Part shown: positions 1 to 64,000 of the stretch, piece by piece
How the letters are laid out: each line of letters opens with the position of its first letter
Position numbering within the stretch: position 1 is the first letter of the stretch
Assembly: GCA_900314725.1 (NCBI GenBank)
Contig: OMWJ01000010.1
Span: 63,156-127,155 of the forward strand
DNA from: an uncultured Bacteroidales bacterium
GTDB taxonomy: Bacteria > Bacteroidota > Bacteroidia > Bacteroidales > P3
Direction: 5' to 3'
DNA: 64,000 nt
The notes under the pieces: model-generated
The model's input: only the letters and a program-made list of their open reading frames with translations
What the model was told of the DNA's origin: nothing
Databases searched by the model: none
Translations under genes and position numbers: made by a program

Positions 1-100
1 TAAAAGGAGTAGATGATAGACTAAGAAGTTCTCCATTTGCTTTGTTCCCTACTTTATGCAGCACTAAACGTTCTAATACTGCATCTTCACATGTCATCAT
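1..100 (-). CDS. 5' end of a CDS that continues past the left edge; N-terminus resembles Bacteroidota nucleoid-associated (NA37/YejK-like) proteins
   Basis: Hand translation of the minus strand from the ATG at 98-100 gives MMTCEDAVLERLVLHKVGNKANGELLSLSSTPF... Only 33 codons are visible. The family call rests on the HKVGNK-type N-terminus and is tentative. Confidence 0.3.
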   Translation of the reverse strand, partial: MMTCEDAVLERLVLHKVGNKANGELLSLSSTPF

Positions 101-122
101 ATTTGTATATATTTTTTGTTTA

Positions 123-2423
123 TTAGAATTTTAATGTCATACCCAAAGAAGGCATTATTGGAAGTTGGTCTATACGTTCAGAAGTTATTCTATCATAATA
201 GAACATATTGTTACGGTTATATACATTGGTAACAGAAAGATTTACCTCTAAGATAGAATGATTAAACACATTGAAACGTTTTTTTGCTGATATATCCAAA
301 CGATGATAAGCTGGCAGCCGTTGTGAGTTTAGAGAACCATAGATTGTTTGAAGTTGTCCATTAGCAGTAGTATAATCAAAGTCAAGAGAAGAAATAGGAA
401 GATATTCAACAAAACCTTGTGTCCCTGTGAAAGGAAATCCAGAACCATAGTTCCAACGAGCAGACAATTCAAAACTTCTATCCATACCAAATTGATAAGA
501 AATCAAAACATTGATATTGTGTCTTCTATCATAATGAGGGCTATAGGTCATAAACTCGTTTTCTCTTTCTACCTTTCCGTATGAATATATTGCCCAAAGA
601 TAAAATCTTCCGTCAGAATATAAAAGGCTAACATCTCCTCCATATGCTCTACCTTCTTCTATTGCAAAGGTTTTAGTAAGATACTCTGGCAAATTTGAAT
701 TAAGAGCCGTGTTGTCATAGAGTTTATCTCTATTTACTGAAATAAGATTAGACATTGTCTTGTAATATACTTCTGCATTGAGTGTAAGGTGTCTTACTAT
801 ATCCCACTCTACTCCAAAGATAATATGATTGGATTTTTCTACATAATGATTTATCTCTTTACCGCGAAATGTTGAAACAACACCTCCATATAAATCTGGT
901 CCTGCAGTAAGAAAACCTGTGAATAGGTTTACTATATCTCTATCACTTTTGGTATCTATGAAACTTTGAGAATACATTCCTCCTGCTGCCTTGAAACGAA
1001 ACTTGTCTGTAAGATTATATTTCAAAGACAACTTCGGTTCTAAAAGCATCTCATCTAAAGAAACATAATAAGATAGTCTTACACTTGGTTCATATAGCAA
1101 CTTACCCAAAAAACCTTTGAAAGAAATAAATGCTCCGATGTCTGTAGAATTATCTACTTGCTCCTCTGTCATAGAAGAAAACATAGAGGTAGTTTTGTTG
1201 GCTATCATTTCCAAACCATACCTCAACTGGTTCTTATCATAGAAAGATGTTGAAGTAAGCATACCAGAAAAAGAACCTATCTTACTGTTTTGCTTGCCTT
1301 CAAAAGTGGTAGCATCCATATTCATTTCATACATGGAATAAGCTATAGTCCCTTCTACCAATGAAGAACTTCCTATAGGTAAAAGGATAAAGTTTGCACC
1401 CAGACCAAGATTTTTCCAATTGAAGTCTGCCACATTTCTATAACCTTTTACATCATCGGTAAAGTTAAAGCCAAAAACATTTAACTTACTACCTCCGCTA
1501 CTAGCAAGCGTCATCTTTCCATAAATATCAAAGAAATCGTATGGTAATTCATTATCAACATAACTATACAATGACTCCGAGGTTGAAGAAAGATAAGATT
1601 TCTTTACATTCAACAGATAAGAAAGGGCATAAGAACGTTCTTCTATATCTTTAATAATTGGGCCTTCTATTGTAGCAGAGGCACCAAAGGTAGAAAGAGA
1701 AAGTTTTCCTGAGGTGTGTTTTTTGTTACCGTCTTTAGTAGATATGTCTATGACAGAAGAAAGCCGACCTCCATATTGAGCATTGAATCCTCCTGTATAA
1801 ACATCCGCTTTCCTTATTATGTCAGTCTCAAAAACAGAAAAAATACCAATAGAGTGAAAAGGATTATAAACTACCATTCCGTCTAAAAGGACTTTGTTTT
1901 GTATTGCTGAACCTCCACGAATATATAGTTGTCCTCCTTGATCTCCAGAAGAAATAACACCGGGCAATACTTGAATATATTGTGCTATATCCGCCTGTCC
2001 TCCTATTGATGGCACTTTATAAATATCAGATGCGGTAATCTTTTTTACAGACACCTGACTCTCTATACGGGATACTTCCTTATTACCCAAAACTTCTACT
2101 GCTTCAAGTTGCTGTGCCATCGGTCGCAACTCTATCTTTAAATTTATGGAAAAAGAGGATGTGAGACTTACTAAAAATACGGTATCTTTAAAGCCTAAAC
2201 ATTGAACCTTTAAAGTATAGTTACCTTGTTTTACTTTATTGATAACAAAATAACCATTGTCATCCGTGCTTGCTCCAAGTATTGTATTTTCCAATAAGAC
2301 ATTGGCAAAAAGAATAGGTTCTCCATTTGATTTATCATAAACAAAACCTTTTATTGTTCCGCTCTGTGAATAGCAAACAAACAAAACAAAACAGAAAAAA
2401 ATAGTTAATATATATTTCTTCAT
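123..2423 (-). CDS. TonB-dependent outer-membrane receptor with N-terminal carboxypeptidase-regulatory-like domain
   Basis: 766-aa ORF with a signal peptide. GTIKGFVYDKSNGEPILFANVLL...DDNGYFVI looks CarbopepD_reg-like. Plug motifs GGQLYIRGG and VLLDGMVVYNP are present. The rest is barrel-like and ends in the aromatic TLKF. Confidence 0.85.
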   Translation of the reverse strand: MKKYILTIFFCFVLFVCYSQSGTIKGFVYDKSNGEPILFANVLLENTILGASTDDNGYFVINKVKQGNYTLKVQCLGFKDTVFLVSLTSSFSINLKIELRPMAQQLEAVEVLGNKEVSRIESQVSVKKITASDIYKVPSIGGQADIAQYIQVLPGVISSGDQGGQLYIRGGSAIQNKVLLDGMVVYNPFHSIGIFSVFETDIIRKADVYTGGFNAQYGGRLSSVIDISTKDGNKKHTSGKLSLSTFGASATIEGPIIKDIEERSYALSYLLNVKKSYLSSTSESLYSYVDNELPYDFFDIYGKMTLASSGGSKLNVFGFNFTDDVKGYRNVADFNWKNLGLGANFILLPIGSSSLVEGTIAYSMYEMNMDATTFEGKQNSKIGSFSGMLTSTSFYDKNQLRYGLEMIANKTTSMFSSMTEEQVDNSTDIGAFISFKGFLGKLLYEPSVRLSYYVSLDEMLLEPKLSLKYNLTDKFRFKAAGGMYSQSFIDTKSDRDIVNLFTGFLTAGPDLYGGVVSTFRGKEINHYVEKSNHIIFGVEWDIVRHLTLNAEVYYKTMSNLISVNRDKLYDNTALNSNLPEYLTKTFAIEEGRAYGGDVSLLYSDGRFYLWAIYSYGKVERENEFMTYSPHYDRRHNINVLISYQFGMDRSFELSARWNYGSGFPFTGTQGFVEYLPISSLDFDYTTANGQLQTIYGSLNSQRLPAYHRLDISAKKRFNVFNHSILEVNLSVTNVYNRNNMFYYDRITSERIDQLPIMPSLGMTLKF

Positions 2424-2438
2424 AGTATTTTATTATTT

Positions 2439-3461
2439 TCAGTGCAATATTTTAAAAATAAGTTCTTTTAAAAGTTCCCCATCATTAGAAAGAGGAGAAA
2501 CATCCATACCCTTAGTCTTTAAATCATATTCTTCAAACAAAGCAACAATCTCAAAAAGTTTTGGCATTGAGTAATTATTTATAGCAGTCATATAATCTCT
2601 TACCATGTATGGTGTAGTATGAAGAGCCTGTGCTACTGCTTGGGAGGTACGTGGTTGTGTTTGAGAAGCTACTAAAGTTTTTGCAAAAAAAGAAAACAAA
2701 ACAGAAACAACCATTTGTATTGGATTTTCTTTTGTATTCTTAGAAAAATAGTCTATTATCTCGTTACACTTTAACACATCTTTGCAAGCCAAATATTTTT
2801 GCAGCTCAAAAACATTATAATCTTTACTTATTCCTATATAATTATAGACATCATCAAGAGATATATGTTTCGTTTCTTTGAGGTTTAGCTGCATCTTAGA
2901 GATTTCGTTGGCTATCTTTTGTAAATCTGTCCCTAACCTATCCACCAAAACATTTACTATCCGTTCATCGAAGGTATAACCACTCTCTTTTATGTAAGAA
3001 CTAATCCATGTTCCAACCTTATTTTCATATAATTTCTTGCTCTCAAAAACAACAGCACCATTTTTTACCATAAGATTCTTCATCTTAACACTCGGAAATG
3101 TTTTGTTTTTGTAGCATATTACAAAACAAGTAGAACTCTGTGGCTGAGAAAAATAGACATCCATTTTTTCCCATTCCCTTTTGTCTATCATCTGTGCCTC
3201 TTTAAGTATAACAAGACGCCTATTTGACATTAAAGGATATTGTCTTAAAAAGGGGATTAATAGGTTAGCATTAGCATCTTTCCCATAGATGACATTGAAG
3301 TTAAAATCTTTTGCAGAATCATCTATAATTTTTTCTTCAAACTCTTTAGCAAGGATATCAATAAAATAAGGTTCTTCTCCTAAAAGGAGATAAATAGGAG
3401 CAAGTTCTTTTTTGTTTATATTATCTTTAACCTGTTTAAATGTTATAGACTCCGTTGCCAT
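2439..3461 (-). CDS. holA: DNA polymerase III subunit delta
   Basis: 340-aa ORF. The N-terminus LAPIYLLLGEEPYFID, the length and the helical C-terminal half are typical of HolA. Confidence 0.8.
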   Translation of the reverse strand: MATESITFKQVKDNINKKELAPIYLLLGEEPYFIDILAKEFEEKIIDDSAKDFNFNVIYGKDANANLLIPFLRQYPLMSNRRLVILKEAQMIDKREWEKMDVYFSQPQSSTCFVICYKNKTFPSVKMKNLMVKNGAVVFESKKLYENKVGTWISSYIKESGYTFDERIVNVLVDRLGTDLQKIANEISKMQLNLKETKHISLDDVYNYIGISKDYNVFELQKYLACKDVLKCNEIIDYFSKNTKENPIQMVVSVLFSFFAKTLVASQTQPRTSQAVAQALHTTPYMVRDYMTAINNYSMPKLFEIVALFEEYDLKTKGMDVSPLSNDGELLKELIFKILH

Positions 3462-3551
3462 TGTTTTCCTTTCTCACAACAAGAAAATCCTGTGTAAGTT
3501 TTCATCCAAAGAAACACAGGATTTTCTAAAAATATTTAAGTCCCTTAAAAT

Positions 3552-5102
3552 CTATCTTTTCATTTCTCTTGAACCCATTCTATCCATTGCACAACGGAAA
3601 CCTATCCATTCTGTCTTTTGATCTTGAGCCAAGAATCTTTTTTCACCTGGTGATAAGTATAAGGCTTTATCTTTCCAAGAGCCACCCTTTACAACTCTAA
3701 CCTTATCGTTAATCATGGAAGTTTTGCCATATTCATACATACCATTAGTTTCTGATTCTCTCTTTAAAACATCTTCCTCTTCTTCCTCAGCAGTTGTTGT
3801 TACCTCTTCTTCCTCTTCACCTTCTTCTCCTATAGAAGATTTCCAATCATTACCTGCTACTATTTGAGAAGCTAAATCTCCGTCTAAGTAGTTAATATTG
3901 TCTGACTGACGATAGTTTCTTCTATTAACATTGTCTTCAACTGTTACCTCTCTATATGTTATTCTACCTAAAGAGTCTTTCTCTGCTATCATACCATCAG
4001 AGTCTAACACTTTTGTAATATAAACATTTCCTCTATATGGATTAATATCACCTGCATCTTCTGGAGTATTTGGACGGTAAACATCCATAACCCACTCAGC
4101 AACATTACCAGCCATATTATATAGACCATAGTCATTAGGGAAATAGTAATCAACAGGAGCTGTATATTCCCAATGGTCGTTCAATGCACTTGCAACACCC
4201 ATAGCATCACCTCTTGAACGCTTAAAGTTTGCAAGCATTTCACCATAGTATTTCTTTTGGTCTGTTCGAACAACATGACCATTCCAAGGGTATATTCTTC
4301 TTTCTAAGATACGACCTTCTTTTGTTGTGTTTCCAATAAGACCCAACGCAGCATATTCCCATTCTGCCTCAGTCGGAAGCCTAAACTTAGGATATAGTAT
4401 TCCGTCAGACATATTTACTTTTCTCACCCCTTCAGAATTTGGATTAAGGTCAGCAAGTTCTTTCTTAACATAGCCTTCATACTGTCCAGCAAGATAAGCA
4501 TCTGTTGTGAATACGTTATCACCTTGTTGATCTGGATCCATCTCCAATATACCAGCATCAATAAGAGCTTTTTCATTCAAACGATCTGTTCTCCAATCAC
4601 AATAATTGTTAGCTTGAATCCAACTAACTCCAACAACTGGATAATCAGCCCAAGATGGATAACGGAAATAATATTCCACCATAGGTTCATTATAAGTCAA
4701 TTTACTTCTCCATACTAAAGTATCTGGCAAATTACTTTGATAATATTCTGGATAATCAGTATAGACTCTTTGTATCCAGTATAAGAACTCTCTATAAGCT
4801 AAATTAGTTATCTCACATTCATCCATATAGAAAGAAGAAACTGTTACCTTACGAGGATTGTTATCCCATTCATATTTTACATTATCTGTAGTTCTTCCCA
4901 TAATAAATGCACCGCCTTCAATAAAGACTGTTCCTGGAGGCGTTTGTTGTTCCATATTCTTAGCAGACTCAAAGCCACCCCATTTTGAATCGTCATAATT
5001 CCAACCTGTTGTAGCAGACTTTTTCTTACCTGAACAAGCAAACAACAAAGTAGCAACTGCTACTATCATCACTAATTTACCAACAACTGATACTGTTTTC
5101 AT
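3552..5102 (-). CDS. gldJ: Gliding motility/T9SS lipoprotein GldJ (SUMF1/FGE-sulfatase-fold, GldJ/GldK family)
   Basis: Lipobox LLFACSG, followed by TTGWNYDDSKWGGF. FGE-fold motifs are RLPTEAEWEYAA, YNMAGNVAEWV, KGGSWKD and GFRCA. The start is trimmed to MKTVSVV (ATG at 5102); the ORF extends to 5147. Confidence 0.85.
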   Translation of the reverse strand: MKTVSVVGKLVMIVAVATLLFACSGKKKSATTGWNYDDSKWGGFESAKNMEQQTPPGTVFIEGGAFIMGRTTDNVKYEWDNNPRKVTVSSFYMDECEITNLAYREFLYWIQRVYTDYPEYYQSNLPDTLVWRSKLTYNEPMVEYYFRYPSWADYPVVGVSWIQANNYCDWRTDRLNEKALIDAGILEMDPDQQGDNVFTTDAYLAGQYEGYVKKELADLNPNSEGVRKVNMSDGILYPKFRLPTEAEWEYAALGLIGNTTKEGRILERRIYPWNGHVVRTDQKKYYGEMLANFKRSRGDAMGVASALNDHWEYTAPVDYYFPNDYGLYNMAGNVAEWVMDVYRPNTPEDAGDINPYRGNVYITKVLDSDGMIAEKDSLGRITYREVTVEDNVNRRNYRQSDNINYLDGDLASQIVAGNDWKSSIGEEGEEEEEVTTTAEEEEEDVLKRESETNGMYEYGKTSMINDKVRVVKGGSWKDKALYLSPGEKRFLAQDQKTEWIGFRCAMDRMGSREMKR

Positions 5103-5171
5103 ATTATTTTTTACTTTTTTACTTTTCCTTATACGTTTAAATTTCACTTTTGTTTCAAAATTTATAAAAAT

Positions 5172-6161
5172 TTAGAAGGAAGGACATTTTACGTCTCTAA
5201 CTTTCTTTTTCTTTTCTGGGCAAGGTAACTTAGCACTTAAAGAAACCTCATGTGCTCCTCCTGAAACATTAGAAAGAGAAGAAACTGTTATATCATAACT
5301 ATATCCTATCTTGTAATCTCCCCATTGTAAGCCGAACAACAAAACAATAGCATCTGCATTTGAGAATGACATTGATTGTCTAAACCACGCTCCAAAAACA
5401 AAAGGAGACCAATCTAAATACATACCATAGTTTAATTCATTAAATTCTCCTTGATGTTGATATATAATATTCGGAGAAATAATTGGCTGCCCAAAGAATG
5501 CATTGGTTCTTCTTGCATCTCTTCTAAGATTAAATCTCATTCCTGCATTAGCAGTTACTTTTATAGGTAATCTATTATATGATATAAAACCATCTTTAGG
5601 ACGAGTAAGATTAACAGCGGCAACTCCGGCATACCATGTTTCTCCATATACCAGAGCACCTGCTCCAAAATCTACATACGTTTTTGAGGTATTATCGGGT
5701 CTTGTTGCCATTGTGGAAGGATAGATAACGCCATATCTTGTATCTATCATATCTCCAAAAACTAATTTATCCCAATCTAAACTATTGTTGGTTAAATTGG
5801 CTTGAGCAGCAAGATTTAATGCAATATCCTGAGCTAGTTGTAAATGAAGAGCATAAGACAAAGCAACAGTATTCACTCTGTAAAAATCACTTTGCTTATC
5901 ACTCATTACATAAAGACCAATACCACCAGAAATAAAGTCAAAATATTGGTCATAACTTGCAGAAAAAGTTTTGAAAGCTCCTAATGAAGGCCATTGGTCT
6001 CTATAAGATAAAGAAAGTCTTGGACAAACTGCGGAACCAGCAAAAGCAGGGTTTGTGTAAATAGGATTAGCAAAAAACTGAGAAAAATGAGGATCTTGAG
6101 CTTTTAATCCCGTAACGGCAAAAGCACAAACCAGAACTAAACAAACTATACTTCTTTTCAT
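5172..6161 (-). CDS. PorP/SprF family type IX secretion system membrane protein
   Basis: A signal peptide is followed by the family signature QDPHFSQFFANPIYTNPAFAG. The size fits a beta-barrel. The start is trimmed to MKRSIV (6161); the ORF extends to 6200. Confidence 0.85.
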   Translation of the reverse strand: MKRSIVCLVLVCAFAVTGLKAQDPHFSQFFANPIYTNPAFAGSAVCPRLSLSYRDQWPSLGAFKTFSASYDQYFDFISGGIGLYVMSDKQSDFYRVNTVALSYALHLQLAQDIALNLAAQANLTNNSLDWDKLVFGDMIDTRYGVIYPSTMATRPDNTSKTYVDFGAGALVYGETWYAGVAAVNLTRPKDGFISYNRLPIKVTANAGMRFNLRRDARRTNAFFGQPIISPNIIYQHQGEFNELNYGMYLDWSPFVFGAWFRQSMSFSNADAIVLLFGLQWGDYKIGYSYDITVSSLSNVSGGAHEVSLSAKLPCPEKKKKVRDVKCPSF

Positions 6162-6431
6162 ATAACGTATATTATTTCTATATTCAACTACAATTTTCAA
6201 ACGGCAATATTACAAAAAAATATGCATATATTATTTTTTTTTATTATTTTTTTGCTATTTATTTTCATAAACCACTGTTTATTAGAATCTTCAATCTAAC
6301 CCATAAATATTCAATCGTTATATTTATACTCAAAAACAGATGAAAAAGTTACAGTATTTATCCATTTATTTGATAGTGTTGCAGATTTCATTAATAACTC
6401 TCTATTAATGAAAATGAATTAAATCTAATAA

Positions 6432-6914
6432 TTATTCCTTAGATAAAAGACAAACACTATAGGCAGACACTCCCTCTTTCCTCCCTTCAAAACCAAGATG
6501 TTCTGTTGTTGTTGCTTTTACACTTACATCTTCTATATCAACATCAAGCACTTGTGCAAGCACTTCTTTCATTTTGGGAATATAGCTACTAATCTTGGGA
6601 GACTGCAGACTTATAGTGGAATCTATATTCTCTATCTTATAACCTTTTGCCTTTATTTTAAACAAAGTATCCTTAAGCAACAATTTACTATCTATACCTT
6701 TGTATTTATCATCAGTATCTGGATATTGAAAACCTATATCTCTAAGATTTGCTGCACCTAAAAGAGCGTCTATAATAGCATGTATCAAAACATCAGCATC
6801 AGAATGTCCCACGACACCAAGCGGAGAATTTTCTATCACAACTCCACCAAGCATTAGTTTTTTACCTTCTTGGAGCTTATGAACATCATAACCAAATCCA
6901 ACTCTCATTTTCAT
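6432..6914 (-). CDS. ispF: 2-C-methyl-D-erythritol 2,4-cyclodiphosphate synthase
   Basis: 160 aa with RVGFGYDVHKL and GHSDADVLIHAIIDALLGA, the zinc/substrate motifs of IspF. Confidence 0.95.
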   Translation of the reverse strand: MKMRVGFGYDVHKLQEGKKLMLGGVVIENSPLGVVGHSDADVLIHAIIDALLGAANLRDIGFQYPDTDDKYKGIDSKLLLKDTLFKIKAKGYKIENIDSTISLQSPKISSYIPKMKEVLAQVLDVDIEDVSVKATTTEHLGFEGRKEGVSAYSVCLLSKE

Positions 6915-6925
6915 GACAAAATGGT

Positions 6926-8107
6926 TTACATATCAAATGAAAGGGACACCCTAAGAGTATTCTTCAAAGGATTATTTGTCTGAGAAGTTGGCACTAAATA
7001 AGAAATATCTATCCCTAAGGAATTATATTTAATAGCCAAACCTAAAGTAAGATATTGCCTATCTCCTTTCTTTTTATTTTCGTAGAAATATCCTGCACGT
7101 GCTGCTATCATATTGTTATACCAATACTCTATACCTGCAGAAATATTTATCTCCTGTAATTCTTCTTTAAAACCATTAGGAGCATCATAAAAAGATTGTA
7201 TTGCACCTTGTAGAACTCCTACGTGATCATCCTTACCTTCATAAATATTTCCTGCGGTATCTCTAACAGGAGGAGTCGGAACAAGAAGTTTGTTCAAATC
7301 TAACATAAAAGATAATCTATTAAATTGGTCCATAGAATAAGAATACCTTCCTCCTATTCTAAGGTTAGCAGGCAAAAAACTTGATTCTAAGTTATCAGAA
7401 TAAGATATTTTGTTCCCTAAATTAGATATTTGCAAACCCAAAGCATATTGTGCTGGCTTATCCAATGCAAGATCTTTTTGATAATATAATCCGATATCTG
7501 CTGCAACTGCAGATGCTGCATGGGTACTATTTCCCTGAACACTTTGTCCTTGAGTTAAATCTGAACGAATATATCTTCCTGTTACCGCAGCAGCTAAATT
7601 TTCTGTAAGTTTTAGAGAATATGAAACATCTAATGCAAACTCATTAGGATTATAATCTCCCATAGAAACACCTTCATCGTTTGTAAAATTAATAGATCCC
7701 AAGGAAAAATAAGTCAAAGATGCTCCTATTGCGCTTATATCATTAAGTTTATAGTAGCCTGCTAAATATGTTAAATCTATATCTCCTGCTATATCTCTCA
7801 ACCAAGGAGAATAAGTAAGAGAAGCTGCAAACTTCTTTTCTGCAAAAGGTAACTTAGCAGCATTCCAATGGTTTGAATTAGCATCAGGAGTAGAGGCTGC
7901 ACCTAAATCTCCTAAAGCTCCTGCTCTTGCATCTGGTGCTATTAACAACAATGGTACACCAGTAGAAATAAGTCGTGCATCATCTTCTACTTGTCTTCGC
8001 AATATTGTGCCTTGTATATTATCATTATCTATTACTCCACTTTGTGCATACACAAAGTTTGAAAATAACATCAAAGTTGATATGAGTGTAAAAGTTATTC
8101 TTTTCAT
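6926..8107 (-). CDS. porV: Type IX secretion system outer-membrane channel protein PorV (LptO)
   Basis: 393 aa with a signal peptide and a LLIAPDARAGALGDLGAA motif. The size is FadL-like barrel. It lies directly downstream of porU. Confidence 0.85.
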   Translation of the reverse strand: MKRITFTLISTLMLFSNFVYAQSGVIDNDNIQGTILRRQVEDDARLISTGVPLLLIAPDARAGALGDLGAASTPDANSNHWNAAKLPFAEKKFAASLTYSPWLRDIAGDIDLTYLAGYYKLNDISAIGASLTYFSLGSINFTNDEGVSMGDYNPNEFALDVSYSLKLTENLAAAVTGRYIRSDLTQGQSVQGNSTHAASAVAADIGLYYQKDLALDKPAQYALGLQISNLGNKISYSDNLESSFLPANLRIGGRYSYSMDQFNRLSFMLDLNKLLVPTPPVRDTAGNIYEGKDDHVGVLQGAIQSFYDAPNGFKEELQEINISAGIEYWYNNMIAARAGYFYENKKKGDRQYLTLGLAIKYNSLGIDISYLVPTSQTNNPLKNTLRVSLSFDM

Positions 8108-8169
8108 TTCTATTTATCTTTTTTGTTGTACGTAAGAACGCTTGTAATTTGTTTTTATTGTAAGTATTT

Positions 8170-11100
8170 TTATTTTATAACTAACATTTTATTCATTTTT
8201 CTTATCTCATCTCCATTATTAGTAACTATTTCCACAACATAATAATAGATACCATTACCTATCATTCCTCCTCCATCAACTCTTCCATCCCAATGAATAG
8301 GAGTAAGATTATAGGTGTTTATATATTCATCAGCATTTATAGTTTTGAGTATTCTACCTTGGGCATTAAATATTTTTATTGTAGCAGACTTAACGTCATT
8401 AGCTTGATTAAACTTAAGAATTATATTAGTACCATCACTGAATGGATTAGGATAATTATAAGTTTCATATTCTTCTTTACCTGAATTCACAACCTTAAAA
8501 TGAATAGTTGCATCCGAAGAATAATTATAAATATTCCATACCTTAATAGAAAGAGTATGTTCTCCTTCTTCCAAAGAAGAAAATGGGTAAATAATATATC
8601 CTTTAGTTACATCTTGATCATCATAAACATAATAGTCATTAAGTATAAACGTATTTGCGGCATTATCCAGACGAGCGACAATGTCATGTCCAAGTCCTGC
8701 TCCTGCTATATTAATAGGTATACTATCCTTTATTACCGCAAAAAGAGTAGGATTCTCATCTGTTATCCCATAGTCAACAAAATTACTGTCATTTATATAC
8801 AAATCAACTATCGGTCTTGTTTCTATTGTATCTACATTTTCGTTAATTCCTCCAAGAACAAAATCATTGGTGTATCCTGCTGCATCAACACTTCCATCTT
8901 GTGCATAAAAACTAAGTTTTGCTCGTCCATAATTATAAGCAATATCTTTAGGAATTATGAAATTATATTCAAACTCTCCATTACTAACTTGTGCAAAACC
9001 TTTATGGAGCAAGTTCGTCTGCAATTCAAAAGTAAGCGTTCTGCCTATACCGGCATTATCTAAAGTTTGATAAGTTGTTTTTTTGTCAAACAGATATATC
9101 TTAACTTTTCCATTAAAGTCTTGTATCTTGTTCCCATTAAAATCAACCACTTCTGCCCTTATATACATCTTTGAAAGAGCATTAGATGTATCTATAGTCG
9201 TAAATCCTGAAATACTATCATCATAGAAAGAATTATTTATTTGTGTTGTTTTAATATTATATTTAGGTAAAGAAATTCTAAGTGCAGGATCTCCTAAAAG
9301 CGTTATACTCCTTTCTGCAGTCTGTAAATTAGTAGCATTTTTTGCATTCATCATCACTTCTCCGAAAGTGTAAGGTGTGCCATCTGTTTTTCGCATTAAA
9401 GCATACTTATGTAATGCTTGATTAATGGCGTTATTAGAGGCAATTTTTCGTGCTGCTGCTATAAGTGCTATAGCTGCTCCATTCTCCGAGAGAACAGCAT
9501 ACTCACCTGCAGCTTGTTTATCTACAAGGTCAAAACGTGCGAACTCACAAGTAGAAGTTATCATCAAAGGTAGTTTATTATAATTAGTCCATGAAGTTAT
9601 ATCAGACATTGTTATTAATCTTTCTCCACTCAAATGATCTGGAGAACCATGTCCAAGGTAATTAAACAACAAACAACCTTTGTTTATCCTATCATTAATA
9701 GCTTTACTTGCATCAGGATAAGTAGCTCCTGCTGAAGAGGTATATTCCTTGTAAGCATCTTGATAAACTTTTTGAATGTTTATATAGGGCTGTGTTTGGT
9801 CTATTTGTGTATAAATATGCTCAGCATTATCTATAAAATACATCTCGCTCAAATCGTCAGCATCATCAGAAGAAAGCATAACAAAATTTCGCCAATCTCC
9901 ATCTTCATTTTCCAACAAATCTTGTTTTGACATATATCTTTTAGCCTTATCAACTAATATCTCTGCTTCTTTTATTTCATTTACAGGAAATCTTCCCACA
10001 CCTATCATAAGAGTGTCATAAGTCCTATTCTCAGAATAATCCGACAAACAAGCAAGAACATCATCTGAAGTAAAAACATAGCCCACATTTCTGTATTCGC
10101 TTACTGATTGATAAGTAGGAATATAGTTATTGTTATAGCCAAGAATATTTTTATTATCAAAAGTTCCATCACCAAACAAAAGAACATTCTTTGGATTTTT
10201 ACCCTCTGAAACGTACTTATTATACATCATTCTAAGAAATTCTCTTATCGCTAAAAAATCTTTTTGACCTGAAGAAAACTCATTATAAACTTGCTCTACA
10301 TCTACAACCTCAACACTTATTCCATCATTTTGTCTATGTAAAGTTGCTAATTCATCAGCACTACTAAGAAATTTAGTATTACTTACTATAATCAAATCTG
10401 CTGGTTGCATAGCATGAAGATTTTGATTTTCCACTTGATTAACAAAAATTGGAGTAGCAAAGTTACTACCATTTACAACTACAATAGTTCTTATAGTATC
10501 GTTAGGAATAATGCAAAAGATATTATTATTTTCCTGTATTTTGTTACACATATAAGCATTATTAATATCTGTAACATCCCATATCATTGTATTAACATTC
10601 GGAGCATTGCTTATTTGATATCTTATCGAATTAGCAAGAGAAGGATTGTTGATAGAGAAAAATCTTAGATAACTATTATTAAGGATAAGGTTTTGTTTGT
10701 AATTTACAAGTATATAATTCAAATATGCTTTATCTGAAAAGTTTGCAGAGTTATACTGAATATTTATTGTACTGTTTGGAACAGAGATATTTTGCTGATA
10801 TTTCTTATTAACTTTTAGAGCTACTATATCTGAACTTGAAGTAGCTGAAGGGTACATATTTTCTAATTGCGTATTATTTAGTTTCACTACAAAACTAACA
10901 TTAGAAGCACTTGCTGTTGCTAAATCTAATTCTATTTGCGCAGGATAATCAGGAGATATATTTAAAAGATTTATTGGCACTGATAAAGTATTACTTGAAG
11001 GGGTCATTCTTTCTCCTACCCATGTTTTGCCTGCATTTAGCAAGTTTGTAAGTTCTCTCTTATGAAAAGAGTAATAAGGAGTTGTGGATATAGTCGTATC

Positions 11101-11580
11101 ATAAGTATTTGATAAAGTTTTTTCTTCTATTCTTTTCTTTGTGCCTATGTTTGAATCAAAGGTAACAAAATAAGAAGCATAATCAGAATAAGGATGCACT
11201 TCAAAAGAGAAAGAAGAATCGGTTTTATAAATTGTTTTAGTTGTCCCTTGTGCATAAAACAAGGCATATCTTCCTGTTTTATTAACATATATTGCATTTT
11301 CTTGCAAATCTGAATGTTTGTATTCAGAGTTTTTTTCGCTTATAGCTAAACCACCATTGCCATATATTGAAAGATTATCCCAATTTATTTCTTCTTCCAT
11401 AAAACCCATTGATATAAAATCGCTATAAGACAATTTATAAACTCCATCAGATGCAATTCTTATCTTATACCAATGCCCTGAAGAAAGAACAGAGTTAGAT
11501 GGATATGTTACTTGTGCTACTAAATTCTGTAGTGCAGTGAATATAATAAGGTATATTAATAATAGGCTCTTTTGTTTCAT
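8170..11580 (-). CDS. porU: Type IX secretion system sortase PorU (peptidase C25-like)
   Basis: 1136 aa with a signal peptide. It has a gingipain-like catalytic region (YLGHGSPDHL ... ITSTCEF) and a C-terminal T9SS sorting-domain-like end (YNYPNPFSDGTNIILKF...). It is paired with porV. Confidence 0.85.
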   Translation of the reverse strand: MKQKSLLLIYLIIFTALQNLVAQVTYPSNSVLSSGHWYKIRIASDGVYKLSYSDFISMGFMEEEINWDNLSIYGNGGLAISEKNSEYKHSDLQENAIYVNKTGRYALFYAQGTTKTIYKTDSSFSFEVHPYSDYASYFVTFDSNIGTKKRIEEKTLSNTYDTTISTTPYYSFHKRELTNLLNAGKTWVGERMTPSSNTLSVPINLLNISPDYPAQIELDLATASASNVSFVVKLNNTQLENMYPSATSSSDIVALKVNKKYQQNISVPNSTINIQYNSANFSDKAYLNYILVNYKQNLILNNSYLRFFSINNPSLANSIRYQISNAPNVNTMIWDVTDINNAYMCNKIQENNNIFCIIPNDTIRTIVVVNGSNFATPIFVNQVENQNLHAMQPADLIIVSNTKFLSSADELATLHRQNDGISVEVVDVEQVYNEFSSGQKDFLAIREFLRMMYNKYVSEGKNPKNVLLFGDGTFDNKNILGYNNNYIPTYQSVSEYRNVGYVFTSDDVLACLSDYSENRTYDTLMIGVGRFPVNEIKEAEILVDKAKRYMSKQDLLENEDGDWRNFVMLSSDDADDLSEMYFIDNAEHIYTQIDQTQPYINIQKVYQDAYKEYTSSAGATYPDASKAINDRINKGCLLFNYLGHGSPDHLSGERLITMSDITSWTNYNKLPLMITSTCEFARFDLVDKQAAGEYAVLSENGAAIALIAAARKIASNNAINQALHKYALMRKTDGTPYTFGEVMMNAKNATNLQTAERSITLLGDPALRISLPKYNIKTTQINNSFYDDSISGFTTIDTSNALSKMYIRAEVVDFNGNKIQDFNGKVKIYLFDKKTTYQTLDNAGIGRTLTFELQTNLLHKGFAQVSNGEFEYNFIIPKDIAYNYGRAKLSFYAQDGSVDAAGYTNDFVLGGINENVDTIETRPIVDLYINDSNFVDYGITDENPTLFAVIKDSIPINIAGAGLGHDIVARLDNAANTFILNDYYVYDDQDVTKGYIIYPFSSLEEGEHTLSIKVWNIYNYSSDATIHFKVVNSGKEEYETYNYPNPFSDGTNIILKFNQANDVKSATIKIFNAQGRILKTINADEYINTYNLTPIHWDGRVDGGGMIGNGIYYYVVEIVTNNGDEIRKMNKMLVIK

Positions 11581-11679
11581 TTTTCATGAAGTTTTTGTAT
11601 TCTATCAAACGACAAAACACAAATATTATTGCATCAAAGTCTAAACAATCAATATAATAAAGCTCAGAAATTATCGTTT

Positions 11680-12462
11680 ATGATGATTATGGAAGATAAA
11701 AAATATATTGAGGCATTCAACAACACAATGTCTTTAATGAGAAAGGTAAGAAAAGAATGCCCATGGGATAATGCTCAAACCAATGAAACATTACGCACAC
11801 TTACCATTGAAGAAATTTATGAATTATCAGATGCGATTCTAAATAATGACCCGCAAAACATCTGCAAAGAATTAGGCGATGTACTTATGCATGTTATATT
11901 CTACTCTTTAATAGGAGAAGAAAAGCAAGAGTTTTCTTTGATTGATGTTATGAATTCTCTTAATGAAAAACTTATTCGCAGACATCCTCACGTATTTTGT
12001 AAAGATGGCAGCATAACTTACGAAGATGTGGAAAAGAATTGGGAAAAAATAAAACTTCAAGAAGGTAATCGTTCCACACTTTCAGGAGTTCCAGATTCTC
12101 TACCTTCCTTAGTAAAAGCCTATCGTATGCAAGACAAAGCCAAAGGCGTAGGTTTTGATTGGAAAAAAACTTCTGATGTTTGGAATAAAGTGCAAGAAGA
12201 GATAAAAGAACTACAAGAAGAAGTAAAAAAGCCGAATAACCAAGAAAGAATTGAAGATGAGTTTGGTGATGTATTATTTTCTCTTATCAACTATGCTCGT
12301 TTTATTGATGTCAATCCAGACACTGCATTAGAAAAGACTAATAGAAAATTCAAAGATCGTTTCCAATACATAGAACAGAAAGCAAAACAGATGAACAAAT
12401 CTGTATCTGATATGACGCTACAGGAAATGGATATCCTCTGGAACGAAGCAAAGAAAAAATAA
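11680..12462 (+). CDS. mazG: Nucleoside triphosphate pyrophosphohydrolase MazG
   Basis: Tandem MazG domains: ECPWDNAQTNETLRTLTIEEIYELSDAI, RRHPHVF and EFGDVLFSLINYARF. The start is set at MMIMEDKK; the ORF opens at 11629. Confidence 0.9.
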   Translation: MMIMEDKKYIEAFNNTMSLMRKVRKECPWDNAQTNETLRTLTIEEIYELSDAILNNDPQNICKELGDVLMHVIFYSLIGEEKQEFSLIDVMNSLNEKLIRRHPHVFCKDGSITYEDVEKNWEKIKLQEGNRSTLSGVPDSLPSLVKAYRMQDKAKGVGFDWKKTSDVWNKVQEEIKELQEEVKKPNNQERIEDEFGDVLFSLINYARFIDVNPDTALEKTNRKFKDRFQYIEQKAKQMNKSVSDMTLQEMDILWNEAKKK

Positions 12463-12495
12463 ACGTATTTTGTTGTCTATTTTATAAAAAAATAT

Positions 12496-12503
12496 TATCT
12501 TTG
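12496..12503 (+). promoter_or_regulatory. Bacteroidota sigma-A -7 box (TAnnTTTG) upstream of the antiporter gene
   Basis: TATCTTTG lies 37 nt before the ATG at 12541. Confidence 0.45.
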
Positions 12504-12540
12504 CAGTGCTGTAATAATCAACAAGTCAAATATTATTTTT

Positions 12541-14838
12541 ATGGAATCTTTTATTTTAGACCTTGCTATAATACTTATCTTAGGTAGTGTGTTTTCTCTT
12601 TTGTGTAAAATACTTAAGCAACCTGTTGTTTTAGGTTATATTGTAGCCGGATTTATAGCTGGTCCTCATTTTTCTTTTTTTCAAACCGTAGATCCTGAAC
12701 ATATTGAAACATGGGCTGAGATCGGTGTTATCTTTCTTTTGTTTGGAATGGGATTAGAGTTCTCTTTCAAAAAACTATTCACCATTGGTAAGGTTGGAGG
12801 TATTGCTGTTGCCGTAGAGATATTAGGATTATCTCTTTTAGGATTCACTATTGGAAAAATCATCGGCTGGCCTACATCTGATAGCCTTTTACTTGGAGGT
12901 ATGCTCATCATGTCTTCTACTGCTATTGTCTTTAAAGCTTTCTCAGACCTCGGCTTACAAAAGAAGAAGTTTGCAGGAATTGTCTTTGGTATCTTGGTTT
13001 TTGAAGATTTGTTCGCTATTATATTAATGGTAATCGTTTCTACTCTTGGAGTAAGCAAACAATTTGAAGGTTCTCAACTTATCGGTGTCATCGCAAAACT
13101 TGTTTTCTTCCTTGTTGTATGGGTTGTTTGTGGTATATATCTTATACCTACCCTATTAAAAAAGCTCCGCCCATATTTGAATGATGAAACCTTGCTTTTG
13201 GTTTCTATGGGGCTTTGCATAGGTATGGTTGTTTTTGCAACAAGTGTTGGATTTTCTTCTGCGTTAGGAGCCTTCATAATGGGCTCTCTCCTTGCTGAGA
13301 CTTTGGAACAAGAAAGAATAGAAAAAGTTATCACACCTATAAAAGATTTTTTCGGAGCCATATTTTTTGTTTCTGTAGGTATGATGGTTGATCCTAAAAT
13401 ACTCGTTGATAATTTCCCTATTGTATTAGTTATAACCTTTGCTTCTATTCTCGGCAAGATGATATTCACCACTACAGGAGTAAGATTAGCAGGACAAGAT
13501 TTAAAAACCGCTATGCAGAGTGGTTTTTCTCTTGCTCAAATGGGAGAGTTTTCTTTCATCGTTGCAAGTTTAGGAATGAGTCTTGGCATTATTTCTCCTA
13601 CTGTTTATCCTATTGTTATCGCAGTCTCTGTTATTACAACATTTACTACTCCTTATTGCATACGATTATCCGAACCTGCTTTTGGAGTAATCGAAGCTGT
13701 TGTCCCAAAACGTTGGCATAAAATATTGTATCCACAAAGCTCTGATGATAAAGATTTAAAGACATCGTCTGTTTGGAGGCAATTTATCAAAACCTACATT
13801 GCAAGACTTTCTCTATATGTTATCATTTGTTTGGCAATCTCATTAATTTCATTCACTATAGGAATAAAGTTTGCAAATAGTGGAGAACAACAATTCATCA
13901 AAAAGATTATTCTTTCCGTAGGAACACTTATTATCCTTGCAATCTTTCTTCGCCCAATGATACACAACCAAGGCAAACAGGCGAACCTCTTCCTTTCCCT
14001 TTGGACCAGCGATACCAACAACCGTTTCTTCCTTTCCTTTATGATTGTGATGAGATATGTGGTAGCATTTTTCTTTGTCTTTGTAGTGATAAACAGATAT
14101 TGGGCTTTGCCTGCATACGTTATCATAATAGTGGCTGCTGTCTTTTTCGGGCTTATCTTCCATTCAAAAAAACTAATGCGTTTCTATTGGTCAATGGAAA
14201 GTAGGTTTGTGAAAAATTTCAATGCTCGCCAGATAGTTCAACAAATGAATGAAGATGGTTCGCCTATGAGTGAGGTCAGCAATCTGCATTGGATAGATCA
14301 GAATGTCAATGTTGCTCCTTTCAAACTCGATGAAGATAGCGAATTAGAAGGAATTACGTTAAAGAATCTTAACTTCAGAAAAAAATATAATGTCCTGATT
14401 ATTTCCGTCCAACGCTCGGGCAAGCAAATTGATTTTCCTGATGGCGATTTTGTCCTTCATCATGGCGACAGACTTCTTTTACTTGGTTCCTTCCACAATC
14501 TTAGACACTTGGATTTGGATTATGATACTTTGATTATGGACTACAATGAAGTCAAAGTTCTTAATGATTTCAACAAACAGCAAAATGAAGACCCTAACTC
14601 CAAAATCAATTGCTTGATATTCCGTATTGCAAAAGATTCTGAGTGGATTGGTAAATCATTAATAGACTCTTCCTTGATGAAGGATAAATGTATGGTTATA
14701 GCCATAGAAAGAAATGATGCTCCTATTGTCAATCCTTCTTCTCATGTAATTTTTGAAGAAAAGGATTATGTCTGGGTTATGGGAGATAAAAAGATTCTTT
14801 ACAAACTATTGGAAAAGAACTATTTCACAGAGATTTAG
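12541..14838 (+). CDS. Cation:proton antiporter (CPA2/Kef-like) with C-terminal RCK_C/TrkA_C-like domains
   Basis: 765 aa. The N-terminal half is a multi-TM Na+/H+ exchanger type. It is followed by extra TM helices and two soluble repeats (GITLKNLNFRKKYNVLIISVQR, IGKSLIDSSLMKDKCMVIAIER). Confidence 0.8.
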   Translation: MESFILDLAIILILGSVFSLLCKILKQPVVLGYIVAGFIAGPHFSFFQTVDPEHIETWAEIGVIFLLFGMGLEFSFKKLFTIGKVGGIAVAVEILGLSLLGFTIGKIIGWPTSDSLLLGGMLIMSSTAIVFKAFSDLGLQKKKFAGIVFGILVFEDLFAIILMVIVSTLGVSKQFEGSQLIGVIAKLVFFLVVWVVCGIYLIPTLLKKLRPYLNDETLLLVSMGLCIGMVVFATSVGFSSALGAFIMGSLLAETLEQERIEKVITPIKDFFGAIFFVSVGMMVDPKILVDNFPIVLVITFASILGKMIFTTTGVRLAGQDLKTAMQSGFSLAQMGEFSFIVASLGMSLGIISPTVYPIVIAVSVITTFTTPYCIRLSEPAFGVIEAVVPKRWHKILYPQSSDDKDLKTSSVWRQFIKTYIARLSLYVIICLAISLISFTIGIKFANSGEQQFIKKIILSVGTLIILAIFLRPMIHNQGKQANLFLSLWTSDTNNRFFLSFMIVMRYVVAFFFVFVVINRYWALPAYVIIIVAAVFFGLIFHSKKLMRFYWSMESRFVKNFNARQIVQQMNEDGSPMSEVSNLHWIDQNVNVAPFKLDEDSELEGITLKNLNFRKKYNVLIISVQRSGKQIDFPDGDFVLHHGDRLLLLGSFHNLRHLDLDYDTLIMDYNEVKVLNDFNKQQNEDPNSKINCLIFRIAKDSEWIGKSLIDSSLMKDKCMVIAIERNDAPIVNPSSHVIFEEKDYVWVMGDKKILYKLLEKNYFTEI

Positions 14839-14846
14839 AAAGGCAG

Positions 14847-14965
14847 AAAAAACTCTTCGTTTTGAGAAAAAAAGACTTGATCTTTTTTTCTCAAAACTTG
14901 ATGTTTATGGTATAAAGACTTAGTCTTTTTTTCCTAACTCTTGATGTTTTTTCTCTTAACTTTTC
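14847..14965. repeat. Dispersed composite A-run/T-run mini-hairpin repeat, locus A
   Basis: The units are aaaaaactcttcgttttgag, gagaaaaaaag-acttgat-ctttttttctc (perfect 11-bp stem, 14864-14892), acttgatgtttatggtataaagacttagtcttttttt and cctaactcttgatgtttttt. It is collinear with the reverse complement of locus C. Confidence 0.75.
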
Positions 14966-15017
14966 ATTATGATTTTTCAAGTTTTTGAAAAAAGATTTTC
15001 ATTTCAGAAAAAATAAC

Positions 15018-15025
15018 TATTTTTG
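15018..15025 (+). promoter_or_regulatory. -7 box (TAnnTTTG) upstream of valS
   Basis: TATTTTTG lies 25 nt before the ATG at 15051. Confidence 0.45.
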
Positions 15026-15050
15026 CAAATTGTTAAAAATCTATACTACT

Positions 15051-17678
15051 ATGGCAGAATTGGAATCAAAATATATTGCGAAGAATGTTGAGAAGAAATG
15101 GTACGAACAATGGTTAAGCAAGAATGCTTTTCACTCTGTACCAGATGAAAGAAAACCTTACACAATTGTAATTCCACCTCCTAATGTTACAGGCGTACTT
15201 CACATGGGACACATGTTGAATGAGACTATTCAGGACGTACTTTGCAGAAAAGAACGTATGAACGGCAAGAACGTCTGCTGGGTTCCTGGTACTGACCATG
15301 CAAGTATAGCGACAGAAGCTAAGGTTGTCAATCTTCTTAAAGAGAAAGGCATAAACAAAAGCGACCTTACACGAGAGAAATTCCTTAAACATGCTTGGCA
15401 ATGGAAAGAAGAAAAGGGAGGCATTATTCTTCAGCAGTTGAAAACTTTAGGATGTTGTTGTGATTGGGATAGAACCAGATTCACGATGGATGAAGATATG
15501 AGCGAGGCTGTGATAAAGGTGTTCTGCAACCTTTATGATAAGGGTTTAATTTACAGAGGTGTTCGTATGGTGAATTGGGATCCTAAAGCATTAACGGCTG
15601 TTAGCGATGAGGAAGTAATATATAAGGATCAACACTCTAAACTTTATTATCTAAAATATCGGCTAAGTGATGATAAGGATAAGTATGTTGTTGTAGCAAC
15701 TACACGTCCAGAGACTATAATGGGAGATACTGCCGTTTGTGTCAATCCTAATGATGAGAGGTTTAATTATTTAAAAGGAAAGAAGTTGATTGTACCTGTG
15801 GTAAATAGAGAAGTGCCTGTTATTTTTGATGAGTATGTTGATATGACTTTCGGAACAGGAGCTTTAAAGGTTACCCCTGCACATGATATCAATGACTATA
15901 ATCTTGGAATCAAACATAAACTAAATTCTATCAATATTTTCAACGACAACGGAACTCTAAACGAGAACGGATTAAAGTACAAAGGCTTAGACAGATTTGA
16001 TTGCAGAAAACAGATTGTTGAAGACTTACAAGCAGAAGGTTTAATGGAGAAAATAGAAGACTATGATAATAAGATAGGTCTTTCCGAACGCACCTCTGTT
16101 CCTATTGAACCAAAACTAAGTATGCAATGGTTCTGCAAAATGAAAGATATGGCTAAACCAGCCTTGGAAGTTGTGGAAAATGGAAAAATAAAATTCCACC
16201 CAGAGAAGTTCATCAACACATACAGACACTGGATGGAAGACACAAAAGACTGGTGTATTTCTCGCCAACTTTGGTGGGGACACAGAATACCTGCTTACTA
16301 TCTTCCAAATAATGAGTTTGTTGTTGCTCCAAGTTTGGAAGAGGCTTACAAAAAAGCACAGGCTATACTACCAAACATAAAGATAGAAGAGTTGAAGCAA
16401 GATGAAGATGTTTTAGACACATGGTTCTCTTCTTGGCTGTGGCCTATCAGTTGTTTTAACGGCATAAATGAGCCTGATAACGAAGAAATAAAATACTACT
16501 ACCCTACTTCTGACTTGATAACAGGACCTGATATTATCTTCTTCTGGGTTGCAAGAATGATAATGGCAGGATTAGAGTTTAGAAAAGAAATACCATTCCA
16601 TAATGTTTATTTTACTGGAATAGTAAGAGATAAACTTGGAAGAAAGATGTCAAAAACTCTTGGCAACTCTCCTGATCCACTGCTATTAATAGATAAATAT
16701 GGAGCAGACGGCGTGAGAATGGGAATGCTTATGTCATCCCCTGCTGGAAACGACCTTCCTTTTGATGAAGCATATTGCGAACAAGGAAGAAACTTTGCCA
16801 ATAAAATATGGAATGCATTAAGACTAATAAAAGGCTGGAGCGTAGAAGTTTTGCCTCAACCTGAACATTCCAAACTTGCTATTGAATGGTTTTTGCAAAG
16901 AATGAATGTTGTCTTGGAACAAATAGAAGATGATTTTTCAAAATATCGTTTAAGTGAATGTCTGAAAAATATCTACACTTTTATTTGGGACGATTTCTGT
17001 TCTTGGTTCTTGGAAATAGTCAAACCAGAATATCAAAAGCCTATAGATAAAGAAACTTTTGAGCAGACAATCTCTATCTTTGAGTCTTTAATGAAAATTC
17101 TTCAACCTTTTATGCCTTTTGTTACAGAAGAAATCTATCATAACTTAAAAGAAAGAGAAGATGATGAGTTTTTAATGGATACTTCCTACCCTAAATGTAC
17201 AGAAAACGAACATTTAATGGATAAGGAATTTTCATTCATCAAAGAGATTATCACCGCTATTCGTGGTCTTAGAAACTCCAAAGGTATTTCTCCTAAAGAG
17301 GTTTTACAATGCTTTATCAAAGAAAACGAAGATAAAGATGTAATATCTAAATACGAAAGCATCATCACAAAACTTGCCAACGTAGAAAAAATAGTCTTCG
17401 TCCAAAATAAACAAGAAGGAGCTGCAAGTTTAATGGTTCGTACAACGGAAATCTTTATCCCCGTTTCTCAAAATATTAATAAGGAAGAAGAAATCAAGAA
17501 AATAAACGAGCAGATAAAATACTATGAAGGCTTTATTCTTTCTATAAACAAAAAACTTTCTAATGAGAAATTTGTTAATAATGCTCCTGAGAAAGTTGTT
17601 GCTTTAGAAAGAAAGAAGTTAGCAGATTGCGAAACAAAACTTGCTGCTCTTAGACAAGAACTTTCATCTTTAAAATAA
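15051..17678 (+). CDS. valS: Valine--tRNA ligase
   Basis: HIGH-type motif [16 protein letters not shown] motif KMSKTLGNS and a C-terminal coiled coil. The start is set at MAELESKY (15051); the ORF opens at 14985. Confidence 0.95.
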
Positions 17679-17705
17679 AGAAAACAAACTCTGTTATAGC
17701 TCATA

Positions 17706-18257
17706 ATGAACGTAAAAGAAACACATATAAAGGGTCTGCTTATCATTGAGCCTAAAATATTCAAAGATGAGAGAGGCTATTTCTTTGAATCCTTCTCTGA
17801 AAGAGATTTCAATAAATTCTTGGGGGATATTAAGTTTGTTCAAGATAACGAAAGCAAATCTACATACGGAGTTCTTAGAGGCTTACATTTCCAAAAAGGA
17901 GAATATGCTCAAAGTAAGCTGGTTCGTGTTGTCAAAGGCAAGGTTTTGGATGTTGCAGTAGATATCAGAAAAAATTCAAAGACCTTCGGACAATACCATT
18001 CTATAATACTAAGTGAAGAGAACAAACTCCAATTTTTTATTCCCAAAGGCTTTGCTCACGGTTTTGCAGTGCTGAGTGATGAAGTAATCTTTCAATACAA
18101 ATGCGACACCTTCTACTCCAAAGAAAACGAAGGAGCTATCATTTGGAACGACAAGACTTTGAATATTGACTGGCTTTTACCTGAAAAAGATGTTATCCTT
18201 TCTGAAAAAGACAAGCATCATCCTACTTTTGAGGAATATAAAGCAAGTATTATCTAA
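17706..18257 (+). CDS. rfbC: dTDP-4-dehydrorhamnose 3,5-epimerase
   Basis: 183 aa with DERGYFFESF, LRGLHFQ, KLVRVVKGKVLDVAVDIR and PKGFAHGF. Confidence 0.95.
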   Translation: MNVKETHIKGLLIIEPKIFKDERGYFFESFSERDFNKFLGDIKFVQDNESKSTYGVLRGLHFQKGEYAQSKLVRVVKGKVLDVAVDIRKNSKTFGQYHSIILSEENKLQFFIPKGFAHGFAVLSDEVIFQYKCDTFYSKENEGAIIWNDKTLNIDWLLPEKDVILSEKDKHHPTFEEYKASII

Positions 18258-18269
18258 CTTATTCTTTTT

Positions 18270-19550
18270 ATGAACTTGAGTAACGTAAATATTGCTGTCG
18301 TTGGTTTAGGTTATGTTGGCCTGCCGTTGGCTTGCATGTTCGCAAAAAAATATAATGTTGTCGGTTATGATACAAAAGAGGAAAGGATAAAGAATATCAA
18401 CAAAGCCATAGATGATAATGACGAAATTCCATCCTCTATCCTTCAAAGGGCGATAAACAGAGGCTTTTTTGCAAGTTCTAATATTGAGGATATCAAGCAG
18501 TATAACTTTTATATCATTACAGTTCCCACACCTGTTGATGAAAATAATAAAGTAGATTTACGTTGTCTGCTCTCTGCCACAAAGACAGTCGCACAAATAT
18601 TAAAAAAGAACGATATTGTAGTTTATGAATCTACAGTCTATCCTGGAATGACCGAAGAAGAGTGTGTGCCATTGATAGAAAGAATATCTCATTTGGAATA
18701 CAACAAGGACTTTTTTGTTGGCTACTCTCCTGAAAGAATAAATCCCGGAGACAGCATTCATAGTGTGGAAACAATAAAAAAAGTAACCTCTGGTTCTACT
18801 CCAGAAATAGCGGACTTCATTGATGATGTTTACAACTCTGTCTTAGAAAATGGGACATTCAAAGCTTCTTGCATAAAAGTAGCCGAAGCTGCCAAAATAA
18901 TAGAAAACACTCAACGAGATGTGAATATTGCCTTTATGAATGAACTTGCTAAAATCTTTAACGCTATGGGTATTGATACTAAAGAAGTTATTGAAGCGGC
19001 ATCTTCAAAGTGGAATTTTATTAAACTATATCCCGGTTTAGTAGGTGGTCATTGCATAAGCGTTGATCCTTATTATTTGATTCAAAAAGCAGAAGTCTAT
19101 GGTCTTAGACCTCGTCTGCTTATGAACGCAAGGGAATTGAATGATGCTATGGGTACTTATGTTGCTAATCAGGTAATAAAACAAATGAACAAAAAAGGTA
19201 TAGTTATTAAGGATTCCAAAATACTTATACTTGGCTTTACCTTTAAAGAAAACTGCTCCGATATAAGAAACACAAAGGTCAAGGATATTTATTCTGTTCT
19301 CAAAGAATACACTGACGACATAACAGTCTTTGATCCACACGCTAATAAAGAAAAAGTTCTTAACGAATACAATATTAATATAACAAACACTGCTCCAAAA
19401 GAAAAAGGCTATGATTGTGTTGTAATAGCTGTTGCTCACAAAGAATTTCACGGACTAAACCCACGCTCTTTTCTTAAAGATGCGAATAAAGGTATAGTCT
19501 ATGATGTAAAAGGTCTATTTGACAAACAACTCATAGACTATAGGCTATAA
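18270..19550 (+). CDS. Nucleotide-sugar 6-dehydrogenase (TviB/WbpO-like UDP-sugar dehydrogenase family)
   Basis: 426 aa. It has the Rossmann motif VVGLGYVGLPLA, the catalytic Cys context GLVGGHCIS and the three-domain UDPG/MGDP dehydrogenase layout. Confidence 0.85.
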   Translation: MNLSNVNIAVVGLGYVGLPLACMFAKKYNVVGYDTKEERIKNINKAIDDNDEIPSSILQRAINRGFFASSNIEDIKQYNFYIITVPTPVDENNKVDLRCLLSATKTVAQILKKNDIVVYESTVYPGMTEEECVPLIERISHLEYNKDFFVGYSPERINPGDSIHSVETIKKVTSGSTPEIADFIDDVYNSVLENGTFKASCIKVAEAAKIIENTQRDVNIAFMNELAKIFNAMGIDTKEVIEAASSKWNFIKLYPGLVGGHCISVDPYYLIQKAEVYGLRPRLLMNARELNDAMGTYVANQVIKQMNKKGIVIKDSKILILGFTFKENCSDIRNTKVKDIYSVLKEYTDDITVFDPHANKEKVLNEYNINITNTAPKEKGYDCVVIAVAHKEFHGLNPRSFLKDANKGIVYDVKGLFDKQLIDYRL

Positions 19551-19601
19551 TCAAAATTTATTGTACTTTTGCCAAAATAAATTTTGATACACTATAAAAA
19601 T

Positions 19602-21812
19602 ATGAAAAAAAGAACATTCTTGTATTTATTGTTTGTTGTCTTTGTTTCTTTGCAAGGTTACTCACAAACTCTTTCATCCTCACAAAAGAAAGAATTAATA
19701 AAACAATATGACAAACAAATTAAAGATCTTGCAGAAATATCTTCTGATAAGGTGGATTTATTACCTGTTTATCAATATAGAGTTAATAAAGCTAACGACT
19801 TTATTAACGAAAAAGCCGTCTATAATACCGATAATGAAATATATGCTAAATATTTAGAACTAAAAACTTTATTAAATCATAACAAAGAGTTATTGGAGTT
19901 TCTTACTCCGCGTTCTTCTGAACTATATTATGTAAAGGCTCTTAATTTAATCTCTCAAAACAAAAAGAGCGAGGGGTATTCTCTCTTGCAAAAATCCATA
20001 AGTCTTAATCCTAAAAACGTTATGGCTCATTATGAGTTAGCAAAACTTTCTTCTGATTCTGCACAAATAATAAAAACAACACAGATTCTCAACGATATTC
20101 TTTCAAAAATGAATCCTACGGCAGAAGAAAAGAAGCTTTGTGCAAATATGTTAGTATATACATACGACAAAAATCTTTTGCAATCTATAGCCTTAATAAA
20201 GGAAAAGAAATATGCCTATGCATACGATATTCTTACACAATTAGACGATTTTTGCAAAAAAGATAATATGAATATCTGCCAATCTGCTCTTGTAAAAAAG
20301 AATATTGAAGCTTGCCAACAAGGAATATATAATGACCACATTACTATTACCAAACGAGCCATAAAGATGGGAGAGATGAAAATAGCAAGTGATTTTGCAG
20401 AAAACACATACGACTATTTACAACGCAACAGAGTTGAGTTAAATGACACATCTTCGTTTGACGAAATAGTAACTAAGGTTGTTGATTACTATATTGCTAC
20501 TGCTAAAACTTTACAAGGTGCAAAAAACTCTGAACTTAGAGGAGATATGCTCGCTAAGGCCAGAACACTTTCTGAAATGGTAGGAGGTAAGTTCGAAGAA
20601 AATACTCTTAGGCAGATAGCTCTTTTGCAAGGAACTCTTATTCCAAGTGATACCAAACTTGATTCAATAGAAAATAATGCAAAACCTGAAGGCTATTCTT
20701 TGGACTATGCAGACTACATTAAAGATACTGTTTCTAATCCTGAAGAAGAAGTAACCAAGATAGAAAAAGATTATATTTCATCTTCTGAAAACAAGAATCC
20801 AAAAGAAAGTTTCGCAGTTCAAAGTACAAAAGTAAAGACCATTGATAAAGCAATAGATGACAAGTTTTTTGAAACTCGTACATTTATGCAGGTAAATAAC
20901 TACGAAAAAGCTCTTGAAGTATTAGAAAAAGCAAATCGCTTAGCTAAGATAGAAGGAGACAAGAAAGCCGTAGAGCAAATGTATATACGTGCAATAAGGG
21001 AAATAACTGCTAAACGTATGTCTAATGCAGAGTATGCTATTTTTGAAGGTGATATTCCAAAAGCAGATTCTTTGGTTGCTTTGACTAATGACCTTATTAC
21101 TGAATATAAGATGGAAGAAGACACAGCCATTCAACGTATAATGAACTCTTATCTTCGTGCAATAGACAATAAAGTTTGCTCAAAGAAACAGGACGAAATC
21201 AATGTTTTAGTTTATGATATTTTAGAGTGCATAAGAAAGAATGATTTCTACACTGCAGAAGTATATATTGACAAAGCTATGGAGATAAAGGGCAATAGCG
21301 AATGTCGTTTGGATAAACAGAGAGTTAGGAGTTTGAAACGTCAAATAGAAGAACCATTGCAATATGTCGCAATGAAAGAAAACTGTGAACAGATTCTATC
21401 GGACAAAGACACTATTAAGTATTTTCTTGAGTATGCTAAATTAGAATATTATTACAATACTCACAAACTAAACGAAATGAGCGTTATTCATACTGGTTTG
21501 CGTGAGGTATTAAAAGAAATGAACAACGATGACCTTGCAATCAAGATAGCTGAAAGTCTTATAAAATATCAACAATATGAAGGAGCAATAGAAGCCATTG
21601 GTTCTTTAAAACTAATGGGCTATAAAGCTAAACATACAAAGAAAATACAAAAACGTATAGGACAACTAATGTCAATGCAAGAAGCAAAGCGACAAGATAA
21701 GATTGCACAAAACTACCGCATGGAAGACAAATACAACAATGATAAATGGTTTAAATACTTTTTAAAATCCTATAAAAAGAATTTTATCAAATATCAAAGA
21801 ATGAAATTTTAA
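19602..21812 (+). CDS. Hypothetical secreted, all-helical (TPR-like) protein
   Basis: Long ORF with a signal peptide (MKKRTFLYLLFVVFVSLQGYSQ) and helical-repeat-like composition. I recognise no family. The start is set at 19602; the ORF opens at 19584. Confidence 0.6.
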   Translation: MKKRTFLYLLFVVFVSLQGYSQTLSSSQKKELIKQYDKQIKDLAEISSDKVDLLPVYQYRVNKANDFINEKAVYNTDNEIYAKYLELKTLLNHNKELLEFLTPRSSELYYVKALNLISQNKKSEGYSLLQKSISLNPKNVMAHYELAKLSSDSAQIIKTTQILNDILSKMNPTAEEKKLCANMLVYTYDKNLLQSIALIKEKKYAYAYDILTQLDDFCKKDNMNICQSALVKKNIEACQQGIYNDHITITKRAIKMGEMKIASDFAENTYDYLQRNRVELNDTSSFDEIVTKVVDYYIATAKTLQGAKNSELRGDMLAKARTLSEMVGGKFEENTLRQIALLQGTLIPSDTKLDSIENNAKPEGYSLDYADYIKDTVSNPEEEVTKIEKDYISSSENKNPKESFAVQSTKVKTIDKAIDDKFFETRTFMQVNNYEKALEVLEKANRLAKIEGDKKAVEQMYIRAIREITAKRMSNAEYAIFEGDIPKADSLVALTNDLITEYKMEEDTAIQRIMNSYLRAIDNKVCSKKQDEINVLVYDILECIRKNDFYTAEVYIDKAMEIKGNSECRLDKQRVRSLKRQIEEPLQYVAMKENCEQILSDKDTIKYFLEYAKLEYYYNTHKLNEMSVIHTGLREVLKEMNNDDLAIKIAESLIKYQQYEGAIEAIGSLKLMGYKAKHTKKIQKRIGQLMSMQEAKRQDKIAQNYRMEDKYNNDKWFKYFLKSYKKNFIKYQRMKF

Positions 21813-21829
21813 GTTTTTTAAAATATATT

Positions 21830-21859
21830 TTTGTTTTTCAAATAGTTTTTATAACTTTG
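21830..21859 (+). promoter_or_regulatory. Promoter of pgk: -33 TTTG plus -7 TAACTTTG
   Basis: TTTG at 21830-21833 and TAACTTTG at 21852-21859 are separated by 18 nt. The ATG is at 21899. Confidence 0.5.
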
Positions 21860-21898
21860 CAAAATACAAAATCAAATTATAAATAAAAATCAAACAAT

Positions 21899-23092
21899 AT
21901 GAAGACAATAAAAGATACAAATTTCAAAGGCAAGAGAGTTCTTGTAAGAGTGGATTTCAACGTTCCATTTGACAAACAAGGAAACATAAGTGATGACACA
22001 AGAATAATGGAGGCTATGCCTACTATTAACAAACTTATTTCAGATGGAGCAAGAGTTATTCTTATGGCTCATTTGGGCAGACCAAAAAAGGGTGGTTTTG
22101 AACCTGAACTTACTCTTAAACCAGTTGCTGAATACCTATCCAAGATTATAAAACAAGATGTTGTATTTACCCAAAGTCTTTTGGGCGATGAAGTAACAAA
22201 ACTTGCTAATGCGTTGCAAGATGGACAAGTGATGCTATTAGAAAATATACGCTTCTACCCTGAAGAGACTAAGGGCAATGAAGACTTTGCAAAACAACTT
22301 TCTTTACTTGGTGATGCATACGTTAATGATGCTTTTGGAGCAGCACACCGTGAGCATGCTTCAACTGCAACATTGGCTAAATTCTTCCCTAATGATAAAT
22401 ACTTTGGTCTTTTGATGGAGAATGAAGTAAAGAACTTAAACAAATTAATGAACAATTACGAAAAACCTTTCACTGCTGTTATTGGAGGAAGCAAGATTAG
22501 TTCTAAAATAGGTATATTAGAATCCTTGATAGACATCGCTGACAACTTAGTTATAGGTGGTGGTATGCGTTATACTTTCTATAAAGCGTTGGGACATAAT
22601 GTTGGCAACTCTCTTTGCGAAGACGACAAAATAGATACTGCAAAAGCTTTGATGCAAAAAGCAAAAGATAAAGGTGTAAAACTTTATTTACCTGAAGATA
22701 GTATTGTCGCTGATGATTTTTCTGAAAATGCAAATACTAAATATGTTCCTACTATGGATATTCCTGATGGTTGGGAAGGTATGGATATTGGAGAAAAATC
22801 AATAAAAACATACTGTGATGTTGTTCTTTCTTCTAAAACAATTCTATGGAATGGTCCTATGGGAGTATTTGAAATGAAAAAATTTGCTAATGGTACTTTT
22901 GCTATTGCTAAAGCAGTTGCAGATGCTACTCAAAAAGGAGCTTTCTCTGCAATAGGTGGAGGAGATTCTGTTAGTGCAATAAAAGAAAGCGGCTATGCAG
23001 ATAAAGTTTCTTATATTTCTACAGGTGGTGGAGCTATGTTAGAGTTCTTAGAAGGAAAAGTTCTTCCAGGAATAAAAGCTATAGAAGAATAA
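21899..23092 (+). CDS. pgk: Phosphoglycerate kinase
   Basis: 397 aa with RVDFNVPFD, GRPKKG, VIGGGMRYTF and ISTGGGAMLEFLEG. Confidence 0.95.
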   Translation: MKTIKDTNFKGKRVLVRVDFNVPFDKQGNISDDTRIMEAMPTINKLISDGARVILMAHLGRPKKGGFEPELTLKPVAEYLSKIIKQDVVFTQSLLGDEVTKLANALQDGQVMLLENIRFYPEETKGNEDFAKQLSLLGDAYVNDAFGAAHREHASTATLAKFFPNDKYFGLLMENEVKNLNKLMNNYEKPFTAVIGGSKISSKIGILESLIDIADNLVIGGGMRYTFYKALGHNVGNSLCEDDKIDTAKALMQKAKDKGVKLYLPEDSIVADDFSENANTKYVPTMDIPDGWEGMDIGEKSIKTYCDVVLSSKTILWNGPMGVFEMKKFANGTFAIAKAVADATQKGAFSAIGGGDSVSAIKESGYADKVSYISTGGGAMLEFLEGKVLPGIKAIEE

Positions 23093-23114
23093 TAAACAAA
23101 ACATACTTACACAC

Positions 23115-23152
23115 AAAGAGATGAAACTTGCGTTTCATCTCTTTGCTTTTTT
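23115..23152 (+). terminator. Rho-independent terminator after pgk
   Basis: 13-bp perfect stem AAAGAGATGAAAC / GTTTCATCTCTTT with loop ttgc, followed by gcTTTTTT. Confidence 0.8.
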
Positions 23153-23167
23153 ATCATATACTATATA

Positions 23168-24514
23168 CTATTTTCTGAACCATTTGAAAACTTCTTTCCA
23201 AGTAAGATTTTTGCCATACATAAGTATTCCTGTTCTATATATTTTTGCAGCAAGCATAACAGAACCTGCTATAAAAATCAACATCAAGGCTATAGATACT
23301 ATAAGTTGCCAAACAGGCACACCAAAAGGTATTCTTACTAACATAATAACAGGTGAAGTAAAAGGAATCATACTTAACCACACAGCAATATCCCCTGTTG
23401 GATTACTCATAACCATAGGCACACATATAACAGCAAATATCATTGGCACTGTAACTGGAAGTGTAAATTGAGAATTATCTGTGTCATTATCTAAAAGAGA
23501 ACCAACTGCTCCAAATAAAGAAGCATATAACAAATAACCTAAAATAAAATATATAACGAAAACTCCTATTACTAAAGGAAAGTTAATTGACTGCATATTC
23601 TGAACAGCCTCTTTTACAAAAGAAGAGTCTGTTTTTGACAAATCCATTGCATCAACGCTAACTATTCTTTGATTGATTTGTATTTCTTTCTGTTCTGTAG
23701 GAGAAAATAAATCAGGTTGTGCCACACTTACTCCGCCTACTAAAAGCAAAGTAAAAACTATCCACAACACTATTTGGGTTAATCCCAAAAGAGCAACGGC
23801 AATAATCTTTCCGAATAAAAGATAAACACTCTTTACACTTGATGCTAAAACTTCTACTATTCTACTTGTCTTTTCTTCTCCCACACTTCTCATCACTTGA
23901 CCACCAAACAAAAATATGAAGAAATATATTATAAAAGCAAATATTGCTCCAAGCACTGTCTTCACCTCAGACATAGAACTTTCACCTGTTCTAATATCCT
24001 TTGCATAAAAATCTATCTTAGGATTGTTTATCTGACTAATATCTTCATCTGACATATCATAATTAACCCTTAGCATAGAGTTTTTAAAGATTTGCTTGGT
24101 TTGTTCTTTTATATCACTGCTGGCGTCAATGCTTGGTTCATTATCAGCATAGAAAAGAAAAGATTTTATAGGAGGATTATCATTGGTATTAACAATCTCT
24201 AAAACTCCATCACACAATCCACTTTGCAATAAGGTTTGTGCTTGTTTTATATCATCAGCATATTCAAACAAAAGATTATCATTGTTTTTGAATTTGCCCT
24301 TGAAAAATGATATTGTATCATTTTCTATTACTGTTTTCTCTATTTCATCCACAACAATTATATGATAGCGTTCCTTTGTAGAGTTCTGCAACAACACCGG
24401 GAGAACAATCAACAATGTCATCAAAATAGGTCCCAACAAAGTCATAACAAAAAAGGACTTCTTTTTGATTTTTGACAAGTATTCTCTTTTTATTATTATC
24501 CAAAGTTTATTCAT
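23168..24514 (-). CDS. ABC-2 type transporter permease (NatB-like)
   Basis: An N-terminal TM helix and a large extracytoplasmic loop are followed by 5-6 TM helices. It lies directly downstream of the ABC ATPase gene. The start is set at MNKLWIIIKREY (24514). Confidence 0.75.
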   Translation of the reverse strand: MNKLWIIIKREYLSKIKKKSFFVMTLLGPILMTLLIVLPVLLQNSTKERYHIIVVDEIEKTVIENDTISFFKGKFKNNDNLLFEYADDIKQAQTLLQSGLCDGVLEIVNTNDNPPIKSFLFYADNEPSIDASSDIKEQTKQIFKNSMLRVNYDMSDEDISQINNPKIDFYAKDIRTGESSMSEVKTVLGAIFAFIIYFFIFLFGGQVMRSVGEEKTSRIVEVLASSVKSVYLLFGKIIAVALLGLTQIVLWIVFTLLLVGGVSVAQPDLFSPTEQKEIQINQRIVSVDAMDLSKTDSSFVKEAVQNMQSINFPLVIGVFVIYFILGYLLYASLFGAVGSLLDNDTDNSQFTLPVTVPMIFAVICVPMVMSNPTGDIAVWLSMIPFTSPVIMLVRIPFGVPVWQLIVSIALMLIFIAGSVMLAAKIYRTGILMYGKNLTWKEVFKWFRK

Positions 24515-24527
24515 CTTATTCTCTTTT

Positions 24528-25442
24528 TTAAGCTTTTTGAGTAACTGTATTAATAAATATTTCATTCATTGATGGCAATATTTCTCTATAAGAAAGAATA
24601 TCCATCTTTTTCAACAAGGCAGAAAGAATATTGGCATTCTCTCCTTTTGGAATATTCAGTACAGAAGTACAAAGGCGGTTATCTCCAACTTGTTTAGATA
24701 CTAAAGTTATTCCCATTGGCAATACATCCTCAATTTCATCAGAAGAAGTAATTATTTCGTATTCGTCTCGTTTAAAACTTTGCTTTATATCATTCACCTT
24801 ACCCTGCAATATATTTTTAGCAGAGTTTATCAATACAATACTATCGCAAATTTCTTCTACCGATTCCATATTGTGTGTAGAAAAAATAATAGTTGAACCT
24901 TGCTTCTTTAAATTAAGTATTTCACTCTTTAAAAGATTTGCATTCAAAGGGTCAAAACCAGAAAAAGGTTCATCAAAGATGAGTAGTTTTGGATTGTGCA
25001 TAACCGTAGTAATAAACTGCACTTTTTGCTGCATTCCTTTACTAAGTTCTTCCACTTTTTTATTCCACCAATCTGTAATATCAAACTTATCAAACCAATA
25101 ATCCATTCTCTGCTTTGCAACAGATCCTTTCAAGCCTTTAAGTTCTGCCAAATATAACACAACTTCATTTACTTTCATTTTCTTATATAGACCTCTCTCC
25201 TCTGGAAGATAGCCAACAAAAGAAATATGCTTTTCACTTAGTCTTTCGCCATTAAAGTATATCTCACCACTGTCAGGCATTGTTATCTGATTAATCATAC
25301 GAATGAGTGTTGTTTTTCCTGCTCCATTAGGTCCTAAAAGACCAAAAACTTCTCCCTCTGTTACATTAAAACTAACCTCATCAATAGCTTTCTTTTTTGC
25401 GTATGATTTAGTTACATTTTTTATCTCTAATATATTTCCCAT
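24528..25442 (-). CDS. ABC transporter ATP-binding protein (NatA-like)
   Basis: Walker A GPNGAGKTT, signature LSKGMQQK and Walker B LLIFDEPFSGFD. Confidence 0.9.
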   Translation of the reverse strand: MGNILEIKNVTKSYAKKKAIDEVSFNVTEGEVFGLLGPNGAGKTTLIRMINQITMPDSGEIYFNGERLSEKHISFVGYLPEERGLYKKMKVNEVVLYLAELKGLKGSVAKQRMDYWFDKFDITDWWNKKVEELSKGMQQKVQFITTVMHNPKLLIFDEPFSGFDPLNANLLKSEILNLKKQGSTIIFSTHNMESVEEICDSIVLINSAKNILQGKVNDIKQSFKRDEYEIITSSDEIEDVLPMGITLVSKQVGDNRLCTSVLNIPKGENANILSALLKKMDILSYREILPSMNEIFINTVTQKA

Positions 25443-25531
25443 TATTGTTCTGCTAAGTATTTCAATACAAACTATAACGCAAATATCCTCTATTTATTTC
25501 TTTTGATAATACTAAGGTTAAAAATTATTTG

Positions 25532-25539
25532 TATATTTG
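25532..25539 (+). promoter_or_regulatory. -7 box upstream of the DUF1599 gene
   Basis: TATATTTG lies 22 nt before the ATG at 25562. Confidence 0.45.
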
Positions 25540-25561
25540 CAGTCAGAAAAGGATTAAGAAA

Positions 25562-26107
25562 ATGAATAATACCAGCATAGAATATGACAATGTAATAAAG
25601 AATGCCAGAAATTTGTTTATCAATAAAATGAAAGACTATGGCACTTCTTGGAGAATAATGCGTTTGCCTTCTTTAACAGACCAGATATTCATTAAAGCTA
25701 ATCGGATCAGAAGCATACAAGAAAGCGGAGTTAATCTTGTAGGAGACGACATCAAAGAAGAATTCATTGCTATGCTCAACTATGGCATCATTGCTTTGAT
25801 ACAATGTGAGCTTGGAACAGAATCTACTGAAGAAATAGAAAATGGATTGGCAGAAAAATTGTATGATAAGTATGCAGGACAAACCAAAGAACTTATGATG
25901 AAAAAAAATCATGACTATGGCGAAGCTTGGAGAGATATGCGTATAAGTTCTATGACTGATGTTATTTTAATGAAAATAAAACGCCTAAAACAGATAGAAG
26001 ACAATCAAGGTAAAACCGTTGTTTCTGAGGGAGTAGAAGGAAGTTATAGCGATATAATCAACTACTCTATATTCTGTTTAATTCAGTTGGAAGAAGGAAA
26101 AGAATAA
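25562..26107 (+). CDS. DUF1599 domain-containing protein
   Basis: Two internal repeats: YGTSWRIMRLPSLTDQIFIKANRIRSIQ and YGEAWRDMRISSMTDVILMKIKRLKQIE. The start is set at MNNTSIEY, downstream of a -7 box. Confidence 0.75.
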   Translation: MNNTSIEYDNVIKNARNLFINKMKDYGTSWRIMRLPSLTDQIFIKANRIRSIQESGVNLVGDDIKEEFIAMLNYGIIALIQCELGTESTEEIENGLAEKLYDKYAGQTKELMMKKNHDYGEAWRDMRISSMTDVILMKIKRLKQIEDNQGKTVVSEGVEGSYSDIINYSIFCLIQLEEGKE

Positions 26108-26128
26108 GAAAATGAAAAACCATAAAAC

Positions 26129-26171
26129 AAACTAAGTTTAATAGCCTTCTGCTACTAAACTTAGTTTTTTT
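26129..26171. terminator. Bidirectional terminator between the convergent DUF1599 and DUF4290 genes
   Basis: 12-bp stem AAACTAAGTTTA / TAAACTTAGTTT with a T-run on the + side. The minus side is T-rich. Confidence 0.7.
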
Positions 26172-26179
26172 GTTTCTCG

Positions 26180-26779
26180 CTATTTCTTTTTATTATTCTT
26201 ATTGTTGTTTTGGGGTTTCTTTTTCATTCCCAATAACTCTTTGTTTGATTTAAACTGAAAATCTTCACCAAGCGTTATCTTACCCTCAGATAAAATATTA
26301 ATATGATTTCTTAATATCGTTTCATCACAAGTATTTATATTATATTGCAGGTAAAGTTTCTTCATATGCTGAGCAAGTTCATGTATATGGTTCTGCTTTT
26401 CTTCTCCCTCTTGCATGCTTGCAACTTTCTTTACCAATGCTTCCAAGAAAGTTCCGTATGTACGAAAACTAATATTGTTTTGAGAGTATTTTAATGGTGT
26501 CGGTTTTTCATCTTTTTCTTCTCTAACAGGCTTAGGAAAAGGAAAATCTACATCTAATTTATAGTCAGAAATAATATATAAATGATCCCATAATTTTTGT
26601 TTGTAATGAGGAGTATCTTTACCAACAGGATTCACTTGTCCCATTGCAACAATTATTGTCTGAGCGTATTTATTGCGTTCTTCTCTGTCTTCTATTGTTA
26701 GACAATAATCAACCATCTTTTGTATATGACGCCCATACTCTGGGATAATCATTTTCTTTCGCTGTGTGTTGTATTCCAT
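26180..26779 (-). CDS. DUF4290 domain-containing protein
   Basis: 199 aa. The N-terminus MEYNTQRKKMIIPEYGRHIQKMVDY is typical of this Bacteroidota family, and the C-terminal tail is lysine-rich. Confidence 0.7.
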   Translation of the reverse strand: MEYNTQRKKMIIPEYGRHIQKMVDYCLTIEDREERNKYAQTIIVAMGQVNPVGKDTPHYKQKLWDHLYIISDYKLDVDFPFPKPVREEKDEKPTPLKYSQNNISFRTYGTFLEALVKKVASMQEGEEKQNHIHELAQHMKKLYLQYNINTCDETILRNHINILSEGKITLGEDFQFKSNKELLGMKKKPQNNNKNNKKK

Positions 26780-26825
26780 TTGCAGTCGTTATTTTGAGGA
26801 TACAAAATTACAAAAAATAAAGATT

Positions 26826-27650
26826 CTAACAGAAAATAAATCTAATTTTAAGATAAGCATATACAACAGGTAAAACCAAAAGAAGTATATCAAATCTGTC
26901 AAGTATTCCCCCATGACCCGGAAGAATATTACCCGAATCCTTAACACCTATCTGGCGTTTGAACATACTCTCTGCTAAATCTCCAAAAGTTCCTACTACA
27001 CTTGTTAGGATTGCTATCACTATATAATCCCAAAGCATTAAAGCATCGGAACAAAGAGAAATAACAACACCTGCAACAATCACACTTACAAATCCTCCTA
27101 TGCTTCCTTCCCAAGTTTTCTTAGGGGATATTCTTTCAAAAAGTTTATGTTTGCCAAACTTCATTCCTGTAAGATATGCAAAAGTATCATTACACCAAGC
27201 AAAGATAAAGACAGACATAAGTATCATTGGTGAGAAATCGCCCTTGATATTAATAATTAAAGAAGTTAAAGCCAATGGAACAACAGCATATATTCCTCCA
27301 AGAAAAGTATAAGCGATGTTAGTAAAATGTTCTTTTGCTTTACTATACAGTTCAACTATAAACACAAGTAATGAAACCACTATTAAGGCTGCTAAAAAGA
27401 CAGCAGACAAGTCTTCTTCGCATGATGAACATATTACTATCATAAAATATAATATTATTCCTAAGAGATTTCCTAATAAGACATTAGGTTTAATATTATA
27501 TTTCTTCACATTATGATAGAACTCATTCTGTCCAGCTATTGCAATAATAAAGAAATAGGCAACACACACTATTGGATGTATAAATATTGCTGCAATAACA
27601 CTTAGAACATAAACAAGTCCTGTTATTCCTCTGACTACTATATTTGGCAT
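26826..27650 (-). CDS. cdsA: Phosphatidate cytidylyltransferase
   Basis: Multi-TM protein with the C-terminal signature SMFKRQIGVKDSGNILPGHGGILDRFD. Confidence 0.9.
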   Translation of the reverse strand: MPNIVVRGITGLVYVLSVIAAIFIHPIVCVAYFFIIAIAGQNEFYHNVKKYNIKPNVLLGNLLGIILYFMIVICSSCEEDLSAVFLAALIVVSLLVFIVELYSKAKEHFTNIAYTFLGGIYAVVPLALTSLIINIKGDFSPMILMSVFIFAWCNDTFAYLTGMKFGKHKLFERISPKKTWEGSIGGFVSVIVAGVVISLCSDALMLWDYIVIAILTSVVGTFGDLAESMFKRQIGVKDSGNILPGHGGILDRFDILLLVLPVVYAYLKIRFIFC

Positions 27651-27680
27651 AGTGATAAAAAGTTTTTATTAATTCTTTTG

Positions 27681-27688
27681 CAAAGATA
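27681..27688 (-). promoter_or_regulatory. -7 box upstream of cdsA
   Basis: The minus strand reads TATCTTTG. The ATG is at 27650. Confidence 0.45.
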
Positions 27689-27744
27689 TAACATTTATCC
27701 CAAAGCAAAGCAATAAATAAAAGTTTTCTTGCGTTAAGACTTGT

Positions 27745-28326
27745 ATGGGTAAAGAAAAAATAGGTCTATACTTCGGAAGTTTCAATCCAATTCACAATGG
27801 GCATCTAACTCTTGCTGATTATATCTTAAAAAACACTGAGTTAGAAAAAATTTGGTTTGTTGTTTCCCCTCAAAACCCTTTGAAATCTTTATCATCTCTT
27901 TTGGACAATAAAACAAGATTAGACTTAGTAAAATTAGCAATAGAAGGTAACGAGAATTTCATTGCAAGTGATGTGGAGTTTTTTCTGTCCTACCCTTCTT
28001 ATACTATAAATACGCTTAATTATCTTAGTAATAAATACCCTCAAAAAGACTTTTCCTTGATTATAGGACAAGACAACTTAGTGAATTTTCATAAGTGGAA
28101 AGATAATCAAAAGATTTTGTCTTCATACAATATATATGTATATCCAAGAAAAGACTGTTCTTTTTCTCCTTTACAAGAACACCCAAGTATTCACCTATTA
28201 AACTCTCCCTTATTAGATATTTCCGCAACACAAATCAGAGAGTTAATAAAAAAGGATAAAGACATACAGGCTTTTCTTCCTGAAAAGGTATGCCAAGAAA
28301 TAATAAGAAAAGGATTATACCGATAA
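27745..28326 (+). CDS. nadD: Nicotinate-nucleotide adenylyltransferase
   Basis: GLYFGSFNPIHNGH (HxGH) and ISATQIRE motifs; 193 aa. Confidence 0.9.
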   Translation: MGKEKIGLYFGSFNPIHNGHLTLADYILKNTELEKIWFVVSPQNPLKSLSSLLDNKTRLDLVKLAIEGNENFIASDVEFFLSYPSYTINTLNYLSNKYPQKDFSLIIGQDNLVNFHKWKDNQKILSSYNIYVYPRKDCSFSPLQEHPSIHLLNSPLLDISATQIRELIKKDKDIQAFLPEKVCQEIIRKGLYR

Positions 28327-28331
28327 TGGAA

Positions 28332-28371
28332 TAAAAAAGATACCGATAACCCCAAAAAGATTACCGGTATC
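28332..28371 (-). terminator. Terminator after the POT transporter gene (convergent with nadD)
   Basis: Stem GATACCGaTAA / TTAcCGGTATC (10 of 11 bp). The minus strand is followed by TTTTTT. Confidence 0.65.
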
Positions 28372-28391
28372 GCACTATGAAAAGAAAAATT

Positions 28392-29933
28392 TTATTTTGT
28401 AACTCTTTCAAGCCATTTAACCATTCCAAGCATTACTCCCATAGAAATAACACATACTATAAGGAATACTAACCAACAGTATTGGATTGGCCAAGCGTTG
28501 TACATAACAGGTCCTATCCATATAAGAAGGTTTCCTACTGCTGTTGCTCCAAGCCACAATCCTTGGCATAATCCCAAAAGATGTTTAGGTGCAACCTTAG
28601 AAACAAATGACAATCCCAAAGGAGAGATAAACAACTCTGCAACAGTAAGGAAGAAATAAGTAATGATAAGTACCCACCAATCTGCTTTCATACCTGCAGC
28701 TACTGATTCATCCATTGCTCTAAACTCTTCTCCTGAAGGATAACCTTGACCTGCTGAGAACAACATAAGGAACAAGTAAGCACAACCAGCTATTGCCATA
28801 CCATAAGCAATCTTTCGTGGAGTAGAAATATCTTTTCCTTTTCTTGCTAATGCTGCAAATATCCACATGATTATAGGTGTAAGAACGATTACGAAGAATG
28901 GATTAACAGCCTGCCAAATCTCTGGTGCTATCTTGTCTGTCTTCACGAAATCACGTGCAAAAACTGAAAGTGATTGTCCGTTCTGGTGGAAAGAGAACCA
29001 GAAGAATATTGCTATACCAAGAACTGCAAACAAAGCATACATTCTTTGTTTGATTTCTTTTGCCATTTGTTGTTTCTCTTCTGCTGTATAATTAACAGTC
29101 TCAGTTGCTTCTTTCTTAGCAGGTGTTGGGAATATTTTCTTATTAACAAGGAAAATAATCAAAGATATAAGCATAGCCGCAACGGAAGCAAAGAATGAGA
29201 AATGCACTCCTTGATTGAATACTTCCAAATACTTACTTGGATCAAAACTGCCTGTAAGTGTTGCAGCAGATGAAAGTTCATTATATTTAGCTACTTGGTC
29301 GCCGATGCTACCGTCTATTACCTTGTGGCAAAGTTCTGGAAGGTTGGCATTGTAAACAAAACCATTAACCTTTAACCACCATTGTCTTAACAATGGAGCA
29401 ACAAAAGGAGCTATCAAACCTCCGATATTGATGAATACATAAAAGATTTGGAAACCAGAATCACGCTTTGTCTTTGCTATTCTTAAAGCTTCTTCACCTT
29501 TCTTTGCTTCTTCTATTTCATAATTATCATACATTTGACCAACAATTGCTTGTAGATTACCTTTGAACAGACCATTACCAAAAGCAATAAGTGCTAAAGC
29601 AAGACATGTAAAAGGCAAAAGCCAAGAAATATTGTCAGATGTTGAAGTAATAGGTATAGCTAAAAGGACATAACCTAAAGCCATTACTATCAAACCCTTC
29701 TGAATTGTACCCTTGTAGTTCTGAGTACGGTCCGCAATAATACCTCCGACTAAAGAAAGCACATATATTGCAGCATAGAAAATAGAATAAATTAAACCAG
29801 ATGTGCTATCACTTAGTCCAAACTTAGAACAAAGGAATAACAACAGTACGGCATTCATAATATAGTAGCCAAAACGCTCACCCATATTACTCAAAGCAGC
29901 CGCAACTAAACCTTTTGGATGACTTTTAAACAT
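28392..29933 (-). CDS. Proton-dependent oligopeptide transporter (POT/PTR2 family MFS)
   Basis: 513 aa with the PTR2 signature GERFGYYIMNAVL. There are about 14 TM helices and a central insertion. Confidence 0.9.
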   Translation of the reverse strand: MFKSHPKGLVAAALSNMGERFGYYIMNAVLLLFLCSKFGLSDSTSGLIYSIFYAAIYVLSLVGGIIADRTQNYKGTIQKGLIVMALGYVLLAIPITSTSDNISWLLPFTCLALALIAFGNGLFKGNLQAIVGQMYDNYEIEEAKKGEEALRIAKTKRDSGFQIFYVFINIGGLIAPFVAPLLRQWWLKVNGFVYNANLPELCHKVIDGSIGDQVAKYNELSSAATLTGSFDPSKYLEVFNQGVHFSFFASVAAMLISLIIFLVNKKIFPTPAKKEATETVNYTAEEKQQMAKEIKQRMYALFAVLGIAIFFWFSFHQNGQSLSVFARDFVKTDKIAPEIWQAVNPFFVIVLTPIIMWIFAALARKGKDISTPRKIAYGMAIAGCAYLFLMLFSAGQGYPSGEEFRAMDESVAAGMKADWWVLIITYFFLTVAELFISPLGLSFVSKVAPKHLLGLCQGLWLGATAVGNLLIWIGPVMYNAWPIQYCWLVFLIVCVISMGVMLGMVKWLERVTK

Positions 29934-30004
29934 AGTTTTTATTATTTTAGTTATACTTTAATTATTTATATTTCAGTGTTTTACAATAGAAGTTTTTCTC
30001 CTTT

Positions 30005-30110
30005 AAAAAAGTCTTCGTTTTCGTAAAAAAAGTCTTGATCTTTTACCCCAAAAGAGTTGGTTTTAGCAAAAAAAGTCTTGATCTTTTTTTCTCAAATCTT
30101 AGTCTTTTTC
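30005..30110. repeat. Dispersed composite A-run/T-run mini-hairpin repeat, locus B
   Basis: aaaaaagtcttcgttttcgtaaaaaaagtcttgatcttttaccccaaaagagttggttttagcaaaaaaagtcttgatctttttttctcaaatcttagtcttttt. It shares units with loci A, C and D. Confidence 0.75.
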
Positions 30111-30179
30111 AATGGAGTCCAACTTTAGAGTGCAAAGGTATATATTTTTTGAATTTTAGCAAAGAATTTAAACAAGAAA

Positions 30180-30824
30180 TTAGTTTTTTAGTAAATATTC
30201 TCTCCCCTCTCTTCCACCTAAACACAACAATAAATCCAATGAAGACAAATTTTCCTCAAAAGGAATCTTCTCGTAAAAACACTGAATATAAGGAGGAAAT
30301 CCTTCGCCGTCTATTTTTCTTGTCTTAATAGAAAAAGAGTTGAGGTAATTGTTTTCTTTGCTGCCTACAAATTTATCTGTAAGATTAAGGTTACAAGAAA
30401 GTGAAAAACATTTTTTCAAAAACATAAAGACCTCCACGTTCAAATCCATCAAATATTCAAACTCTCTCAGTAAAATGTTTTTTATCTCATCTGAATAATA
30501 TTCAAAATAAGGGCTATTACCATAGTTTGAATATATTGCTCTCCAAAGTCTTATGTTCCAATTTTCCTTATAGGATATTTTAGCGTCCTTTGTAAGAATT
30601 TTTTCATGCTTATCACGTTGTACGGGAACGGTTATAGCTTGCAAACCATTGGAAGACATCAAAAGTATTCTGTTTCTAAAAGTCTGTTTGGGAAATGTTT
30701 CGTAAATATCTATACTTATTTCCTTTTGTTTTTCAGCAAAACTCAGCCAAGCTATAGAAGGAAAGAAAGGAAGATGAGTTATTGCCTCATCATTATTTAC
30801 TTCAAGATTATAAAAATTGTGCAT
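30180..30824 (-). CDS. WbqC family protein
   Basis: 214 aa. LPFFPSIAWLSFAEKQKEISIDIYETFPKQTFRNRILLMSSNGLQAITVPV matches my recollection of WbqC-like proteins. Confidence 0.65.
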   Translation of the reverse strand: MHNFYNLEVNNDEAITHLPFFPSIAWLSFAEKQKEISIDIYETFPKQTFRNRILLMSSNGLQAITVPVQRDKHEKILTKDAKISYKENWNIRLWRAIYSNYGNSPYFEYYSDEIKNILLREFEYLMDLNVEVFMFLKKCFSLSCNLNLTDKFVGSKENNYLNSFSIKTRKIDGEGFPPYIQCFYEKIPFEENLSSLDLLLCLGGREGREYLLKN

Positions 30825-30894
30825 AGTCTGTATTAGAAAAAAAATTAAGGTGCCATTAACTGCAATAGCACCTTAAATTATTAAGAATTAAAAT

Positions 30895-32232
<1,338 letters not shown>

Positions 32233-32240
32233 TCAGTTTG

Positions 32241-32248
32241 CAAAATTA
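32241..32248 (-). promoter_or_regulatory. -7 box upstream of eno
   Basis: The minus strand reads TAATTTTG. The ATG is at 32187. Confidence 0.45.
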
Positions 32249-32343
32249 AGAAAAAAGAATAATATACAATATATTTTATCTCTAATTTCAATAAAGAAAC
32301 ATCGCCAAAACAAAACGGGGTCTTTGCCTTAGAAATCGCCGTT

Positions 32344-32387
32344 TAAAAAAAGAAAACGGGGTTTTTGCATCACAAAAAGCCCGTTTT
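32344..32387 (-). terminator. Terminator after the aldo/keto reductase gene
   Basis: Hairpin with 14 of 15 bp paired: AAAACGGGgTTTTTG-catca-CAAAAAgCCCGTTTT. On the minus strand it is followed by cTTTTTTT. Confidence 0.75.
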
Positions 32388-32426
32388 TAAAATCAATTTC
32401 CCCATTTTTAAAGGGAAAAATCCCGT

Positions 32427-33806
32427 TTAACTGTTAAGTATCTCTTTTATTCTATTTAGTTGGTTTGGAATCCTTATCTTTTGAGGACATTTTGCAAGGC
32501 AAATACCACAATCCCTACACTTCATTGCAGTTTCTTCTTGCTTCAATGCTTTATAGAAACCATTTTGGAACTCAGTTACTCTACTATTATAGTCTTTCTC
32601 TGACTTGTCTGGCAAAGGTATTATTCTTTTATCTATCTTGTCATTATAGTAAGCGAAGTTTCCAGGGATATTTACTCCAAAAGGACATGGCATACAATAG
32701 TTACATTGTGTACAAGGTATTGTAGGATAACCTTCTATTTTGTCTGCAATTCTCTCTAATAAAGCATTCTCCTTGTTTGTGCAGGACTCTAATGGAGAAT
32801 AAGTTCTTACATTATCTTCCAAATCTCTTAAATAAGTCATTCCACTAAGAGCTGTAAGCACATTTGGATAACTTCCACACCAACGAAAAGCCCATGAGGC
32901 CAAAGAACTTTGAGGTCTTTCTGCTTTAAGTTCCTTGGCTATATCCTCTGGTAGATTAGCTAAACGACCTCCTCGCAAAGGTTCCATGATAACAACAGGG
33001 ATGTTCATCTGTGTTAATTTATTGTAAAGGTATTCAGCATCTGCATCTGGAGTTCCTCCCCATTCATTCTTGGTTATAGAAGCATGACGCCAATCCACAT
33101 AATTCATCTGTATTTGAACAAAATCCCAATGGTATTTGTTGTGCAATGAAAGCATATAATCAAATATCTTTACATCTCCATGATAAGAGAAACCAAGATT
33201 TCTTATCTTTCCCTTCTTTCGTTCTTCAATAAGAAAATCCAAAATACCATTATCCAAAAACCTTTCCTTTATTTCGTTTTCTCCCCCTCCACCTATGGAA
33301 TGCAAAAGATAATAATCTATAACATCAACTCGAAGGTTCTTAAAGGAATCATAATACATCTTCTTTGCTCCTTCAGTTGTCTTGCTCTCAGGAGAGAAAT
33401 TCGAAAGTTTAGTCGCAACATAGAAATCTTTTCTACTGTGTTTGCTAAGTGCTATGCCTGTTGCTTGCTCACTCGTTCTTCCATGATAAACAGGAGCAGT
33501 ATCAAAGTAATTGACTCCATTTGCAATGGCAATATCAACCAAATGATTAACCTCTTCTTGTTTTATTACTTTATTCTCACTAGGAAGACGCATCATACCA
33601 AAACCCAACAAAGATACTCTATCATTTGTATTGTGATTTATACGATAGGTCATCATTTTGTTAGCAATAGGTTTTATGTCTTCTTCCAAAGTTGTTTTTG
33701 CTATAGTTTCTATTGGCTTAAGCACAGATGCTCCCATTAGAGCCACACCTCCCATTCCTAAACGTTTAAGAAAATCTCTTCTATTGATATTATTTTTGTT
33801 CCCCAT
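32427..33806 (-). CDS. Aldo/keto reductase with Tat signal and C-terminal 4Fe-4S-binding domain
   Basis: Twin-arginine leader NRRDFLKRLGMGGVALMGAS, an AKR core, and two Cys clusters (CTQCNYCMPCP and CRDCGICLAKCP). Confidence 0.85.
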   Translation of the reverse strand: MGNKNNINRRDFLKRLGMGGVALMGASVLKPIETIAKTTLEEDIKPIANKMMTYRINHNTNDRVSLLGFGMMRLPSENKVIKQEEVNHLVDIAIANGVNYFDTAPVYHGRTSEQATGIALSKHSRKDFYVATKLSNFSPESKTTEGAKKMYYDSFKNLRVDVIDYYLLHSIGGGGENEIKERFLDNGILDFLIEERKKGKIRNLGFSYHGDVKIFDYMLSLHNKYHWDFVQIQMNYVDWRHASITKNEWGGTPDADAEYLYNKLTQMNIPVVIMEPLRGGRLANLPEDIAKELKAERPQSSLASWAFRWCGSYPNVLTALSGMTYLRDLEDNVRTYSPLESCTNKENALLERIADKIEGYPTIPCTQCNYCMPCPFGVNIPGNFAYYNDKIDKRIIPLPDKSEKDYNSRVTEFQNGFYKALKQEETAMKCRDCGICLAKCPQKIRIPNQLNRIKEILNS

Positions 33807-33880
33807 ACTATAAATTGTGTTTTATTTCTTTGATAATTTACTCTGCAAAGTTACAAAATAAATTAAAATGTACAAATATT

Positions 33881-34291
33881 CTATAACAATTCTGGAATTG
33901 TTGTCTGCTGAATATAACCTTGTGGTGTCTTATGAAAAAGAAGTGTAGTTACTGAATTAGTTAAAAGAATGTAAGGAGCATTAAGATTAAGATTATATGC
34001 AGATGCTTGCAGAAAGGTTTTCTCGTTTATCTCTACACTCTTGGCTTTACACTCAACCAACATAAAAGGTTCTCCTTGACTGTCCCTGACAATTATATCA
34101 TAACGTTTCTTTCTTTGTCCGACATTTATTTGTGCTTCTAAGGAAAAACGAGTTAAAGGATAATTAAAGTTTTTGTTAAGTATATTAACAGTATGTTGCC
34201 TTACCTCCTCTTCGGGAGTTAAGGCAACATACTTTCTTCTTATTTTATCAAAGATTTGTTGATTATTCGTCATAGTTTTCTCCTGAACCAC
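33881..34291 (-). CDS. Type I restriction enzyme HsdR N-terminal domain-containing protein (stand-alone, PD-(D/E)xK-like)
   Basis: 136 aa with RYDIIVRDSQGEPFMLVECKA...APYILLTNS. The start is uncertain (34291 or MTNNQQ at 34273). Either start overlaps the stop of the upstream gene. Confidence 0.6.
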   Translation of the reverse strand: MVQEKTMTNNQQIFDKIRRKYVALTPEEEVRQHTVNILNKNFNYPLTRFSLEAQINVGQRKKRYDIIVRDSQGEPFMLVECKAKSVEINEKTFLQASAYNLNLNAPYILLTNSVTTLLFHKTPQGYIQQTTIPELL

Positions 34292-36812
34292 CTGTATAAT
34301 CCTGACCAGAAGATTGTTGTTGCTTTACTTTTCGTTTCATATTAGCTGTCTTGCCAAAGTTGTAAGAGAATGAAAGACGAACGCTGCGAGAATAAGGATG
34401 ACGTTTTGTAAAGGTTATGTATTGGTCTGTATAAGCATAGCCAAAACCTCCTCTTGTATCAAATATATCTCTGAAGTTGATACCAATGTTAGCTTGTTTG
34501 TTCCACAAAGATTTCTTTATTGCTATATCAAAGTCATATCTTGCATTGTCCCTACCTTGAATGCTTTTGCGTGGAGCATAGTATCTGCCGGAAATCTGAA
34601 TTGTAAAGTTTTTAGGTAGAGTAATTGTTGTATTGAGTTTTGTGTTGAAATTAAAAGAAGTTGTTTTATCATAGTTCAAAGCAGTACCATCTTGATAAGA
34701 ACCAAAGAAGTTCATACTTAAGTTAGCTTTCCACCAATCTGTTATATCTCTATCAACAATAACTTCCAAACCATAGTTTGAAGAATGTGCAAGATTTACA
34801 AAAGTTTGAGCAGTAAGAGCATCAGCATCTTCACTTCCTGCTGCAGTCCAAGCCCAATCAAAACCATAGTAGTTAGCATTAGCTTGATTCCATAGGAATT
34901 GGAAACGTGTCATTCCATTATTTACATAACGATAGTAAGCAGATGTGAAAATTGTCGTCTTTTCAAACATCAAAGACCAACCTAATTCAAAAGCATCTGT
35001 GTATTCTGGATCTATATTCGGATTACCAAAACGAAGATACTCCTTATTTGTACGGTCTATATTCGGCATCATAGTCCAAGGATCTGGTCTGCGGATACGT
35101 TTAGAGTAAGATACTTGGAAAGAATTATTCTGATTAAGCTGATAAGAAAGATGAATAGTAGGATAGAATGAATTGTAGTCTTTGTCAAATGGAGTCTTAA
35201 CACCTGCAAAGTCAGTTTTCTTGAAATCATTGTTCACAAATTCTTGCCTTGCTCCTAATTGTGCAGAAAATTTGTTGATTTGTAGTCCAAATGTTGCATA
35301 TAAAGCATGAATGTATTCTTCTCTTTCAAAATCATAACTCTCTGTAAGATTTCTAACATTGTCGTATGCTGTTATGCTTGTTGATTTACTTTCGTTATAA
35401 TTCATATTATAACCTACTTCTAATTGCATTTTTTCACTGAAAGGATGAACATAATGAATATCTGCAACGGCTCTATGATTATTACTTTCAGAAGTATCAC
35501 CACGCATATAATTTGGATTAGTTAAATTACCAATTGCATCACAAACAGGGTTATCATATATTACATTATCTTCTATTTTACGATTGAACTTTCCCCAGTT
35601 CCAAGTAAAACTTGAGTAAAACAATTGTCCTTTTTTATCTTTGAAGTCTTTTTGATAAGTCAAACCAATATTATTAAACTGTCCATCGTTAATACCTTCA
35701 CTTTTATCAGTATTATTTCTCGCATCATTGGTAAGGTTCAACAAATTGTTGTTTCTTGTTGTGGAATAATCATCAGGAGTATTATGCACATGTGTATTGA
35801 AACTAAGAGAAAGAGTGTTGAATTTGTTGATATACCATTCACCTCCTAAACGTATTCCTCCACCAAAACCTGTTTCTCCTCCATTTCTTGTTGTTCTTAT
35901 AAGATCTGTTGTTGCTCCTGTTGTTCCTTTTATAAATCTAAGACCATCCGTTATCATTCCTCTCTTATCATATCTAAAATCACCTGAAGCAGAAAGAGAA
36001 AATTTTTTGTTAGACCAATTAAGAGAAGCTGCAATACTTTCTTGTGGCATCCATTTTTTCAAAGCTGTTCCAGAAGAAATATTGATATTACCATTCAACC
36101 CCATGTTTCCTTTTTCTTTAAGTGTGATATTAATAATACCACTCATACCTTCAGGATTGTATTTTGCAGAAGGGTTTGTAATAACTTCTATTTTGTCTAT
36201 TTGAGAAGCTGGTATTTGAGCCAACACACTTGGAACATCGTTTCCATATAAAGAAGATGGCTTACCATCAATTAAAAGAGTAACATTGCTTGCTCCCCTA
36301 AGAGAAATATTTCCTTCATCATCAACCTCAACACTTGGAACATCTTCTAAAACATCACTCGCATTGCCGCCAGCAGAAACAAGATTTTGATCTACATTAA
36401 TAACTCTTTTGTCTAATTTGTATTCCATCATTTGTTTTGCTCCAACAATTTTCACTTCTTCCAATGTTTCGCTTGAGGCTTTCAACATAACAGTACCTAC
36501 ATCAACAGAAGCATTTTTTATTTCAATATCTTTATAAGTATCTTTGTAACCCACAAAAGAGTATTTCAATATATATTTTCCTGCTCTACGATTAGTAATA
36601 GAAAAAACTCCCTTATCATTTGTTATTCCTCCATCTATAACCGTAGAATCTGCTACTTTGAGTAAAGCAACACTAACGTATGGCATCGGTTCAGAAGAAG
36701 TTTCTTCCAAAACCTTACCTGTTACTGAATATTTACCTGTCTGACCTTGTGCATAAACATCTGTTACCAAAAATACTAAGGCACTTAACAATAAAAATTT
36801 TATTACTTTCAT
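34263..36812 (-). CDS. Outer-membrane beta-barrel family receptor (TonB-dependent-receptor-like, CarbopepD_reg N-terminus)
   Basis: 849 aa with a signal peptide. KYSVTGKVLEETSSEPMPYVSVALL...NDKGVFSI is the regulatory-like domain. A plug-like segment is followed by a long barrel. Confidence 0.8.
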   Translation of the reverse strand: MKVIKFLLLSALVFLVTDVYAQGQTGKYSVTGKVLEETSSEPMPYVSVALLKVADSTVIDGGITNDKGVFSITNRRAGKYILKYSFVGYKDTYKDIEIKNASVDVGTVMLKASSETLEEVKIVGAKQMMEYKLDKRVINVDQNLVSAGGNASDVLEDVPSVEVDDEGNISLRGASNVTLLIDGKPSSLYGNDVPSVLAQIPASQIDKIEVITNPSAKYNPEGMSGIINITLKEKGNMGLNGNINISSGTALKKWMPQESIAASLNWSNKKFSLSASGDFRYDKRGMITDGLRFIKGTTGATTDLIRTTRNGGETGFGGGIRLGGEWYINKFNTLSLSFNTHVHNTPDDYSTTRNNNLLNLTNDARNNTDKSEGINDGQFNNIGLTYQKDFKDKKGQLFYSSFTWNWGKFNRKIEDNVIYDNPVCDAIGNLTNPNYMRGDTSESNNHRAVADIHYVHPFSEKMQLEVGYNMNYNESKSTSITAYDNVRNLTESYDFEREEYIHALYATFGLQINKFSAQLGARQEFVNNDFKKTDFAGVKTPFDKDYNSFYPTIHLSYQLNQNNSFQVSYSKRIRRPDPWTMMPNIDRTNKEYLRFGNPNIDPEYTDAFELGWSLMFEKTTIFTSAYYRYVNNGMTRFQFLWNQANANYYGFDWAWTAAGSEDADALTAQTFVNLAHSSNYGLEVIVDRDITDWWKANLSMNFFGSYQDGTALNYDKTTSFNFNTKLNTTITLPKNFTIQISGRYYAPRKSIQGRDNARYDFDIAIKKSLWNKQANIGINFRDIFDTRGGFGYAYTDQYITFTKRHPYSRSVRLSFSYNFGKTANMKRKVKQQQSSGQDYTGGSGENYDE

Positions 36813-36879
36813 ATAATTTATAATATTAATTTATTTTTTACCAAACTACAACGTCATCTTTTTTATTTTATTGTAAATA

Positions 36880-38718
36880 TCATTGTTTTATATGCTTGGA
36901 ATAATTAACAAGAGTAGTGTAATAACCATTCTTTTGTAATAATTCTTGATGATTACCCATTTCTACTATTCTTCCCTTATCTAAAACAATTATTTTGTCT
37001 GCATCTGTTACTGTTGAAAGTCTATGAGCTATTATTACAATAGTACGATTCTTCATTGCATTGTCTATTGCCAAAGAAACTTTATGCTCATTTTCTGTAT
37101 CCATAGCTGAAGTTGCTTCATCCAAAAGAAGTATCTGTGGATTTCTTAACAAAGCTCTTGCAATACAGATTCTTTGTCTTTGCCCTCCAGAAAGTGCAGT
37201 ACCATTATCACCTATATTTGTTTGATATTTTTCTGGCAAAGATTCTATAAAGTCTTCTATATTGGCTAAGCGAGCCACTTCTCTCACTTGTCCTTCTTCT
37301 ATTCCTTTCAGACCAAACGTTATATTATTATATATTGTATCATTAAAAAGAATAGAGTATTGAGTAACTATACCTATATGCTTTCTAAGAGAATTAATAT
37401 TAAAGTCTCTTATATCTACTCCATCTATAAGGAGTTCTCCCTTTGTTACGTCTGCAAATCGTGGTAGTAAATCAAAAATTGTTGTTTTACCTGCACCAGA
37501 AGCTCCAACAATAGCAACTTTTTCTCCCTTATTTATTGTTAGATTAATATGCTGAAGAGAGAAACTTTCATTACCTTCATACTCAAAGCCTACATCTTTA
37601 AAATCTATTTTCTCTTTAAAACCATCCATCATAATAGCATTCGGCTTCTCTTCAATCTTTTCTTCTGCATCAAGTATTTCATAAATTCGCTTAGCAGCAG
37701 CTTCACCTCTTTTAAAATTATAGTAAGCAGTAATCAATTCTTTTATTGGAGAAATAACCCTTGAAAAGACAACAGTAAAAGCGATTAATACTCCCGCATT
37801 CATCTGACCTTTCAATACAAAAATACCTCCTGCTATAATAACAATAGAAAGTATCATCATAGAAAAAAACTCCGATAAAGGCGACGCTAAGGCATTCTTT
37901 CTAATAACCTTGTTACTTATCTTTTCGTATGCTCTATTGTGTATATTGAAGCGAGATTGCATAATGCCTTCTGCTTTCAATCCCTTAGTATTTTTAATAG
38001 TAGAAAGAGCTTCTTCTGAAAACGACAATAGGTCTGCTGCTTTTTGTTGGGTTTTTATACTATCTCTATTTAGTCTAACAGATACTTTTCTTATCAAAGC
38101 CATAGGTAAAGGCAAGACTACTAATACAAACAACATAAATTGCCAATTAGTAATAAACAAAGCTATGGCAAAAACAATTATCATTAAAGGGTCCTTAACA
38201 ACCATTTGAAGACTTGTCGCAGCTGTCCATTCTACTATACTACAATCCGAAGTAAGTCGTGAAACAACATCTCCTCTCCTTATGTTTGAAAAATAAGAAA
38301 TAGGTAATATAGTTAGTTTTTTATAAATATCTATTCTAAGGTCGTTAAGAATGCCGTTGCGTATTGGGACAACAAAATAAAGTCCTAAATATCTGAATAG
38401 ATTGGAAAGAAAAGTAAATAAAGTAAAAAAGCCACATATATACAACAAACAAGTAAAAAAACCTTGAGTCTCTTTATAGTAATTTAGATAATAAGCTACT
38501 ATGCCTACTATCGCATCTTTAGATAAAGCGAAATCGGGCAACGAGTTCGGAGCCTCTACTAATCCGAATAAAATACTAATAAAAGGAACTATCATTACTA
38601 TGGAAAAAAGATTGAAAACAATATGCAGAAAATTGAAAAAGATATTCAACATGATATATCGCTTGTAGTTAAGCATATATCTTAAAATTCTGAATATGTT
38701 TTGCATACTTTTAAACAT
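36880..38718 (-). CDS. ABC transporter permease/ATP-binding protein (MsbA-like exporter)
   Basis: A 6-TM domain is followed by Walker A GASGAGKTT, signature LSGGQRQR and Walker B LLLDEATSAMD. The start is set at MFKSMQNIF (38718), avoiding overlap with ddl. Confidence 0.85.
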   Translation of the reverse strand: MFKSMQNIFRILRYMLNYKRYIMLNIFFNFLHIVFNLFSIVMIVPFISILFGLVEAPNSLPDFALSKDAIVGIVAYYLNYYKETQGFFTCLLYICGFFTLFTFLSNLFRYLGLYFVVPIRNGILNDLRIDIYKKLTILPISYFSNIRRGDVVSRLTSDCSIVEWTAATSLQMVVKDPLMIIVFAIALFITNWQFMLFVLVVLPLPMALIRKVSVRLNRDSIKTQQKAADLLSFSEEALSTIKNTKGLKAEGIMQSRFNIHNRAYEKISNKVIRKNALASPLSEFFSMMILSIVIIAGGIFVLKGQMNAGVLIAFTVVFSRVISPIKELITAYYNFKRGEAAAKRIYEILDAEEKIEEKPNAIMMDGFKEKIDFKDVGFEYEGNESFSLQHINLTINKGEKVAIVGASGAGKTTIFDLLPRFADVTKGELLIDGVDIRDFNINSLRKHIGIVTQYSILFNDTIYNNITFGLKGIEEGQVREVARLANIEDFIESLPEKYQTNIGDNGTALSGGQRQRICIARALLRNPQILLLDEATSAMDTENEHKVSLAIDNAMKNRTIVIIAHRLSTVTDADKIIVLDKGRIVEMGNHQELLQKNGYYTTLVNYSKHIKQ

Positions 38719-38732
38719 AGAAAGAGAGTATT

Positions 38733-39713
38733 TTATAGTATTTCTGCCATTTGTGTGTAATAAAGCCAATGAACATCTTTGCCCATTGCTCTTACTTGGT
38801 TAGGTACTATACTATTAAGACTTTGTCCTGGTGTTGTATTTACTTCCAAGAAATATAATTTATCTAATTCCTTATTATATATGTAGTCTATTCTACAAAC
38901 TCCCTTACAATTCAAATCCTTATATATTCTAACCGTAGTCTGTTGAACAAGTTCTTTAAGTTCTTCACTTATTCTTGCAGGGACTATTTCATCTGTTGTT
39001 CCATCATACTTTGCGTCATAATCAAAGAACTCTGCTTTTGGCACTATCTCTGTTACAGGAAAAGCCATCACTTCTCCTTGCTCCATAAATACTCCACAAG
39101 ACAGTTCTGTGCCAGGTATAAATTCCTCAATCAAAACTTTAGGATGAACCTCAAAGGCTCGTTTTATTGCATCTCTTAACTCTGATTTTTCCTTTACTTT
39201 TGTCATTCCTATAGAAGAACCTCCTTGTGAAGGTTTCACAAAAACAGGCAAACTAACCTTTGAAAGAATATCATCAATATTTATTTCTTCGCTATCGTAT
39301 ATAGTAACATTCTTTGCTACATTAACAATATTCGTTTCTCTTACTACAGCATTACAAGTTGTTTTATCAAAAGTTACAGCAGAACACAAAGCATCACAAG
39401 TGTTGTATTTCATTCCCAACATATCAAAATAACCTTGCAACAAACCATTCTCTCCCGGTGTCCCATGAACTATGATAAATACTCCATCAAACTTTACTTT
39501 CTTTCCTTCTATATCAAGAGAAAAATCGTCCTTATTAATAGAGTATCTTCTATTCTCTTTTTCATAATACCAATCCTCTTTTGTCAGTATTACCTTATAA
39601 AGATTGAAATCATTTTTAAGATTATTTTCTATTTGCTCTGCTGATTGTAAAGATATTACGAACTCACCTGAATAGCCCCCACAAACTAAGGCTATGGTCT
39701 TTTTATTATTCAT
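38733..39713 (-). CDS. ddl: D-alanine--D-alanine ligase
   Basis: 326 aa with an ATP-grasp fold. Motifs are IALVCGGYSGE, LPVFVKPSQGGSSIG and FLEVNTTPG. Confidence 0.9.
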   Translation of the reverse strand: MNNKKTIALVCGGYSGEFVISLQSAEQIENNLKNDFNLYKVILTKEDWYYEKENRRYSINKDDFSLDIEGKKVKFDGVFIIVHGTPGENGLLQGYFDMLGMKYNTCDALCSAVTFDKTTCNAVVRETNIVNVAKNVTIYDSEEINIDDILSKVSLPVFVKPSQGGSSIGMTKVKEKSELRDAIKRAFEVHPKVLIEEFIPGTELSCGVFMEQGEVMAFPVTEIVPKAEFFDYDAKYDGTTDEIVPARISEELKELVQQTTVRIYKDLNCKGVCRIDYIYNKELDKLYFLEVNTTPGQSLNSIVPNQVRAMGKDVHWLYYTQMAEIL

Positions 39714-40041
39714 TATCTGTTTGTTTTATTTGTTTTTTCAATTCCAATAAAAACTGTTTTGTTTTAGTTAAAGTATCTAAAACTTCTTTGTATTCATTGT
39801 TTTGATATTTTTCTTCTTTCATCGCTTTTTTTGCTCCGTCCAAAGTAAAGTGTTTCTCTTTTGTAAGATATGCTATCCGCCTTACGAGTTCTACGTCTTC
39901 CTTTGTATAGAAACGTACTCCTCGTTTGTTTTTCTTTGGTTTTAACTTAGTGAATTCTGTTTCCCAAAATCTAAGTGTGGAATAAGGTAAATCAAATTCC
40001 TTGGACACCTCTGCTATAGAATAATAAAGTTTATCGTCCAT
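39706..40041 (-). CDS. MerR family transcriptional regulator
   Basis: HTH motif YSIAEVSKEFDLPYSTLRFWE...RFYTKEDV. The start is set at MDDKLYY (40041), 24 nt after a -7 box. Its stop overlaps the ddl start (8-nt overlap). Confidence 0.8.
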   Translation of the reverse strand: MDDKLYYSIAEVSKEFDLPYSTLRFWETEFTKLKPKKNKRGVRFYTKEDVELVRRIAYLTKEKHFTLDGAKKAMKEEKYQNNEYKEVLDTLTKTKQFLLELKKQIKQTDNE

Positions 40042-40065
40042 TGTTATTTTGTTTTTATTAAGACG

Positions 40066-40073
40066 CAAAATTA
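40066..40073 (-). promoter_or_regulatory. -7 box upstream of the merR-ddl-ABC exporter operon
   Basis: The minus strand reads TAATTTTG, 24 nt before the ATG at 40041. Confidence 0.45.
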
Positions 40074-40218
40074 ATAAAATTTGTTGTATTGGAAATAACT
40101 TAATGTAATAAAATAGTAAAAAAGTAGCAGTTGCGTTACTTTCATAATCCTTATTTCTTAGAAAAGTAAAAGCATAATAATTCAAGTTTTTTAAACAAAA
40201 ATATTCAAATATAACGCT

Positions 40219-40330
40219 GCTAAAAAAACATCAAGACTTAATGTAAAAAGATCAAGAGTTAGCAAAAAAAGATCAACTCTTTACACCCTAAACATCAAGT
40301 CTTTTTTTACTAAAACCAAGTCTTTTTTTA
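40219..40330. repeat. Dispersed composite A-run/T-run mini-hairpin repeat, locus C (inverted orientation)
   Basis: Contains the 26-mer caactctttacaccctaaacatcaag (40274-40299), identical to 50434-50459, plus units aaaaagatcaagagttagc, catcaagtcttttttt and aaccaagtcttttttt. Confidence 0.75.
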
Positions 40331-40447
40331 GCCGATCTTAGAAACCTGACAATAAATAATTTAGCCATAATCCATATTTTTCCATTTTTCTTTTCTATTT
40401 TATGAATACTCCTTTTCAATTGAAATTGTCAATTGAAATAAAATGTA

Positions 40448-40455
40448 TATTTTTG
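40448..40455 (+). promoter_or_regulatory. -7 box upstream of manA-mutS
   Basis: TATTTTTG lies 33 nt before the ATG at 40489. Confidence 0.45.
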
Positions 40456-40488
40456 CAGGCAGAAAAAAAACAAATAAAACAACATACG

Positions 40489-41478
40489 ATGAAAGAGCAA
40501 GGATTATATCCTTTGAAATTTATGCCTTTGTTCAAGGATAAAATTTGGGGAGGAAACAAGATAAGAGATATAGTCGGAATAGATTATTCTCCATTAAACA
40601 GATGCGGAGAACTATGGGTATTGTCTGCTTTAGAAGGAAATGAAACCGTGGTTGAAAATGGTTTCTTAGCAGAATGTACTCTACCTGAAGTAATAGAAAT
40701 GTATAATGATGAACTATTGGGAGAAGAGAATTTTGACAGATTTTCCACTGAATTTCCTTTGCTTATCAAATTGATAGATGCTAATGACAATTTGTCTATT
40801 CAAGTTCATCCCGATGACGACTATGCTTACAAGCACGGAATGGAAAATGGCAAAACAGAGATGTGGTATGTTTTACAAGCTGATGAAGGTTCTGAAATAT
40901 ATGTAGGCTTCAATGAAAAAGAGACAAAAGCCGACATAATCAACAGGTTAAGAAACAAAACTTTCAAAGAAGTTATGCACAAAGACATAGCGCAACAAGG
41001 AGATTTATTTTTTATACCTGCAGGTACAATGCACGCTATTGGCAAAGGTATTCTTTTAGCGGAAATACAACAAAGCAGCGATGCAACATTCCGTCTTTAT
41101 GACTGGGACAGAAAAGATGAAAAAGGGAATCCGAGACAACTTCATTTGGAACAAGGTTTAGAAGTTTTAGATCTTTCAAAACAAGAGGGAACTGCTAAAG
41201 TTCATTATCATTATCATCTAAATGAAACAAACAACTTAGTTGAATGCCCTTACTTTGTTACTAACATAATGCCTCTAACACAAGGACTAAAAAAAGATTA
41301 TTCTAATTCAGATACGTTTTATCTTTATTTTTGTGTTGCTGGCAAAGGTTTTGTAAGTTCAATGGGACATCGTATTCCTCTTAGTGCAGGAGAGATTTTA
41401 ATGATACCTGCAATAGCTAAAGATGCTATTATTGAACCAAGTCCTATGATGGAAATTTTGGAAATAACGATATTATAA
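40489..41478 (+). CDS. manA: Class I mannose-6-phosphate isomerase (cupin)
   Basis: LSIQVHPDDDYA, GKTEMWYVL and IPAGTMHAIG zinc-ligand motifs. The start is set at MKEQGLYPLKF (40489). Confidence 0.8.
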   Translation: MKEQGLYPLKFMPLFKDKIWGGNKIRDIVGIDYSPLNRCGELWVLSALEGNETVVENGFLAECTLPEVIEMYNDELLGEENFDRFSTEFPLLIKLIDANDNLSIQVHPDDDYAYKHGMENGKTEMWYVLQADEGSEIYVGFNEKETKADIINRLRNKTFKEVMHKDIAQQGDLFFIPAGTMHAIGKGILLAEIQQSSDATFRLYDWDRKDEKGNPRQLHLEQGLEVLDLSKQEGTAKVHYHYHLNETNNLVECPYFVTNIMPLTQGLKKDYSNSDTFYLYFCVAGKGFVSSMGHRIPLSAGEILMIPAIAKDAIIEPSPMMEILEITIL

Positions 41479-41504
41479 ACTTCTATAACTACAATATTCT
41501 GTAT

Positions 41505-44144
41505 ATGGCAAATTCAGAGAAGATAACGCCTTTAATGAAACAATACAACGAGGTAAAGGCACAATACCCCGATACAATACTACTGTTTAGAGTCGGAGAT
41601 TTTTATGAAACTTTTGGAGAGGATGCCGTTGAGACTTCTAAGATTCTCAATATTGTACTAACAAAACGAAGTGCTAACGGACAAGATAGATTAGCAGGTT
41701 TTCCTTATCATGCTTTGGACAATTATCTTCCGCGTTTTATTCAAGCAGGTAAGCGAGTAGCTATATGCGAACAAATGGAAGATCCTAAACTTGCAAAAGG
41801 TATTGTAAAACGTAGCGTAGAAGAAATTGTAACTCCAGGCATTTCCTATGACTCTGCTATAGAACAACGTTCGCAAAATACTTTTCTTTGTGCCTTACAT
41901 AAAAAGAAAAATGAATATGGTGTTGCTTTCATTGATATAAATACAGGCGATTTCTTTGTTTCTGAAGGTAATGAATTAAACATAGACAAGTTGATTCAAA
42001 ATTTCATGCCTAAGGAAATAGTTATTCAGAGACATTATGAAAGAGAATTAGAAAATATATTACCAAACAATATCCTTACTAAAACATACGATGACTGGGT
42101 TTTCTCTTTAGATTTTGCCAAGGATACTTTGGAAGATGTTTTCGGAGTAAATTCGGCTAAAGGCTTTGGAATAGAAGACATGCCTCTTGCAACCATTGCT
42201 GCTGGTTCTGCTCTTTATTATATCAGAGAAACAAACCACAAGGAACTATCTCACATCTGTAACATATCTCGCATAGATAACAACGACTTTGTTTGGATGG
42301 ATAAATTCACCATTCGCAATCTTGAACTTGTTTCTTCTCATAATTCTAATGAAAGCACCTTATACCATATTTTAAATCGCACTCAGAGTAATATGGGGGC
42401 AAGACTTCTGCAACGATGGATTGTTTTGCCACTAAAGAAAAAAGAAGACATAGAACAAAGACAAAAAATAGTTACCTCTCTTATATATAATGATGAGTTA
42501 AGAGAAGTAATGAAAGAATCCTTGCAACAAATAGGAGATATGGAGCGAATAATATCAAGACTTTCTTTCCATAGAATTACTCCTAATGAATTATATCATT
42601 TTACAGATATTCTTTTTGCTATAGAAAAGTTGAAAGATTTTATCGCTTCTTTAGATAAAGACAAAGAGTTGTATCCAATTTTGGACGATTGCAAAGAAAT
42701 GAGAGAATTTGTTCTTAAAGCAATAAGTCCAGATGCTCCAAATAATATTAATAAAGGGAATGCTATAAAACAAGGATTCAATGCAGAGTTAGATAATTAC
42801 AGAGATATAACAACTAATTCTCAAAGTATCTTAGACGAAATATGTACAACAGAATCTGCAAAGACTAATATACCTTCCTTAAAGATTGGTTTTAATAATG
42901 TTTTTGGATATTACTTAGAAGTAACCAATACTCATAAAGATAAAGTACCTGAGAATTGGACAAGAAAACAAACTCTTGCAAATGCAGAACGATATATTAC
43001 TCCAGAACTTAAAGAGATAGAATCTGCCATGCTTTCAGCTCAAGAAAACATTTCTGCTTTAGAAAACAGATTATATCACGAAGTCATAGAAGAGTGTAAA
43101 ACATATATAGAACGATTGCATTCTTCTGCAGTGGAATTGTCTGTTTTGGATTGCTTACTTTCGTTTGCTATTGTAGCAATGGACAATGGTTATACTCGTC
43201 CAGAGATTATGGAAAGCGATATTTTACATATTGCACAAGGAAGACACCCTGTTATTGAAAAAATGTTACCTAAAGGAGAGGAATATATTGCTAATGATGT
43301 TTATTTGGATACTACTACTCAACAAATAGTAATCATTACTGGACCAAACATGAGTGGTAAAAGTGCGTATCTTCGTCAAACTGCTCTTATTGTCATTATG
43401 GCTCAAATAGGAAGTTATGTTCCTGCAAGACGTTCTCAAATAGGATTAGTAGATAAAATATTTACACGCGTAGGTGCTTCTGATAATATCGCTTCTGGTG
43501 AAAGTACTTTCATGGTAGAAATGAACGAAACGGCGTCTATTCTTAACAACCTTTCACCACATTCTCTCATTCTTTTAGACGAGATAGGTAGAGGTACTTC
43601 AACATACGATGGAGTTTCTATTGCTTGGGGGATTGCTTCATATCTACATAACTATAAGCACAGAGCAAAAGTTCTTTTTGCAACACATTATCACGAACTC
43701 ATTGCAATGGAACAAAACTTTGAAAGAATAAAGAACTATCATATAACAGTAAAAGAATTAGGTTCTAAAATAATATTCATAAGAAAGATTGCCAAAGGAG
43801 GTTCTTCTCAAAGTTTCGGTATTCACGTTGCTCGCCTTGCAGGAGTTCCAAAAGAGGTTCTTTCTATTGCCAATGATATGCTAACATCCTTGGAAGAATC
43901 TCGTTCAGACTCTCTACAACTTGGAATAGATGAGGGTGAAAACTCAAACAAAAACCGTAAAAAAGAGCAAAATGAAAGAAAAAAACAAGCAATAGAAAGT
44001 TTTCAAACAAGCTTTATTCAATTAAATGACCCTATACTTGAAGAAATAAAAGATGATATTTTAAATACTGATATAGAAAATCTTACACCTATTCAAGCTC
44101 TTAATAAGCTCAATGACATCAAAAAAATAATTCAAAAAGTTTAA
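41505..44144 (+). CDS. mutS: DNA mismatch repair protein MutS
   Basis: 879 aa with TPLMKQYNEVKAQYPDTILLFRVGDFYE, Walker A GPNMSGKS and LLDEIGRGTSTYDG. Confidence 0.95.
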   Translation: MANSEKITPLMKQYNEVKAQYPDTILLFRVGDFYETFGEDAVETSKILNIVLTKRSANGQDRLAGFPYHALDNYLPRFIQAGKRVAICEQMEDPKLAKGIVKRSVEEIVTPGISYDSAIEQRSQNTFLCALHKKKNEYGVAFIDINTGDFFVSEGNELNIDKLIQNFMPKEIVIQRHYERELENILPNNILTKTYDDWVFSLDFAKDTLEDVFGVNSAKGFGIEDMPLATIAAGSALYYIRETNHKELSHICNISRIDNNDFVWMDKFTIRNLELVSSHNSNESTLYHILNRTQSNMGARLLQRWIVLPLKKKEDIEQRQKIVTSLIYNDELREVMKESLQQIGDMERIISRLSFHRITPNELYHFTDILFAIEKLKDFIASLDKDKELYPILDDCKEMREFVLKAISPDAPNNINKGNAIKQGFNAELDNYRDITTNSQSILDEICTTESAKTNIPSLKIGFNNVFGYYLEVTNTHKDKVPENWTRKQTLANAERYITPELKEIESAMLSAQENISALENRLYHEVIEECKTYIERLHSSAVELSVLDCLLSFAIVAMDNGYTRPEIMESDILHIAQGRHPVIEKMLPKGEEYIANDVYLDTTTQQIVIITGPNMSGKSAYLRQTALIVIMAQIGSYVPARRSQIGLVDKIFTRVGASDNIASGESTFMVEMNETASILNNLSPHSLILLDEIGRGTSTYDGVSIAWGIASYLHNYKHRAKVLFATHYHELIAMEQNFERIKNYHITVKELGSKIIFIRKIAKGGSSQSFGIHVARLAGVPKEVLSIANDMLTSLEESRSDSLQLGIDEGENSNKNRKKEQNERKKQAIESFQTSFIQLNDPILEEIKDDILNTDIENLTPIQALNKLNDIKKIIQKV

Positions 44145-44174
44145 AAAAAATTTGGTTAGTATTTTTTTTCATAC

Positions 44175-44182
44175 TATTTTTG
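44175..44182 (+). promoter_or_regulatory. -7 box upstream of the tRNA-Gly/Gly/Leu cluster
   Basis: TATTTTTG lies 93 nt before the first tRNA. Confidence 0.4.
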
Positions 44183-44275
44183 CAACGTCAAATTCAGAAG
44201 GGGCTGAATTGTTTGAGAGAGGCTTAAAAGAGAGATTTGTGGTGCGGAAGTTTCTTTTGAAGATGATATTAAATT

Positions 44276-44348
44276 GCGGGCATAGCTCAGTTGGTAGAGC
44301 GCAACCTTGCCAAGGTTGAGGTCGCGAGTCCGAGTCTCGTTGCCCGCT
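44276..44348 (+). tRNA. tRNA-Gly (anticodon GCC)
   Basis: Hand-folded cloverleaf. Acceptor stem is GCGGGCA/TGCCCGC. Anticodon stem is CAACC/GGTTG with loop TTGCCAA. The T arm is GCGAG-TCCGAGT-CTCGT. Confidence 0.9.
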
Positions 44349-44403
44349 CTTTTTTTTATACTTAAGAGTTCTTAAATATATAGAGTAAGAGAAAACGAAA
44401 CAA

Positions 44404-44475
44404 GCGGAAGTAACTCAGTGGTAGAGTGCAACCTTCCCAAGGTTGAGGTCGCGAGTTCGAGTCTCGTTTTCCGCT
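44404..44475 (+). tRNA. tRNA-Gly (anticodon CCC)
   Basis: Hand-folded cloverleaf. Acceptor stem is GCGGAAG/TTTCCGC. Anticodon stem is CAACC/GGTTG with loop TTCCCAA. The T loop is TTCGAGT, and the body is nearly identical to the preceding tRNA-Gly. Confidence 0.9.
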
Positions 44476-44488
44476 CTCAAAACACGAT

Positions 44489-44572
44489 GCCATGGTGGTG
44501 GAATGGTAGACACGAGGGACTTAAAATCCCTTGAACAATGCGTTCGTGTGGGTTCAAGTCCCACCCGTGGTA
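44489..44572 (+). tRNA. tRNA-Leu (anticodon TAA), class II with long variable arm
   Basis: Acceptor stem is GCCATGG/CCGTGGT and the D arm is GTG-GAATGGTAGA-CAC. Anticodon stem is AGGGA/TCCCT with loop CTTAAAA. The variable stem is GAAC/GTTC and the T arm is GTGGG-TTCAAGT-CCCAC. Confidence 0.88.
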
Positions 44573-44608
44573 CTCTTTTAAAAGTTTTTACTATAATCAT
44601 ATTGTTTG

Positions 44609-44640
44609 CTAATGTTTTTATAAAAACATTAGTTTTTTTT
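44609..44640 (+). terminator. Terminator after the tRNA cluster
   Basis: Stem CTAATGTTTT / AAAACATTAG with loop tata, then TTTTTTTT. Confidence 0.75.
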
Positions 44641-44669
44641 ATTATATAATGAATTCCAAAAAATACAAC

Positions 44670-44708
44670 AAGATAAAGAAATAGCCTTCCTTGAAAAAGA
44701 AAGGCTAT
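44670..44708 (-). terminator. Terminator after trmB
   Basis: Stem ATAGCCTT / AAGGCTAT. The sequence downstream on the minus strand is T-rich. Confidence 0.5.
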
Positions 44709-44716
44709 CGTATTTT

Positions 44717-45376
44717 TTATAACTGAAACTTTATGTATTTTATTTTTTTACCTTCTTTTAGATACATCTTTTCATAAAAAGTCTGTATCTCTTTGACATC
44801 ATCTTCAAAGTCCGTCCCATACAAATCATTGCTTTCAAAAATAATGTGATGATTCTCTTGCTTAAGCATTTCAGAAGTATATTCATAGAGTTCTGTGCTA
44901 TCTGTCTTAAGATGAAGGATACCACCGGGCTTTATCACCTTTGCATATCTTTCCAAAAAACGTGGGCAAGTAAGTCTTCTATTTTCATTTTTCAGTTGAG
45001 GATCACAGAAAGTAATCCATATCTCATCAACTTCATCTTTATCAAAAAGCTTTTCTAACATCTGAATCTGACAACGCAAGAAAGCCACATTTCTCATTTT
45101 ATTTTCAAAAGCTGTCTTGCATCCTCTCCAAAGTCTTGCTCCTTTAATATCTATTCCTATAAAGTTTCTTTCTGCATACCTCTCGCCTAAACCAACAGTA
45201 TATTCTCCTTTCCCACAACCAAGTTCCAAAACGATAGGATTATCATTCTTAAAATACTCTTCTCTCCACTTGCCTTTAAGAAAGAAGTCATTATTCTTTA
45301 GTTGTTCAAAACCGACCTGAAAAAGATTATCAAACGTAAGGTTCTCGGCAAATCTTTCTAATTTATTTTTACCCAT
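44717..45376 (-). CDS. trmB: tRNA (guanine46-N7)-methyltransferase
   Basis: SAM-binding motif VLELGCGKGEYTVGLG plus FCDPQLK... The start is set at MGKNKLERFAEN (45376). Confidence 0.9.
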   Translation of the reverse strand: MGKNKLERFAENLTFDNLFQVGFEQLKNNDFFLKGKWREEYFKNDNPIVLELGCGKGEYTVGLGERYAERNFIGIDIKGARLWRGCKTAFENKMRNVAFLRCQIQMLEKLFDKDEVDEIWITFCDPQLKNENRRLTCPRFLERYAKVIKPGGILHLKTDSTELYEYTSEMLKQENHHIIFESNDLYGTDFEDDVKEIQTFYEKMYLKEGKKIKYIKFQL

Positions 45377-45389
45377 AACTCTTATTATA

Positions 45390-46088
45390 TTAATACAAGC
45401 CTTTGACTGTTGATTTTTTAGCAATAAAATCTTTTAGATAATAAGGTTCAAAGTATGCTTTATCTTCAAACTCCCCTACCCTATATTTCTGTGAAGCTAT
45501 TATTCCCATATACCTTGCATTCAAAACCAAACTCTCATCAAAAACATAAATATCATCATTCAACACTTGTTTGCATTTTTCAGCACCATCTCCTGCTACT
45601 ATTATTTTTTTATCTTTATGGTACATATTATATATATCACTTTCCACTATATCTGCTGAGATAGTCTTTAAAGTATTAAGATTTTCATCATAAATAGCAG
45701 AATAAACCTCCATTCTTCTTGCATCTATCATCGGAAGATAGCAACTATTAGGATACTTCTGCTTTGACACAAAAGCAATCAAAAATAATGTATCTACAGA
45801 AATCAAAGGAATATTCAGTCCGTATGCTAAACCTTTAGCAGAAGAAACTCCTATTCTAAGTCCCGTGTAAGATCCCGGGCCTTTGCTAACAGCAACAGCA
45901 TTTAAATCCTTTCTAATATCTTTACCATAGTCTGAAAAGATTTCTTCTATAAGTAAAGACAACATCTGAGAGTGAGAATTTGGTTTTGCACTCTCCTTAT
46001 AGAGCAACAACTCATCTCCCTTAGAGAGAGATACAGAACAAAGACCCGTTGCTGTTTCAATATTGAGAATAAGTGGTTCTTGTATCAT
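45390..46088 (-). CDS. tsaB: tRNA threonylcarbamoyladenosine biosynthesis protein TsaB
   Basis: ILNIETATGLCSVSL and VSKGPGSYTGLRIG; 232 aa. Confidence 0.85.
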   Translation of the reverse strand: MIQEPLILNIETATGLCSVSLSKGDELLLYKESAKPNSHSQMLSLLIEEIFSDYGKDIRKDLNAVAVSKGPGSYTGLRIGVSSAKGLAYGLNIPLISVDTLFLIAFVSKQKYPNSCYLPMIDARRMEVYSAIYDENLNTLKTISADIVESDIYNMYHKDKKIIVAGDGAEKCKQVLNDDIYVFDESLVLNARYMGIIASQKYRVGEFEDKAYFEPYYLKDFIAKKSTVKGLY

Positions 46089-46090
46089 AT

Positions 46091-46140
46091 TAAAAAAATG
46101 ACTATGCTATGCTATTATATATAATATATAGCATAGTCAT
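46091..46140 (-). terminator. Terminator after the DUF3127-like gene
   Basis: 13-bp perfect stem ATGACTATGCTAT / ATAGCATAGTCAT, followed on the minus strand by TTTTTTT. Confidence 0.75.
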
Positions 46141-46159
46141 CATTTATTTACTTATTTAA

Positions 46160-46639
46160 TTAGAATGGCAAATCATTTTCAGGGTCATCTTCCATCATAG
46201 TCTCTTGTTCTATATTGCCTCCCGTTCCAACTTGTTGTGCTGAAACCGGTGTCGGATTAGAAGCCATATTATTTGGCTGTTGATATGGAGTACTTTGCAT
46301 TGTAGGCTGTTGCGCTGATTGTCCATTTTGAGCAGAAACAGGATTGTTTCCTCCATTAAGATTAGAAACAAAAGCTCCTATATTTCTACATCTGCAGTCA
46401 GTATACCATCTGCCATTATATTCTCTGGATTCTATTTCAAATGTTACCTGAATAGTATCTCCCATTCTTATAGATTTAAGAGTTGCAAGCATATCTTCTC
46501 CCCATGTAGAGAAAGCTATACTTCTTGGAAAAGAAGAGTCTATCAAATCAATCACAAAACCTCCTCTTACCCAAGGTCCTCTTGCTGATTCTCCCCTTGA
46601 TTCTGGAAGAACCATTCTTAGTTTTCCTATTACTTCCAT
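46160..46639 (-). CDS. DUF3127-like protein (putative OB-fold-like N-terminal domain) with low-complexity linker and acidic C-terminal tip
   Basis: The N-terminal ~95 aa (MEVIGKLRMVLPESRGES...TFEIESREYNGRWYTDCRC) resemble DUF3127. The C-terminal ~60 aa are Q/N/P/G-rich and end in EDDPENDLPF. Confidence 0.65.
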   Translation of the reverse strand: MEVIGKLRMVLPESRGESARGPWVRGGFVIDLIDSSFPRSIAFSTWGEDMLATLKSIRMGDTIQVTFEIESREYNGRWYTDCRCRNIGAFVSNLNGGNNPVSAQNGQSAQQPTMQSTPYQQPNNMASNPTPVSAQQVGTGGNIEQETMMEDDPENDLPF

Positions 46640-46672
46640 GTTATATTATTGTTTTATTATTATACGTTCAAA

Positions 46673-48817
46673 TTATTTTCTATTGTTCATTTGTTCGACA
46701 AAGGCTTTTTCTTTGTCTGTCATACGTTTTGCAGCAGGACTGTTAGGTTTAAGCCATTTGTCTAACCAATCAAAGAAGTTTCTTTGCCAAAGAATACCAT
46801 TTTGTGGTCTAAGAACCCAATGTGTTTCATCAGGGAAATAAAGATAACGTGCAGGAATATCCAGATTAAGTGCAGCATTATAAGCAGCCATACCTTGAGA
46901 AGCAACAATTCTAAAATCAAATTCAGAATGTATAACCAACAAAGGAGTATTCCATTTTGTTACAAAGCGGTGAGGAGAATTTGCGTATGACTTCTGAACC
47001 TTAGGATCTTTACTCCAATAAGGGCCTCCCAAATCCCAATTCACAAACCACATTTCTTCTGTTTCCAAATACTGTTGATCCAAGTTGAACATACCATTAT
47101 GTGCAATGAAAGCCTTGAATCTGTTCTCGTGATGTCCAGCAAGCCAATAAACAGAGAAACCTCCGAAGCTTGCACCTACAGCACCTCTGTGATCTTTATC
47201 AACATAACTTTCTTTACTTATTTCATCTATTGCTGTCAGATAGTCTCTCATACATTGACCACCATAGTCCCCGCTAATTTGTTCATTCCATTCTTGTCCA
47301 AATCCTGGCAATCCTCTACGATTAGGAGCTACTATGATATAGCCATTAGCAGCCATGATAGAGAAATTCCAACGATAAGACCAGAATTGAGAAACAGTGC
47401 TTTGAGGTCCTCCCTCGCAATAAAGCAAGGTAGGATATTTCTTGGTTGAATCAAAATCAGGAGGGTAGATAACCCAAGTATGTAAATCTTTTCCGTCAGT
47501 TGCCTTAAGCACTCTTTCTTCTACTTTTCCCCATTTAATTTTATCCATCAGCTCATCATTGGTTGTGGAGATTTTTTCTTCCTTACCATTCTTAACAGAC
47601 CATATCTCTATAGGATGAAGCATAGACATCTGAGTAGCTATTAAACGGTCTTTGGCAATCATTACTGATGTGTAGTCAGCATTTGCATTGGTTATCTGCT
47701 TGATTCCCTTGCTTGCAATATCCATTTTATATATATTGTCTCTTCCATGCCAATCAGAAGTAAAGTACATAGATTTGTTATCAGCAGTAAATTTGATTCC
47801 GCCAACATTTTGATCAAATTTCTCTGTCATATAAGTAACTCTTCCTGTTGCAAGATCACATAGCATAAGACGTATCTTGTCTGCTTCATATCCATCTCTT
47901 TCCATACTTTCCCACGCAATCATCTTACCATCTGCAGAGAATACAGGATTCTGATCATAACCCATCATATTCTCAGAAAGGTTCTTAACTTGCTTTGTTG
48001 CTATATCATATAGATAAATATCAGAATTGGTAGAATAAGCATAATCTTTACCTGTCTTTTTTCTACATGTATAAGCAATTTTTTTACTATCTGGAGAGAA
48101 TGCAAGTTGTTCCATACCTCCCCAAGGACGCATTGGACTTTCATATTCTGTTCCTTCCAAAAGATTAACACCTTCTTTTATGCTCTTTCCATCAAAATCT
48201 GCAACAAAAGGCTGAGGAACATTATCTACCCAATTATCCCAATGACGATACATTAAATCATCATTAACTCTTCCTGTTGTTTTATCTAAACCCTCCTTTA
48301 AGTAAGCATATTTATCTTTTTTTGCTATACCTCTTACATAAAGTATTTTCTTTCCGTCAGGAGAATAAGCAAAACCTTCCAAATCGCCTTCCTTGAAGTC
48401 CGAAATCTTTGTTCTGTTTGAACCATCAAGATTCATTTCCCAAATATTTACATTGTCATCTTCTGCATAGATAAAACCTATCTTATCTCCCTTAGGATTA
48501 AAGATAACATTAAACTCTGAGTTTTTTGTTTCTGTAAGACGCTGAACATTTTTTCCGTCCTTATCCATTATATATACATCTGCATTACCTCTGTTCTGCT
48601 CAACAGAATAGTAAGTAACAGTATAAAGTACTTTCTCTCCATCTGGAGAAACAGAAACATCGCCTATTCTACCAAAAGCCCACAACACTTCTGGAGAAAG
48701 CATACCATTCTTTACTTCTACTTGAGGTTTATCAATAATGTCTTTGTCTTTTGTCTTTTGCTGGCAAGATGCAAACACCATAGCTATCAAGCCTACAGCC
48801 AATAATACTCTTTTCAT
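46673..48817 (-). CDS. S9 family serine peptidase (prolyl oligopeptidase/DPP-like) with N-terminal TolB-like beta-propeller
   Basis: 714 aa with lipoprotein signal VFASC. The N-terminal half is propeller-like. The C-terminal alpha/beta hydrolase domain carries the nucleophile elbow GASFGG. Confidence 0.85.
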   Translation of the reverse strand: MKRVLLAVGLIAMVFASCQQKTKDKDIIDKPQVEVKNGMLSPEVLWAFGRIGDVSVSPDGEKVLYTVTYYSVEQNRGNADVYIMDKDGKNVQRLTETKNSEFNVIFNPKGDKIGFIYAEDDNVNIWEMNLDGSNRTKISDFKEGDLEGFAYSPDGKKILYVRGIAKKDKYAYLKEGLDKTTGRVNDDLMYRHWDNWVDNVPQPFVADFDGKSIKEGVNLLEGTEYESPMRPWGGMEQLAFSPDSKKIAYTCRKKTGKDYAYSTNSDIYLYDIATKQVKNLSENMMGYDQNPVFSADGKMIAWESMERDGYEADKIRLMLCDLATGRVTYMTEKFDQNVGGIKFTADNKSMYFTSDWHGRDNIYKMDIASKGIKQITNANADYTSVMIAKDRLIATQMSMLHPIEIWSVKNGKEEKISTTNDELMDKIKWGKVEERVLKATDGKDLHTWVIYPPDFDSTKKYPTLLYCEGGPQSTVSQFWSYRWNFSIMAANGYIIVAPNRRGLPGFGQEWNEQISGDYGGQCMRDYLTAIDEISKESYVDKDHRGAVGASFGGFSVYWLAGHHENRFKAFIAHNGMFNLDQQYLETEEMWFVNWDLGGPYWSKDPKVQKSYANSPHRFVTKWNTPLLVIHSEFDFRIVASQGMAAYNAALNLDIPARYLYFPDETHWVLRPQNGILWQRNFFDWLDKWLKPNSPAAKRMTDKEKAFVEQMNNRK

Positions 48818-48848
48818 ATCTTAGTCTTTTTTATTATTTTCCTATCTG

Positions 48849-48856
48849 CAAAAATA
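48849..48856 (-). promoter_or_regulatory. -7 box upstream of the S9 peptidase gene
   Basis: The minus strand reads TATTTTTG. The ATG is at 48817. Confidence 0.45.
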
Positions 48857-48946
48857 TACATTTTATCTCAAATGATAAAATATTTATTATCATTTTATAG
48901 TGATCTTTAAAAACACGCTCCCTATTGCTTACAAAAATATAGGCAC

Positions 48947-48980
48947 AAAAAAAAGCAGTCAATTTAATGGGACTGCTTTC
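48947..48980 (-). terminator. Terminator after the 55-aa lipoprotein gene
   Basis: The minus strand reads GCAGTC-ccattaaatt-GACTGC followed by TTTTTTTT. Confidence 0.65.
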
Positions 48981-49004
48981 TAATTAATTGCTAATCTAAC
49001 TGAA

Positions 49005-49172
49005 TTATTTTGCTACGTCAGTTGGAGTTGCAGTTGGAGTTGTTGTTGGAGTAGCAGTTACTTCTTCAGTTGGAGTGTTTTCTGTAGGAGTTGTTGTTGC
49101 TGACTCTGTTCCTTTGCTTCCACATGCTGCGAAAAATCCAGCGATAGCTAATACTAACAATACTTTTTTCAT
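49005..49172 (-). CDS. Small Thr/Pro-rich lipoprotein (55 aa), below the ORF-track length cut-off
   Basis: Hand translation gives MKKVLLVLAIAGFFAACGSKGTESATTTPTENTPTEEVTATPTTTPTATPTDVAK*. The signal peptide has lipobox FAAC. A -7 box lies 48 nt upstream and a hairpin plus T-run about 25 nt downstream. Confidence 0.55.
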   Translation of the reverse strand: MKKVLLVLAIAGFFAACGSKGTESATTTPTENTPTEEVTATPTTTPTATPTDVAK

Positions 49173-49219
49173 TTTTTTCTTGTTTTTAAAGGTTTATAAA
49201 TTCTTTTGTTTTAACATTG

Positions 49220-49227
49220 CAAAGATA
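49220..49227 (-). promoter_or_regulatory. -7 box upstream of the 55-aa lipoprotein gene
   Basis: The minus strand reads TATCTTTG. The ATG is at 49172. Confidence 0.45.
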
Positions 49228-49397
49228 AAGCAAGTTTTCTTTTTGTCAATCTTTTTTTGAAAAAAAAACAACATAAATTTATAAATTATTGATAATCAGA
49301 TTTAAAAAATACAAAAAATATTGCATAATTTTGTTTCTTCTGCATAAAAAATAGCATACATTGAATTATTTTTTTGTTTAAAGTGCCTAAAAATATG

Positions 49398-49405
49398 TAT
49401 TTTTG
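49398..49405 (+). promoter_or_regulatory. -7 box upstream of queE
   Basis: TATTTTTG lies 20 nt before the ATG at 49426. Confidence 0.45.
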
Positions 49406-49425
49406 CAAAACAAATGCTAAAAAAA

Positions 49426-50055
49426 ATGAGATTACCAGTCTTTGAAATGTTCTATTCTGTTCAGGGTGAGGGAGAAAATACAGGTATGCCTGCATATTTT
49501 GTTCGTCTTGCCGGTTGCAATGTTGCTTGTCCTTTTTGCGATGAGAAAAAAGCATGGAGCAAGGACAACTCCAAACTTATGGATACTGCGGAAATAGTAG
49601 ATACCATACTCAAGTCCAAAGCAAAGAATGTTGTCATAACGGGAGGAGAACCTACAATATATGACCTAACCGAACTTACTGAAAAACTAAAAGAAAAGAA
49701 CATCAAAATATTCTTGGAGACTTCAGGAGTAAATGAAGTAAGAGGACTTTTTTCTCACATCACCCTTTCTCCTAAACAACATCTTCTACCCCTTTGCAAG
49801 AAAGATTCAGATTATAGCAAAGAAGTATTTGCTTCCAGAGTAGATTCTTTGAAAGTAGTTATCTCGTCCAAGTCTGACTTTGCTTTCGCTGAGAGAATGA
49901 AAGACTGCTTAAAGAAAGAGAGCTCCTGTTCATTATTTCTACAACCCGAATGGAACAGAAAAGAGACAATAATTCCAGAAATAATAGACTATATAAAACA
50001 GCATCCAGAGTGGAATCTTTCCTTACAGACACATAAATACATAAATGTAAAATAA
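49426..50055 (+). CDS. queE: 7-carboxy-7-deazaguanine synthase (radical SAM)
   Basis: FYSVQGEGENTGMPAYFVRLAGCNVACPFCD (CxxxCxxC). The start is set at MRLPVFE (49426), because the ATG at 49414 lies only 8 nt after the -7 box. Confidence 0.85.
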   Translation: MRLPVFEMFYSVQGEGENTGMPAYFVRLAGCNVACPFCDEKKAWSKDNSKLMDTAEIVDTILKSKAKNVVITGGEPTIYDLTELTEKLKEKNIKIFLETSGVNEVRGLFSHITLSPKQHLLPLCKKDSDYSKEVFASRVDSLKVVISSKSDFAFAERMKDCLKKESSCSLFLQPEWNRKETIIPEIIDYIKQHPEWNLSLQTHKYINVK

Positions 50056-50161
50056 AAATCAAAACATCATAATCTTGTAATAACCAAAAAAATAAATCTC
50101 TCAAGAAACATAAATCAAAAAAAATATCTTTCAAAAATTTGGTCATAATAAAAAAAGGTTA

Positions 50162-50169
50162 TAATTTTG
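50162..50169 (+). promoter_or_regulatory. -7 box upstream of tRNA-Phe
   Basis: TAATTTTG lies 21 nt before the tRNA 5' end. Confidence 0.45.
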
Positions 50170-50190
50170 CAAACGCAAAGGTAAGATGAT

Positions 50191-50263
<73 letters not shown>

Positions 50264-50271
50264 CATAAAGA

Positions 50272-50304
50272 AAGAGATTCTTTATTTGAAGAGTCTCTTT
50301 TTTT
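50272..50304 (+). terminator. Terminator after tRNA-Phe
   Basis: 11-bp stem AAGAGATTCTT / AAGAGTCTCTT (one G.U pair) with loop tatttg, running into a T-run. Confidence 0.7.
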
Positions 50305-50382
50305 GTATGATTAAGTTAATACAATTCTTCGCATCAATACAAAAGACACAAAAAACTCTATATCAAAACTTTAGGCTTATCC

Positions 50383-50488
50383 AAAAATGTCTTCGTTTTC
50401 GCAAAAAAAGAGTTGGTTTTAATTTTTTAAAACCAACTCTTTACACCCTAAACATCAAGAGTTAAAAAATTAAAACGAAGACTTTTTA
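50383..50488. repeat. Dispersed composite A-run/T-run mini-hairpin repeat, locus D (nested palindromic arrangement)
   Basis: The outer inverted repeat is gtcttcgtttt (50389-50399) / aaaacgaagac (50472-50482). The inner 13-bp palindrome is gagttggttttaa-tttt-ttaaaaccaactc (50410-50439). The shared 26-mer is at 50434-50459. Confidence 0.75.
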
Positions 50489-50683
50489 AAACACATAAAA
50501 CCAAAAACATTAACTTGCTTCATTTCATATACTTTTTTTTTACGGACAACTGTCTTAGTCGTTCATCTTTAATGTTCTTTCAATACTATTTATTTTGTAT
50601 ATCTGATATCTCTTTACTACTGTTCATAAACTTCTATTTTCAACATATCTGCCCTCTTAAATAAATTAATTAATTATAAGTAA

Positions 50684-52114
50684 TCAGAAAGTCAGAAATT
50701 GATTACACTTGACTTTCAAACCGCTGTCATAGTTAAACAATATATCAGAGTTAGGATATATTTTCTTTAATTCATTATAGATACTCAGTCTTCTTGCCTT
50801 ATCTATGTCGGAGTTATAATAGATAAACAACAACTTGTCATTCTTATGACTTGAGACAAAACACTCTCTACAAAAATAATCATCAAAAACTATAACACCC
50901 TCATAGTCTTTTAGTTCTATAGATACTTCATTATTTTTCTTATCGGTAAAAATCATTTTGGTTTGACTAAAGTTCAATATATCTGAAAAGTATAAATCTA
51001 CGGAATAGACAATCTTTTCTTGTGCGTCATCCAATTTCGTGGTATAATCAACAAACATTCCTTGTGAAAACAGAGGTATATTCATTGTTGGGATTAAAGC
51101 TGTAAAAGGAGAATCTGTCCCGTATTTCGGAAAAGAAAGTATAACTTGCTTGTCGTGTGTCGCCATATTAAGTTTTATAATATCGCAAGTATCTACACCT
51201 CTTCTTTGAGTAAAGATAATAAGACTTGTATTGTCAATGAAACTATGCTTGAAATTGGAATAATAATCTAATATGTTCAACTTATCCAATAGCATTATTA
51301 TACTTTTTGAATATTCAGGCGAAATTATCTTTTGATTTACAGATACATTTGTATCCAAAAGATGTTGTGTTTTTTTATAATCCTCATTGAGTTGGAATGC
51401 TATACTATCAACTAATTCCAAATCATAATCGTACAAATAAACTTTTGGCTCTATTGTATTGATAAAAGAAATATAGTTTTCATTACTTGAAAATGCATTA
51501 TATATGTCATAATAATGAAGCAATATAGAATTTCCTGCATAAATATTTTTTTGTTTAAGGATTTTATGATTTTGTATATCATACAATGAAATAATATATG
51601 ACTTCTCTTTATTAAAAACCTGACTTGACAATACAAGTTTGCCATTTTTGTAGCCTACAATAGTAGATAAACGTGTCTCTGGTTTTAGTTCTTTGAAATC
51701 ATAACAACTGTTGAATTCAAAATGTTTGTTTCTCTTGATATAAGTAATCAATCCTTTACCAAAAGAAATAAATAAGGTGTCATTAATGTAATAAACAGAA
51801 TTAGCTAATATCACGGGATAATAATAGGACGTATCATTATTCTCAGTAATATATGAAGACAATATATTATTTATACTATCTAATACTATAGTGTCTTCTT
51901 CTATAGTCGCAAGATAAATATAAGGAGTTTGCTCATATTCCTCCAGTAATAAAAGCCTTTCATCTGTGTTGGTGTTTATTTTTGCAATAGAACTATTGTC
52001 TGTTTCTCTAAAAAATAAATCAAAACTCTGCTTTTTCTCCTGTGCAACCGCATTATAAACAAGCAAAAGTATGCATACCAAAAAGCATGCATACTTTATG
52101 ATTAATTTATTCAT
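50684..52114 (-). CDS. Hypothetical secreted protein (476 aa), no recognised family; degenerate CxxC thioredoxin-like C-terminus
   Basis: Signal peptide MNKLIIKYACFLVCILLLVYNAVAQ. The body is Y/N/I/S-rich and beta-rich in appearance. The C-terminus has GVIVFDDYFCRECF...LLFIYYNSD. Confidence 0.6.
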   Translation of the reverse strand: MNKLIIKYACFLVCILLLVYNAVAQEKKQSFDLFFRETDNSSIAKINTNTDERLLLLEEYEQTPYIYLATIEEDTIVLDSINNILSSYITENNDTSYYYPVILANSVYYINDTLFISFGKGLITYIKRNKHFEFNSCYDFKELKPETRLSTIVGYKNGKLVLSSQVFNKEKSYIISLYDIQNHKILKQKNIYAGNSILLHYYDIYNAFSSNENYISFINTIEPKVYLYDYDLELVDSIAFQLNEDYKKTQHLLDTNVSVNQKIISPEYSKSIIMLLDKLNILDYYSNFKHSFIDNTSLIIFTQRRGVDTCDIIKLNMATHDKQVILSFPKYGTDSPFTALIPTMNIPLFSQGMFVDYTTKLDDAQEKIVYSVDLYFSDILNFSQTKMIFTDKKNNEVSIELKDYEGVIVFDDYFCRECFVSSHKNDKLLFIYYNSDIDKARRLSIYNELKKIYPNSDILFNYDSGLKVKCNQFLTF

Positions 52115-52176
52115 GGTAATATGTTTTCAAATTCAGTACTACGCAAATCCATTTCATAAACGCCATTTTAGAGGAA

Positions 52177-52560
52177 TCAATCTTTATCATTTCTCTCATA
52201 CCATCTATTTTTATAATCAGAATACAAGACAACATAATACTTAGTACTCGTATCATCTATTTTATTACAAGTGTATAAACCTATGTATTTAAATTGTTCT
52301 ACATTTGCTTTATGGCATACTTCATCAATAGCTCTTTCCATACTAAGACTATCGTATGGATAAAAGAGTACATTGATATCTCGTTGATTTCTCTTGGATA
52401 TTGTATCAAGAAATACTTTTGTTCCATTGTCAGACTTAGAAATAAATATTTCCCTATCTACATGTACAACATACGTACCTCTGACAAGCATTTGCTTGTC
52501 ATTGCTACATGACCATAACAATAAAAATGATGAGACGATAATTATTTTAACTATTTTCAT
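52177..52560 (-). CDS. Hypothetical lipoprotein (127 aa)
   Basis: Signal peptide with lipobox LLWSC. No recognisable domain. It lies 62 nt upstream of the 476-aa gene on the same strand. Confidence 0.55.
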   Translation of the reverse strand: MKIVKIIIVSSFLLLWSCSNDKQMLVRGTYVVHVDREIFISKSDNGTKVFLDTISKRNQRDINVLFYPYDSLSMERAIDEVCHKANVEQFKYIGLYTCNKIDDTSTKYYVVLYSDYKNRWYERNDKD

Positions 52561-52594
52561 AAAATTTAGTTTTTACGTGATACACATTCTACAC

Positions 52595-52602
52595 TACATT
52601 TG
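52595..52602 (+). promoter_or_regulatory. Candidate -7 box on the strand opposite the genes, 53 nt before element copy 1
   Basis: TACATTTG on the + strand. No + strand CDS follows. Confidence 0.3.
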
Positions 52603-52654
52603 CCAACAAGCTTACTATCTTTATTCTGTCTTTTACAATTTATTAATTATTCTC

Positions 52655-52820
52655 TCCTACTCATTTAAAGGCTTTTCGGAATCCTCCTTTTTATTTAAAC
52701 GTTATTTAATATGATTTATTTTCATTGCACAATGATAAGTGCGATTATGCGAACATTCAATGTATGTTTGACGCTATTACAATTGTTTTTCTTCACCGCT
52801 GTTCATATTTCCTCCTTTCG
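52655..52820. repeat. Conserved ~165-bp non-coding intergenic element, copy 1
   Basis: Aligns end to end with 53362-53525. Contains hairpin A (52724-52745), hairpin B (52749-52774) and two CCTCCTTT boxes (52683-52690, 52811-52818). Confidence 0.8.
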
Positions 52821-52850
52821 TGTTCTAAAAAATATTATATATATAAGTAC

Positions 52851-52895
52851 GCAAAAACGACAAAAGTTCTACACCGTTTTTGTAACTATTTTTTC
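52851..52895 (+). terminator. Weak candidate hairpin/T-run downstream (+ strand) of element copy 1
   Basis: cAAAAACG-15 nt-CGTTTTTg, then aactaTTTTTT. The stem is A/U-rich, so this is weak. Confidence 0.25.
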
Positions 52896-52907
52896 ATATT
52901 CTTAATC

Positions 52908-53342
52908 TTATATATTTATATTAAATGTTTCTATGAGCAATCCTTGTCTATATATTTCAACAGTATAATTACCTTGAGGTATATTTTTTATTATATAACT
53001 ATAAGTCCTTCCGCATATACAGTTCGCTTCATACGTACTTGGATTAATAGGAATCTCTTCTACATGCAACGTATCCGCAGTAATAGATACTTCTATATTG
53101 ATGCTTTCTATACTGCAATTAAAACTACCACTATTATTTATGGAGAGACTATTATCCTGTACTACATAGCCAAATTCAGATGTTGATTTATTATAGCAAC
53201 TACTAAAATAGGTTATTTTTCCAACTATACCTTTTTTAGAATCTTTTTCTTTGTCATCACTGCAACTAACGGTTGCTAAACCTAAATTTACTACTGCAAA
53301 GAATAGAAAAAGTATCTTTGCGAGATTTTCTAATTTCTTCAT
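52908..53342 (-). CDS. Hypothetical Cys-rich lipoprotein (144 aa)
   Basis: Signal peptide with lipobox ATVSC and five further Cys residues. No similarity to the 127-aa neighbour is visible. Confidence 0.55.
   Translation of the reverse strand: MKKLENLAKILFLFFAVVNLGLATVSCSDDKEKDSKKGIVGKITYFSSCYNKSTSEFGYVVQDNSLSINNSGSFNCSIESINIEVSITADTLHVEEIPINPSTYEANCICGRTYSYIIKNIPQGNYTVEIYRQGLLIETFNINI
53313..53320 (+). promoter_or_regulatory. Candidate -7 box on the strand opposite the genes, 42 nt before element copy 2 (inside the 5' end of the 144-aa CDS, antisense)
   Basis: TATCTTTG on the + strand. No + strand CDS follows. Confidence 0.3.
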
Positions 53343-53361
53343 TTTTTATGTTTTTTATTTT

Positions 53362-53525
53362 TCCTACTCTATTAAAGGCTTTTCGGAAACCTCCTTTTTA
53401 TTTAAACGTTATTTAATATGATTTATTTTCATCGCACGATGATAAGTGCGATTATGCGAAACATTCACTGGATGTTTGACGCTATTGCAATAATTTTTAA
53501 CTGCCATTCATATTTCCTCCTTTCG
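53362..53525. repeat. Conserved ~165-bp non-coding intergenic element, copy 2
   Basis: Aligns with copy 1. Contains hairpin A (53431-53452), hairpin B (53456-53482) and CCTCCTTT boxes (53390-53397, 53516-53523). Confidence 0.8.
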
Positions 53526-53554
53526 CATTATCAAAAAAAATGCTTTATGAATTT

Positions 53555-53612
53555 ATTTGCATTGCACGATAATAAGTGCAATTATGCGAAACGTCCATTC
53601 AGGAGACACTGC
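53555..53612. repeat. Partial third copy of the element core (hairpin A plus degenerate hairpin B)
   Basis: tttatttgcattgcacgataataagtgcaattatgcgaaacgtccattcagg aligns with tttattttcatcgcacgatgataagtgcgattatgcgaaacattcactgg of copy 2. Confidence 0.7.
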
Positions 53613-53707
53613 AAAAAGGGTAAAAACTTGCAGTTAAAAATCAATTATTTTTTCGAAAAGTTTTTAATCTATTGATTTATACAGAGAAAAATTCTTATTT
53701 ATTTTAA

Positions 53708-53761
53708 ATAAACAAGAAACTTATTCTTTGATAACTTTCTTTGTTTATGAACTTCTTTTTT
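53708..53761 (+). terminator. Candidate hairpin/T-run downstream (+ strand) of element copies 2-3
   Basis: Imperfect ~19-bp inverted repeat ataaacaagaaacttattc / gataactttctttgtttat, then gaacttcTTTTTT. Confidence 0.3.
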
Positions 53762-53868
53762 AATAAACATTCTTTAATAGATATTCTTGTACATTCGTGC
53801 GAAGCACGTTTAACCTGCCATGCTCGCCAAGTATCAATTCAAATGTTTTAGTTTTTGGTTCTTGTTTT

Positions 53869-53895
53869 GCGAAAGTCCATTCAGGACTTTGACGC
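53869..53895. repeat. Isolated hairpin-B-type module (fourth copy)
   Basis: gcgaaagtcc-attca-ggactttgacgc has the same GCG...GA-CGC frame as hairpin B, with a different but still complementary inner stem. Confidence 0.6.
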
Positions 53896-53924
53896 TTATT
53901 TTCTTCTAAAGAAAATGAACTAAT

Positions 53925-53967
53925 AAAAATAAAAAAAGTGTCTTGCAGAAAGACTACAAGACACTTT
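53925..53967 (-). terminator. Terminator after the C69 dipeptidase gene
   Basis: 11-bp perfect stem AAAGTGTCTTG / CAAGACACTTT, followed on the minus strand by TTTTTTTaTTTTT. Confidence 0.8.
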
Positions 53968-53988
53968 GTATATTATGTTTGATTAGAA

Positions 53989-55755
53989 TTATTCTCCTAA
54001 GTCTTTGATTACATCACCGTGGTCCTTTACTATCATTCTGTACCAATCAGCAGGATAAGCAGGTTGCATTGGAAATACTGCATCACCTTTTCTGAATCCT
54101 GTTTCTTCAAACTTGCCATCTTTTTCTTTCTTGATGTTGCCATCAATATATTTTACTAAAAGATAGTTGTATAAGTTTGACCATTCGTTGAATGTTTGTT
54201 CTGCTTTAGCAAGAGAGAATTTTGTTAGCTCATTTCTCATCTGGCTTTCAGTCATATTCTTTATTCTTGCATCCAATTTATTCACCTCTTCAACAAAGGA
54301 ATTCTCCAAACGAGATTGAACCTTTTGCAAATCTACGATCATATCACTCCAACGAGTATAGACAAAGTTAGATACCTGATTGAATTTCCAGAAAGCAGAT
54401 GTCGGAGAATATTCTGTCATAGAACCATTACCTTCTTTGAAGTTAATAGGTGTTTCATTTATGGAAGAATACATTGGAACATAGACAGTAGTGTAAGTGT
54501 CATCTACGCCAAACCAAAGAATACCTTTTGCTTTTGCAGGCATCCAACTGCGAGTCTGTGCAACAAAAGAGAAGCCTGTCTGTTGAGTTGAAGTAGCTCT
54601 TTCGTGAATGTATTTTTGTCCATCAACTTCCCAATTCATAGGTCTCCATCTGTAAGGACATTTGAAAGGACCTGCTCCCAAATCCTTAGACATATCCATA
54701 GGAGTGCCTTGATAGTAGTCGCGCATTAGGGCCATAGCTTCATTAACAGAAATCTTATGATCTGGTTTTATCCATAGTGGCATACGGTTCTTTAAGTTCT
54801 TACCCATAGCGTATGATTCATATTGTTTCATATTGCCATTGACTCTGTTGAACATAGCATATACTCTTGCTTCACATCCCCTTGCACCAGAGAAAGTCAA
54901 AGGAGCGTATGTGTCAGAGAAAGAAAAGTCTTCATCTTTACCGTTGTACCAGCCTTTTATTCTTGCGAACTCTGCAACATCTTCTGCATAGACTGTCTCT
55001 ACTTCAGGGCGGAAGATTTCTTTAAGATTTTTAGAAGAGATACTTACAAAAGATCCTTTCTTTTGCCAAGGGAAAGTAGTGATACGTGCCTGATTAGCAT
55101 GACCACAAACATATCCGTCAGGTATTCTTCTTGCAACCCACACAGCACCTTTAGTCCATTTTTTGTTGGCTTTTATGGATTTTACATTACCTTTCTTATC
55201 TTTTATTGTATCCATTACAGGTTTTCCTTTGCCGATAAGTTCCATAATCCAAACTTCATCACCGTCAGCAATAGAAAAACTCTCTCCTTCTGAAGCATAT
55301 CCGTATGTTGCCATAAATTCTGCGATGGTTTTTATAGCTTCTCTGGCTGTTTTTGCTCTTTGAAGAGTAAGATAGATAAGAGAGCCATAGTCAATACCAT
55401 TGCCTAAATCCCAGCATTCTTCTCTACCTCCGTATGTTGTTTCACCTATGGTAAGTCCCCATTCGTTCATATTTCCAACAGTAGTATAGGTTTGTGCTAC
55501 CTGCGGAATTTTGATAAGGGGTTTGCCGGTGTCCCATTCTATTACCTGAATCATAGTTCCTGCTGCATATTGTGCTGCACGAGTGTAGTACAATTCTCCA
55601 TAAAGGGTATGAGAATCAGCAGCGTATGTAATCATTGTTGAACCGTCTTTTGTTGCACCCTTAGTAAAAAGAAAATTAGTGCAAGCCTTGGTTTGAACTG
55701 TTGCTAACATAGTAGTAGCAACAAAAAGGATGATAAAAATGTTTCTTTTCTTCAT
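53989..55755 (-). CDS. C69 family dipeptidase
   Basis: 588 aa. A signal peptide is followed by the N-terminal nucleophile context KACTNFLFTKGATKDGS. Length and composition fit peptidase C69. Confidence 0.85.
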   Translation of the reverse strand: MKKRNIFIILFVATTMLATVQTKACTNFLFTKGATKDGSTMITYAADSHTLYGELYYTRAAQYAAGTMIQVIEWDTGKPLIKIPQVAQTYTTVGNMNEWGLTIGETTYGGREECWDLGNGIDYGSLIYLTLQRAKTAREAIKTIAEFMATYGYASEGESFSIADGDEVWIMELIGKGKPVMDTIKDKKGNVKSIKANKKWTKGAVWVARRIPDGYVCGHANQARITTFPWQKKGSFVSISSKNLKEIFRPEVETVYAEDVAEFARIKGWYNGKDEDFSFSDTYAPLTFSGARGCEARVYAMFNRVNGNMKQYESYAMGKNLKNRMPLWIKPDHKISVNEAMALMRDYYQGTPMDMSKDLGAGPFKCPYRWRPMNWEVDGQKYIHERATSTQQTGFSFVAQTRSWMPAKAKGILWFGVDDTYTTVYVPMYSSINETPINFKEGNGSMTEYSPTSAFWKFNQVSNFVYTRWSDMIVDLQKVQSRLENSFVEEVNKLDARIKNMTESQMRNELTKFSLAKAEQTFNEWSNLYNYLLVKYIDGNIKKEKDGKFEETGFRKGDAVFPMQPAYPADWYRMIVKDHGDVIKDLGE

Positions 55756-55836
55756 ATACTATATTTTTAATAATTAATTCAAAAAAATGAACAAGTATTT
55801 AAATAACGTTTATATATGTTTATTATTTTACACAAG

Positions 55837-55874
55837 ACAAAAAAAATAACCCTGCATAATTCAACAGAGTTATT
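55837..55874 (-). terminator. Terminator after the ppiD-like gene
   Basis: Stem AATAACcCTG / CAGaGTTATT (9 of 10 bp), followed on the minus strand by TTTTTTTT. Confidence 0.65.
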
Positions 55875-55899
55875 TCTTTTTATTGAAATTAATAAGATT

Positions 55900-58068
55900 T
55901 TATTTATTTACAAATTGAACAAAGTTGTTCTTTACCTTTGCGTCTCTGTAAAGAATAGCGATAGGGTTCAATTGTTGCATTCTTTGTTGCATACGTTGGT
56001 TGTATGTTTGGCAAATCATATTGAAGTCTTCCTTAACAGCACGTTTAGAAATCTTATCGACTTGAACTGCATAAACACCATTGAAACCTTTGACAGCAGT
56101 TTTCAATAAACCTGTGTTCTTTACTACAGAAAGTTTTCCTACAAGTCTCATTTCAGCACCTGCCTTACCAAAGTAAGGAGAAGAAAAATCAACACCAGTA
56201 ACAGTATCAACAGCAACCTTAGCATTTGTTGCAAAAGCATCTATTGTGTTAGTTGTCTTAAGAATATCGTTGGCTTTCTTCATAAGCATTTGTGCTTTCT
56301 TTTCCATTTTTACTATACGCACAAATTGAGGATTTTCTTTTAGTTGAGCAAGTGTCATAAATCCTTTTTCTTGTATGTCTTTCAGACCAATAACGATAAA
56401 CATTGTGTTGTATTGATTAGCATCTTGTAGTTCATAGACTGTATTTGCAACATCGCCTTTCTCAACATCACCGAAAGCCCAGCAGATAGCCTCTCTTGCG
56501 TATGGAGTACCATCTAATTGGTAAGACATAGCGTTGATAGTTGAAGTAAGAACATTAGTATTTTGTTTGCTTGCCAAAGCTTTCATTGCTTCAAGGTTCT
56601 TTGACTTTGCCAAGAAGTCATCAGCTTTGTTTTTGAAGTTATTTATTGTTGTCTCGCTTGGACGAATGCCAATAACAACAGATGCTATTTGAATCTTTGG
56701 CTTAGCAACGGTTTTGTCAGTTACCCTTATAATATATTCTCCTACACTATCTGGACGAGTAAAACGGAATACTCCACCAACAGGACAATTAATCATTGGC
56801 TCGTACATGCTTTCCATTATAGTTCCGTCTGTAACCCAACCCATGTCGCCAAGTTTGTTTTTTGTGTTAGGATCATCTGAGAATTTGCTAACATTCTCTA
56901 CAAAAGAAGCAGAGTCTTTTATTACTCCCATAAGAGAATCTATAAGAAGTTTTTGTTGCTCTGGAGTGCGTTTTATCTCACTTGCACCTGTCTTATTGTT
57001 ATATACTGCTATAAGAGAGAATTTAATTGAATCTGGTCGAGATTGTTCAGAAAGTATTTTACCCATTATCCAATTGTTCCCAGAGATTCTTGGTTCAATC
57101 ATGCTTCCAGCACCCTTGCCTTTTAATATTGTATCAGGGAATAAGGCAACAATGTTTTGAGCAGAACGTTCATAGTAGTTGCTGTCATAATTGTTGTCAA
57201 AAGAAGTAGAGATAAATCCATCCATATCTGCTTTCTCAGTCTGTGAAAGCTCGGCAAAGACTCTCATTGCAGAATCTTCCAATGCTTTTATGTCAGCTTG
57301 AGAAGGTACTACTTCAAACTTAACGAATTCAACTTGACGCATTTCTTCACTTAAACGAAATTCGTTTTTATGTTCGTCATAATATTTTTGATAATCTTCG
57401 TCGGTAAGTTTTACTTTGTCGTCATCTATGGAAGAGAATGGAAGAACAGCATAGCGAACATCCGTTGTTTGGTCGTAGGTGTCGCTAATGTGCTTTGCCA
57501 TGGCCTTTGGCATATAGAAACTGCCAGCAATAAGGGAAGCATACTTAGAATTTAGTCTTTCAGAATAAGCATTCTTTTGAATTTGATTCCACTGTGCTTG
57601 TTGTTCAGGCTGCATTTTATCATATTGTTGCATAACCTGACGAACATTTTGTGCATTGAATTGACCTGTAGTTGGGTCTGTGAATAGTTGTCTTACTTCA
57701 TTTGAAAGGAAAGTACCCAAAAACATATCATTCATTTCTTCTTCACCTACCACAATGCCTAACTTTTCGCATTCACGATTAAGAAGCTTTTCGCTAACTA
57801 ATTCATAATATGTTTGAGCTTTTACTTGGAATTGTTGTTCTGAAGTAAGTTTGCCATCTTGAGTACGAGCTTTGTAAGTGTTCTCATTTCTTTCTCTTGC
57901 TGATTCAAATTCAGAAAAACTTACTTCCATACCATCTACCTTAGCTATTTCAGTAGCTTGGCTTCTTCTTTTTCCAAAATCGTTGAAGATAAATGCTAAA
58001 GTTGCAAGGGCTACTATTATTGTTACACCCCAACCAAAATGTTTTCTTATTTTACCTATTACAGCCAT
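55900..58068 (-). CDS. Periplasmic chaperone / peptidyl-prolyl isomerase PpiD-like (SurA_N domain)
   Basis: 722 aa with an N-terminal anchor GWGVTIIVALATLAFIF. A long SurA-N-like chaperone region follows, with an architecture typical of PpiD. Confidence 0.8.
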   Translation of the reverse strand: MAVIGKIRKHFGWGVTIIVALATLAFIFNDFGKRRSQATEIAKVDGMEVSFSEFESARERNENTYKARTQDGKLTSEQQFQVKAQTYYELVSEKLLNRECEKLGIVVGEEEMNDMFLGTFLSNEVRQLFTDPTTGQFNAQNVRQVMQQYDKMQPEQQAQWNQIQKNAYSERLNSKYASLIAGSFYMPKAMAKHISDTYDQTTDVRYAVLPFSSIDDDKVKLTDEDYQKYYDEHKNEFRLSEEMRQVEFVKFEVVPSQADIKALEDSAMRVFAELSQTEKADMDGFISTSFDNNYDSNYYERSAQNIVALFPDTILKGKGAGSMIEPRISGNNWIMGKILSEQSRPDSIKFSLIAVYNNKTGASEIKRTPEQQKLLIDSLMGVIKDSASFVENVSKFSDDPNTKNKLGDMGWVTDGTIMESMYEPMINCPVGGVFRFTRPDSVGEYIIRVTDKTVAKPKIQIASVVIGIRPSETTINNFKNKADDFLAKSKNLEAMKALASKQNTNVLTSTINAMSYQLDGTPYAREAICWAFGDVEKGDVANTVYELQDANQYNTMFIVIGLKDIQEKGFMTLAQLKENPQFVRIVKMEKKAQMLMKKANDILKTTNTIDAFATNAKVAVDTVTGVDFSSPYFGKAGAEMRLVGKLSVVKNTGLLKTAVKGFNGVYAVQVDKISKRAVKEDFNMICQTYNQRMQQRMQQLNPIAILYRDAKVKNNFVQFVNK

Positions 58069-58115
58069 TTTCTTTTGCTTTTTTTCTTATTTTTTTCAGT
58101 GTTAAAATTGGTTTG

Positions 58116-58123
58116 CAAAATTA
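58116..58123 (-). promoter_or_regulatory. -7 box upstream of the ppiD-like gene
   Basis: The minus strand reads TAATTTTG. The ATG is at 58068. Confidence 0.45.
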
Positions 58124-58195
58124 TAAATAAATTTTGTAAATGGATAATTTTATTAAAAAAAAATAGAAAAAGAGCGTTTTTTTATTTTTAAATAC

Positions 58196-58203
58196 TATCT
58201 TTG
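58196..58203 (+). promoter_or_regulatory. -7 box upstream of the S41 peptidase operon
   Basis: TATCTTTG lies 29 nt before the ATG at 58233. Confidence 0.45.
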
Positions 58204-58232
58204 CAACGTTTTTTTTGATATATTATTATAAT

Positions 58233-59867
58233 ATGAAAAAAGTATTTGTAATATTATTTAGTTTTCTTGTTATATCTGTTACTGCTCAAGAAAACAAAAT
58301 AGATAGAAGTTTTGAACTCTCAAAAAATCTTGAGATATTTTCTTCAGTATATAAAACGCTTTACACAACGTATGTAGATGATATAAACGAAGGCGATCTT
58401 ATAAAAACAGCAATAGATGCTATGCTTGCAAAATTAGACCCTTACACTAATTATTATCCAGAGTCTGATTTGGAAGATGTGAAATTGCAACTCTTGGGAG
58501 AGTACGGAGGTATTGGTGCTTTGATTCATCAAAAAGGAGATAGTGTATATATATCTGAACCATACGAAGGTTTGCCAGCATACGAAGCCGGTTTGAAAGC
58601 AGGAGACCTTATCATAGAAGTAAATGGTCAGAGTGCTAAAGGAAAAAATTCAGACCAAGTAAGAGAGATTCTAAGAGGTCAAGCAGGTTCAACTATTACG
58701 GTTAAAGTAAAAAGAAACGAAGAAGAGAAGACTTTTAGTTTCAAAAGGAAAGAGATAACTCTTCCAAATGTTCCTTACAGTGGAATAATAGGAGAGGATT
58801 TAGGTTATATTAAGCTTAATGAATTTACTAAAAATGCTGCGAATAATGTTCTATCAGCATTTAATAATCTAAAAAAAGAAAATATAAAAGGACTTATTTT
58901 AGACCTTAGAGGTAATGGAGGTGGATTATTGAATGAAGCAGTAGATATAGTAAATATTTTTGTTGATAAAGGTCAAGTAGTAGTTAGTACAAAAGGAAAA
59001 ACACAGGAAAAGAGTCAAACATTTAGGACGACAAAGAAAGTTGTCGATAAAGATATTCCTGTGGTTGTTTTGGTTGATGGTTCTTCTGCATCTGCAAGTG
59101 AGATAGTAGCAGGAAGTTTGCAAGATATAGACCGTGCTGTTATAATGGGGCAAAGAAGTTTTGGTAAGGGTTTAGTACAAAATGTTCTTCCTCTTGTCTA
59201 TAATTCACAAATGAAAGTAACTGTATCTAAATACTATATTCCAAGTGGTAGATGTATTCAAGCAATAGATTATTCTCATAGAGATTCTTTAGGCAGAGCA
59301 AATAAAATTAATGATAGTTTGCGTACTGCTTTTAAAACAAGAAATGGCAGAGTTGTTTATGATGGTTATGGAATAGAGCCAGATATAGCAATTGAACCAG
59401 AGTATGGTAGTAGTATTCTCTTTTCTCTTGTAGGAAAAAGTCTGATATTTGATTATGCAACAGAGTTTGCAAGAAAGCACAAATCCATTCCAAGTGCTAA
59501 AGACTTTAAAATAACTGATGAAATATATGATGACTTTGTTTTATACTTAAAGAATAAGGATTATTCCTATACCACTCCTACGGAATATTCATTAAAGGAA
59601 CTTTTGGATGTAGCAAGGAAAGACAAGTGTGATGAAGATATACTTAATCAGCTTGATGCTATGAAACTAAAAATAGAGGATGATAAGAAGAATGATTTGT
59701 ATAAGTTTAAAGATGAAATAAGTGAAGTTCTATTAAGTGAGATTGTTGTTAGATACTACAATCAAAAGGGTAGAGTGGAAGCATATATAAATCATGATCC
59801 TGAAGTAAAACAAGCGGTAAACCTTCTTCACGATATAAAGAAATATAATGATATTTTGAAAAAATAA
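58233..59867 (+). CDS. S41 family C-terminal processing peptidase with PDZ domain
   Basis: PDZ motif GLKAGDLIIEVNG plus LDLRGNGGG and VLVDGSSASASEIVAG. The start is set at MKKVFVILFS (58233). Confidence 0.9.
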   Translation: MKKVFVILFSFLVISVTAQENKIDRSFELSKNLEIFSSVYKTLYTTYVDDINEGDLIKTAIDAMLAKLDPYTNYYPESDLEDVKLQLLGEYGGIGALIHQKGDSVYISEPYEGLPAYEAGLKAGDLIIEVNGQSAKGKNSDQVREILRGQAGSTITVKVKRNEEEKTFSFKRKEITLPNVPYSGIIGEDLGYIKLNEFTKNAANNVLSAFNNLKKENIKGLILDLRGNGGGLLNEAVDIVNIFVDKGQVVVSTKGKTQEKSQTFRTTKKVVDKDIPVVVLVDGSSASASEIVAGSLQDIDRAVIMGQRSFGKGLVQNVLPLVYNSQMKVTVSKYYIPSGRCIQAIDYSHRDSLGRANKINDSLRTAFKTRNGRVVYDGYGIEPDIAIEPEYGSSILFSLVGKSLIFDYATEFARKHKSIPSAKDFKITDEIYDDFVLYLKNKDYSYTTPTEYSLKELLDVARKDKCDEDILNQLDAMKLKIEDDKKNDLYKFKDEISEVLLSEIVVRYYNQKGRVEAYINHDPEVKQAVNLLHDIKKYNDILKK

Positions 59868-59898
59868 TAATAAGTTACAAAATAAAAGATTAAAGAAT

Positions 59899-60906
59899 AT
59901 GAATATAATAATACCTATGGCAGGTATGGGTAAAAGACTTAGACCCCATACACTTTCCACCCCAAAACCATTAGTTAAGGTTTGCAATAAAGAGATAGTA
60001 AAAATACTTTGCCAGGATATAGTTAAAACATGTGGAGGCAAAGTGGATAATATTGGTTTTGTGGTAGGACATTTTGGAGAAAAAGTAGAGCAAGATCTTA
60101 TTCAAGTAGCAAGAAGTTTAGGAGCAGAAGGAAGAATTTTTTATCAAGAAGAGCCTAAAGGAACAGCTGATGCAGTGTGGCAAGCTAAGGATTTATTGAA
60201 GGGGAATGTAGTGGTTGCCTTTGCGGATACACTTTTCAATGCAGATTTTACTATGGATTTAAATAAAGATGGTATTATTTGGACATCTGAAGTTGAAAAT
60301 CCATCTGCTTTTGGAGTTGTAAAGAAAGATGATACTACAGGAAAAATATTACAGTTTGTAGAAAAGCCAAAAGAGTTTGTTAGTAGAGAAGCAATTATAG
60401 GTATCTATTATTTTAAAAGCGGAGAAAGACTTTACAGTGAAATAAAGCGATTGATTGATAATAATATTGTAAAAGGAGGAGAATATCAACTTACCGACTG
60501 TCTTGAGAATATGTTGCAGACAGGATATAGTTTTACAACAGAAACAGTCAGCAAATGGATGGACTGTGGGAATAAAGATGCAGTAGTGGATACCAACAAA
60601 CAACTTCTTGAAATGCGAGAAGAAATGAGAGGGATGCACACTAATGTAACTGGAAATAATACTTGTGTTATACCACCATATTATATAGGGGAAAATGTAA
60701 GATTAGATAATTGTGTTATTGGTCCATACGTAACATTGGAAGATGGTGTTATGATAGAAAATTCAATCATTACAAATTCTATAATAGGTAAAGACTCAAG
60801 AATAGACAATGCTATATTGGATAATTCAATGATAGGAGAAGGTGCTGTTTATTCAGGTAAAGCAAAGGATATTTCCTTGGGTTCTTATAGTAATATAAAG
60901 GAATAA
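59899..60906 (+). CDS. Sugar-phosphate nucleotidyltransferase family protein with C-terminal left-handed beta-helix
   Basis: N-terminal motif IIPMAGMGKRLRPHTLSTPKPL, with hexapeptide-like repeats near the C-terminus. Confidence 0.8.
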   Translation: MNIIIPMAGMGKRLRPHTLSTPKPLVKVCNKEIVKILCQDIVKTCGGKVDNIGFVVGHFGEKVEQDLIQVARSLGAEGRIFYQEEPKGTADAVWQAKDLLKGNVVVAFADTLFNADFTMDLNKDGIIWTSEVENPSAFGVVKKDDTTGKILQFVEKPKEFVSREAIIGIYYFKSGERLYSEIKRLIDNNIVKGGEYQLTDCLENMLQTGYSFTTETVSKWMDCGNKDAVVDTNKQLLEMREEMRGMHTNVTGNNTCVIPPYYIGENVRLDNCVIGPYVTLEDGVMIENSIITNSIIGKDSRIDNAILDNSMIGEGAVYSGKAKDISLGSYSNIKE

Positions 60907-60907
60907 T

Positions 60908-62518
60908 ATGCTAAAGAAAATAATTGTAATATCATTATGTGTTTTTTTGTTTGCTTGTTGTACTACAAGCAAAAAGACTGCAATTTCTAAACCAGAAAAC
61001 TACAAAGAGAATGCTTTGATAATAGATGCTGTAACAGAGTTTAATAAAGGCAATATAAACAAATCAGAGTCTTTGTTTAAGAATGTTTTAGCAAACAATA
61101 AAAACTCAGCCACATCCATGTATTATTTGTCTTGTATCTATATGCAGAAGGAAGATTATTCTAAAGCTATTGACTATTCTAAACATGCAGTAGTAACAGA
61201 CGATGATAATATATGGTATAAATTACAATTATGTGAACTATATGCTGCTATACAAGATTATGATAAATGCGCAGAAGTATTGGAGAAGATAGTAAAACAG
61301 CAACCTGAAACATTAGAGTATTGGCAACAGTTGTCTTTGATTTATCATGTTAAGCAAGATACGAAGAAAGAACTCTCTGTTTTAGATAGAATGGAAGAAA
61401 AATTCGGAGTAAATGAAACTACTTCACTGCAAAAGTTTCAACTATATAGAGAATTGAATGATATAAAGAAAGCTGAGCAGGAAATGCTAAAATTGCATGA
61501 GAACTTTCCAACTCAAAGTCGTTATTTGTCTATTCTTGCAGAAATGAAGATGAAAGAAAAGGACTACGATAAAGCACTATACTATTACAATAAGGTAAGG
61601 GAAATTGATCCTGAGGAAGAAAATCTCAATGTTACTTTTGCTAATTACTATATGATAAAAGGTGATCAGGACTCTACTTTTTACTACTTGAATAATGCAA
61701 TGAAGCAAAAAAATATTGACACCCAAAGCAAGATTCGTATAGTTTATTCTGTATATGGCAAAGATGTAGATACAGATGATAAGACATTTGAGCGTTTTTT
61801 TGCTTGCTTACAAGCAGCAGAGACTGTAGATACTAATGACTGTAGTTTATATGCTTTGTTGAATACAGGTTATATGAAAAAAAGAGATTTCTTTAGAGCT
61901 GTTACTACAGGTGTCGCTTCAATAGAAAAAGGTTGCACAGACTATAATCTGTTTCAAAATACTTTGTTTGCTATGAGTAATTTTGACATGCCAGATAGAG
62001 TTATAGCAATAGCAGATAAAGCAATAGAAAACTATCCAGAACAACCTATACCTTATCTTTTTAAGGGAATAAATCAGGAAATAAAAGGTGAGTACAAAGA
62101 CGCTGTTGAAACTTTTAATTTAGGCATAAGTGTAGCTGGAAATGATGAGGTGGTGTTGGAAGACTTATACAGAAACCTTGGCGACTGCTACAATGAGTTA
62201 GGAGATAGAGAAAAGTGTTTTTACTTTTACGATGAGGTTTTAAAGATTAATGCTGATAATGTTCCCGTGTTGAATAATTATGCTTATTATCTTGCATTAG
62301 AGAAAAAAGATTTAAAACGAGCCCTGTCTATGATAGAAAAAGTTATGATGATACAGCCCGATAACGATACTTATATAGATACTTATGCATGGGTGCTTTT
62401 TAATTTGGGCGAGTATTCCAAGGCAAAACAAGCAATGGAAGCGATTTCTTCTCCACAAAATTCTTGGAGTGATACTCTAAAAGAACATTACAAACTTATT
62501 CTACAAAAAGCCGAATAA
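60908..62518 (+). CDS. Tetratricopeptide-repeat lipoprotein
   Basis: Lipobox LFACC and multiple TPR-like helical pairs. Its start lies 1 nt after the stop of the preceding gene. Confidence 0.7.
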   Translation: MLKKIIVISLCVFLFACCTTSKKTAISKPENYKENALIIDAVTEFNKGNINKSESLFKNVLANNKNSATSMYYLSCIYMQKEDYSKAIDYSKHAVVTDDDNIWYKLQLCELYAAIQDYDKCAEVLEKIVKQQPETLEYWQQLSLIYHVKQDTKKELSVLDRMEEKFGVNETTSLQKFQLYRELNDIKKAEQEMLKLHENFPTQSRYLSILAEMKMKEKDYDKALYYYNKVREIDPEEENLNVTFANYYMIKGDQDSTFYYLNNAMKQKNIDTQSKIRIVYSVYGKDVDTDDKTFERFFACLQAAETVDTNDCSLYALLNTGYMKKRDFFRAVTTGVASIEKGCTDYNLFQNTLFAMSNFDMPDRVIAIADKAIENYPEQPIPYLFKGINQEIKGEYKDAVETFNLGISVAGNDEVVLEDLYRNLGDCYNELGDREKCFYFYDEVLKINADNVPVLNNYAYYLALEKKDLKRALSMIEKVMMIQPDNDTYIDTYAWVLFNLGEYSKAKQAMEAISSPQNSWSDTLKEHYKLILQKAE

Positions 62519-62681
62519 TTTAAATCATCGTTTTATCGATTTATTTCAGCTAATTTAAAAGATTTTATTTCAGCTTGATGTAACCTTTTGAATTGTTTCT
62601 TCGTATTAGTAGGAAGTTCAAAAAAAAGTAGATAAAAAAATAAAATAAGGTTTTAATTATTGTTATTTAAAATAAATTTTG

Positions 62682-62689
62682 TAATTTTG
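62682..62689 (+). promoter_or_regulatory. -7 box upstream of gldL
   Basis: TAATTTTG lies 70 nt before the ATG at 62760. Confidence 0.4.
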
Positions 62690-62759
62690 TCGTTTGTAGA
62701 AAAGTAAATGAATTAATAAATAATAACAATAACAAAAAACTAAAAAATCTGATTTTATT

Positions 62760-63746
62760 ATGGGAATAGACACATTAGTAAGAAGTAAAGCGTATAAGCA
62801 ATTAACTGCAAAGCTTTATGGTGTAGGTGCATCAGTGGTTATTATTGGTGCCTTGTTCAAAATTAATCACTGGCCTTTTGCAACAGAACTACTTATTGTA
62901 GGTATGTTTACTGAGGCTATAATTTTCTTTTTTTCAGCTTTTGAACCATTACACGTTACATACGATTGGTCATTGGTTTATCCTGAATTAGCAGGAATGG
63001 AAGGTCTAACTCCACAGGAAGAGGATGAAAAGAAACGTCTTATTCATGAAAAACAAAGAACTAATCCTGAAGCTTTTGGAGATAAAAGAGATGGTGTTGC
63101 TGGTGAAGTAGGCTTAGTAGGTGGTATTCCTGGCATGACTGCTACTCAAAAGTTAGACAAAATGCTTGAAGATGCTAAGATAGGTCCTGAACTAATAGAA
63201 AGTTTAGGTAAAGGTTTGCAAAAACTTTCTGACACAGCAGAGGGTCTTACTTCTGTTGCTAACGCAGCAGAGACTTCAGAGAAATTTGTTAAAAATGTTT
63301 CTGATGCTTCTGATAGTGTTGTTGAGTTGTCTAATGCATACAAGAAGACTGCAGATTATCTTAACAAAGATTTGCTTGCTTCAGGTGAATATCTTGCTTC
63401 TGTTCAAGAGGCAACAAGTGCTGTTTCTACTCTGGCTAATATTTACAAAGAAACTGCAAACACATTATCAGTAGGAGATGCTTCTTACATAGATGGATTG
63501 AAGACAATGGCTTCAAGTCTATCTTCTATTAATGCTTTATATGAAATGCAAATTCAGAATTCTACTGCTCAACTTGAGGCAACTAAAAATGTTCAGGAAA
63601 GAATAGACAATCTTGTTGTTAATTTTGCAGATACAGCAGAAAATGTATTGAAGTATAAAGAACAAGTAAATGCTCTTTCAAAGAAAGTTGCTTCTTTGAA
63701 TGACATATATGGTAATATGCTTGCTGCAATGCAGGTTAAAGGTTAA
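62760..63746 (+). CDS. gldL: Gliding motility/T9SS protein GldL (PorL)
   Basis: Two N-terminal TM helices with LYGVGASVVIIGALFKINHW...GMFTEAIIFFFSAFEP, then DWSLVYPEL. The C-terminal end is LNDIYGNMLAAM. Confidence 0.85.
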   Translation: MGIDTLVRSKAYKQLTAKLYGVGASVVIIGALFKINHWPFATELLIVGMFTEAIIFFFSAFEPLHVTYDWSLVYPELAGMEGLTPQEEDEKKRLIHEKQRTNPEAFGDKRDGVAGEVGLVGGIPGMTATQKLDKMLEDAKIGPELIESLGKGLQKLSDTAEGLTSVANAAETSEKFVKNVSDASDSVVELSNAYKKTADYLNKDLLASGEYLASVQEATSAVSTLANIYKETANTLSVGDASYIDGLKTMASSLSSINALYEMQIQNSTAQLEATKNVQERIDNLVVNFADTAENVLKYKEQVNALSKKVASLNDIYGNMLAAMQVKG

Positions 63747-63789
63747 TTTATTGGTTATTAATTAAGAATATATTATAAAGATATAGATT

Positions 63790-64000
63790 ATGGCTGCTAC
63801 AAATTGTCCCGAAACCCCAAGGCAGAGAATGATTACCATGATGTATTTGGTCTACACTGCGATGTTAGCACTGAATGTGTCAGCGGAGATTTTGCAGTCA
63901 TTCATTACAGTAGGCGATAGTTTGGAAGTAACAAATAATTTGCTTCTTTCCAAAACCGAGAGCGCTTACCAAATGTTTGAGAATGCATACAACAACAACC
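63790..64000 (+). CDS. gldM: Gliding motility/T9SS protein GldM (PorM), N-terminal fragment cut by the window edge
   Basis: Hand translation from the ATG at 63790 gives MAATNCPETPRQRMITMMYLVYTAMLALNVSAEILQSF..., the typical GldM N-terminal TM segment. It lies directly after gldL. Confidence 0.75.
   Translation, partial: MAATNCPETPRQRMITMMYLVYTAMLALNVSAEILQSFITVGDSLEVTNNLLLSKTESAYQMFENAYNNN

What the first reader, a model, noticed from the sequence alone, without database searches (positions are those of the whole stretch)
50383..50488. Dispersed composite repeat family of A-run/T-run mini-hairpins (locus D, nested palindrome next to tRNA-Phe)
Four intergenic regions in this 64-kb window carry clearly related ~100-120-bp arrays: 14847-14965, 30005-30110, 40219-40330 and 50383-50488. 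The arrays are built from ~20-bp units of the form A(4-7)-G(A/T)CTT(G/C)(A/G)T(C/G)-T(4-7), for example aaaaaaagtcttgatcttttttt. Other recurring words are gtcttcgttttcg, agagttggtttta and ctttacaccctaaacatcaag.

Loci C and D share an identical 26-mer (40274-40299 = 50434-50459). Loci B and D share aaaaa(a/t)gtcttcgttttcg(t/c)aaaaaaag. Locus A is collinear with the reverse complement of C.

Locus D is arranged as nested inverted repeats: the outer pair is gtcttcgtttt/aaaacgaagac and the inner one is a 13-bp perfect palindrome. Four copies in 64 kb implies a high genomic copy number. I do not recognise this as a described REP/BIME/MITE family.
Basis: seen in the sequence. Interest (0 to 1): 0.62.

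Follow-up and report, generated by a model that had tools for sequence, protein, structure and literature searches.

The report
Modular intergenic repeat of rumen Bacteroidales
The four look-alike stretches are real copies of an apparently undescribed small non-coding repeat, built from 21-22-bp modules, that is scattered between genes in some uncultured rumen Bacteroidales and is present or absent at the same site in close relatives; it looks like another family of "junk-like" mobile intergenic DNA, not a new kind of system.

Summary
Window loci A-D are the only four copies in 64 kb, where none is expected by chance.

Each copy is an 85-125-bp array of 4-6 modules. A module is AAAAAG-W-S-TTG-R-T-N-TTT, spaced 21 or 22 bp, in either orientation.

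I found 38 distinct sites in rumen and gut metagenome contigs and in at least three Bacteroidales MAG lineages (30-38% GC). All lie between crude ORF calls. Density is about 1 per 17 kb.

Unlinked copies reach 94.5% identity over about 90 bp, with unrelated flanks.

Locus A is missing from an 84%-identical relative. Locus B is missing from two relatives and decayed in a third. More distant relatives have no copies. No copies were found in phage or plasmid collections, and no Rfam family matches.

Hairpin-forming versions with mixed module orientation, such as locus D, look like bidirectional intrinsic terminators. They are enriched between convergent genes (10/11 against 9/22). Direct-only versions such as B sit harmlessly in a transcribed 5' leader.

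Best reading: a non-autonomous, lineage-specific modular repeat analogous to BOX, BIME or BrickBuilt. Its mobilising enzyme is unknown, and termination is a side effect of the hairpin forms. It is not a REP (no GTAG/CGTC tag) and not a proven MITE (no target-site duplication, terminal inverted repeats in only some copies). It is a new family of a known kind, of moderate interest.

The parts
14845..14960 (+). Array A. Five modules, all forward. It lies between the stop codon of a Na+/H+ exchanger gene (14838) and the valS promoter.
   Evidence: Sequence. PWM units start at 14848, 14869 and 14912, plus two weaker ones. The array is absent from the orthologous spacer of L189, an 84%-identical relative whose spacer is 102 bp against 212 bp here. 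Three independent assemblies begin inside it.
14859..14897 (+). 17-bp-stem hairpin inside array A, followed by a U-rich stretch. It is the only terminator-like structure after the upstream gene.
   Evidence: Terminator-like hit. Fold of the array gives z -5.5. A metatranscriptome contig of the upstream gene ends at 14876; this is ambiguous because assemblers also break at repeats.
30005..30110 (+). Array B. Five modules, all forward, which is antisense to the flanking genes. It is inserted between the promoter and the start codon of a POT-family peptide transporter gene (28392-29933, minus strand).
   Evidence: Sequence. Units start at 30006, 30027, 30049 and 30070. A -7 box TACCTTTG lies at 30133-30140 on the minus strand. 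RNA contigs run from the gene into the array, to 30074 and 30109, at the gene's depth. The array is absent from L200, L201 and L202 and decayed in L199. Fold in the mRNA sense gives z -1.8.
40219..40330 (-). Array C. Five modules, all reverse. It lies between the divergent promoters of a MerR-family gene and a mannose-6-phosphate isomerase gene.
   Evidence: Sequence. Units start at 40226, 40268, 40290 and 40311 on the minus strand. TRF reports period 21. An orthologous copy is in L145. RNA contig coverage is close to none (0-2.7, against 5-16 in the neighbouring bins).
50383..50488 (.). Array D, the finding itself. Two forward modules are followed by reverse ones (two above the scan threshold, plus a weaker one at about 50450), giving a nested palindrome. 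It lies between the tRNA-Phe gene and the 3' end of a 476-aa gene on the minus strand.
   Evidence: Sequence. Units start at 50384(+), 50405(+), 50428(-) and 50471(-). It is 91.8% identical over 98 bp to an unlinked copy in L129. Between strains the only differences are an 11-bp and a 26-bp indel at the array edges.
50407..50442 (.). Inner hairpin of D. Arms of 16 bp, loop of 4, with an A-run on one side and a T-run on the other, which is the shape of a bidirectional intrinsic terminator.
   Evidence: Fold. The same 36-nt head-to-head module pair recurs at 15 other sites. An RNA contig of the 476-aa gene runs from 51664 down to 50413 and stops there; this is ambiguous.
50389..50399 (.). Outer stem of D, left arm (GTCTTCGTTTT).
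   Evidence: Pairs with 50472-50482 in the minimum-free-energy and centroid structures on both strands.
50472..50482 (.). Outer stem of D, right arm (AAAACGAAGAC).
50191..50264 (+). Context: tRNA-Phe(GAA). It has its own terminator hairpin at about 50270-50306, so array D is not needed to end the tRNA transcript.
   Evidence: sequence.

Best explanation
**What it is.** This is a lineage-specific, non-coding, non-autonomous dispersed repeat. It belongs to the same broad class as BOX, BIME/REPIN, BrickBuilt and other MITE-like elements.

**Structure.** An element is a block of usually 4-6 modules, about 85-125 bp in all. Each module is about 21.4 bp and contains the motif AAAAAG-W-S-TTG-R-T-N-TTT.

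**How it behaves (shown).**
- Whole blocks have been copied into intergenic DNA.
- After insertion they change quickly, by gain or loss of half, whole or a little more than whole modules.
- Modules occur in either orientation.

**Consequences of orientation.**
- When two modules face each other they form a fixed 36-nt unit: A-run, stem, loop, stem, T-run. That is the shape of a factor-independent bidirectional terminator.
- Such versions are the ones found between convergent genes.
- All-direct versions fold weakly and are tolerated in a 5' leader and in a promoter region.

**Inferred, not shown.**
- Copying depends on a trans-acting enzyme that recognises the conserved 16-nt motif. That enzyme has not been found.
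- The element is mainly selfish or neutral.
- Termination or RNA-end protection is a by-product that selection can retain.
For: 1. **Copy number and location.** There are 38 distinct sites, all between crude ORF calls (ORFs of 80 aa or more). Counting the window and its two extensions gives 5 copies in 84 kb. Many metagenome contigs end inside arrays.
2. **Whole blocks are copied.** Unlinked copies are up to 94.5% identical over 91 bp, and their flanks are unrelated. Array B is 84% identical over 109 bp to a copy in a MAG with different flanks.
3. **Filled and empty sites.** A is present in relatives at 99% and 91% identity and absent at 84%. B is present at 97.6%, decayed in an 85%-identical segment, and absent from L200/L201 and L202.
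4. **No purifying selection on a resident copy.** Between the window and L199, array B is 63% identical, while its flanks are 89% and 76%.
5. **Patchy distribution.** About 80 kb from relatives with 74-89% protein identity holds no arrays at all. The family is nevertheless present in MAGs of 30%, 33% and 38% GC.
6. **No orientation rule relative to transcription.** Among the ten direct-only arrays between co-directional genes, my reading of the table gives six in the same sense as the genes and four opposite.
7. **Hairpin versions sit at convergent sites.** Mixed-orientation arrays account for 10 of 11 convergent sites against 9 of 22 other sites, Fisher p = 0.009. Mean fold z is -5.0 for mixed arrays against -1.65 for direct ones.
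8. **Tolerated in a leader.** B lies in the transcribed leader of a well-expressed gene.
Against: - No transposase or other partner was found. The ~420-470 kb examined holds no multi-copy ORF and no IS200-like ORF, and the whole genomes could not be searched.
- No target-site duplication is visible, and the exact ends are blurred by the A/T runs.
- The filled/empty comparisons are between relatives only 83-84% identical, or known only at 89% protein identity (L202). The junctions are not clean, and for locus A a deletion in the relative cannot be excluded.
- Seventeen of 38 arrays have no inverted module, so a classical two-ended transposon does not describe them.
- The strict two-helical-turn spacing and the motif's conservation across genomes of different GC content could instead reflect binding of a host protein.
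- Support for termination comes only from contig ends, which also arise from assembly breaks at repeats.
Confidence: 0.65

Rival explanations
1. The arrays are functional binding sites for a sequence-specific DNA-binding protein, such as a nucleoid-associated, partition-like or regulatory protein. The protein would recognise the 16-nt motif and load cooperatively on one face of the helix. In this reading the repeats are host 'iteron-like' sites rather than selfish DNA.
For: - Neighbouring same-orientation modules are spaced 21 bp (53 cases) or 22 bp (38 cases) out of 104, which is two helical turns.
- Head-to-head pairs always have the same 36-nt geometry.
- The core positions are nearly invariant while the spacers are free.
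- The motif is the same in MAGs of 30%, 33% and 38% GC.
- The arrays work in either orientation and occur only outside genes.
Against: - Arrays are missing at orthologous sites and from about 80 kb of related genomes.
- A resident copy decays faster than its flanks.
- Whole multi-module blocks, including the non-motif spacers, are shared between unlinked sites. That indicates copying rather than independent selection of sites.
- There is no consistent position relative to promoters: array C lies upstream of two, B lies downstream of one, and D lies near none.
Confidence: 0.15
2. The arrays are first and foremost transcription terminators or RNA 3'-end stabilisers. They would have been multiplied because the host needs them, and the direct-only arrays would be decayed or precursor forms.
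For: - D-type and canonical forms have an A-run, a 14-17-bp stem and a T-run on both strands.
- These forms are enriched between convergent genes, p = 0.009.
- Arrays A and D are the first terminator-like structures after their upstream genes, and RNA contigs stop within them at 14876 and 50413.
Against: - Most genes in the window have their own unique, GC-containing terminators.
- Forty-five per cent of arrays (17 of 38) have no inverted module and fold no better than shuffled sequence.
- Six of 32 arrays lie between divergent genes.
- Array B is read through inside a leader.
- Pairing in the hairpins is barely above what any two inverted modules would give: 91.9% against 89.5% in shuffles, with a covariation score reached by 16 of 500 shuffles.
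- Relatives do without the arrays at the same sites.
Confidence: 0.12
3. The arrays encode small RNAs or cis-regulatory RNA structures.
For: The hairpin forms fold far better than shuffles. Array B is part of an mRNA leader.
Against: - No Rfam family reaches threshold. The only hits are weak matches to AT-rich hairpin models.
- There is no associated promoter motif and no fixed orientation relative to genes.
- Array C has close to no RNA contig coverage.
- Covariation is weak.
Confidence: 0.03

Closest known systems
BOX elements of Streptococcus pneumoniae and S. suis (boxA-boxB(n)-boxC; Croucher et al. 2011, PMC3049150)
   Same: Both are modular and intergenic, and occur in many copies per genome (over a hundred is my extrapolation from 5 arrays in 84 kb). 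Both have a variable number of internal tandem modules between terminal modules that pair with each other. Both fold into stem-loops if transcribed. In neither is an autonomous partner firmly identified, and both vary between strains.
   Different: There is no sequence relation and the host phylum differs. Here all modules are variants of a single 21-22-bp unit, not three different 45-59-nt boxes. Any module can be inverted, and many copies have no pairing termini.
BrickBuilt MITE/minisatellite of Porphyromonas gingivalis (Klein et al. 2015, PMC4596501)
   Same: Both are Bacteroidales elements found only between genes, dispersed, and built around imperfect tandem direct repeats of about 22-23 nt. 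The number of repeats varies from copy to copy.
   Different: [quoted passage not shown] The present family has no leader or tail, its ends are the modules themselves, its density is roughly ten-fold higher, and its modules also occur inverted.
REP / BIME / REPIN elements mobilised by RAYT transposases (Bertels & Rainey 2011, PMC3116915; Di Nocera et al. 2013, PMC3733652)
   Same: Density is similar, about one per 10-20 kb. Both are extragenic, form clusters of short units in both orientations, and include head-to-head doublets that make a hairpin. Neither makes a target-site duplication. Distribution among related strains and species is patchy.
   Different: There is no GTAG or CGTC tag. The unit is not itself a GC-containing palindrome. 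Head-to-tail arrangement predominates (94 of 121 adjacent pairs), whereas REPs favour head-to-head dimers. No RAYT gene has been seen.
SPRITE (pneumococcus), Correia elements and NIMEs (Neisseria): terminator-like or mosaic intergenic repeats (described in PMC3049150)
   Same: These are dispersed repeats whose long A/U-flanked duplex looks like an oversized Rho-independent terminator. NIMEs are likewise mosaics of short repeated units.
   Different: They are unrelated in sequence. Correia elements have defined 26-bp terminal inverted repeats and a TA duplication. None of them is built from one phased 21-bp module.

Membership tests
REP (GTAG / CGTC superfamilies) | A conserved GTAG or CGTC tetranucleotide at one end of the unit, not involved in pairing (PMC3733652) | tested here: not met
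   The unit profile built from 117 distinct units shows A-runs and T-runs at both ends and neither GTAG nor CGTC (sequences).
REP (GTAG / CGTC superfamilies) | The unit is a 20-40-bp imperfect palindrome with a 5-13-bp stem | tested here: not met
   Only A:T pairs between the flanking runs could pair within a single unit. The closing position and the T-run beyond 3 nt are not conserved. Direct-only arrays fold with a mean z of -1.65.
REP (GTAG / CGTC superfamilies) | Head-to-head or tail-to-tail dimers predominate | tested here: not met
   Ninety-four of 121 adjacent unit pairs have the same orientation.
REP (GTAG / CGTC superfamilies) | A RAYT (Y1/HUH transposase) gene flanked by the repeats | tested here: inconclusive
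   No IS200-like ORF was found in about 470 kb of family-bearing DNA, using a probe sequence written from memory. The window holds no transposase. The whole genomes could not be searched.
MITE | Small, AT-rich, non-coding and multi-copy | tested here: met
   Arrays span 60-211 bp, median 83, measured between scored units. There are 38 distinct sites, none inside a crude ORF call.
MITE | Terminal inverted repeats | tested here: inconclusive
   Canonical copies have perfect 17-bp terminal inverted repeats, for example L128 and L129_7039, but the repeat sequence differs between copies. Seventeen of 38 arrays have no inverted module.
MITE | Target-site duplication | tested here: not met
   None is visible in the alignment of nine copies with their flanks. 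A short A/T duplication hidden within the terminal runs cannot be excluded.
MITE | Insertion polymorphism between related genomes | tested here: met
   Locus A is filled in the window and empty in L189. Locus B is filled in the window and empty in L200, L201 and L202.
MITE | A cognate IS element with matching ends | tested here: inconclusive
   About 420 kb holds no multi-copy ORF. The ORFs lying between two nearby arrays are exbB and exbD. Complete genomes are needed.
BOX-type modular repeat | Pairing terminal modules that enclose a variable number of tandem internal modules | tested here: met
   This holds for the canonical forms, which consist of modules a, b, c and an inverted a. Arrays contain 3 to 9 scored units. 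It is a resemblance in architecture only: no homology with BOX sequences was tested here, and the module sizes and host phylum differ.
Rho-independent terminator | A stable stem-loop followed directly by a U-run, with 3' ends mapping there | tested here: inconclusive
   The structure is present in D, A and the other mixed arrays. The only RNA evidence is contig ends at 50413 and 14876. B and C lack the structure.
Any Rfam RNA family | A score at or above the family's gathering threshold | tested here: not met

The most novel reading that the evidence does not exclude
The 16-nt module could be the recognition site of a still unknown trans-acting protein that binds arrays at two-turn phasing. 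The family would then be a new type of modular element.

In this reading, individual modules (or the short spacers between them) flip in place, using their own A-run/T-run inverted flanks. Each flip would create or destroy a bidirectional terminator. The result would be an evolvable 'terminator cassette' system in uncultured rumen Bacteroidales.

Three observations are compatible with this but do not prove it:
- the flipped central spacers;
- the fixed 36-nt geometry of head-to-head pairs;
- the sorting of hairpin forms to convergent sites.
Probability: 0.12. Interest if true: 0.7.

Novelty: new member of a known kind. Interest (0 to 1): 0.42.

Why it matters
**Practical.** The family breaks metagenome assemblies of an abundant, uncultured rumen Bacteroidales lineage. 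Many contigs end inside arrays. Knowing the motif helps with scaffolding and binning, and it offers a strain-typing marker, as BOX and REP PCR do elsewhere.

**Biological.**
- It adds a clear case of a high-density small repeat in Bacteroidota, a phylum in which I know of few such families and in which my literature searches found only BrickBuilt and CGTC-type repeats.
- Its single-module construction makes the link between module orientation and terminator formation unusually easy to read.
- Locus B shows that about 105 bp can sit in a 5' leader of an expressed gene.

**Open question.** If a dedicated enzyme or binding protein exists, it is still to be found.

Tried and rejected
1. **First collection scan too loose.** Only six loci were real arrays. 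A two-module pattern then worked on metagenomes: 66 loci, about 45 of them true.
2. **Metatranscriptomes were available only as assembled contigs.** They show that array B is transcribed together with its gene and that contigs stop inside A and D. Contig ends at repeats and palindromes are also assembly artefacts, so termination remains unproven.
3. **Target-site duplications.** None was found.
4. **Autonomous partner.** No multi-copy ORFs turned up. The genes lying between two nearby arrays are exbB and exbD. A 2.6-kb insertion in L142 carries two ordinary genes, not an IS. No IS200-like ORF was found.
5. **Rfam.** Nothing at gathering thresholds, and nothing meaningful at permissive thresholds.
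6. **Viral contigs, GenBank phages and PLSDB plasmids.** No true arrays.
7. **Tandem Repeats Finder.** It flags only locus C (period 21). The other arrays are too degenerate.
8. **Covariation in the 36-nt head-to-head hairpin.** Pairing is 91.9% against 89.5% in shuffles, and the covariation score is reached by 16 of 500 shuffles. The pairing is mostly an automatic result of inverting a conserved module and is not strong evidence for selection on structure.
9. **Intrinsic DNA curvature.** I considered it only by reasoning about the phasing of the A/T tracts, which are roughly half a turn apart and so largely cancel. I did not compute it.
10. **Sigma-70 promoter scan.** Uninformative, at 82 hits found against 80 expected. 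Bacteroidota -7 boxes (TAnnTTTG) were read by eye instead.

Full report
**Source and setting**

The window has about 33% GC and encodes housekeeping and type IX secretion genes typical of Bacteroidota: PorP, PorV, PorU, GldL, ValRS, PGK, enolase and MutS. The same DNA occurs in many bovine and sheep gut metagenomes. The closest named assembly is an uncultured 'Bacteroidales bacterium' MAG, GCA_045116935.1, which is 99.1% identical over 22.6 kb. No transposase or integrase gene is in the window.

The four arrays are at the stated coordinates and the quoted shared words are exact.

- A 25-nt central word occurs three times where 0.00 is expected.
- The unit word with up to 3 mismatches occurs six times where 0.62 is expected.
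- A profile scan gives 16 strong units in the window and none in a shuffled copy.
- nhmmer with 38 family members as queries finds exactly these four places.

Locus D is a nested palindrome with 16-bp inner arms and an 11-bp outer stem. It folds at -32.3 and -38.3 kcal/mol on the two strands (z about -6.9).

**Anatomy**

I collected 117 distinct units to build a profile. The conserved motif is A(3-5)-G-W-S-T-T-G/c-R-T-N-T-T-T. It is followed by about 8 free bases and then the next A-run.

Same-orientation neighbours are 21 bp apart in 53 cases and 22 bp apart in 38 cases, out of 104. The long T-run and the base that would close an A/T 'mini-hairpin' are not conserved.

Arrays hold 3-9 scored units, most often 4.

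A canonical element is visible:
- module a: often GTCTTCG or GAGTTGG;
- module b: GWCTTGATGTTTA plus a 5-7-nt spacer;
- module c: GASTTGRTC plus a T-run;
- often an inverted module that matches either a or c.

Examples are L128 (AAAAAAGTCTTCGTTTT ... AAAACGAAGACTTTTTT) and L129_7039 (AAAAAAGAGTTGG TTTT ... AAAACCAACTCTTTTTT).

Head-to-head module pairs have a fixed geometry. At all but one of the 16 sites with such a pair, the distance from AAAG to CTTT is 36 nt; at the remaining site it is 37 nt.

In the window, A and B are all-forward, C is all-reverse, and D is two forward followed by reverse modules (two scored, one weaker).

**It is a family, and it is widespread in a restricted group**

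A scan of representative genomes, although noisy, found true arrays in three places:
- Bacteroidales MAG UBA5515;
- four contigs of an uncultured 'Bacteroidaceae' MAG (SRP315200_co2_517);
- ruminal_MAG_7, which is syntenic with window 42790-50308 at 83% identity and carries a differently built array just after the same tRNA-Phe.

A two-module pattern found 66 metagenome loci, of which about 45 are true arrays. In total I counted 54 arrays at 38 distinct sites.

Host contigs range from 30% to 38% GC. Extending the window by 10 kb on each side adds one more array, giving 5 in 84 kb. That extrapolates to roughly 150-180 copies in a genome of 2.5-3 Mb, though the genome size is assumed.

No true array was found in IMG/VR viral contigs, GenBank phages or PLSDB plasmids. 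No Rfam family matches.

**Evidence that blocks are copied and come and go**

- **Unlinked copies are closely similar.** Identity reaches 94.5% over 91 bp (L129_9198 against L140_923). Window D is 91.8% identical over 98 bp to L129_9198. In the alignment the flanks are unrelated. Array B is 84% identical over 109 bp to a copy in the 38%-GC MAG, with no flank similarity.
- **Locus A has an empty site.** In L189 (84% nucleotide identity, ValRS 93% identical, same gene order) the spacer between the exchanger gene and valS is 102 bp, against 212 bp in the window. Homology is lost exactly over window 14842-14978. The array is present in the 99% relative. Contigs of 91-96% relatives begin inside it.
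- **Locus B has empty sites.** Relatives L200 and L201 (83%) and L202 go from the -7 box to the start codon without any array. In L199 the array lies in a segment that is 85% identical to the window. There it has decayed to 63% identity while its flanks are 89% and 76% identical.
- **More distant relatives have none.** About 80 kb from relatives with 74-89% identity in ValRS or POT holds no arrays.
- **Strains differ only at array edges.** Among strains with identical flanks, the only differences at locus D are an 11-bp and a 26-bp indel at the two edges of the array.

No target-site duplication is visible. No candidate mobilising gene was found in the ~420-470 kb examined.

**Relation to genes and transcription**

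All sites lie between crude ORF calls. Of the 32 with a gene on both sides, 16 lie between co-directional genes, 10 between convergent genes and 6 between divergent genes. Direct-only arrays show no preferred orientation relative to the flanking genes.

Mixed-orientation arrays account for 10 of 11 convergent sites but only 9 of 22 others, Fisher p = 0.009. They also fold much better than shuffles, with a mean z of -5.0 against -1.65 for direct arrays.

Pairing in the 36-nt hairpin (91.9%) is only slightly above what random pairs of modules give (89.5%). The covariation score was reached by 16 of 500 shuffles. Terminal inverted modules match an upstream module at the five variable positions somewhat more than chance: 185 against 161 ± 8.6. 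The hairpins are thus largely an automatic result of inverting a conserved module.

Metatranscriptome contigs add the following.
- The POT transporter transcript includes array B at the gene's depth. A Bacteroidota-type -7 box (TACCTTTG, 30133-30140, minus strand) lies just upstream of the array, so B sits in a 5' leader and is read through.
- valS transcripts start near 15032, downstream of A, behind a -7 box at 15018-15025.
- Array C, between two divergent promoters, has close to no coverage.
- Contigs of the genes upstream of A and D stop inside the hairpins, at 14876 and 50413. This fits termination, but it fits assembly breakage equally well.
- Most other genes in the window have their own unique terminators.

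**Interpretation**

The weight of evidence favours a selfish or neutral non-autonomous repeat:
- block-level copying;
- gain and loss between relatives;
- faster decay than the flanks;
- a patchy host range;
- indifference to gene orientation.

Hairpin versions are preferentially kept, or tolerated, where a bidirectional terminator does no harm or some good.

The main rival is a phased array of binding sites for a host protein. It is kept alive by the strict two-turn spacing and the conserved motif. It does not explain the empty sites, the decay, or the shared non-motif spacers.

**Comparison with known families**

The family is not a REP. It has no GTAG or CGTC tag, the unit is not a palindrome, and modules are mostly head-to-tail (definitions from PMC3733652).

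It meets only part of the MITE definition. It is small, AT-rich, multi-copy and polymorphic, but terminal inverted repeats occur only in some copies, there is no target-site duplication, and no IS partner is known.

In architecture it is closest to pneumococcal BOX elements (PMC3049150). Within Bacteroidales it is closest to the BrickBuilt element of P. gingivalis, which has 23-nt tandem repeats inside a leader and tail with GC-rich terminal inverted repeats, at about 19 copies per genome (PMC4596501).

Literature searches turned up no description of this family. The library searched is incomplete.

**Verdict**

It is a new family of a known kind of element. Interest is moderate. The mechanism of spread and any host function remain inferred.

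Noticed in passing
window 52654-52689 and 53361-53396 (minus strand); repeats 52655-52760, 53362-53467 and 53551-53597: Two DUF805b RNA motifs reach Rfam's gathering score. They sit in a tandem duplication of about 707 bp (95% identity over 99 nt, with a third partial copy), each upstream of a small ORF with no Pfam match (127 and 144 aa).
   Followed up: no
window 40426-40480 and 48824-48878 (inverted): A 55-nt stretch, 82% complementary, is shared by the upstream regions of the mannose-6-phosphate isomerase gene and the S9 peptidase gene. It contains AAAATGTATATTTTTGCAG, which is a -7-box-like promoter. It also implies that the isomerase starts at the ATG at 40490, not at 40402.
   Followed up: partly
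window about 30825-30894; L142:1792-4412; L199: The spacer between the enolase and WbqC genes is a breakpoint in two other assemblies. L142 carries 2.6 kb of extra DNA there, holding two genes, one with DUF3943 and no transposase. L199 switches there from 97.5% to 85.4% identity to the window. This suggests a recombination junction between lineages, or chimeric contigs.
   Followed up: partly
central spacer of the arrays, e.g. window 14907-14913, 40282-40288 and 50442-50448; L128, L129 and L144: The 5-7-nt spacer after GATGTTTA occurs in both orientations (GGGTAT against TACCCT, and GGGGT against ACCCC in locus B) while the flanking modules keep their orientation. It looks as if this short piece, flanked by TTTA/TAAA, had flipped in place. 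This is unexplained.
   Followed up: partly
16 head-to-head module pairs, e.g. window 50407-50442: The distance from AAAG to CTTT across two facing modules is 36 nt in all but one case (37 nt), whatever the loop sequence. This fixed geometry is not required by hairpin formation alone.
   Followed up: partly
window 49018-49076: A 12-nt-period repeat (CAGTTGGAGTTG, 3.4 copies) lies in the spacer between the S9 peptidase gene and the radical-SAM gene, where a 55-aa ORF is called in related contigs. One metatranscriptome shows very high contig depth here (bin 49001-49500).
   Followed up: no
L204:14041-20680 (just beyond the window's left end): A block of about ten small or unannotated genes, with DUF3791 and DUF3990 at its end, is followed directly by a fifth array of the family. 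It may be an accessory island.
   Followed up: no
L085:7560-7720 against window 50312-50490: In ruminal_MAG_7 (83% identical), homology to the window stops just after the tRNA-Phe terminator. A differently built, all-forward array of the same family follows. This could reflect independent insertions next to the same tRNA gene or rapid turnover of a single copy.
   Followed up: partly

Follow-up and report, generated by a model that had tools for sequence, protein, structure and literature searches.

A repeated leader ending in the DUF805b RNA motif at a lipoprotein locus of an uncultured Bacteroidales bacterium

Results

The repeated element and its modules

Two small genes, encoding lipoproteins of 127 and 144 aa, lie close together in the window (the whole 64-kb stretch of DNA that was analysed) and are accompanied by a repeated non-coding element; as the local genes are all on the minus strand, each copy is placed upstream of a lipoprotein gene. 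Copies A (~52640-52835) and B (~53347-53545) can be aligned over their full length, 165 of the 202 columns being identical, with 95% identity in the first 99 nt. A nhmmer profile built from A and B recovered both (E = 8e-62 and 1e-63, respectively) together with a partial copy C at 53551-53598 (E = 4.5e-9), and no copy beyond these three in the whole 64-kb window. The repeat with its coordinates and the partial third copy had been described in the first-pass annotation, and both are borne out by the alignment and the profile. The same holds for a hairpin module at 53869-53895, which proved to be a solitary relative of one of the leader hairpins (hp1), with the same flanks and a compensated stem. 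In total the window has A and B as full copies, C as a partial one and a single isolated hairpin. The features of the locus are as follows.

52177-52560, minus strand: 127-aa lipoprotein gene, not the cognate partner of leader A
52561-52653, minus strand: junction after the orphan leader A, family-2 leader homology ending past ...AAAUUGUAAAA
52654-52689, minus strand: DUF805b of the orphan leader, copy A, 93 nt upstream of the 127-aa gene's ATG
52726-52743, minus strand: hairpin hp2 of copy A, closing pair a C.A mismatch
52749-52774, minus strand: hairpin hp1 of copy A
52777-52806, minus strand: mini-ORF of copy A, MNSGEEKQL and stop, the usual fifth-codon stop being GAA here
52811-52819, minus strand: GAAAGGAGG of copy A
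52827-52834, minus strand: candidate -7 box TATTTTTT of copy A (inferred), with TTTG 17 nt upstream (52852-52855)
52908-53342, minus strand: 144-aa lipoprotein gene with family-1 signal peptide (MKKLENLAKILFLFFAV..VSCSDD)
53343-53360, minus strand: A-rich stretch before the start codon, copy B (from sequence)
53361-53396, minus strand: DUF805b of copy B, ending 18 nt upstream of the 144-aa gene's ATG
53397-53432, minus strand: AT-rich linker of copy B (...AACGUUUAAAUAAA), between hp2 and DUF805b, kept in all lineage copies
53433-53450, minus strand: hairpin hp2 of copy B, CGCAC-N8-GUGCG
53456-53482, minus strand: hairpin hp1 of copy B, GCG UC AAACAU-loop-AUGUUU CGC
53497-53511, minus strand: mini-ORF of copy B, MNGS and stop
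53516-53524, minus strand: GAAAGGAGG of copy B, extended SD-like sequence 4 nt before the mini-ORF ATG
53532-53539, minus strand: candidate -7 box TTTTTTTG of copy B, 5/6 match to TAnnTTTG (putative promoter)
53563-53633, minus strand: partial copy C (nhmmer), with hp0 at 53609-53633, a damaged hp1 at 53586-53608 and hp2 at 53563-53580
53636-53677, minus strand: module M0 (AAUCAAUAGAUUAAAAACUUUU.GAAAAAAUAAUUGAUUUUU), which precedes most leaders
53869-53895, minus strand: solitary hp1-type hairpin D, GCGUCAAAGUCC-UGAAU-GGACUUUCGC, identical in locus L005

Read 5' to 3' on the minus strand, the modules follow one another as -7 box, GAAAGGAGG with the mini-ORF, the optional hp1 and hp2, the AT-rich linker, DUF805b, about 20 A-rich nt and the start codon. 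The part specific to the lineage consists of the Bacteroidetes-type promoter box, GAAAGGAGG with a four-codon mini-ORF and the two small optional hairpins. The hp1 of copy C is intact in the near-identical strain L004, hence its damage in the window is a 5-nt deletion. Hairpin D is flanked as hp1 is (GCGUCAAA...UUUCGC), its stem being one pair shorter on both sides, and M0 was found upstream of leaders in L002, L005, L010, L011, L016, L018, L020 and L021.

No long reading frame is conserved across the copies, as had been noted earlier. The plus-strand ORFs (MIYFH.TMISAIMR...) and the minus-strand mini-ORFs are present as previously reported, and the former were rejected as genes, since they extend across the optional hairpins and an indel interrupts them.

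The DUF805b motif

The gene-proximal 36 nt of copies A and B correspond, on the coding strand, to the Rfam family DUF805b (RF02914), scoring 45.5 bits in copy B (E = 9.6e-10 over the window) and 40.2 bits in copy A, the acceptance threshold being the curated Rfam gathering score of 35.6 bits. The element therefore does match a known family, where the first-pass annotation had not recognised a known riboswitch, leader, IS terminus or attC site. An Rfam match had also been named there as grounds for abandoning the proposal of an element, and here it spans just 36 of the ~165 nt; the distal part, outside DUF805b, gave no Rfam match even at E = 5. DUF805b (clan CL00115) is a candidate cis-regulatory RNA of Bacteroidota found by comparative genomics (Weinberg et al. 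2017, PMC5737381; DUF805 is not mentioned in the main text). A literature search found no paper on the mechanism of the motif.

The motif is named for its location upstream of genes for DUF805-domain proteins. The lineage copies resemble the Rfam motif in their CCGAAAA loop and UAA..GAGUAGG tail (UAA.AGAGUAGG), in their coding-strand position shortly before a start codon, and in their Bacteroidota host. They differ in the genes that they precede, which encode lipoproteins and cargo of the type IX secretion system (T9SS), with no DUF805 domain found by Pfam scans in the window genes and 10 downstream proteins. Furthermore, they have a mismatched fourth stem pair and one extra U relative to the model, and they form part of a leader of 130-190 nt, repeated and modular, which extends beyond the 35-nt Rfam model.

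Scores above the gathering threshold were also obtained in L013, L010 and L017, and in an unrelated Cytophagales plasmid from Aureibacter (L022, 53.4 bits), the one genuine further DUF805b recovered by plasmid BLAST with the Rfam consensus, the other matches being due to chance. Paralogous copies ending in the tail GUGUGUAGG reach 26.1 bits, under the gathering score, and no DUF805b was reported at gathering level in L005-L007. In two distant Bacteroidota the motif precedes genes for a secreted Ig-like protein and a 33-aa Cys-rich peptide, and the linker sequence TTTAAAT.AAA is shared with the distant copy L017.

Of the four pairs in the DUF805b stem of the model (positions 2-5 with 18-21), the copies of this lineage form three and all have A.G at the fourth; in Aureibacter the stem covaries (G-C to A-U and C-G to G-C). 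The loop CCGAAAAGCC is invariant among the copies; for the tail, the window has AUAGAGUAGG or AAUGAGUAGG, and some paralogues have GUGUGUAGG. Covariation suggests that loop and tail pair in an H-type pseudoknot: over the stem and the proposed pseudoknot, four pairs are changed on both sides, and pair 10-35 (A4 alignment columns; Rfam model position 34) is U-A in nine cases, G-C in two and G-U in one. The observed covariation score was reached by 0 of 500 shuffles, with support drawn from three lineages plus the Rfam consensus and with a similar score when the 3' partners are shifted by +2 columns (0.138 vs 0.148).

Two readings of DUF805b as a promoter were rejected. For sigma-54, the GG-N10-GC spacing fits, but the flanking consensus does not; for an ECF factor, the bases of the would-be -35 (GGAAg) are the variable ones (ATT, TTT, TTC, ATG).

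The distal modules

The sequence GAAAGGAGG occurs twice in the window, counting both strands, and both occurrences are inside the element. Its pairing with a generic Bacteroidales 16S tail, ACACCUCCUUUCU, which may differ from that of the host itself, has a predicted energy of -15.8 kcal/mol and ranks 2 of 127,968 windows. The organism does not use SD sequences, SD-like tetramers being found upstream of 2 of the 35 long ORFs of the window, and the upstream regions are rich in A/T and poor in G. In most leaders the mini-ORF encodes MNSS, MNSG or MNGS. The SD-like mini-ORF module is degenerate or absent in L002, L018, L027, copy 3 of L005, L008 and L012.

At the 5' edge of both copies there is a -7-like box, in each case 6 nt before CGAAAGGAGG, which may represent the promoter. 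A scan for sigma-70 promoters, uninformative for Bacteroidetes, returned 35 sites vs 32.6 expected. A 12-bp inverted repeat surrounds the promoter region of copy B; an invertible promoter was discarded, as the repeat is not kept in L010, L014 and L005.

In hp1 one stem pair alternates between A-U and G-C according to copy type, and the closing pair of hp2 is C-G, U-A, U-G or C.A. Covariation, which had been put forward as a check, is weak in these two additional hairpins, with 2 of 16 pairs altered on both sides; the wobble pairs are mostly consistent with an RNA of the coding strand. Both hairpins are missing in many leaders that otherwise appear functional. In L025 the family-1 gene has an ordinary TAACTTTG promoter with hp1 upstream of it, so that hp1 may not be transcribed with the gene there.

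Folding of the whole region provided no consistent sign of a large structured RNA, the stability of copy A being not unusual (z = +1.8) and that of copy B similar on either strand (z = -3.4 and -2.7). The terminator scan found no intrinsic terminator (GC-rich hairpin and U-run) at hp1, hp2 or DUF805b, its sites being solely after the C69 gene, after the ppiD gene and within the start of a 476-aa ORF (52066-52097).

A family of leaders with unrelated downstream genes

Pattern scans and protein look-ups in metagenomes and MAGs yielded 28 leader copies in 20 loci. The cluster members are named Bacteroidales bacterium MAGs, and L001-L003 belong to Bacteroidaceae or Bacteroidales MAGs. Wherever the downstream sequence is complete, 27-35 nt separate the leader from the ATG of a gene whose product has a signal peptide, the sole exception being the orphan copy A, in the window and in L004. 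The 19 distinct downstream proteins have largely unrelated mature parts, with Pfam domains META, Por_Secre_tail, N_BRCA1_IG or none, and two conserved lipoprotein signal peptides often accompany the leader. Leader and signal peptide are conserved as one continuous stretch, beyond which similarity drops sharply: family 1 has an identity of 0.84-0.93 across leader and signal peptide and of ~0.45-0.57 past the lipobox. The 127-aa and 144-aa proteins, earlier described as unrelated, indeed gave no mutual BLASTP match between their mature parts. The additional remark that the repeat was not a by-product of gene duplication is misleading, since what is repeated is the 5' region shared by paralogues of a multigene family, in which conservation extends across the signal peptide.

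A strict 24-base hp1-hp2 pattern matched 3 loci in 185,579 representative genomes, the window's own genome not being among them, and no match was obtained in viral contigs with three patterns (hp1-hp2 and two DUF805b-tail patterns). A profile of the family-1 signal peptide retrieved three short proteins, which gave three extra loci.

An orphan leader and strain mosaicism

Copy A is an orphan leader that precedes an unrelated gene because its own gene start was deleted. In L009, L010, L014 and L015 the same leader type continues directly into ATGACAACAAAA..., and the gene that follows encodes a family-2 lipoprotein which is missing in the window. The last ~35 nt of the junction match the sequence that natively precedes the 127-aa gene in L010; there this gene has no separate leader and comes after a gene for a 171-aa family-2 lipoprotein and a terminator hairpin.

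Strain differences extend to both the leader modules and the genes that follow. Preceding the 144-aa gene, which is identical in the two strains, the leader is long in the window and short in L005; leader A in turn shares ~150 nt with L005 at 100% identity, followed by scattered SNPs and a different gene. This mosaic arrangement points to recombination.

Discussion

In our judgement the element is probably the 5' leader of a multigene family, containing a cis-regulatory RNA and working as a portable front end for expression and export. The leader would comprise a probable promoter and a 5' UTR of about 130-190 nt, which in an uncultured rumen or gut Bacteroidales lineage precedes numerous genes that are unrelated to one another and encode surface lipoproteins or T9SS cargo, with GAAAGGAGG and the mini-ORF close to the predicted 5' end. 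As DUF805b is the sole module present in every copy, we infer that it is the functional core. It would fold into a small hairpin, probably closed as an H-type pseudoknot between the loop (U/G)CC and the tail GG(A/C), and may affect in cis either the initiation of translation or the stability of the mRNA for the next gene downstream, providing one control common to all the genes that carry it. Homologous recombination or gene conversion between paralogous leaders could have moved this front end between genes and reshuffled its modules. Among the roles suggested in the first-pass annotation (a structured mRNA element, an sRNA gene or a small mobile element), the structured mRNA element fits best, given that the repeat is on the coding strand, directly 5' of genes, and ends in a catalogued motif.

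A function at the level of DNA only, in which a promoter/operator cassette was duplicated, hp1 and hp2 are palindromes for a dimeric regulator and DUF805b is a promoter or regulator site, appears rather unlikely. Conservation within the lineage is mainly one of sequence, with one annotated stem pair mismatched in all copies; hp1-hp2 is always 32-36 nt upstream of the AAAGGAGG block in an AT-rich, promoter-like setting; the divergent intergenic region of L025 has hp1 placed before a perfect TAACTTTG -7 box; and the hairpins are optional, as operators often are. However, the arms of hp1 vary and yet stay complementary (AAACAU/AUGUUU, AAACGUCC/GGACGUUU, AAAGUCC/GGACUUU), whereas a protein site would keep its sequence, and pairing in DUF805b is likewise maintained through change, in the Aureibacter stem and in the three pair types of the loop-tail pair 10-35 (A4). 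Moreover, no TAnnTTTG is found at a consistent distance inside or after DUF805b, and the positions of the would-be ECF-type -35 (GGAAg) are exactly the variable ones. It is far less probable still that the distal part (promoter box, GAAAGGAGG, mini-ORF, hp1 and hp2) is a separate gene for a small RNA or a small peptide, and we give this almost no credence. A promoter-like box at its 5' edge, the two stem-loops after the mini-ORF, and a preserved mini-ORF start with several differences at third codon positions (AAT/AAC, AGC/AGT, GGT/GGG) would accord with such a gene; against it, there is no terminator-like hairpin with a U-run between hp2 and DUF805b, the mini-ORF stop is not conserved (peptides of 4, 9 or 15 codons), the module is missing or degenerate in several leaders, and Rfam has no match in this part.

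The strain-variable gene content between the C69 peptidase gene and the tRNA and queE genes, with the element before three small genes in L005 and two in the window, raises the question of a recombination or mobility site, either attC-like or rAID-1-like, that shuffles cassettes, or of hp1-hp2 as a miniature mobile insertion. Strain breakpoints fall inside the leader, hp1-hp2 behaves as a discrete block of ~52 nt that is present or absent in at least four different left-hand contexts, and rAID-1 clusters have repetitive intergenic sequences reminiscent of integrons (bioRxiv 10.1101/471110). We hold this reading to be improbable, and the earlier suggestion of a small mobile element is not sustained: terminal inverted repeats and target-site duplications are absent from the element, and among the genes called in L004-L007, Pfam showed no integrase or recombinase in the 10 kb to either side. 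The copy number is low (3 matches to the strict pattern in the representative genomes and 2.5 copies in 64 kb), the absence of hp1-hp2 is, at one of two positions, a replacement of sequence and not a clean excision, and the breakpoints are spread along the leader, as homologous recombination predicts. An attC site was rejected, as the hp1 flanks GCGTCAAAC / GTTTCGC do not fit the RYYYAAC ... GTTRRRY cores and, unlike attC, which is 3' of a cassette ORF, the conserved block adjoins the next start codon and not the preceding stop. A MITE or IS remnant was also discarded, the ends carrying a direct repeat (AAAGGAGG) rather than an inverted one, with no extra copies in the window.

The proposed leader has parallels in systems of other bacteria. 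In the upstream homology box (UHB) lipoprotein families of Borrelia burgdorferi, related to ospE/ospF, a conserved upstream region and lipoprotein leader peptide are common to genes with differing mature parts, and recombination occurs between family members, as proposed here (Marconi et al. 1996 J Bacteriol 178:5615, via PMC10016077). Borrelia belongs to an unrelated phylum, the sequences show no similarity, and its genes are on cp32 prophage plasmids, while those described here are chromosomal. The Borrelia UHB is a promoter and operator region and is not known to contain a structured RNA motif.

The GAAAGGAGG module recalls two uses of extended SD sequences, from which it differs in being degenerate or absent in some leaders. 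The mRNA of Bacillus thuringiensis cry3A is stabilised by a STAB-SD of the sequence GAAAGGAGG, and the module here likewise stands a long way before the main start codon and close to the predicted 5' end (for the term, see PMC4113751). In Bacteroidia, extended SD sequences are regulatory elements in rpsU/bS21 autoregulation (PMC9976891, PMC7797042, PMC13000453). The likeness lies in a 9-nt match to the generic 16S 3' tail in an SD-less organism, at an energy below the ~-13 kcal/mol class of rpsU; the difference is that here it stands before a four-codon mini-ORF and not a ribosomal protein gene. With rAID-1 (bioRxiv 10.1101/471110) the locus shares strain-variable arrays of small genes in a single orientation, repeated intergenic sequences and a Bacteroidales host, whereas no XerD-family recombinase is present within 10 kb, the array has just 2-5 genes, and the proteins are lipoproteins with surface-export-type N-termini in which no immunity-protein domains were detected.

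DUF805b itself is a catalogued orphan RNA motif, and what is added here is the lineage-specific modular leader around it. No fewer than a dozen mutually unrelated genes follow the motif in this lineage; they encode surface lipoproteins and T9SS cargo, none of them with DUF805, and any functional hypothesis for the motif must account for this wider gene association. The locus shows how surface lipoproteins vary from strain to strain in an uncultured rumen Bacteroidales lineage while one leader-plus-signal-peptide cassette is reused, and the paralogous leaders with and without accessory modules are a natural set for reporter experiments. An SD-like sequence of the rpsU class before a four-codon ORF is unusual where the ribosomes of the phylum normally ignore SD, and as a candidate for another use of SD pairing in Bacteroidia it can be tested.

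A broader conjecture, which we regard as decidedly unlikely, is that DUF805b is a 35-nt H-type pseudoknot for general control of translation or stability in SD-less Bacteroidota, joined here with the rpsU-class extended SD, the mini-ORF and the signal peptide in a front end that recombination grafts onto unrelated genes. If so, the whole strain-variable set of surface lipoproteins would be under one post-transcriptional signal, possibly a bS21-free ribosome pool. Most genes downstream of DUF805b here encode exported or surface proteins.

A repeated element, probably a leader, upstream of lipoprotein genes

The repeat described by the first-pass annotation is genuine: its two full copies align end to end with 165 of 202 columns identical (95% identity across the first 99 nt), and a profile built from both matches copies A and B at E = 8e-62 and 1e-63. 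The only other match of the profile in the 64-kb window is the claimed partial third copy (53551-53598, E = 4.5e-9). The small ORFs listed earlier were all found, the reported fourth hairpin is a lone copy of one element module, and the "nearly identical first 75 nt" are the gene-proximal end of the element. Genes in the neighbourhood are all encoded on the minus strand, on which each copy lies 5' of a lipoprotein gene.

Features of the neighbourhood (window positions)
50684-52114, minus: gene for a 476-aa protein
52177-52560, minus: 127-aa lipoprotein gene
52640-52835 (approximate), minus (coding): copy A, full
52689-52654, minus: DUF805b of copy A, 40.2 bits
52834-52827, minus: -7-like box of copy A, TATTTTTT, TAnnTTTG match 5/6, TTTG 17 nt upstream
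52908-53342, minus: 144-aa lipoprotein gene
53347-53545 (approximate), minus (coding): copy B, full
53396-53361, minus: DUF805b of copy B, 45.5 bits
53539-53532, minus: -7-like box of copy B, TTTTTTTG, TAnnTTTG match 5/6
53563-53633, minus: copy C, with hairpin hp0, damaged hp1 and hp2, directly upstream of the promoter-like box of copy B
53869-53895, minus: solitary hairpin
53989-55755, minus: C69 peptidase gene

Read along the coding strand, both full copies consist of, in order, a box resembling the Bacteroidetes -7 box TAnnTTTG, a Shine-Dalgarno (SD)-like sequence with a mini-ORF, the hairpins hp1 and hp2, a linker and the RNA motif DUF805b. The box lies 6 nt upstream of CGAAAGGAGG in both copies, and GAAAGGAGG is followed, after a 4-nt gap, by the ATG of the mini-ORF, which reads MNSGEEKQL* in copy A and MNGS* in copy B. 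The hairpins take the forms GCG UC AAACAU-loop-AUGUUU CGC (hp1) and (C/U)GCAC-N8-GUGC(G/A) (hp2), and the AT-rich linker between hp2 and DUF805b ends in AACGUUUAAAUAAA.

The Rfam scan at gathering thresholds placed DUF805b (RF02914, cis-regulatory; gathering score 35.6) in both copies, where the first-pass annotation had recognised no known riboswitch or leader; the remainder of the element matched no further family, even at E = 5. The distance from the end of the motif to the following ATG is 18 nt at the 144-aa gene and 93 nt at the 127-aa gene.

Related leaders and the proteins behind them

Scanning 185,579 representative genomes with the strict hp1-hp2 pattern yielded only three loci, each in an uncultured Bacteroidaceae or Bacteroidales MAG, and one of these MAGs is ruminal. 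A search keyed to the DUF805b variant of this lineage retrieved 14 metagenome contigs, and exact-protein look-ups recovered this locus from other strains (L004-L007) as well as three further family members; members of the cluster carry the name "Bacteroidales bacterium" (MAGs). The resulting set holds 28 leader copies at 20 loci. In every copy with complete downstream sequence, the ATG of a signal-peptide protein follows 27-35 nt after the end of the search pattern, the sole exception being copy A, in the window and in the near-identical strain L004.

Downstream lie 19 distinct proteins, whose mature parts, orthologues aside, are unrelated by BLASTP; Pfam assigned META, Por_Secre_tail (twice), N_BRCA1_IG or nothing, and never a DUF805 domain in the window genes or downstream proteins scanned. 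Among their signal peptides two families recur, family 1 (MNKIENLAKILFLFFAV..VSCSDD) and family 2 (M(TT)KI(K/Q)KLAILFMAITIS..TSCN(D/N)EE), and the acidic residues following the lipobox cysteine resemble the Bacteroidetes surface-export signal. Mean pairwise identity in family 1 is 0.84-0.93 from leader through signal peptide and falls to about 0.45-0.57 just past CSDD, so the conserved unit is leader plus signal peptide, fused to unrelated mature parts. Exported proteins, instead of DUF805 proteins, are a new gene association for this motif. One family-2 lipoprotein behind a leader (310 aa; locus L013, about 175-1107) carries at its C-terminus a long hydrophobic stretch rich in Gly, Ala and Ile (…GNIVTCALYTAIGDVIGGAACYYGIHGLNVIAALHG…AFASAIGACVGW) resembling a glycine-zipper membrane segment, unlike the remaining family members.

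The best-supported reading makes the element the 5' leader common to a paralogous front end for exported proteins, with DUF805b, an already known but uncharacterised motif, at its core; we infer its mechanism and transcript boundaries. The extended, modular and lineage-specific leader around the motif is new. Among the roles first proposed, a structured mRNA element fits best; a free-standing sRNA gene and a mobile element are rejected on present evidence. No recombinase was called within 10 kb on either side in L004-L007. An attC site and a terminator are likewise rejected on present evidence.

Structure of DUF805b and the optional hairpins

Variation in DUF805b is scarce in this lineage, where the annotated fourth stem pair is A.G in every copy. 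More distant matches precede a secreted Ig-like protein gene (L017, 48.1 bits) and, on an Aureibacter tunicatorum plasmid (L022, 53.4 bits, the best seen), a 33-aa Cys-rich ORF 23 nt downstream; the Aureibacter stem has two compensatory changes, G-C to A-U and C-G to G-C. Loop bases ahead of GAAAA (positions 10-12, Rfam model numbering) can pair with positions 32-34 of the tail. The Rfam consensus and Aureibacter have G-C at pair 10-34, this lineage U-A, L017 G.U and locus L002 C.A; in copy B the complementarity grows to UUUCC/GGAAA. In a 13-sequence alignment 4/9 pairs change on both sides and 0/500 shuffles reach the observed covariation score, with a +2 slide scoring nearly as high as the proposed register because the tail is A-rich. 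These data suggest an H-type pseudoknot, a possibility that may be new for DUF805b. The Aureibacter motif and ORF lie in L022 1501-1660 (pAT2, NZ_AP025307.1 133780-133940); the ORF, MEKKETIIENLLAERKDLGLGHCSNCGHCSASF, is unannotated, is followed by two hypothetical genes and is possibly a modified-peptide precursor.

Both hp1 and hp2 are true inverted repeats and optional modules of the leader. Of their cells, 91% are paired; among 17 distinct copies only one pair in each hairpin changes on both sides, and the hp1 arms vary among copy types with complementarity kept. Non-Watson-Crick cells are mostly G.U on the coding strand, a bias that speaks mildly for a coding-strand RNA and against a protein-binding palindrome. 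At L025 (9860-10003; GCA_017394975.1, JAFPWK010000004.1) a gene with a family-1 signal peptide and no DUF805b has a perfect canonical TAACTTTG -7 box about 30 nt before its ATG, and a lone hp1-type hairpin (one G.U pair) lies about 90 nt upstream of that box in the divergent intergenic region.

The SD-like sequence

An SD-like tetramer precedes just 2/35 long ORFs of the window, upstream regions being A/T-rich, and the organism resembles other Bacteroidia in this respect. Within this SD-less organism the SD-like mini-ORF is unusually strong, a further new feature: GAAAGGAGG occurs twice in the window (both strands searched), each time inside the element, and pairs with a generic Bacteroidales 16S tail, which may differ from the host's, at -15.8 kcal/mol (rank 2 of 127,968 windows). 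Bacteroidia ribosomes ignore SD sequences except those without bS21, and rpsU is characterised by pairing below -13 kcal/mol (PMC9976891; PMC7797042; PMC13000453). GAAAGGAGG could stabilise ribosome binding near the 5' end or sense specialised ribosomes, kept as a side hypothesis because the motif is degenerate or absent in several leaders.

Mosaic leaders and the orphan copy A

The leaders show three architectures, and no module other than the linker and DUF805b occurs in all of them.

Leader architectures
Architecture 1: SD-mini-ORF to DUF805b, span 75-79 nt
Architecture 2: hp1-hp2 inserted, span 128-130 nt
Architecture 3: hp1-hp2 present, SD-mini-ORF absent

In the window the 144-aa protein is preceded by a long leader with two hp1-hp2 blocks; the identical protein of L005-L007 has a short one, without hp1-hp2 and with a different promoter-proximal segment, yet the 260 nt 5' of these leaders match at 100%. 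Compared with its L005 counterpart, leader A of the window is 100% identical over ~150 nt and then shows eight scattered differences (hp1, hp2, linker); the gene behind it in L005 encodes a different, 160-aa META-domain lipoprotein. The hp1 of copy C is intact in L004 but lacks 5 nt in the window (53586-53608); L004 (about 9790-9830), compared with window 53516-53545, carries an 18-nt segment, GATAATGCGAAAGGAGGAA, twice in tandem, so that a second extended SD-like GAAAGGAGG stands next to the first. Such mosaicism fits an exchange of sequence between paralogous leaders by homologous recombination or gene conversion.

At L009, L010, L014 and L015 the same leader as A has a tail ...GAGUAGGA.A.AAUAAUUAAUAAAUUGUAAAAU that continues directly into ATGACAACAAAA, a family-2 lipoprotein gene; in the window the homology ends after ...AAAUUGUAAAA. 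L010 has the order leader, 171-aa lipoprotein gene, terminator hairpin, 127-aa gene, and the native upstream sequence of its 127-aa gene (GAAUGUGUAUCACGUAAAAACUAAAUU) equals that in the window. Judged by this break and the L010 arrangement, a deletion has left copy A as an orphan leader.

Neighbouring intergenic sequence

The strain-variable segment runs from the C69 peptidase gene to a tRNA and queE (50191-50263, 50264-53988; L004-L007), flanked by conserved housekeeping genes. It holds the 144-, 127- and 476-aa genes in the window and L004, and genes for 144, 160 (META/DUF4847), 165 (Por_Secre_tail), 165 and 83 aa in L005. Minus-strand 53721-53745 retains the final ~8 codons and stop (...KKVIKE*) of an otherwise missing T9SS C-terminal-domain gene; since the same sequence terminates an intact ORF in L002, the 647-nt gap between the C69 and 144-aa genes is partly a deletion scar.

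A module, GTTCATTTTCTTTAGAAGAAAA, recurs after gene ends or terminators (53899-53920, minus; also L001, L003 and L005 11740-11760), followed by hp1 or by a GAAC....GTTC hairpin plus ...GAACCAAAAAC; the nearby stretch gcacttcgttacacttcgtacgg / cgtgcttcgcacgaatgtac is likewise repeated between loci. In the C69 promoter region (55799-55816), AAACGTTATTTAA is the reverse complement of leader linker TTAAATAACGTTT (18 nt, 94% complementary), and on the coding strand a TTTTTTTG -7-like box follows ~20 nt downstream. The match could mark the site of a shared regulator or have arisen by chance in AT-rich DNA.

Follow-up and report, generated by a model that had tools for sequence, protein, structure and literature searches.

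Hairpins beside a DUF805b motif in repeated Bacteroidales 5′ leaders: possible accessory RNA stem-loops

Two adjacent hairpins, B and A, are repeated in front of small lipoprotein genes in a stretch of 64,000 nucleotides (the window; G+C content 32.9%) from an uncultured Bacteroidales bacterium. We tentatively propose that they serve as accessory RNA stem-loops in a 5′ leader of DUF805b type, encoded on the minus strand, a reading that appears to us quite possible, though somewhat short of probable. In the mRNA, the stem-loops would be arms of a multi-stem domain in which the start region of a mini-ORF is kept in a helix, and/or they may protect the transcript; the target of selection would be the pairing and not the sequence. 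The comparisons show the strand and position of the hairpins, the repeated architecture, pairing that persists through matched changes and a surplus of G.U pairs on the minus strand, whereas the start of transcription, a helix at the mini-ORF start (P1) and any effect on regulation are inferred. The hairpins are not a new kind of element, and the surrounding leader is DUF805b by the Rfam threshold.

Hairpins A and B in the 64-kb window

The coordinates and sequences of both hairpins, taken from an earlier inspection of the DNA without database searches (hereafter, the sequence-only reading), all proved exact when checked; they are listed with the other features of the region in Table 1. Hairpin A conforms to ATYGCAC-N8-GTGCRAT and occurs three times, with no other occurrence in the 64-kb window. 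When up to two mismatches were allowed, the pattern retrieved the three copies and one weak two-mismatch match from the window, compared with 0.41 expected. Copies 1 and 2 belong to the two leaders, and copy 3 sits ~35–60 nt upstream of the GAAAGGAGG box of leader copy 2. Adjoining copy 3 is a half-deleted hairpin B, missed in the sequence-only reading, whose 3′ arm (GGACGTTT-CGC) is intact and whose 5′ arm is partly deleted.

Hairpin B is found in three types: AAACAT-ccagtga-ATGTTT (type I), AAACGTCC-tgaat-GGACGTTT (type II) and AAAGTCC-tgaat-GGACTTT (type III). Type II, which is intact in three related loci (L159, L211 and L239) and is represented in the window by the 3′ half at copy 3, forms a bridge between the other two: type I is separated from type II by one double change (A-U to G-C) and a rewritten loop, and type II from type III, compared by eye, by the loss of one whole C-G pair. 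The inner stem and loop had been described as completely different between copies; the types do differ, but with this intermediate linking types I and III the description was overstated. The closing helix and the bulge, described as the same throughout, are retained across the types, except that in L169 a GGG/CCC helix replaces GCG-tc/CGC and the bulge is lost. The sequence TGAATG is shared by nearly all variants. The interior of hairpin B diverges much faster than its flanks, and the arms remain complementary.

On both strands, the module reaches its minimum free energy with hairpins B and A formed, the plus-strand fold being slightly more stable for copies 1 and 2. The fold z-scores range from −2.3 to −4.4, with the exception of copy 1 (−0.4 to −1.0). 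Since perfect 7-bp hairpins number 86 in the window, compared with ~58 in shuffled sequences, a single 7-bp hairpin is unremarkable, and the case depends on the comparison of copies.

Table 1. Features of the leader region, with positions in the window
Feature	Position	Strand	Basis or score
127-aa lipoprotein gene, downstream of leader copy 1	52177..52560	minus	
DUF805b RNA motif (RF02914), copy 1	52654..52689	minus	40.2 bits
Hairpin A, leader copy 1: ATCGCAC-ttatcatt-GTGCAAT, C.A mismatch on transcribed strand	52724..52745	minus	sequence, alignment
Hairpin B type I, leader copy 1, one T fewer in 3′ arm	52749..52774	minus	sequence, fold, covariance model R1
Mini-ORF MNSGEEKQL*, leader copy 1; stop codon 2 nt before hairpin B	52777..52806	minus	
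GAAAGGAGG box, leader copy 1	52811..52819	minus	
144-aa lipoprotein gene, served by leader copy 2	52908..53342	minus	
DUF805b RNA motif (RF02914), copy 2	53361..53396	minus	45.5 bits
UCAUAUU, predicted pairing with AAUAUGA near mini-ORF start	53415..53421	minus	RNAalifold
Hairpin A, leader copy 2: ATCGCAC-ttatcatc-GTGCGAT, variable pair C-G	53431..53452	minus	sequence, fold
Hairpin B type I, leader copy 2: GCG-tc-AAACAT-ccagtga-ATGTTT-CGC	53456..53482	minus	sequence, minimum-free-energy fold, covariance model R1 90.9 bits
Mini-ORF MNGS*, leader copy 2	53497..53511	minus	
GAAAGGAGG box, extended Shine-Dalgarno-like, leader copy 2	53516..53524	minus	
Hairpin A, copy 3 (upstream type, U-A)	53561..53582	minus	sequence
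Hairpin B type II remnant, adjoining hairpin A copy 3	53586..53609	minus	sequence, covariance model R1 45.6 bits
Hairpin B type III, alone, no hairpin A; directly 3′ of C69 peptidase terminator	53869..53895	minus	sequence, fold z −4.35
Small hairpin H0, TTTTCTT-tag-AAGAAAA, preceding the type III slot	53899..53915	minus	
C69 peptidase intrinsic terminator	53935..53967	minus	
C69 peptidase gene	53989-55755	minus	

Organization of the leader

All neighboring genes, among them one for a 476-aa protein, are on the minus strand. The two DUF805b matches, both above the gathering score of 35.6 bits, lie on the same strand between hairpin A, which they directly follow, and the lipoprotein genes, ~20 nt (copy 2) and ~94 nt (copy 1) before the ATG; this motif, along with the minus-strand location of the element, had been missed in the sequence-only reading. 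No Rfam family covered A or B in the interval 52100-54100 at E-values up to 10. Both hairpins lie outside the DUF805b model (35 nt; 35–70 nt downstream of A), and neither is present in 65 viral DUF805b loci or in 5 bacterial leader variants. They therefore represent a lineage-specific form of a candidate cis-regulatory leader that is already known. DUF805b (clan CL00115), a candidate cis-regulatory RNA of Bacteroidota, is found here in the same strand and just 5′ of the start codon, and it is also present in related loci and in gut viral contigs; A and B, in contrast to what the family definition covers, are lineage-specific accessory parts. A search of the literature on DUF805/DUF805b yielded nothing useful.

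The leader is ~190 nt long and repeated, with the B-A module as an optional insert of ~57 nt. From its 5′ end, it consists of an AT-rich promoter-like stretch, the GAAAGGAGG box, a mini-ORF of 4–9 codons, a small hairpin (P2), B, A, a UCAUAUU/AT-rich linker, DUF805b, an A-rich tract and the ATG. The same architecture is present in at least 12 distinct copies from related contigs.

RNAalifold analysis of seven full leaders predicted a multi-stem domain with B and A in the consensus. In the prediction, AAUAUGA at the start of the mini-ORF pairs with UCAUAUU just 3′ of A, and this helix (P1) encloses P2, B and A, with the DUF805b region next. Zero covariation was seen for P1 and P2 in the seven leaders, and for this reason P1 is a helix that we infer. 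UCAUAUU was found only in leaders that bear the module; leaders without B-A are also without it. The leader has no terminator of its own, the sole terminator-like site in the interval 52100-54100 being that of the C69 peptidase gene, and copy 1 does not share the alternative pairing of GCGAAAGGA with the 3′ arm of B that can form in copy 2. A classical attenuator was rejected because the leader has no terminator.

The GAAAGGAGG box comprises 9 nt and is located 4 nt before the AUG of a four-codon mini-ORF (MNSS*, MNSG*, MNGS* or MDSS*); leaders with both elements were found in the window and in L154, L155, L159, L168, L169, L211 and L287. In leader copy 1, the mini-ORF has nine codons because TAA became GAA. 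Four of the 11 AAGGAGG sites in the window fall within the two leaders. Ribosomes of Bacteroidia usually disregard Shine-Dalgarno sequences, and rpsU is the only gene for which extended ones are known (PMC9976891). The rpsU leader of Bacteroidia, which serves bS21 autoregulation (PMC9976891, PMC7797042), is similar to the present one in having an extended Shine-Dalgarno sequence like GAAAGGAGG at the canonical distance to an AUG, but here the box precedes a mini-ORF of 4–9 codons, and surface-protein genes lie downstream. One could imagine that the leader senses the state of the translation machinery, the GAAAGGAGG-driven mini-ORF being coupled by the B/A domain and DUF805b to the surface-protein cassettes. 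The trigger may be ribosomes with a free anti-Shine-Dalgarno tail, and phages would carry a cut-down version as a small RNA. We regard this scheme as speculative and, on balance, improbable.

Two minor observations concern the DNA around leader copy 2. The T-run at 53533-53540, located between copy 3 and the GAAAGGAGG box of copy 2 in a promoter-like region, is a homopolymer that varies in length: it has eight T in the window and L159 and seven in L211, L239, L165 and L169. An 18-nt inverted repeat matching at 17 of 18 positions (TATTTAAACGTTATTTAA) ties the leader linker (53399-53416 and 52692-52709) to a site immediately before the C69 peptidase gene (55799-55816); by a rough estimate, about two such matches are expected by chance in this AT-rich 7 kb.

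Pairing and covariation across copies

From related MAGs and metagenomes, we assembled a set of 18 distinct copies with both hairpins (B-A) and 8 that have B alone (B-only); the 18 are closely related and come from one narrow lineage. Covariation was counted on the 18-copy alignment (A1) with the two-hairpin structure; pairs in the B-only copies were counted by eye from the sequences, because MAFFT misaligned the 3′ arm of type III. For A and B together, standard pairs are formed in 97.5% of the cells of the 18 copies, whereas only 17–50% of cells pair when the 3′ partners are slid by 1–3 columns as a control. Three of the 16 pairs have changed on both sides (shuffle mean 0.9; three were reached in 4 of 500 shuffles), and the covariation score of 0.110, compared with 0.073 for the control, was reached in none of 500 shuffles.

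The three double changes are separate events, though among 18 closely related copies: C-G to U-A at pair 3 of A, in the sub-lineage located upstream of a promoter; A-U in type I against G-C in type II at inner pair 5 of B; and C-G to G-C at closing pair 2 of B in L169 (GGG...CCC, TC bulge lost). Compensatory change between copies, as proposed in the sequence-only reading, thus has its support in three of 16 pairs, two of them in B, and is not significant for hairpin A alone. The variable pair of A on the minus strand is C-G in six copies, U.G in six, U-A in four and C.A in two; with all four combinations present and no association between the two positions (Fisher p = 0.64, 18 copies), the C-to-T change matched by G-to-A that had been claimed for this hairpin does not hold up as covariation. 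Since U-A is restricted to one sub-lineage, that of the copies upstream of a promoter, it represents one event.

Disruptive variants are about as common as single changes compatible with pairing. They include C.A in window copy 1 and L165, A.G in L155, C.U in L165, A.A at L194 12941, single-base deletions in window copy 1, L230 and L179, and window copy 3 with half of B deleted.

Copy 1 had been taken as a hint that the plus strand might be the functional one. The larger set reverses the hint: six copies have a minus-strand U.G, equivalent to C.A on the plus strand, and 272 of 279 cells are paired on the minus strand (9 wobble) compared with 267 of 279 on the plus strand (4 wobble). A plus-strand function, either as antisense RNA or through ORFs of 64 and 85 aa that start with MIYFH..., is therefore hard to reconcile with the pairing across all copies or with the placement of DUF805b and all genes on the minus strand, and we consider it very improbable, even though copy 1 has a G.U pair on the plus strand, the ORFs overlap both copies and the folds of copies 1 and 2 are slightly more stable there. 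The ORFs themselves were rejected, since a 1-nt indel between the copies shifts the plus-strand frame.

The sequence-only reading saw in the hairpins selection on a fold as opposed to a protein-binding sequence. Three double-sided changes, several G.U changes and the variable spacing of B speak for this conclusion; in particular, the outer GCG-to-CGC distance in B varies between types, which argues against a fixed site for a dimeric protein. On the other side, the evidence from hairpin A is non-significant, mismatched and truncated copies persist, and the module is absent from intact leaders; hairpin A is equally compatible with a palindromic operator, and matched changes are possible without selection. 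The support for selection on a fold is suggestive but thin.

Distribution and genomic context

A genome scan with a pattern that left the stem of A free retrieved two true loci, each in a MAG of Bacteroidales, one of which is ruminal; each GTDB genome with a match, two in all, has a single B-A stretch. The metagenome scan retrieved five true loci, and further look-ups added one near-duplicate copy. The B-A module is rare and limited to one rumen/gut Bacteroidales lineage. Hairpin B was not found elsewhere: in ~250 kb of lineage DNA, it is limited to intergenic mosaics and is not high-copy.

Gene sets depend on the strain at two chromosomal sites, one reaching from the C69 peptidase gene to tRNA/QueE and the other from the BatA/VWA operon to an M23 peptidase gene. 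Both sites contain small lipoprotein genes and genes with Por_Secre_tail domains, and the same leader stands before most of these cassettes of lipoproteins and type IX secretion (T9SS) cargo. The 144-aa protein has one close relative, and about a dozen other small proteins share its signal peptide only. Leaders that are intact but have no B-A module precede similar genes at L154 9944, L159 726, L168 5944, L211 5901 and L287 6875. It follows that the module is dispensable in the leader.

Cassette arrays were observed in the window (50684-53342) and at L154 7800-10745, L155 5001-6217, L168/L169/L171 about 3500-10100 and L174 3108-6692. At the QueE-side border of the array, the window and L154 have a tRNA gene (50191-50263, plus strand, in the window); tRNA genes are frequent landmarks of variable islands. 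Cassette proteins end in ...KLIKQ or ...KVIKE. At 53721-53744 (minus strand), the window retains the final seven codons and the stop codon (TKKVIKE*) of Por_Secre_tail cassette genes known from other strains, a relic of a cassette that was deleted or recombined. We also considered the 270-nt stretch from the type III hairpin to copy 3 as a decayed secretion-domain gene and rejected it, as only TKKVIKE* and the type III peptide match. In L171, a gene for a 169-aa lipoprotein lies directly before that of a 1171-aa S8 peptidase, a pair resembling the potempin/KLIKK-peptidase pairs of Tannerella forsythia (PMC4404884, PMC9890683).

Hairpin B is portable. The slot after the C69 peptidase terminator that is occupied by type III in the window is filled in other strains by an unrelated hairpin, AAAAGAA-gcg-TTCTTTT. 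Hairpin B also stands alone after the gldN terminator, upstream of a perfect TAACTTTG -7 box, at a distance of ~55 nt (L194 12941) or ~95 nt (L292 5557). In L171 (9778-9804), type III is in frame within the 1171-aa S8 peptidase gene, in the linker before the secretion domain, where SVKVLNGLSQN replaces the QQGETKELATD of L172 (3870-3902). L171 and L172 are 100% identical over 3260 nt up to the 5′ edge of this hairpin and 85–95% identical thereafter, which marks a recombination breakpoint; in L174 and L179, homology begins exactly at the 5′ edge of B. In every context found, the orientation of B is the direction of the downstream gene. Several of these contexts speak against a role in the leader: B occurs alone after a terminator, upstream of a promoter and inside a protease gene, and the presumed promoter lies downstream of copy 3 and its relatives.

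The small hairpin H0 and the slot follow gene ends in the window, L154 (9540-9570), L171 (10120-10150) and L168 (3735-3765). The alternative slot hairpin is flanked by GAACC repeats.

Alternative explanations

Palindromes are hot spots of deletion, and templated repair, template switching or gene conversion can yield matched changes without selection. The main rival to RNA stem-loops is a neutral one, in which complementarity is kept by hairpin-templated repair, template-switch mutation or gene conversion. Hairpins B and A would then be recombination-prone DNA palindromes, by-products of mosaic intergenic DNA that mark the end-points of deletion and recombination; we find this conceivable but rather doubtful. 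Such an origin would agree with the breakpoints at hairpin edges (L171/L172; L174, L179), with a presence/absence polymorphism that spans the module, with the loss of half of B at copy 3 and with the exchange of type III for an unrelated hairpin. Moreover, the changes cluster inside B, the arms of types II and III are perfectly complementary, as if from a single template switch, and disruptive variants are found roughly as often as pairing-compatible ones. It accounts less well for three independent double-sided changes on different branches, for the greater number of G.U pairs on the transcribed strand, for an orientation that is always that of the downstream gene, and for the TC bulge and closing helix retained across types.

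Proteins acting on DNA provide two further explanations. Hairpin A could be the palindromic operator of a dimeric DNA-binding regulator that coordinates the cassette genes, which we judge unlikely; such a regulator would act from ~+85 in the leader copies and from ~−55 in the upstream copies. The half-sites do vary independently, in all four combinations and without association, and A is found both within the leader and upstream of the presumed promoter. The 8-bp spacer, constant in 18 of 18 copies, is compatible with an operator but not diagnostic; since all copies are recent relatives, constant spacing of A is barely informative. Set against this, no regulator gene was found nearby in the local gene tables, A was never seen without B, and B changes its arm length and spacing. 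Still less probable, in our estimate, is a role of B, with or without A, in recombination, as a signal that folds in single-stranded DNA similarly to attC or REP and through which a dedicated recombinase or transposase moves or swaps the cassettes. The loci are strain-variable arrays of small cassettes, and B is a discrete unit of 27–33 nt in at least five contexts, one of them in frame in a gene, with a bulged hairpin and conserved flanking bases. The likeness to integron attC sites extends to the importance of structure over sequence and to the extrahelical bases, comparable to the TC bulge; however, here there are two separate hairpins of 27–29 and 22 nt and not one of 57–141 nt, there is no R′/R″ core and no GTTRRRY at the 3′ boundary, and the cassettes bring their own promoter-like leaders. 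REP/BIME elements are likewise short imperfect intergenic palindromes with pairing kept between copies, some of them behind terminators, but the copies here are few, limited to mosaic loci and mostly in 5′ leaders. None of the locus tables shows an integrase or a transposase within ~10 kb: no integrase family, and thus no integron integrase (IntI), is among the Pfam matches within ~10 kb in L154, L155, L168, L171 and L174, and no RAYT-type (IS200/IS605-like) transposase is present in the local gene tables of the examined loci. Homologous recombination over the ~200–600 bp of repeated leader suffices to explain the movement of cassettes. An inverton reading was rejected together with the attC and REP readings. 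Finally, the in-frame type III hairpin (SVKVLNGLSQ) in the S8 peptidase linker recalls the Rickettsia palindromic elements, but hairpin B has 27–33 nt, and this is a single case at a recombination breakpoint, not a dispersed family.

If the stem-loops work in RNA, as we prefer to think, they would extend DUF805b, itself a candidate regulatory RNA without known function, in this lineage, and leaders with and without them would provide a natural comparison in front of variable surface-protein genes of Bacteroidales from gut and rumen. If instead they are neutral, they show in a small and clean case how matched changes in hairpins can come about without selection, and they are a caution for covariation-based structure calls in repeated DNA. 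The hairpin finding itself is modest; of greater interest are the mini-ORF with its Shine-Dalgarno-like sequence and the surrounding cassette arrays.

Viral relatives of the leader

The search for the module in phages and plasmids was negative. Searched with a pattern of 15 bases and with one of 20 bases anchored on the flanks of hairpin A, the viral contigs yielded chance or unrelated matches only, and hairpin B of types II and III was not found in them. BLAST of the leader against plasmids gave no match; BLAST of the viral element against phages gave one record, without annotation, and PHROGs was uninformative for the viral neighbors.

In the gut virome contigs (L001-L065; IMG/VR, mostly 55–108 kb), DUF805b is preceded ~55 nt upstream by AGAAAGGAGGTGA, which we take to be a 13-nt complement of the 3′ tail of 16S rRNA. 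It is usually followed by ATGAAATAG (MK*), for example, in L006 at 6470-6680. The L006 unit is located between convergent genes and ends in a terminator-like hairpin; as it has no downstream ORF in this position, it may be a small RNA and not a leader.
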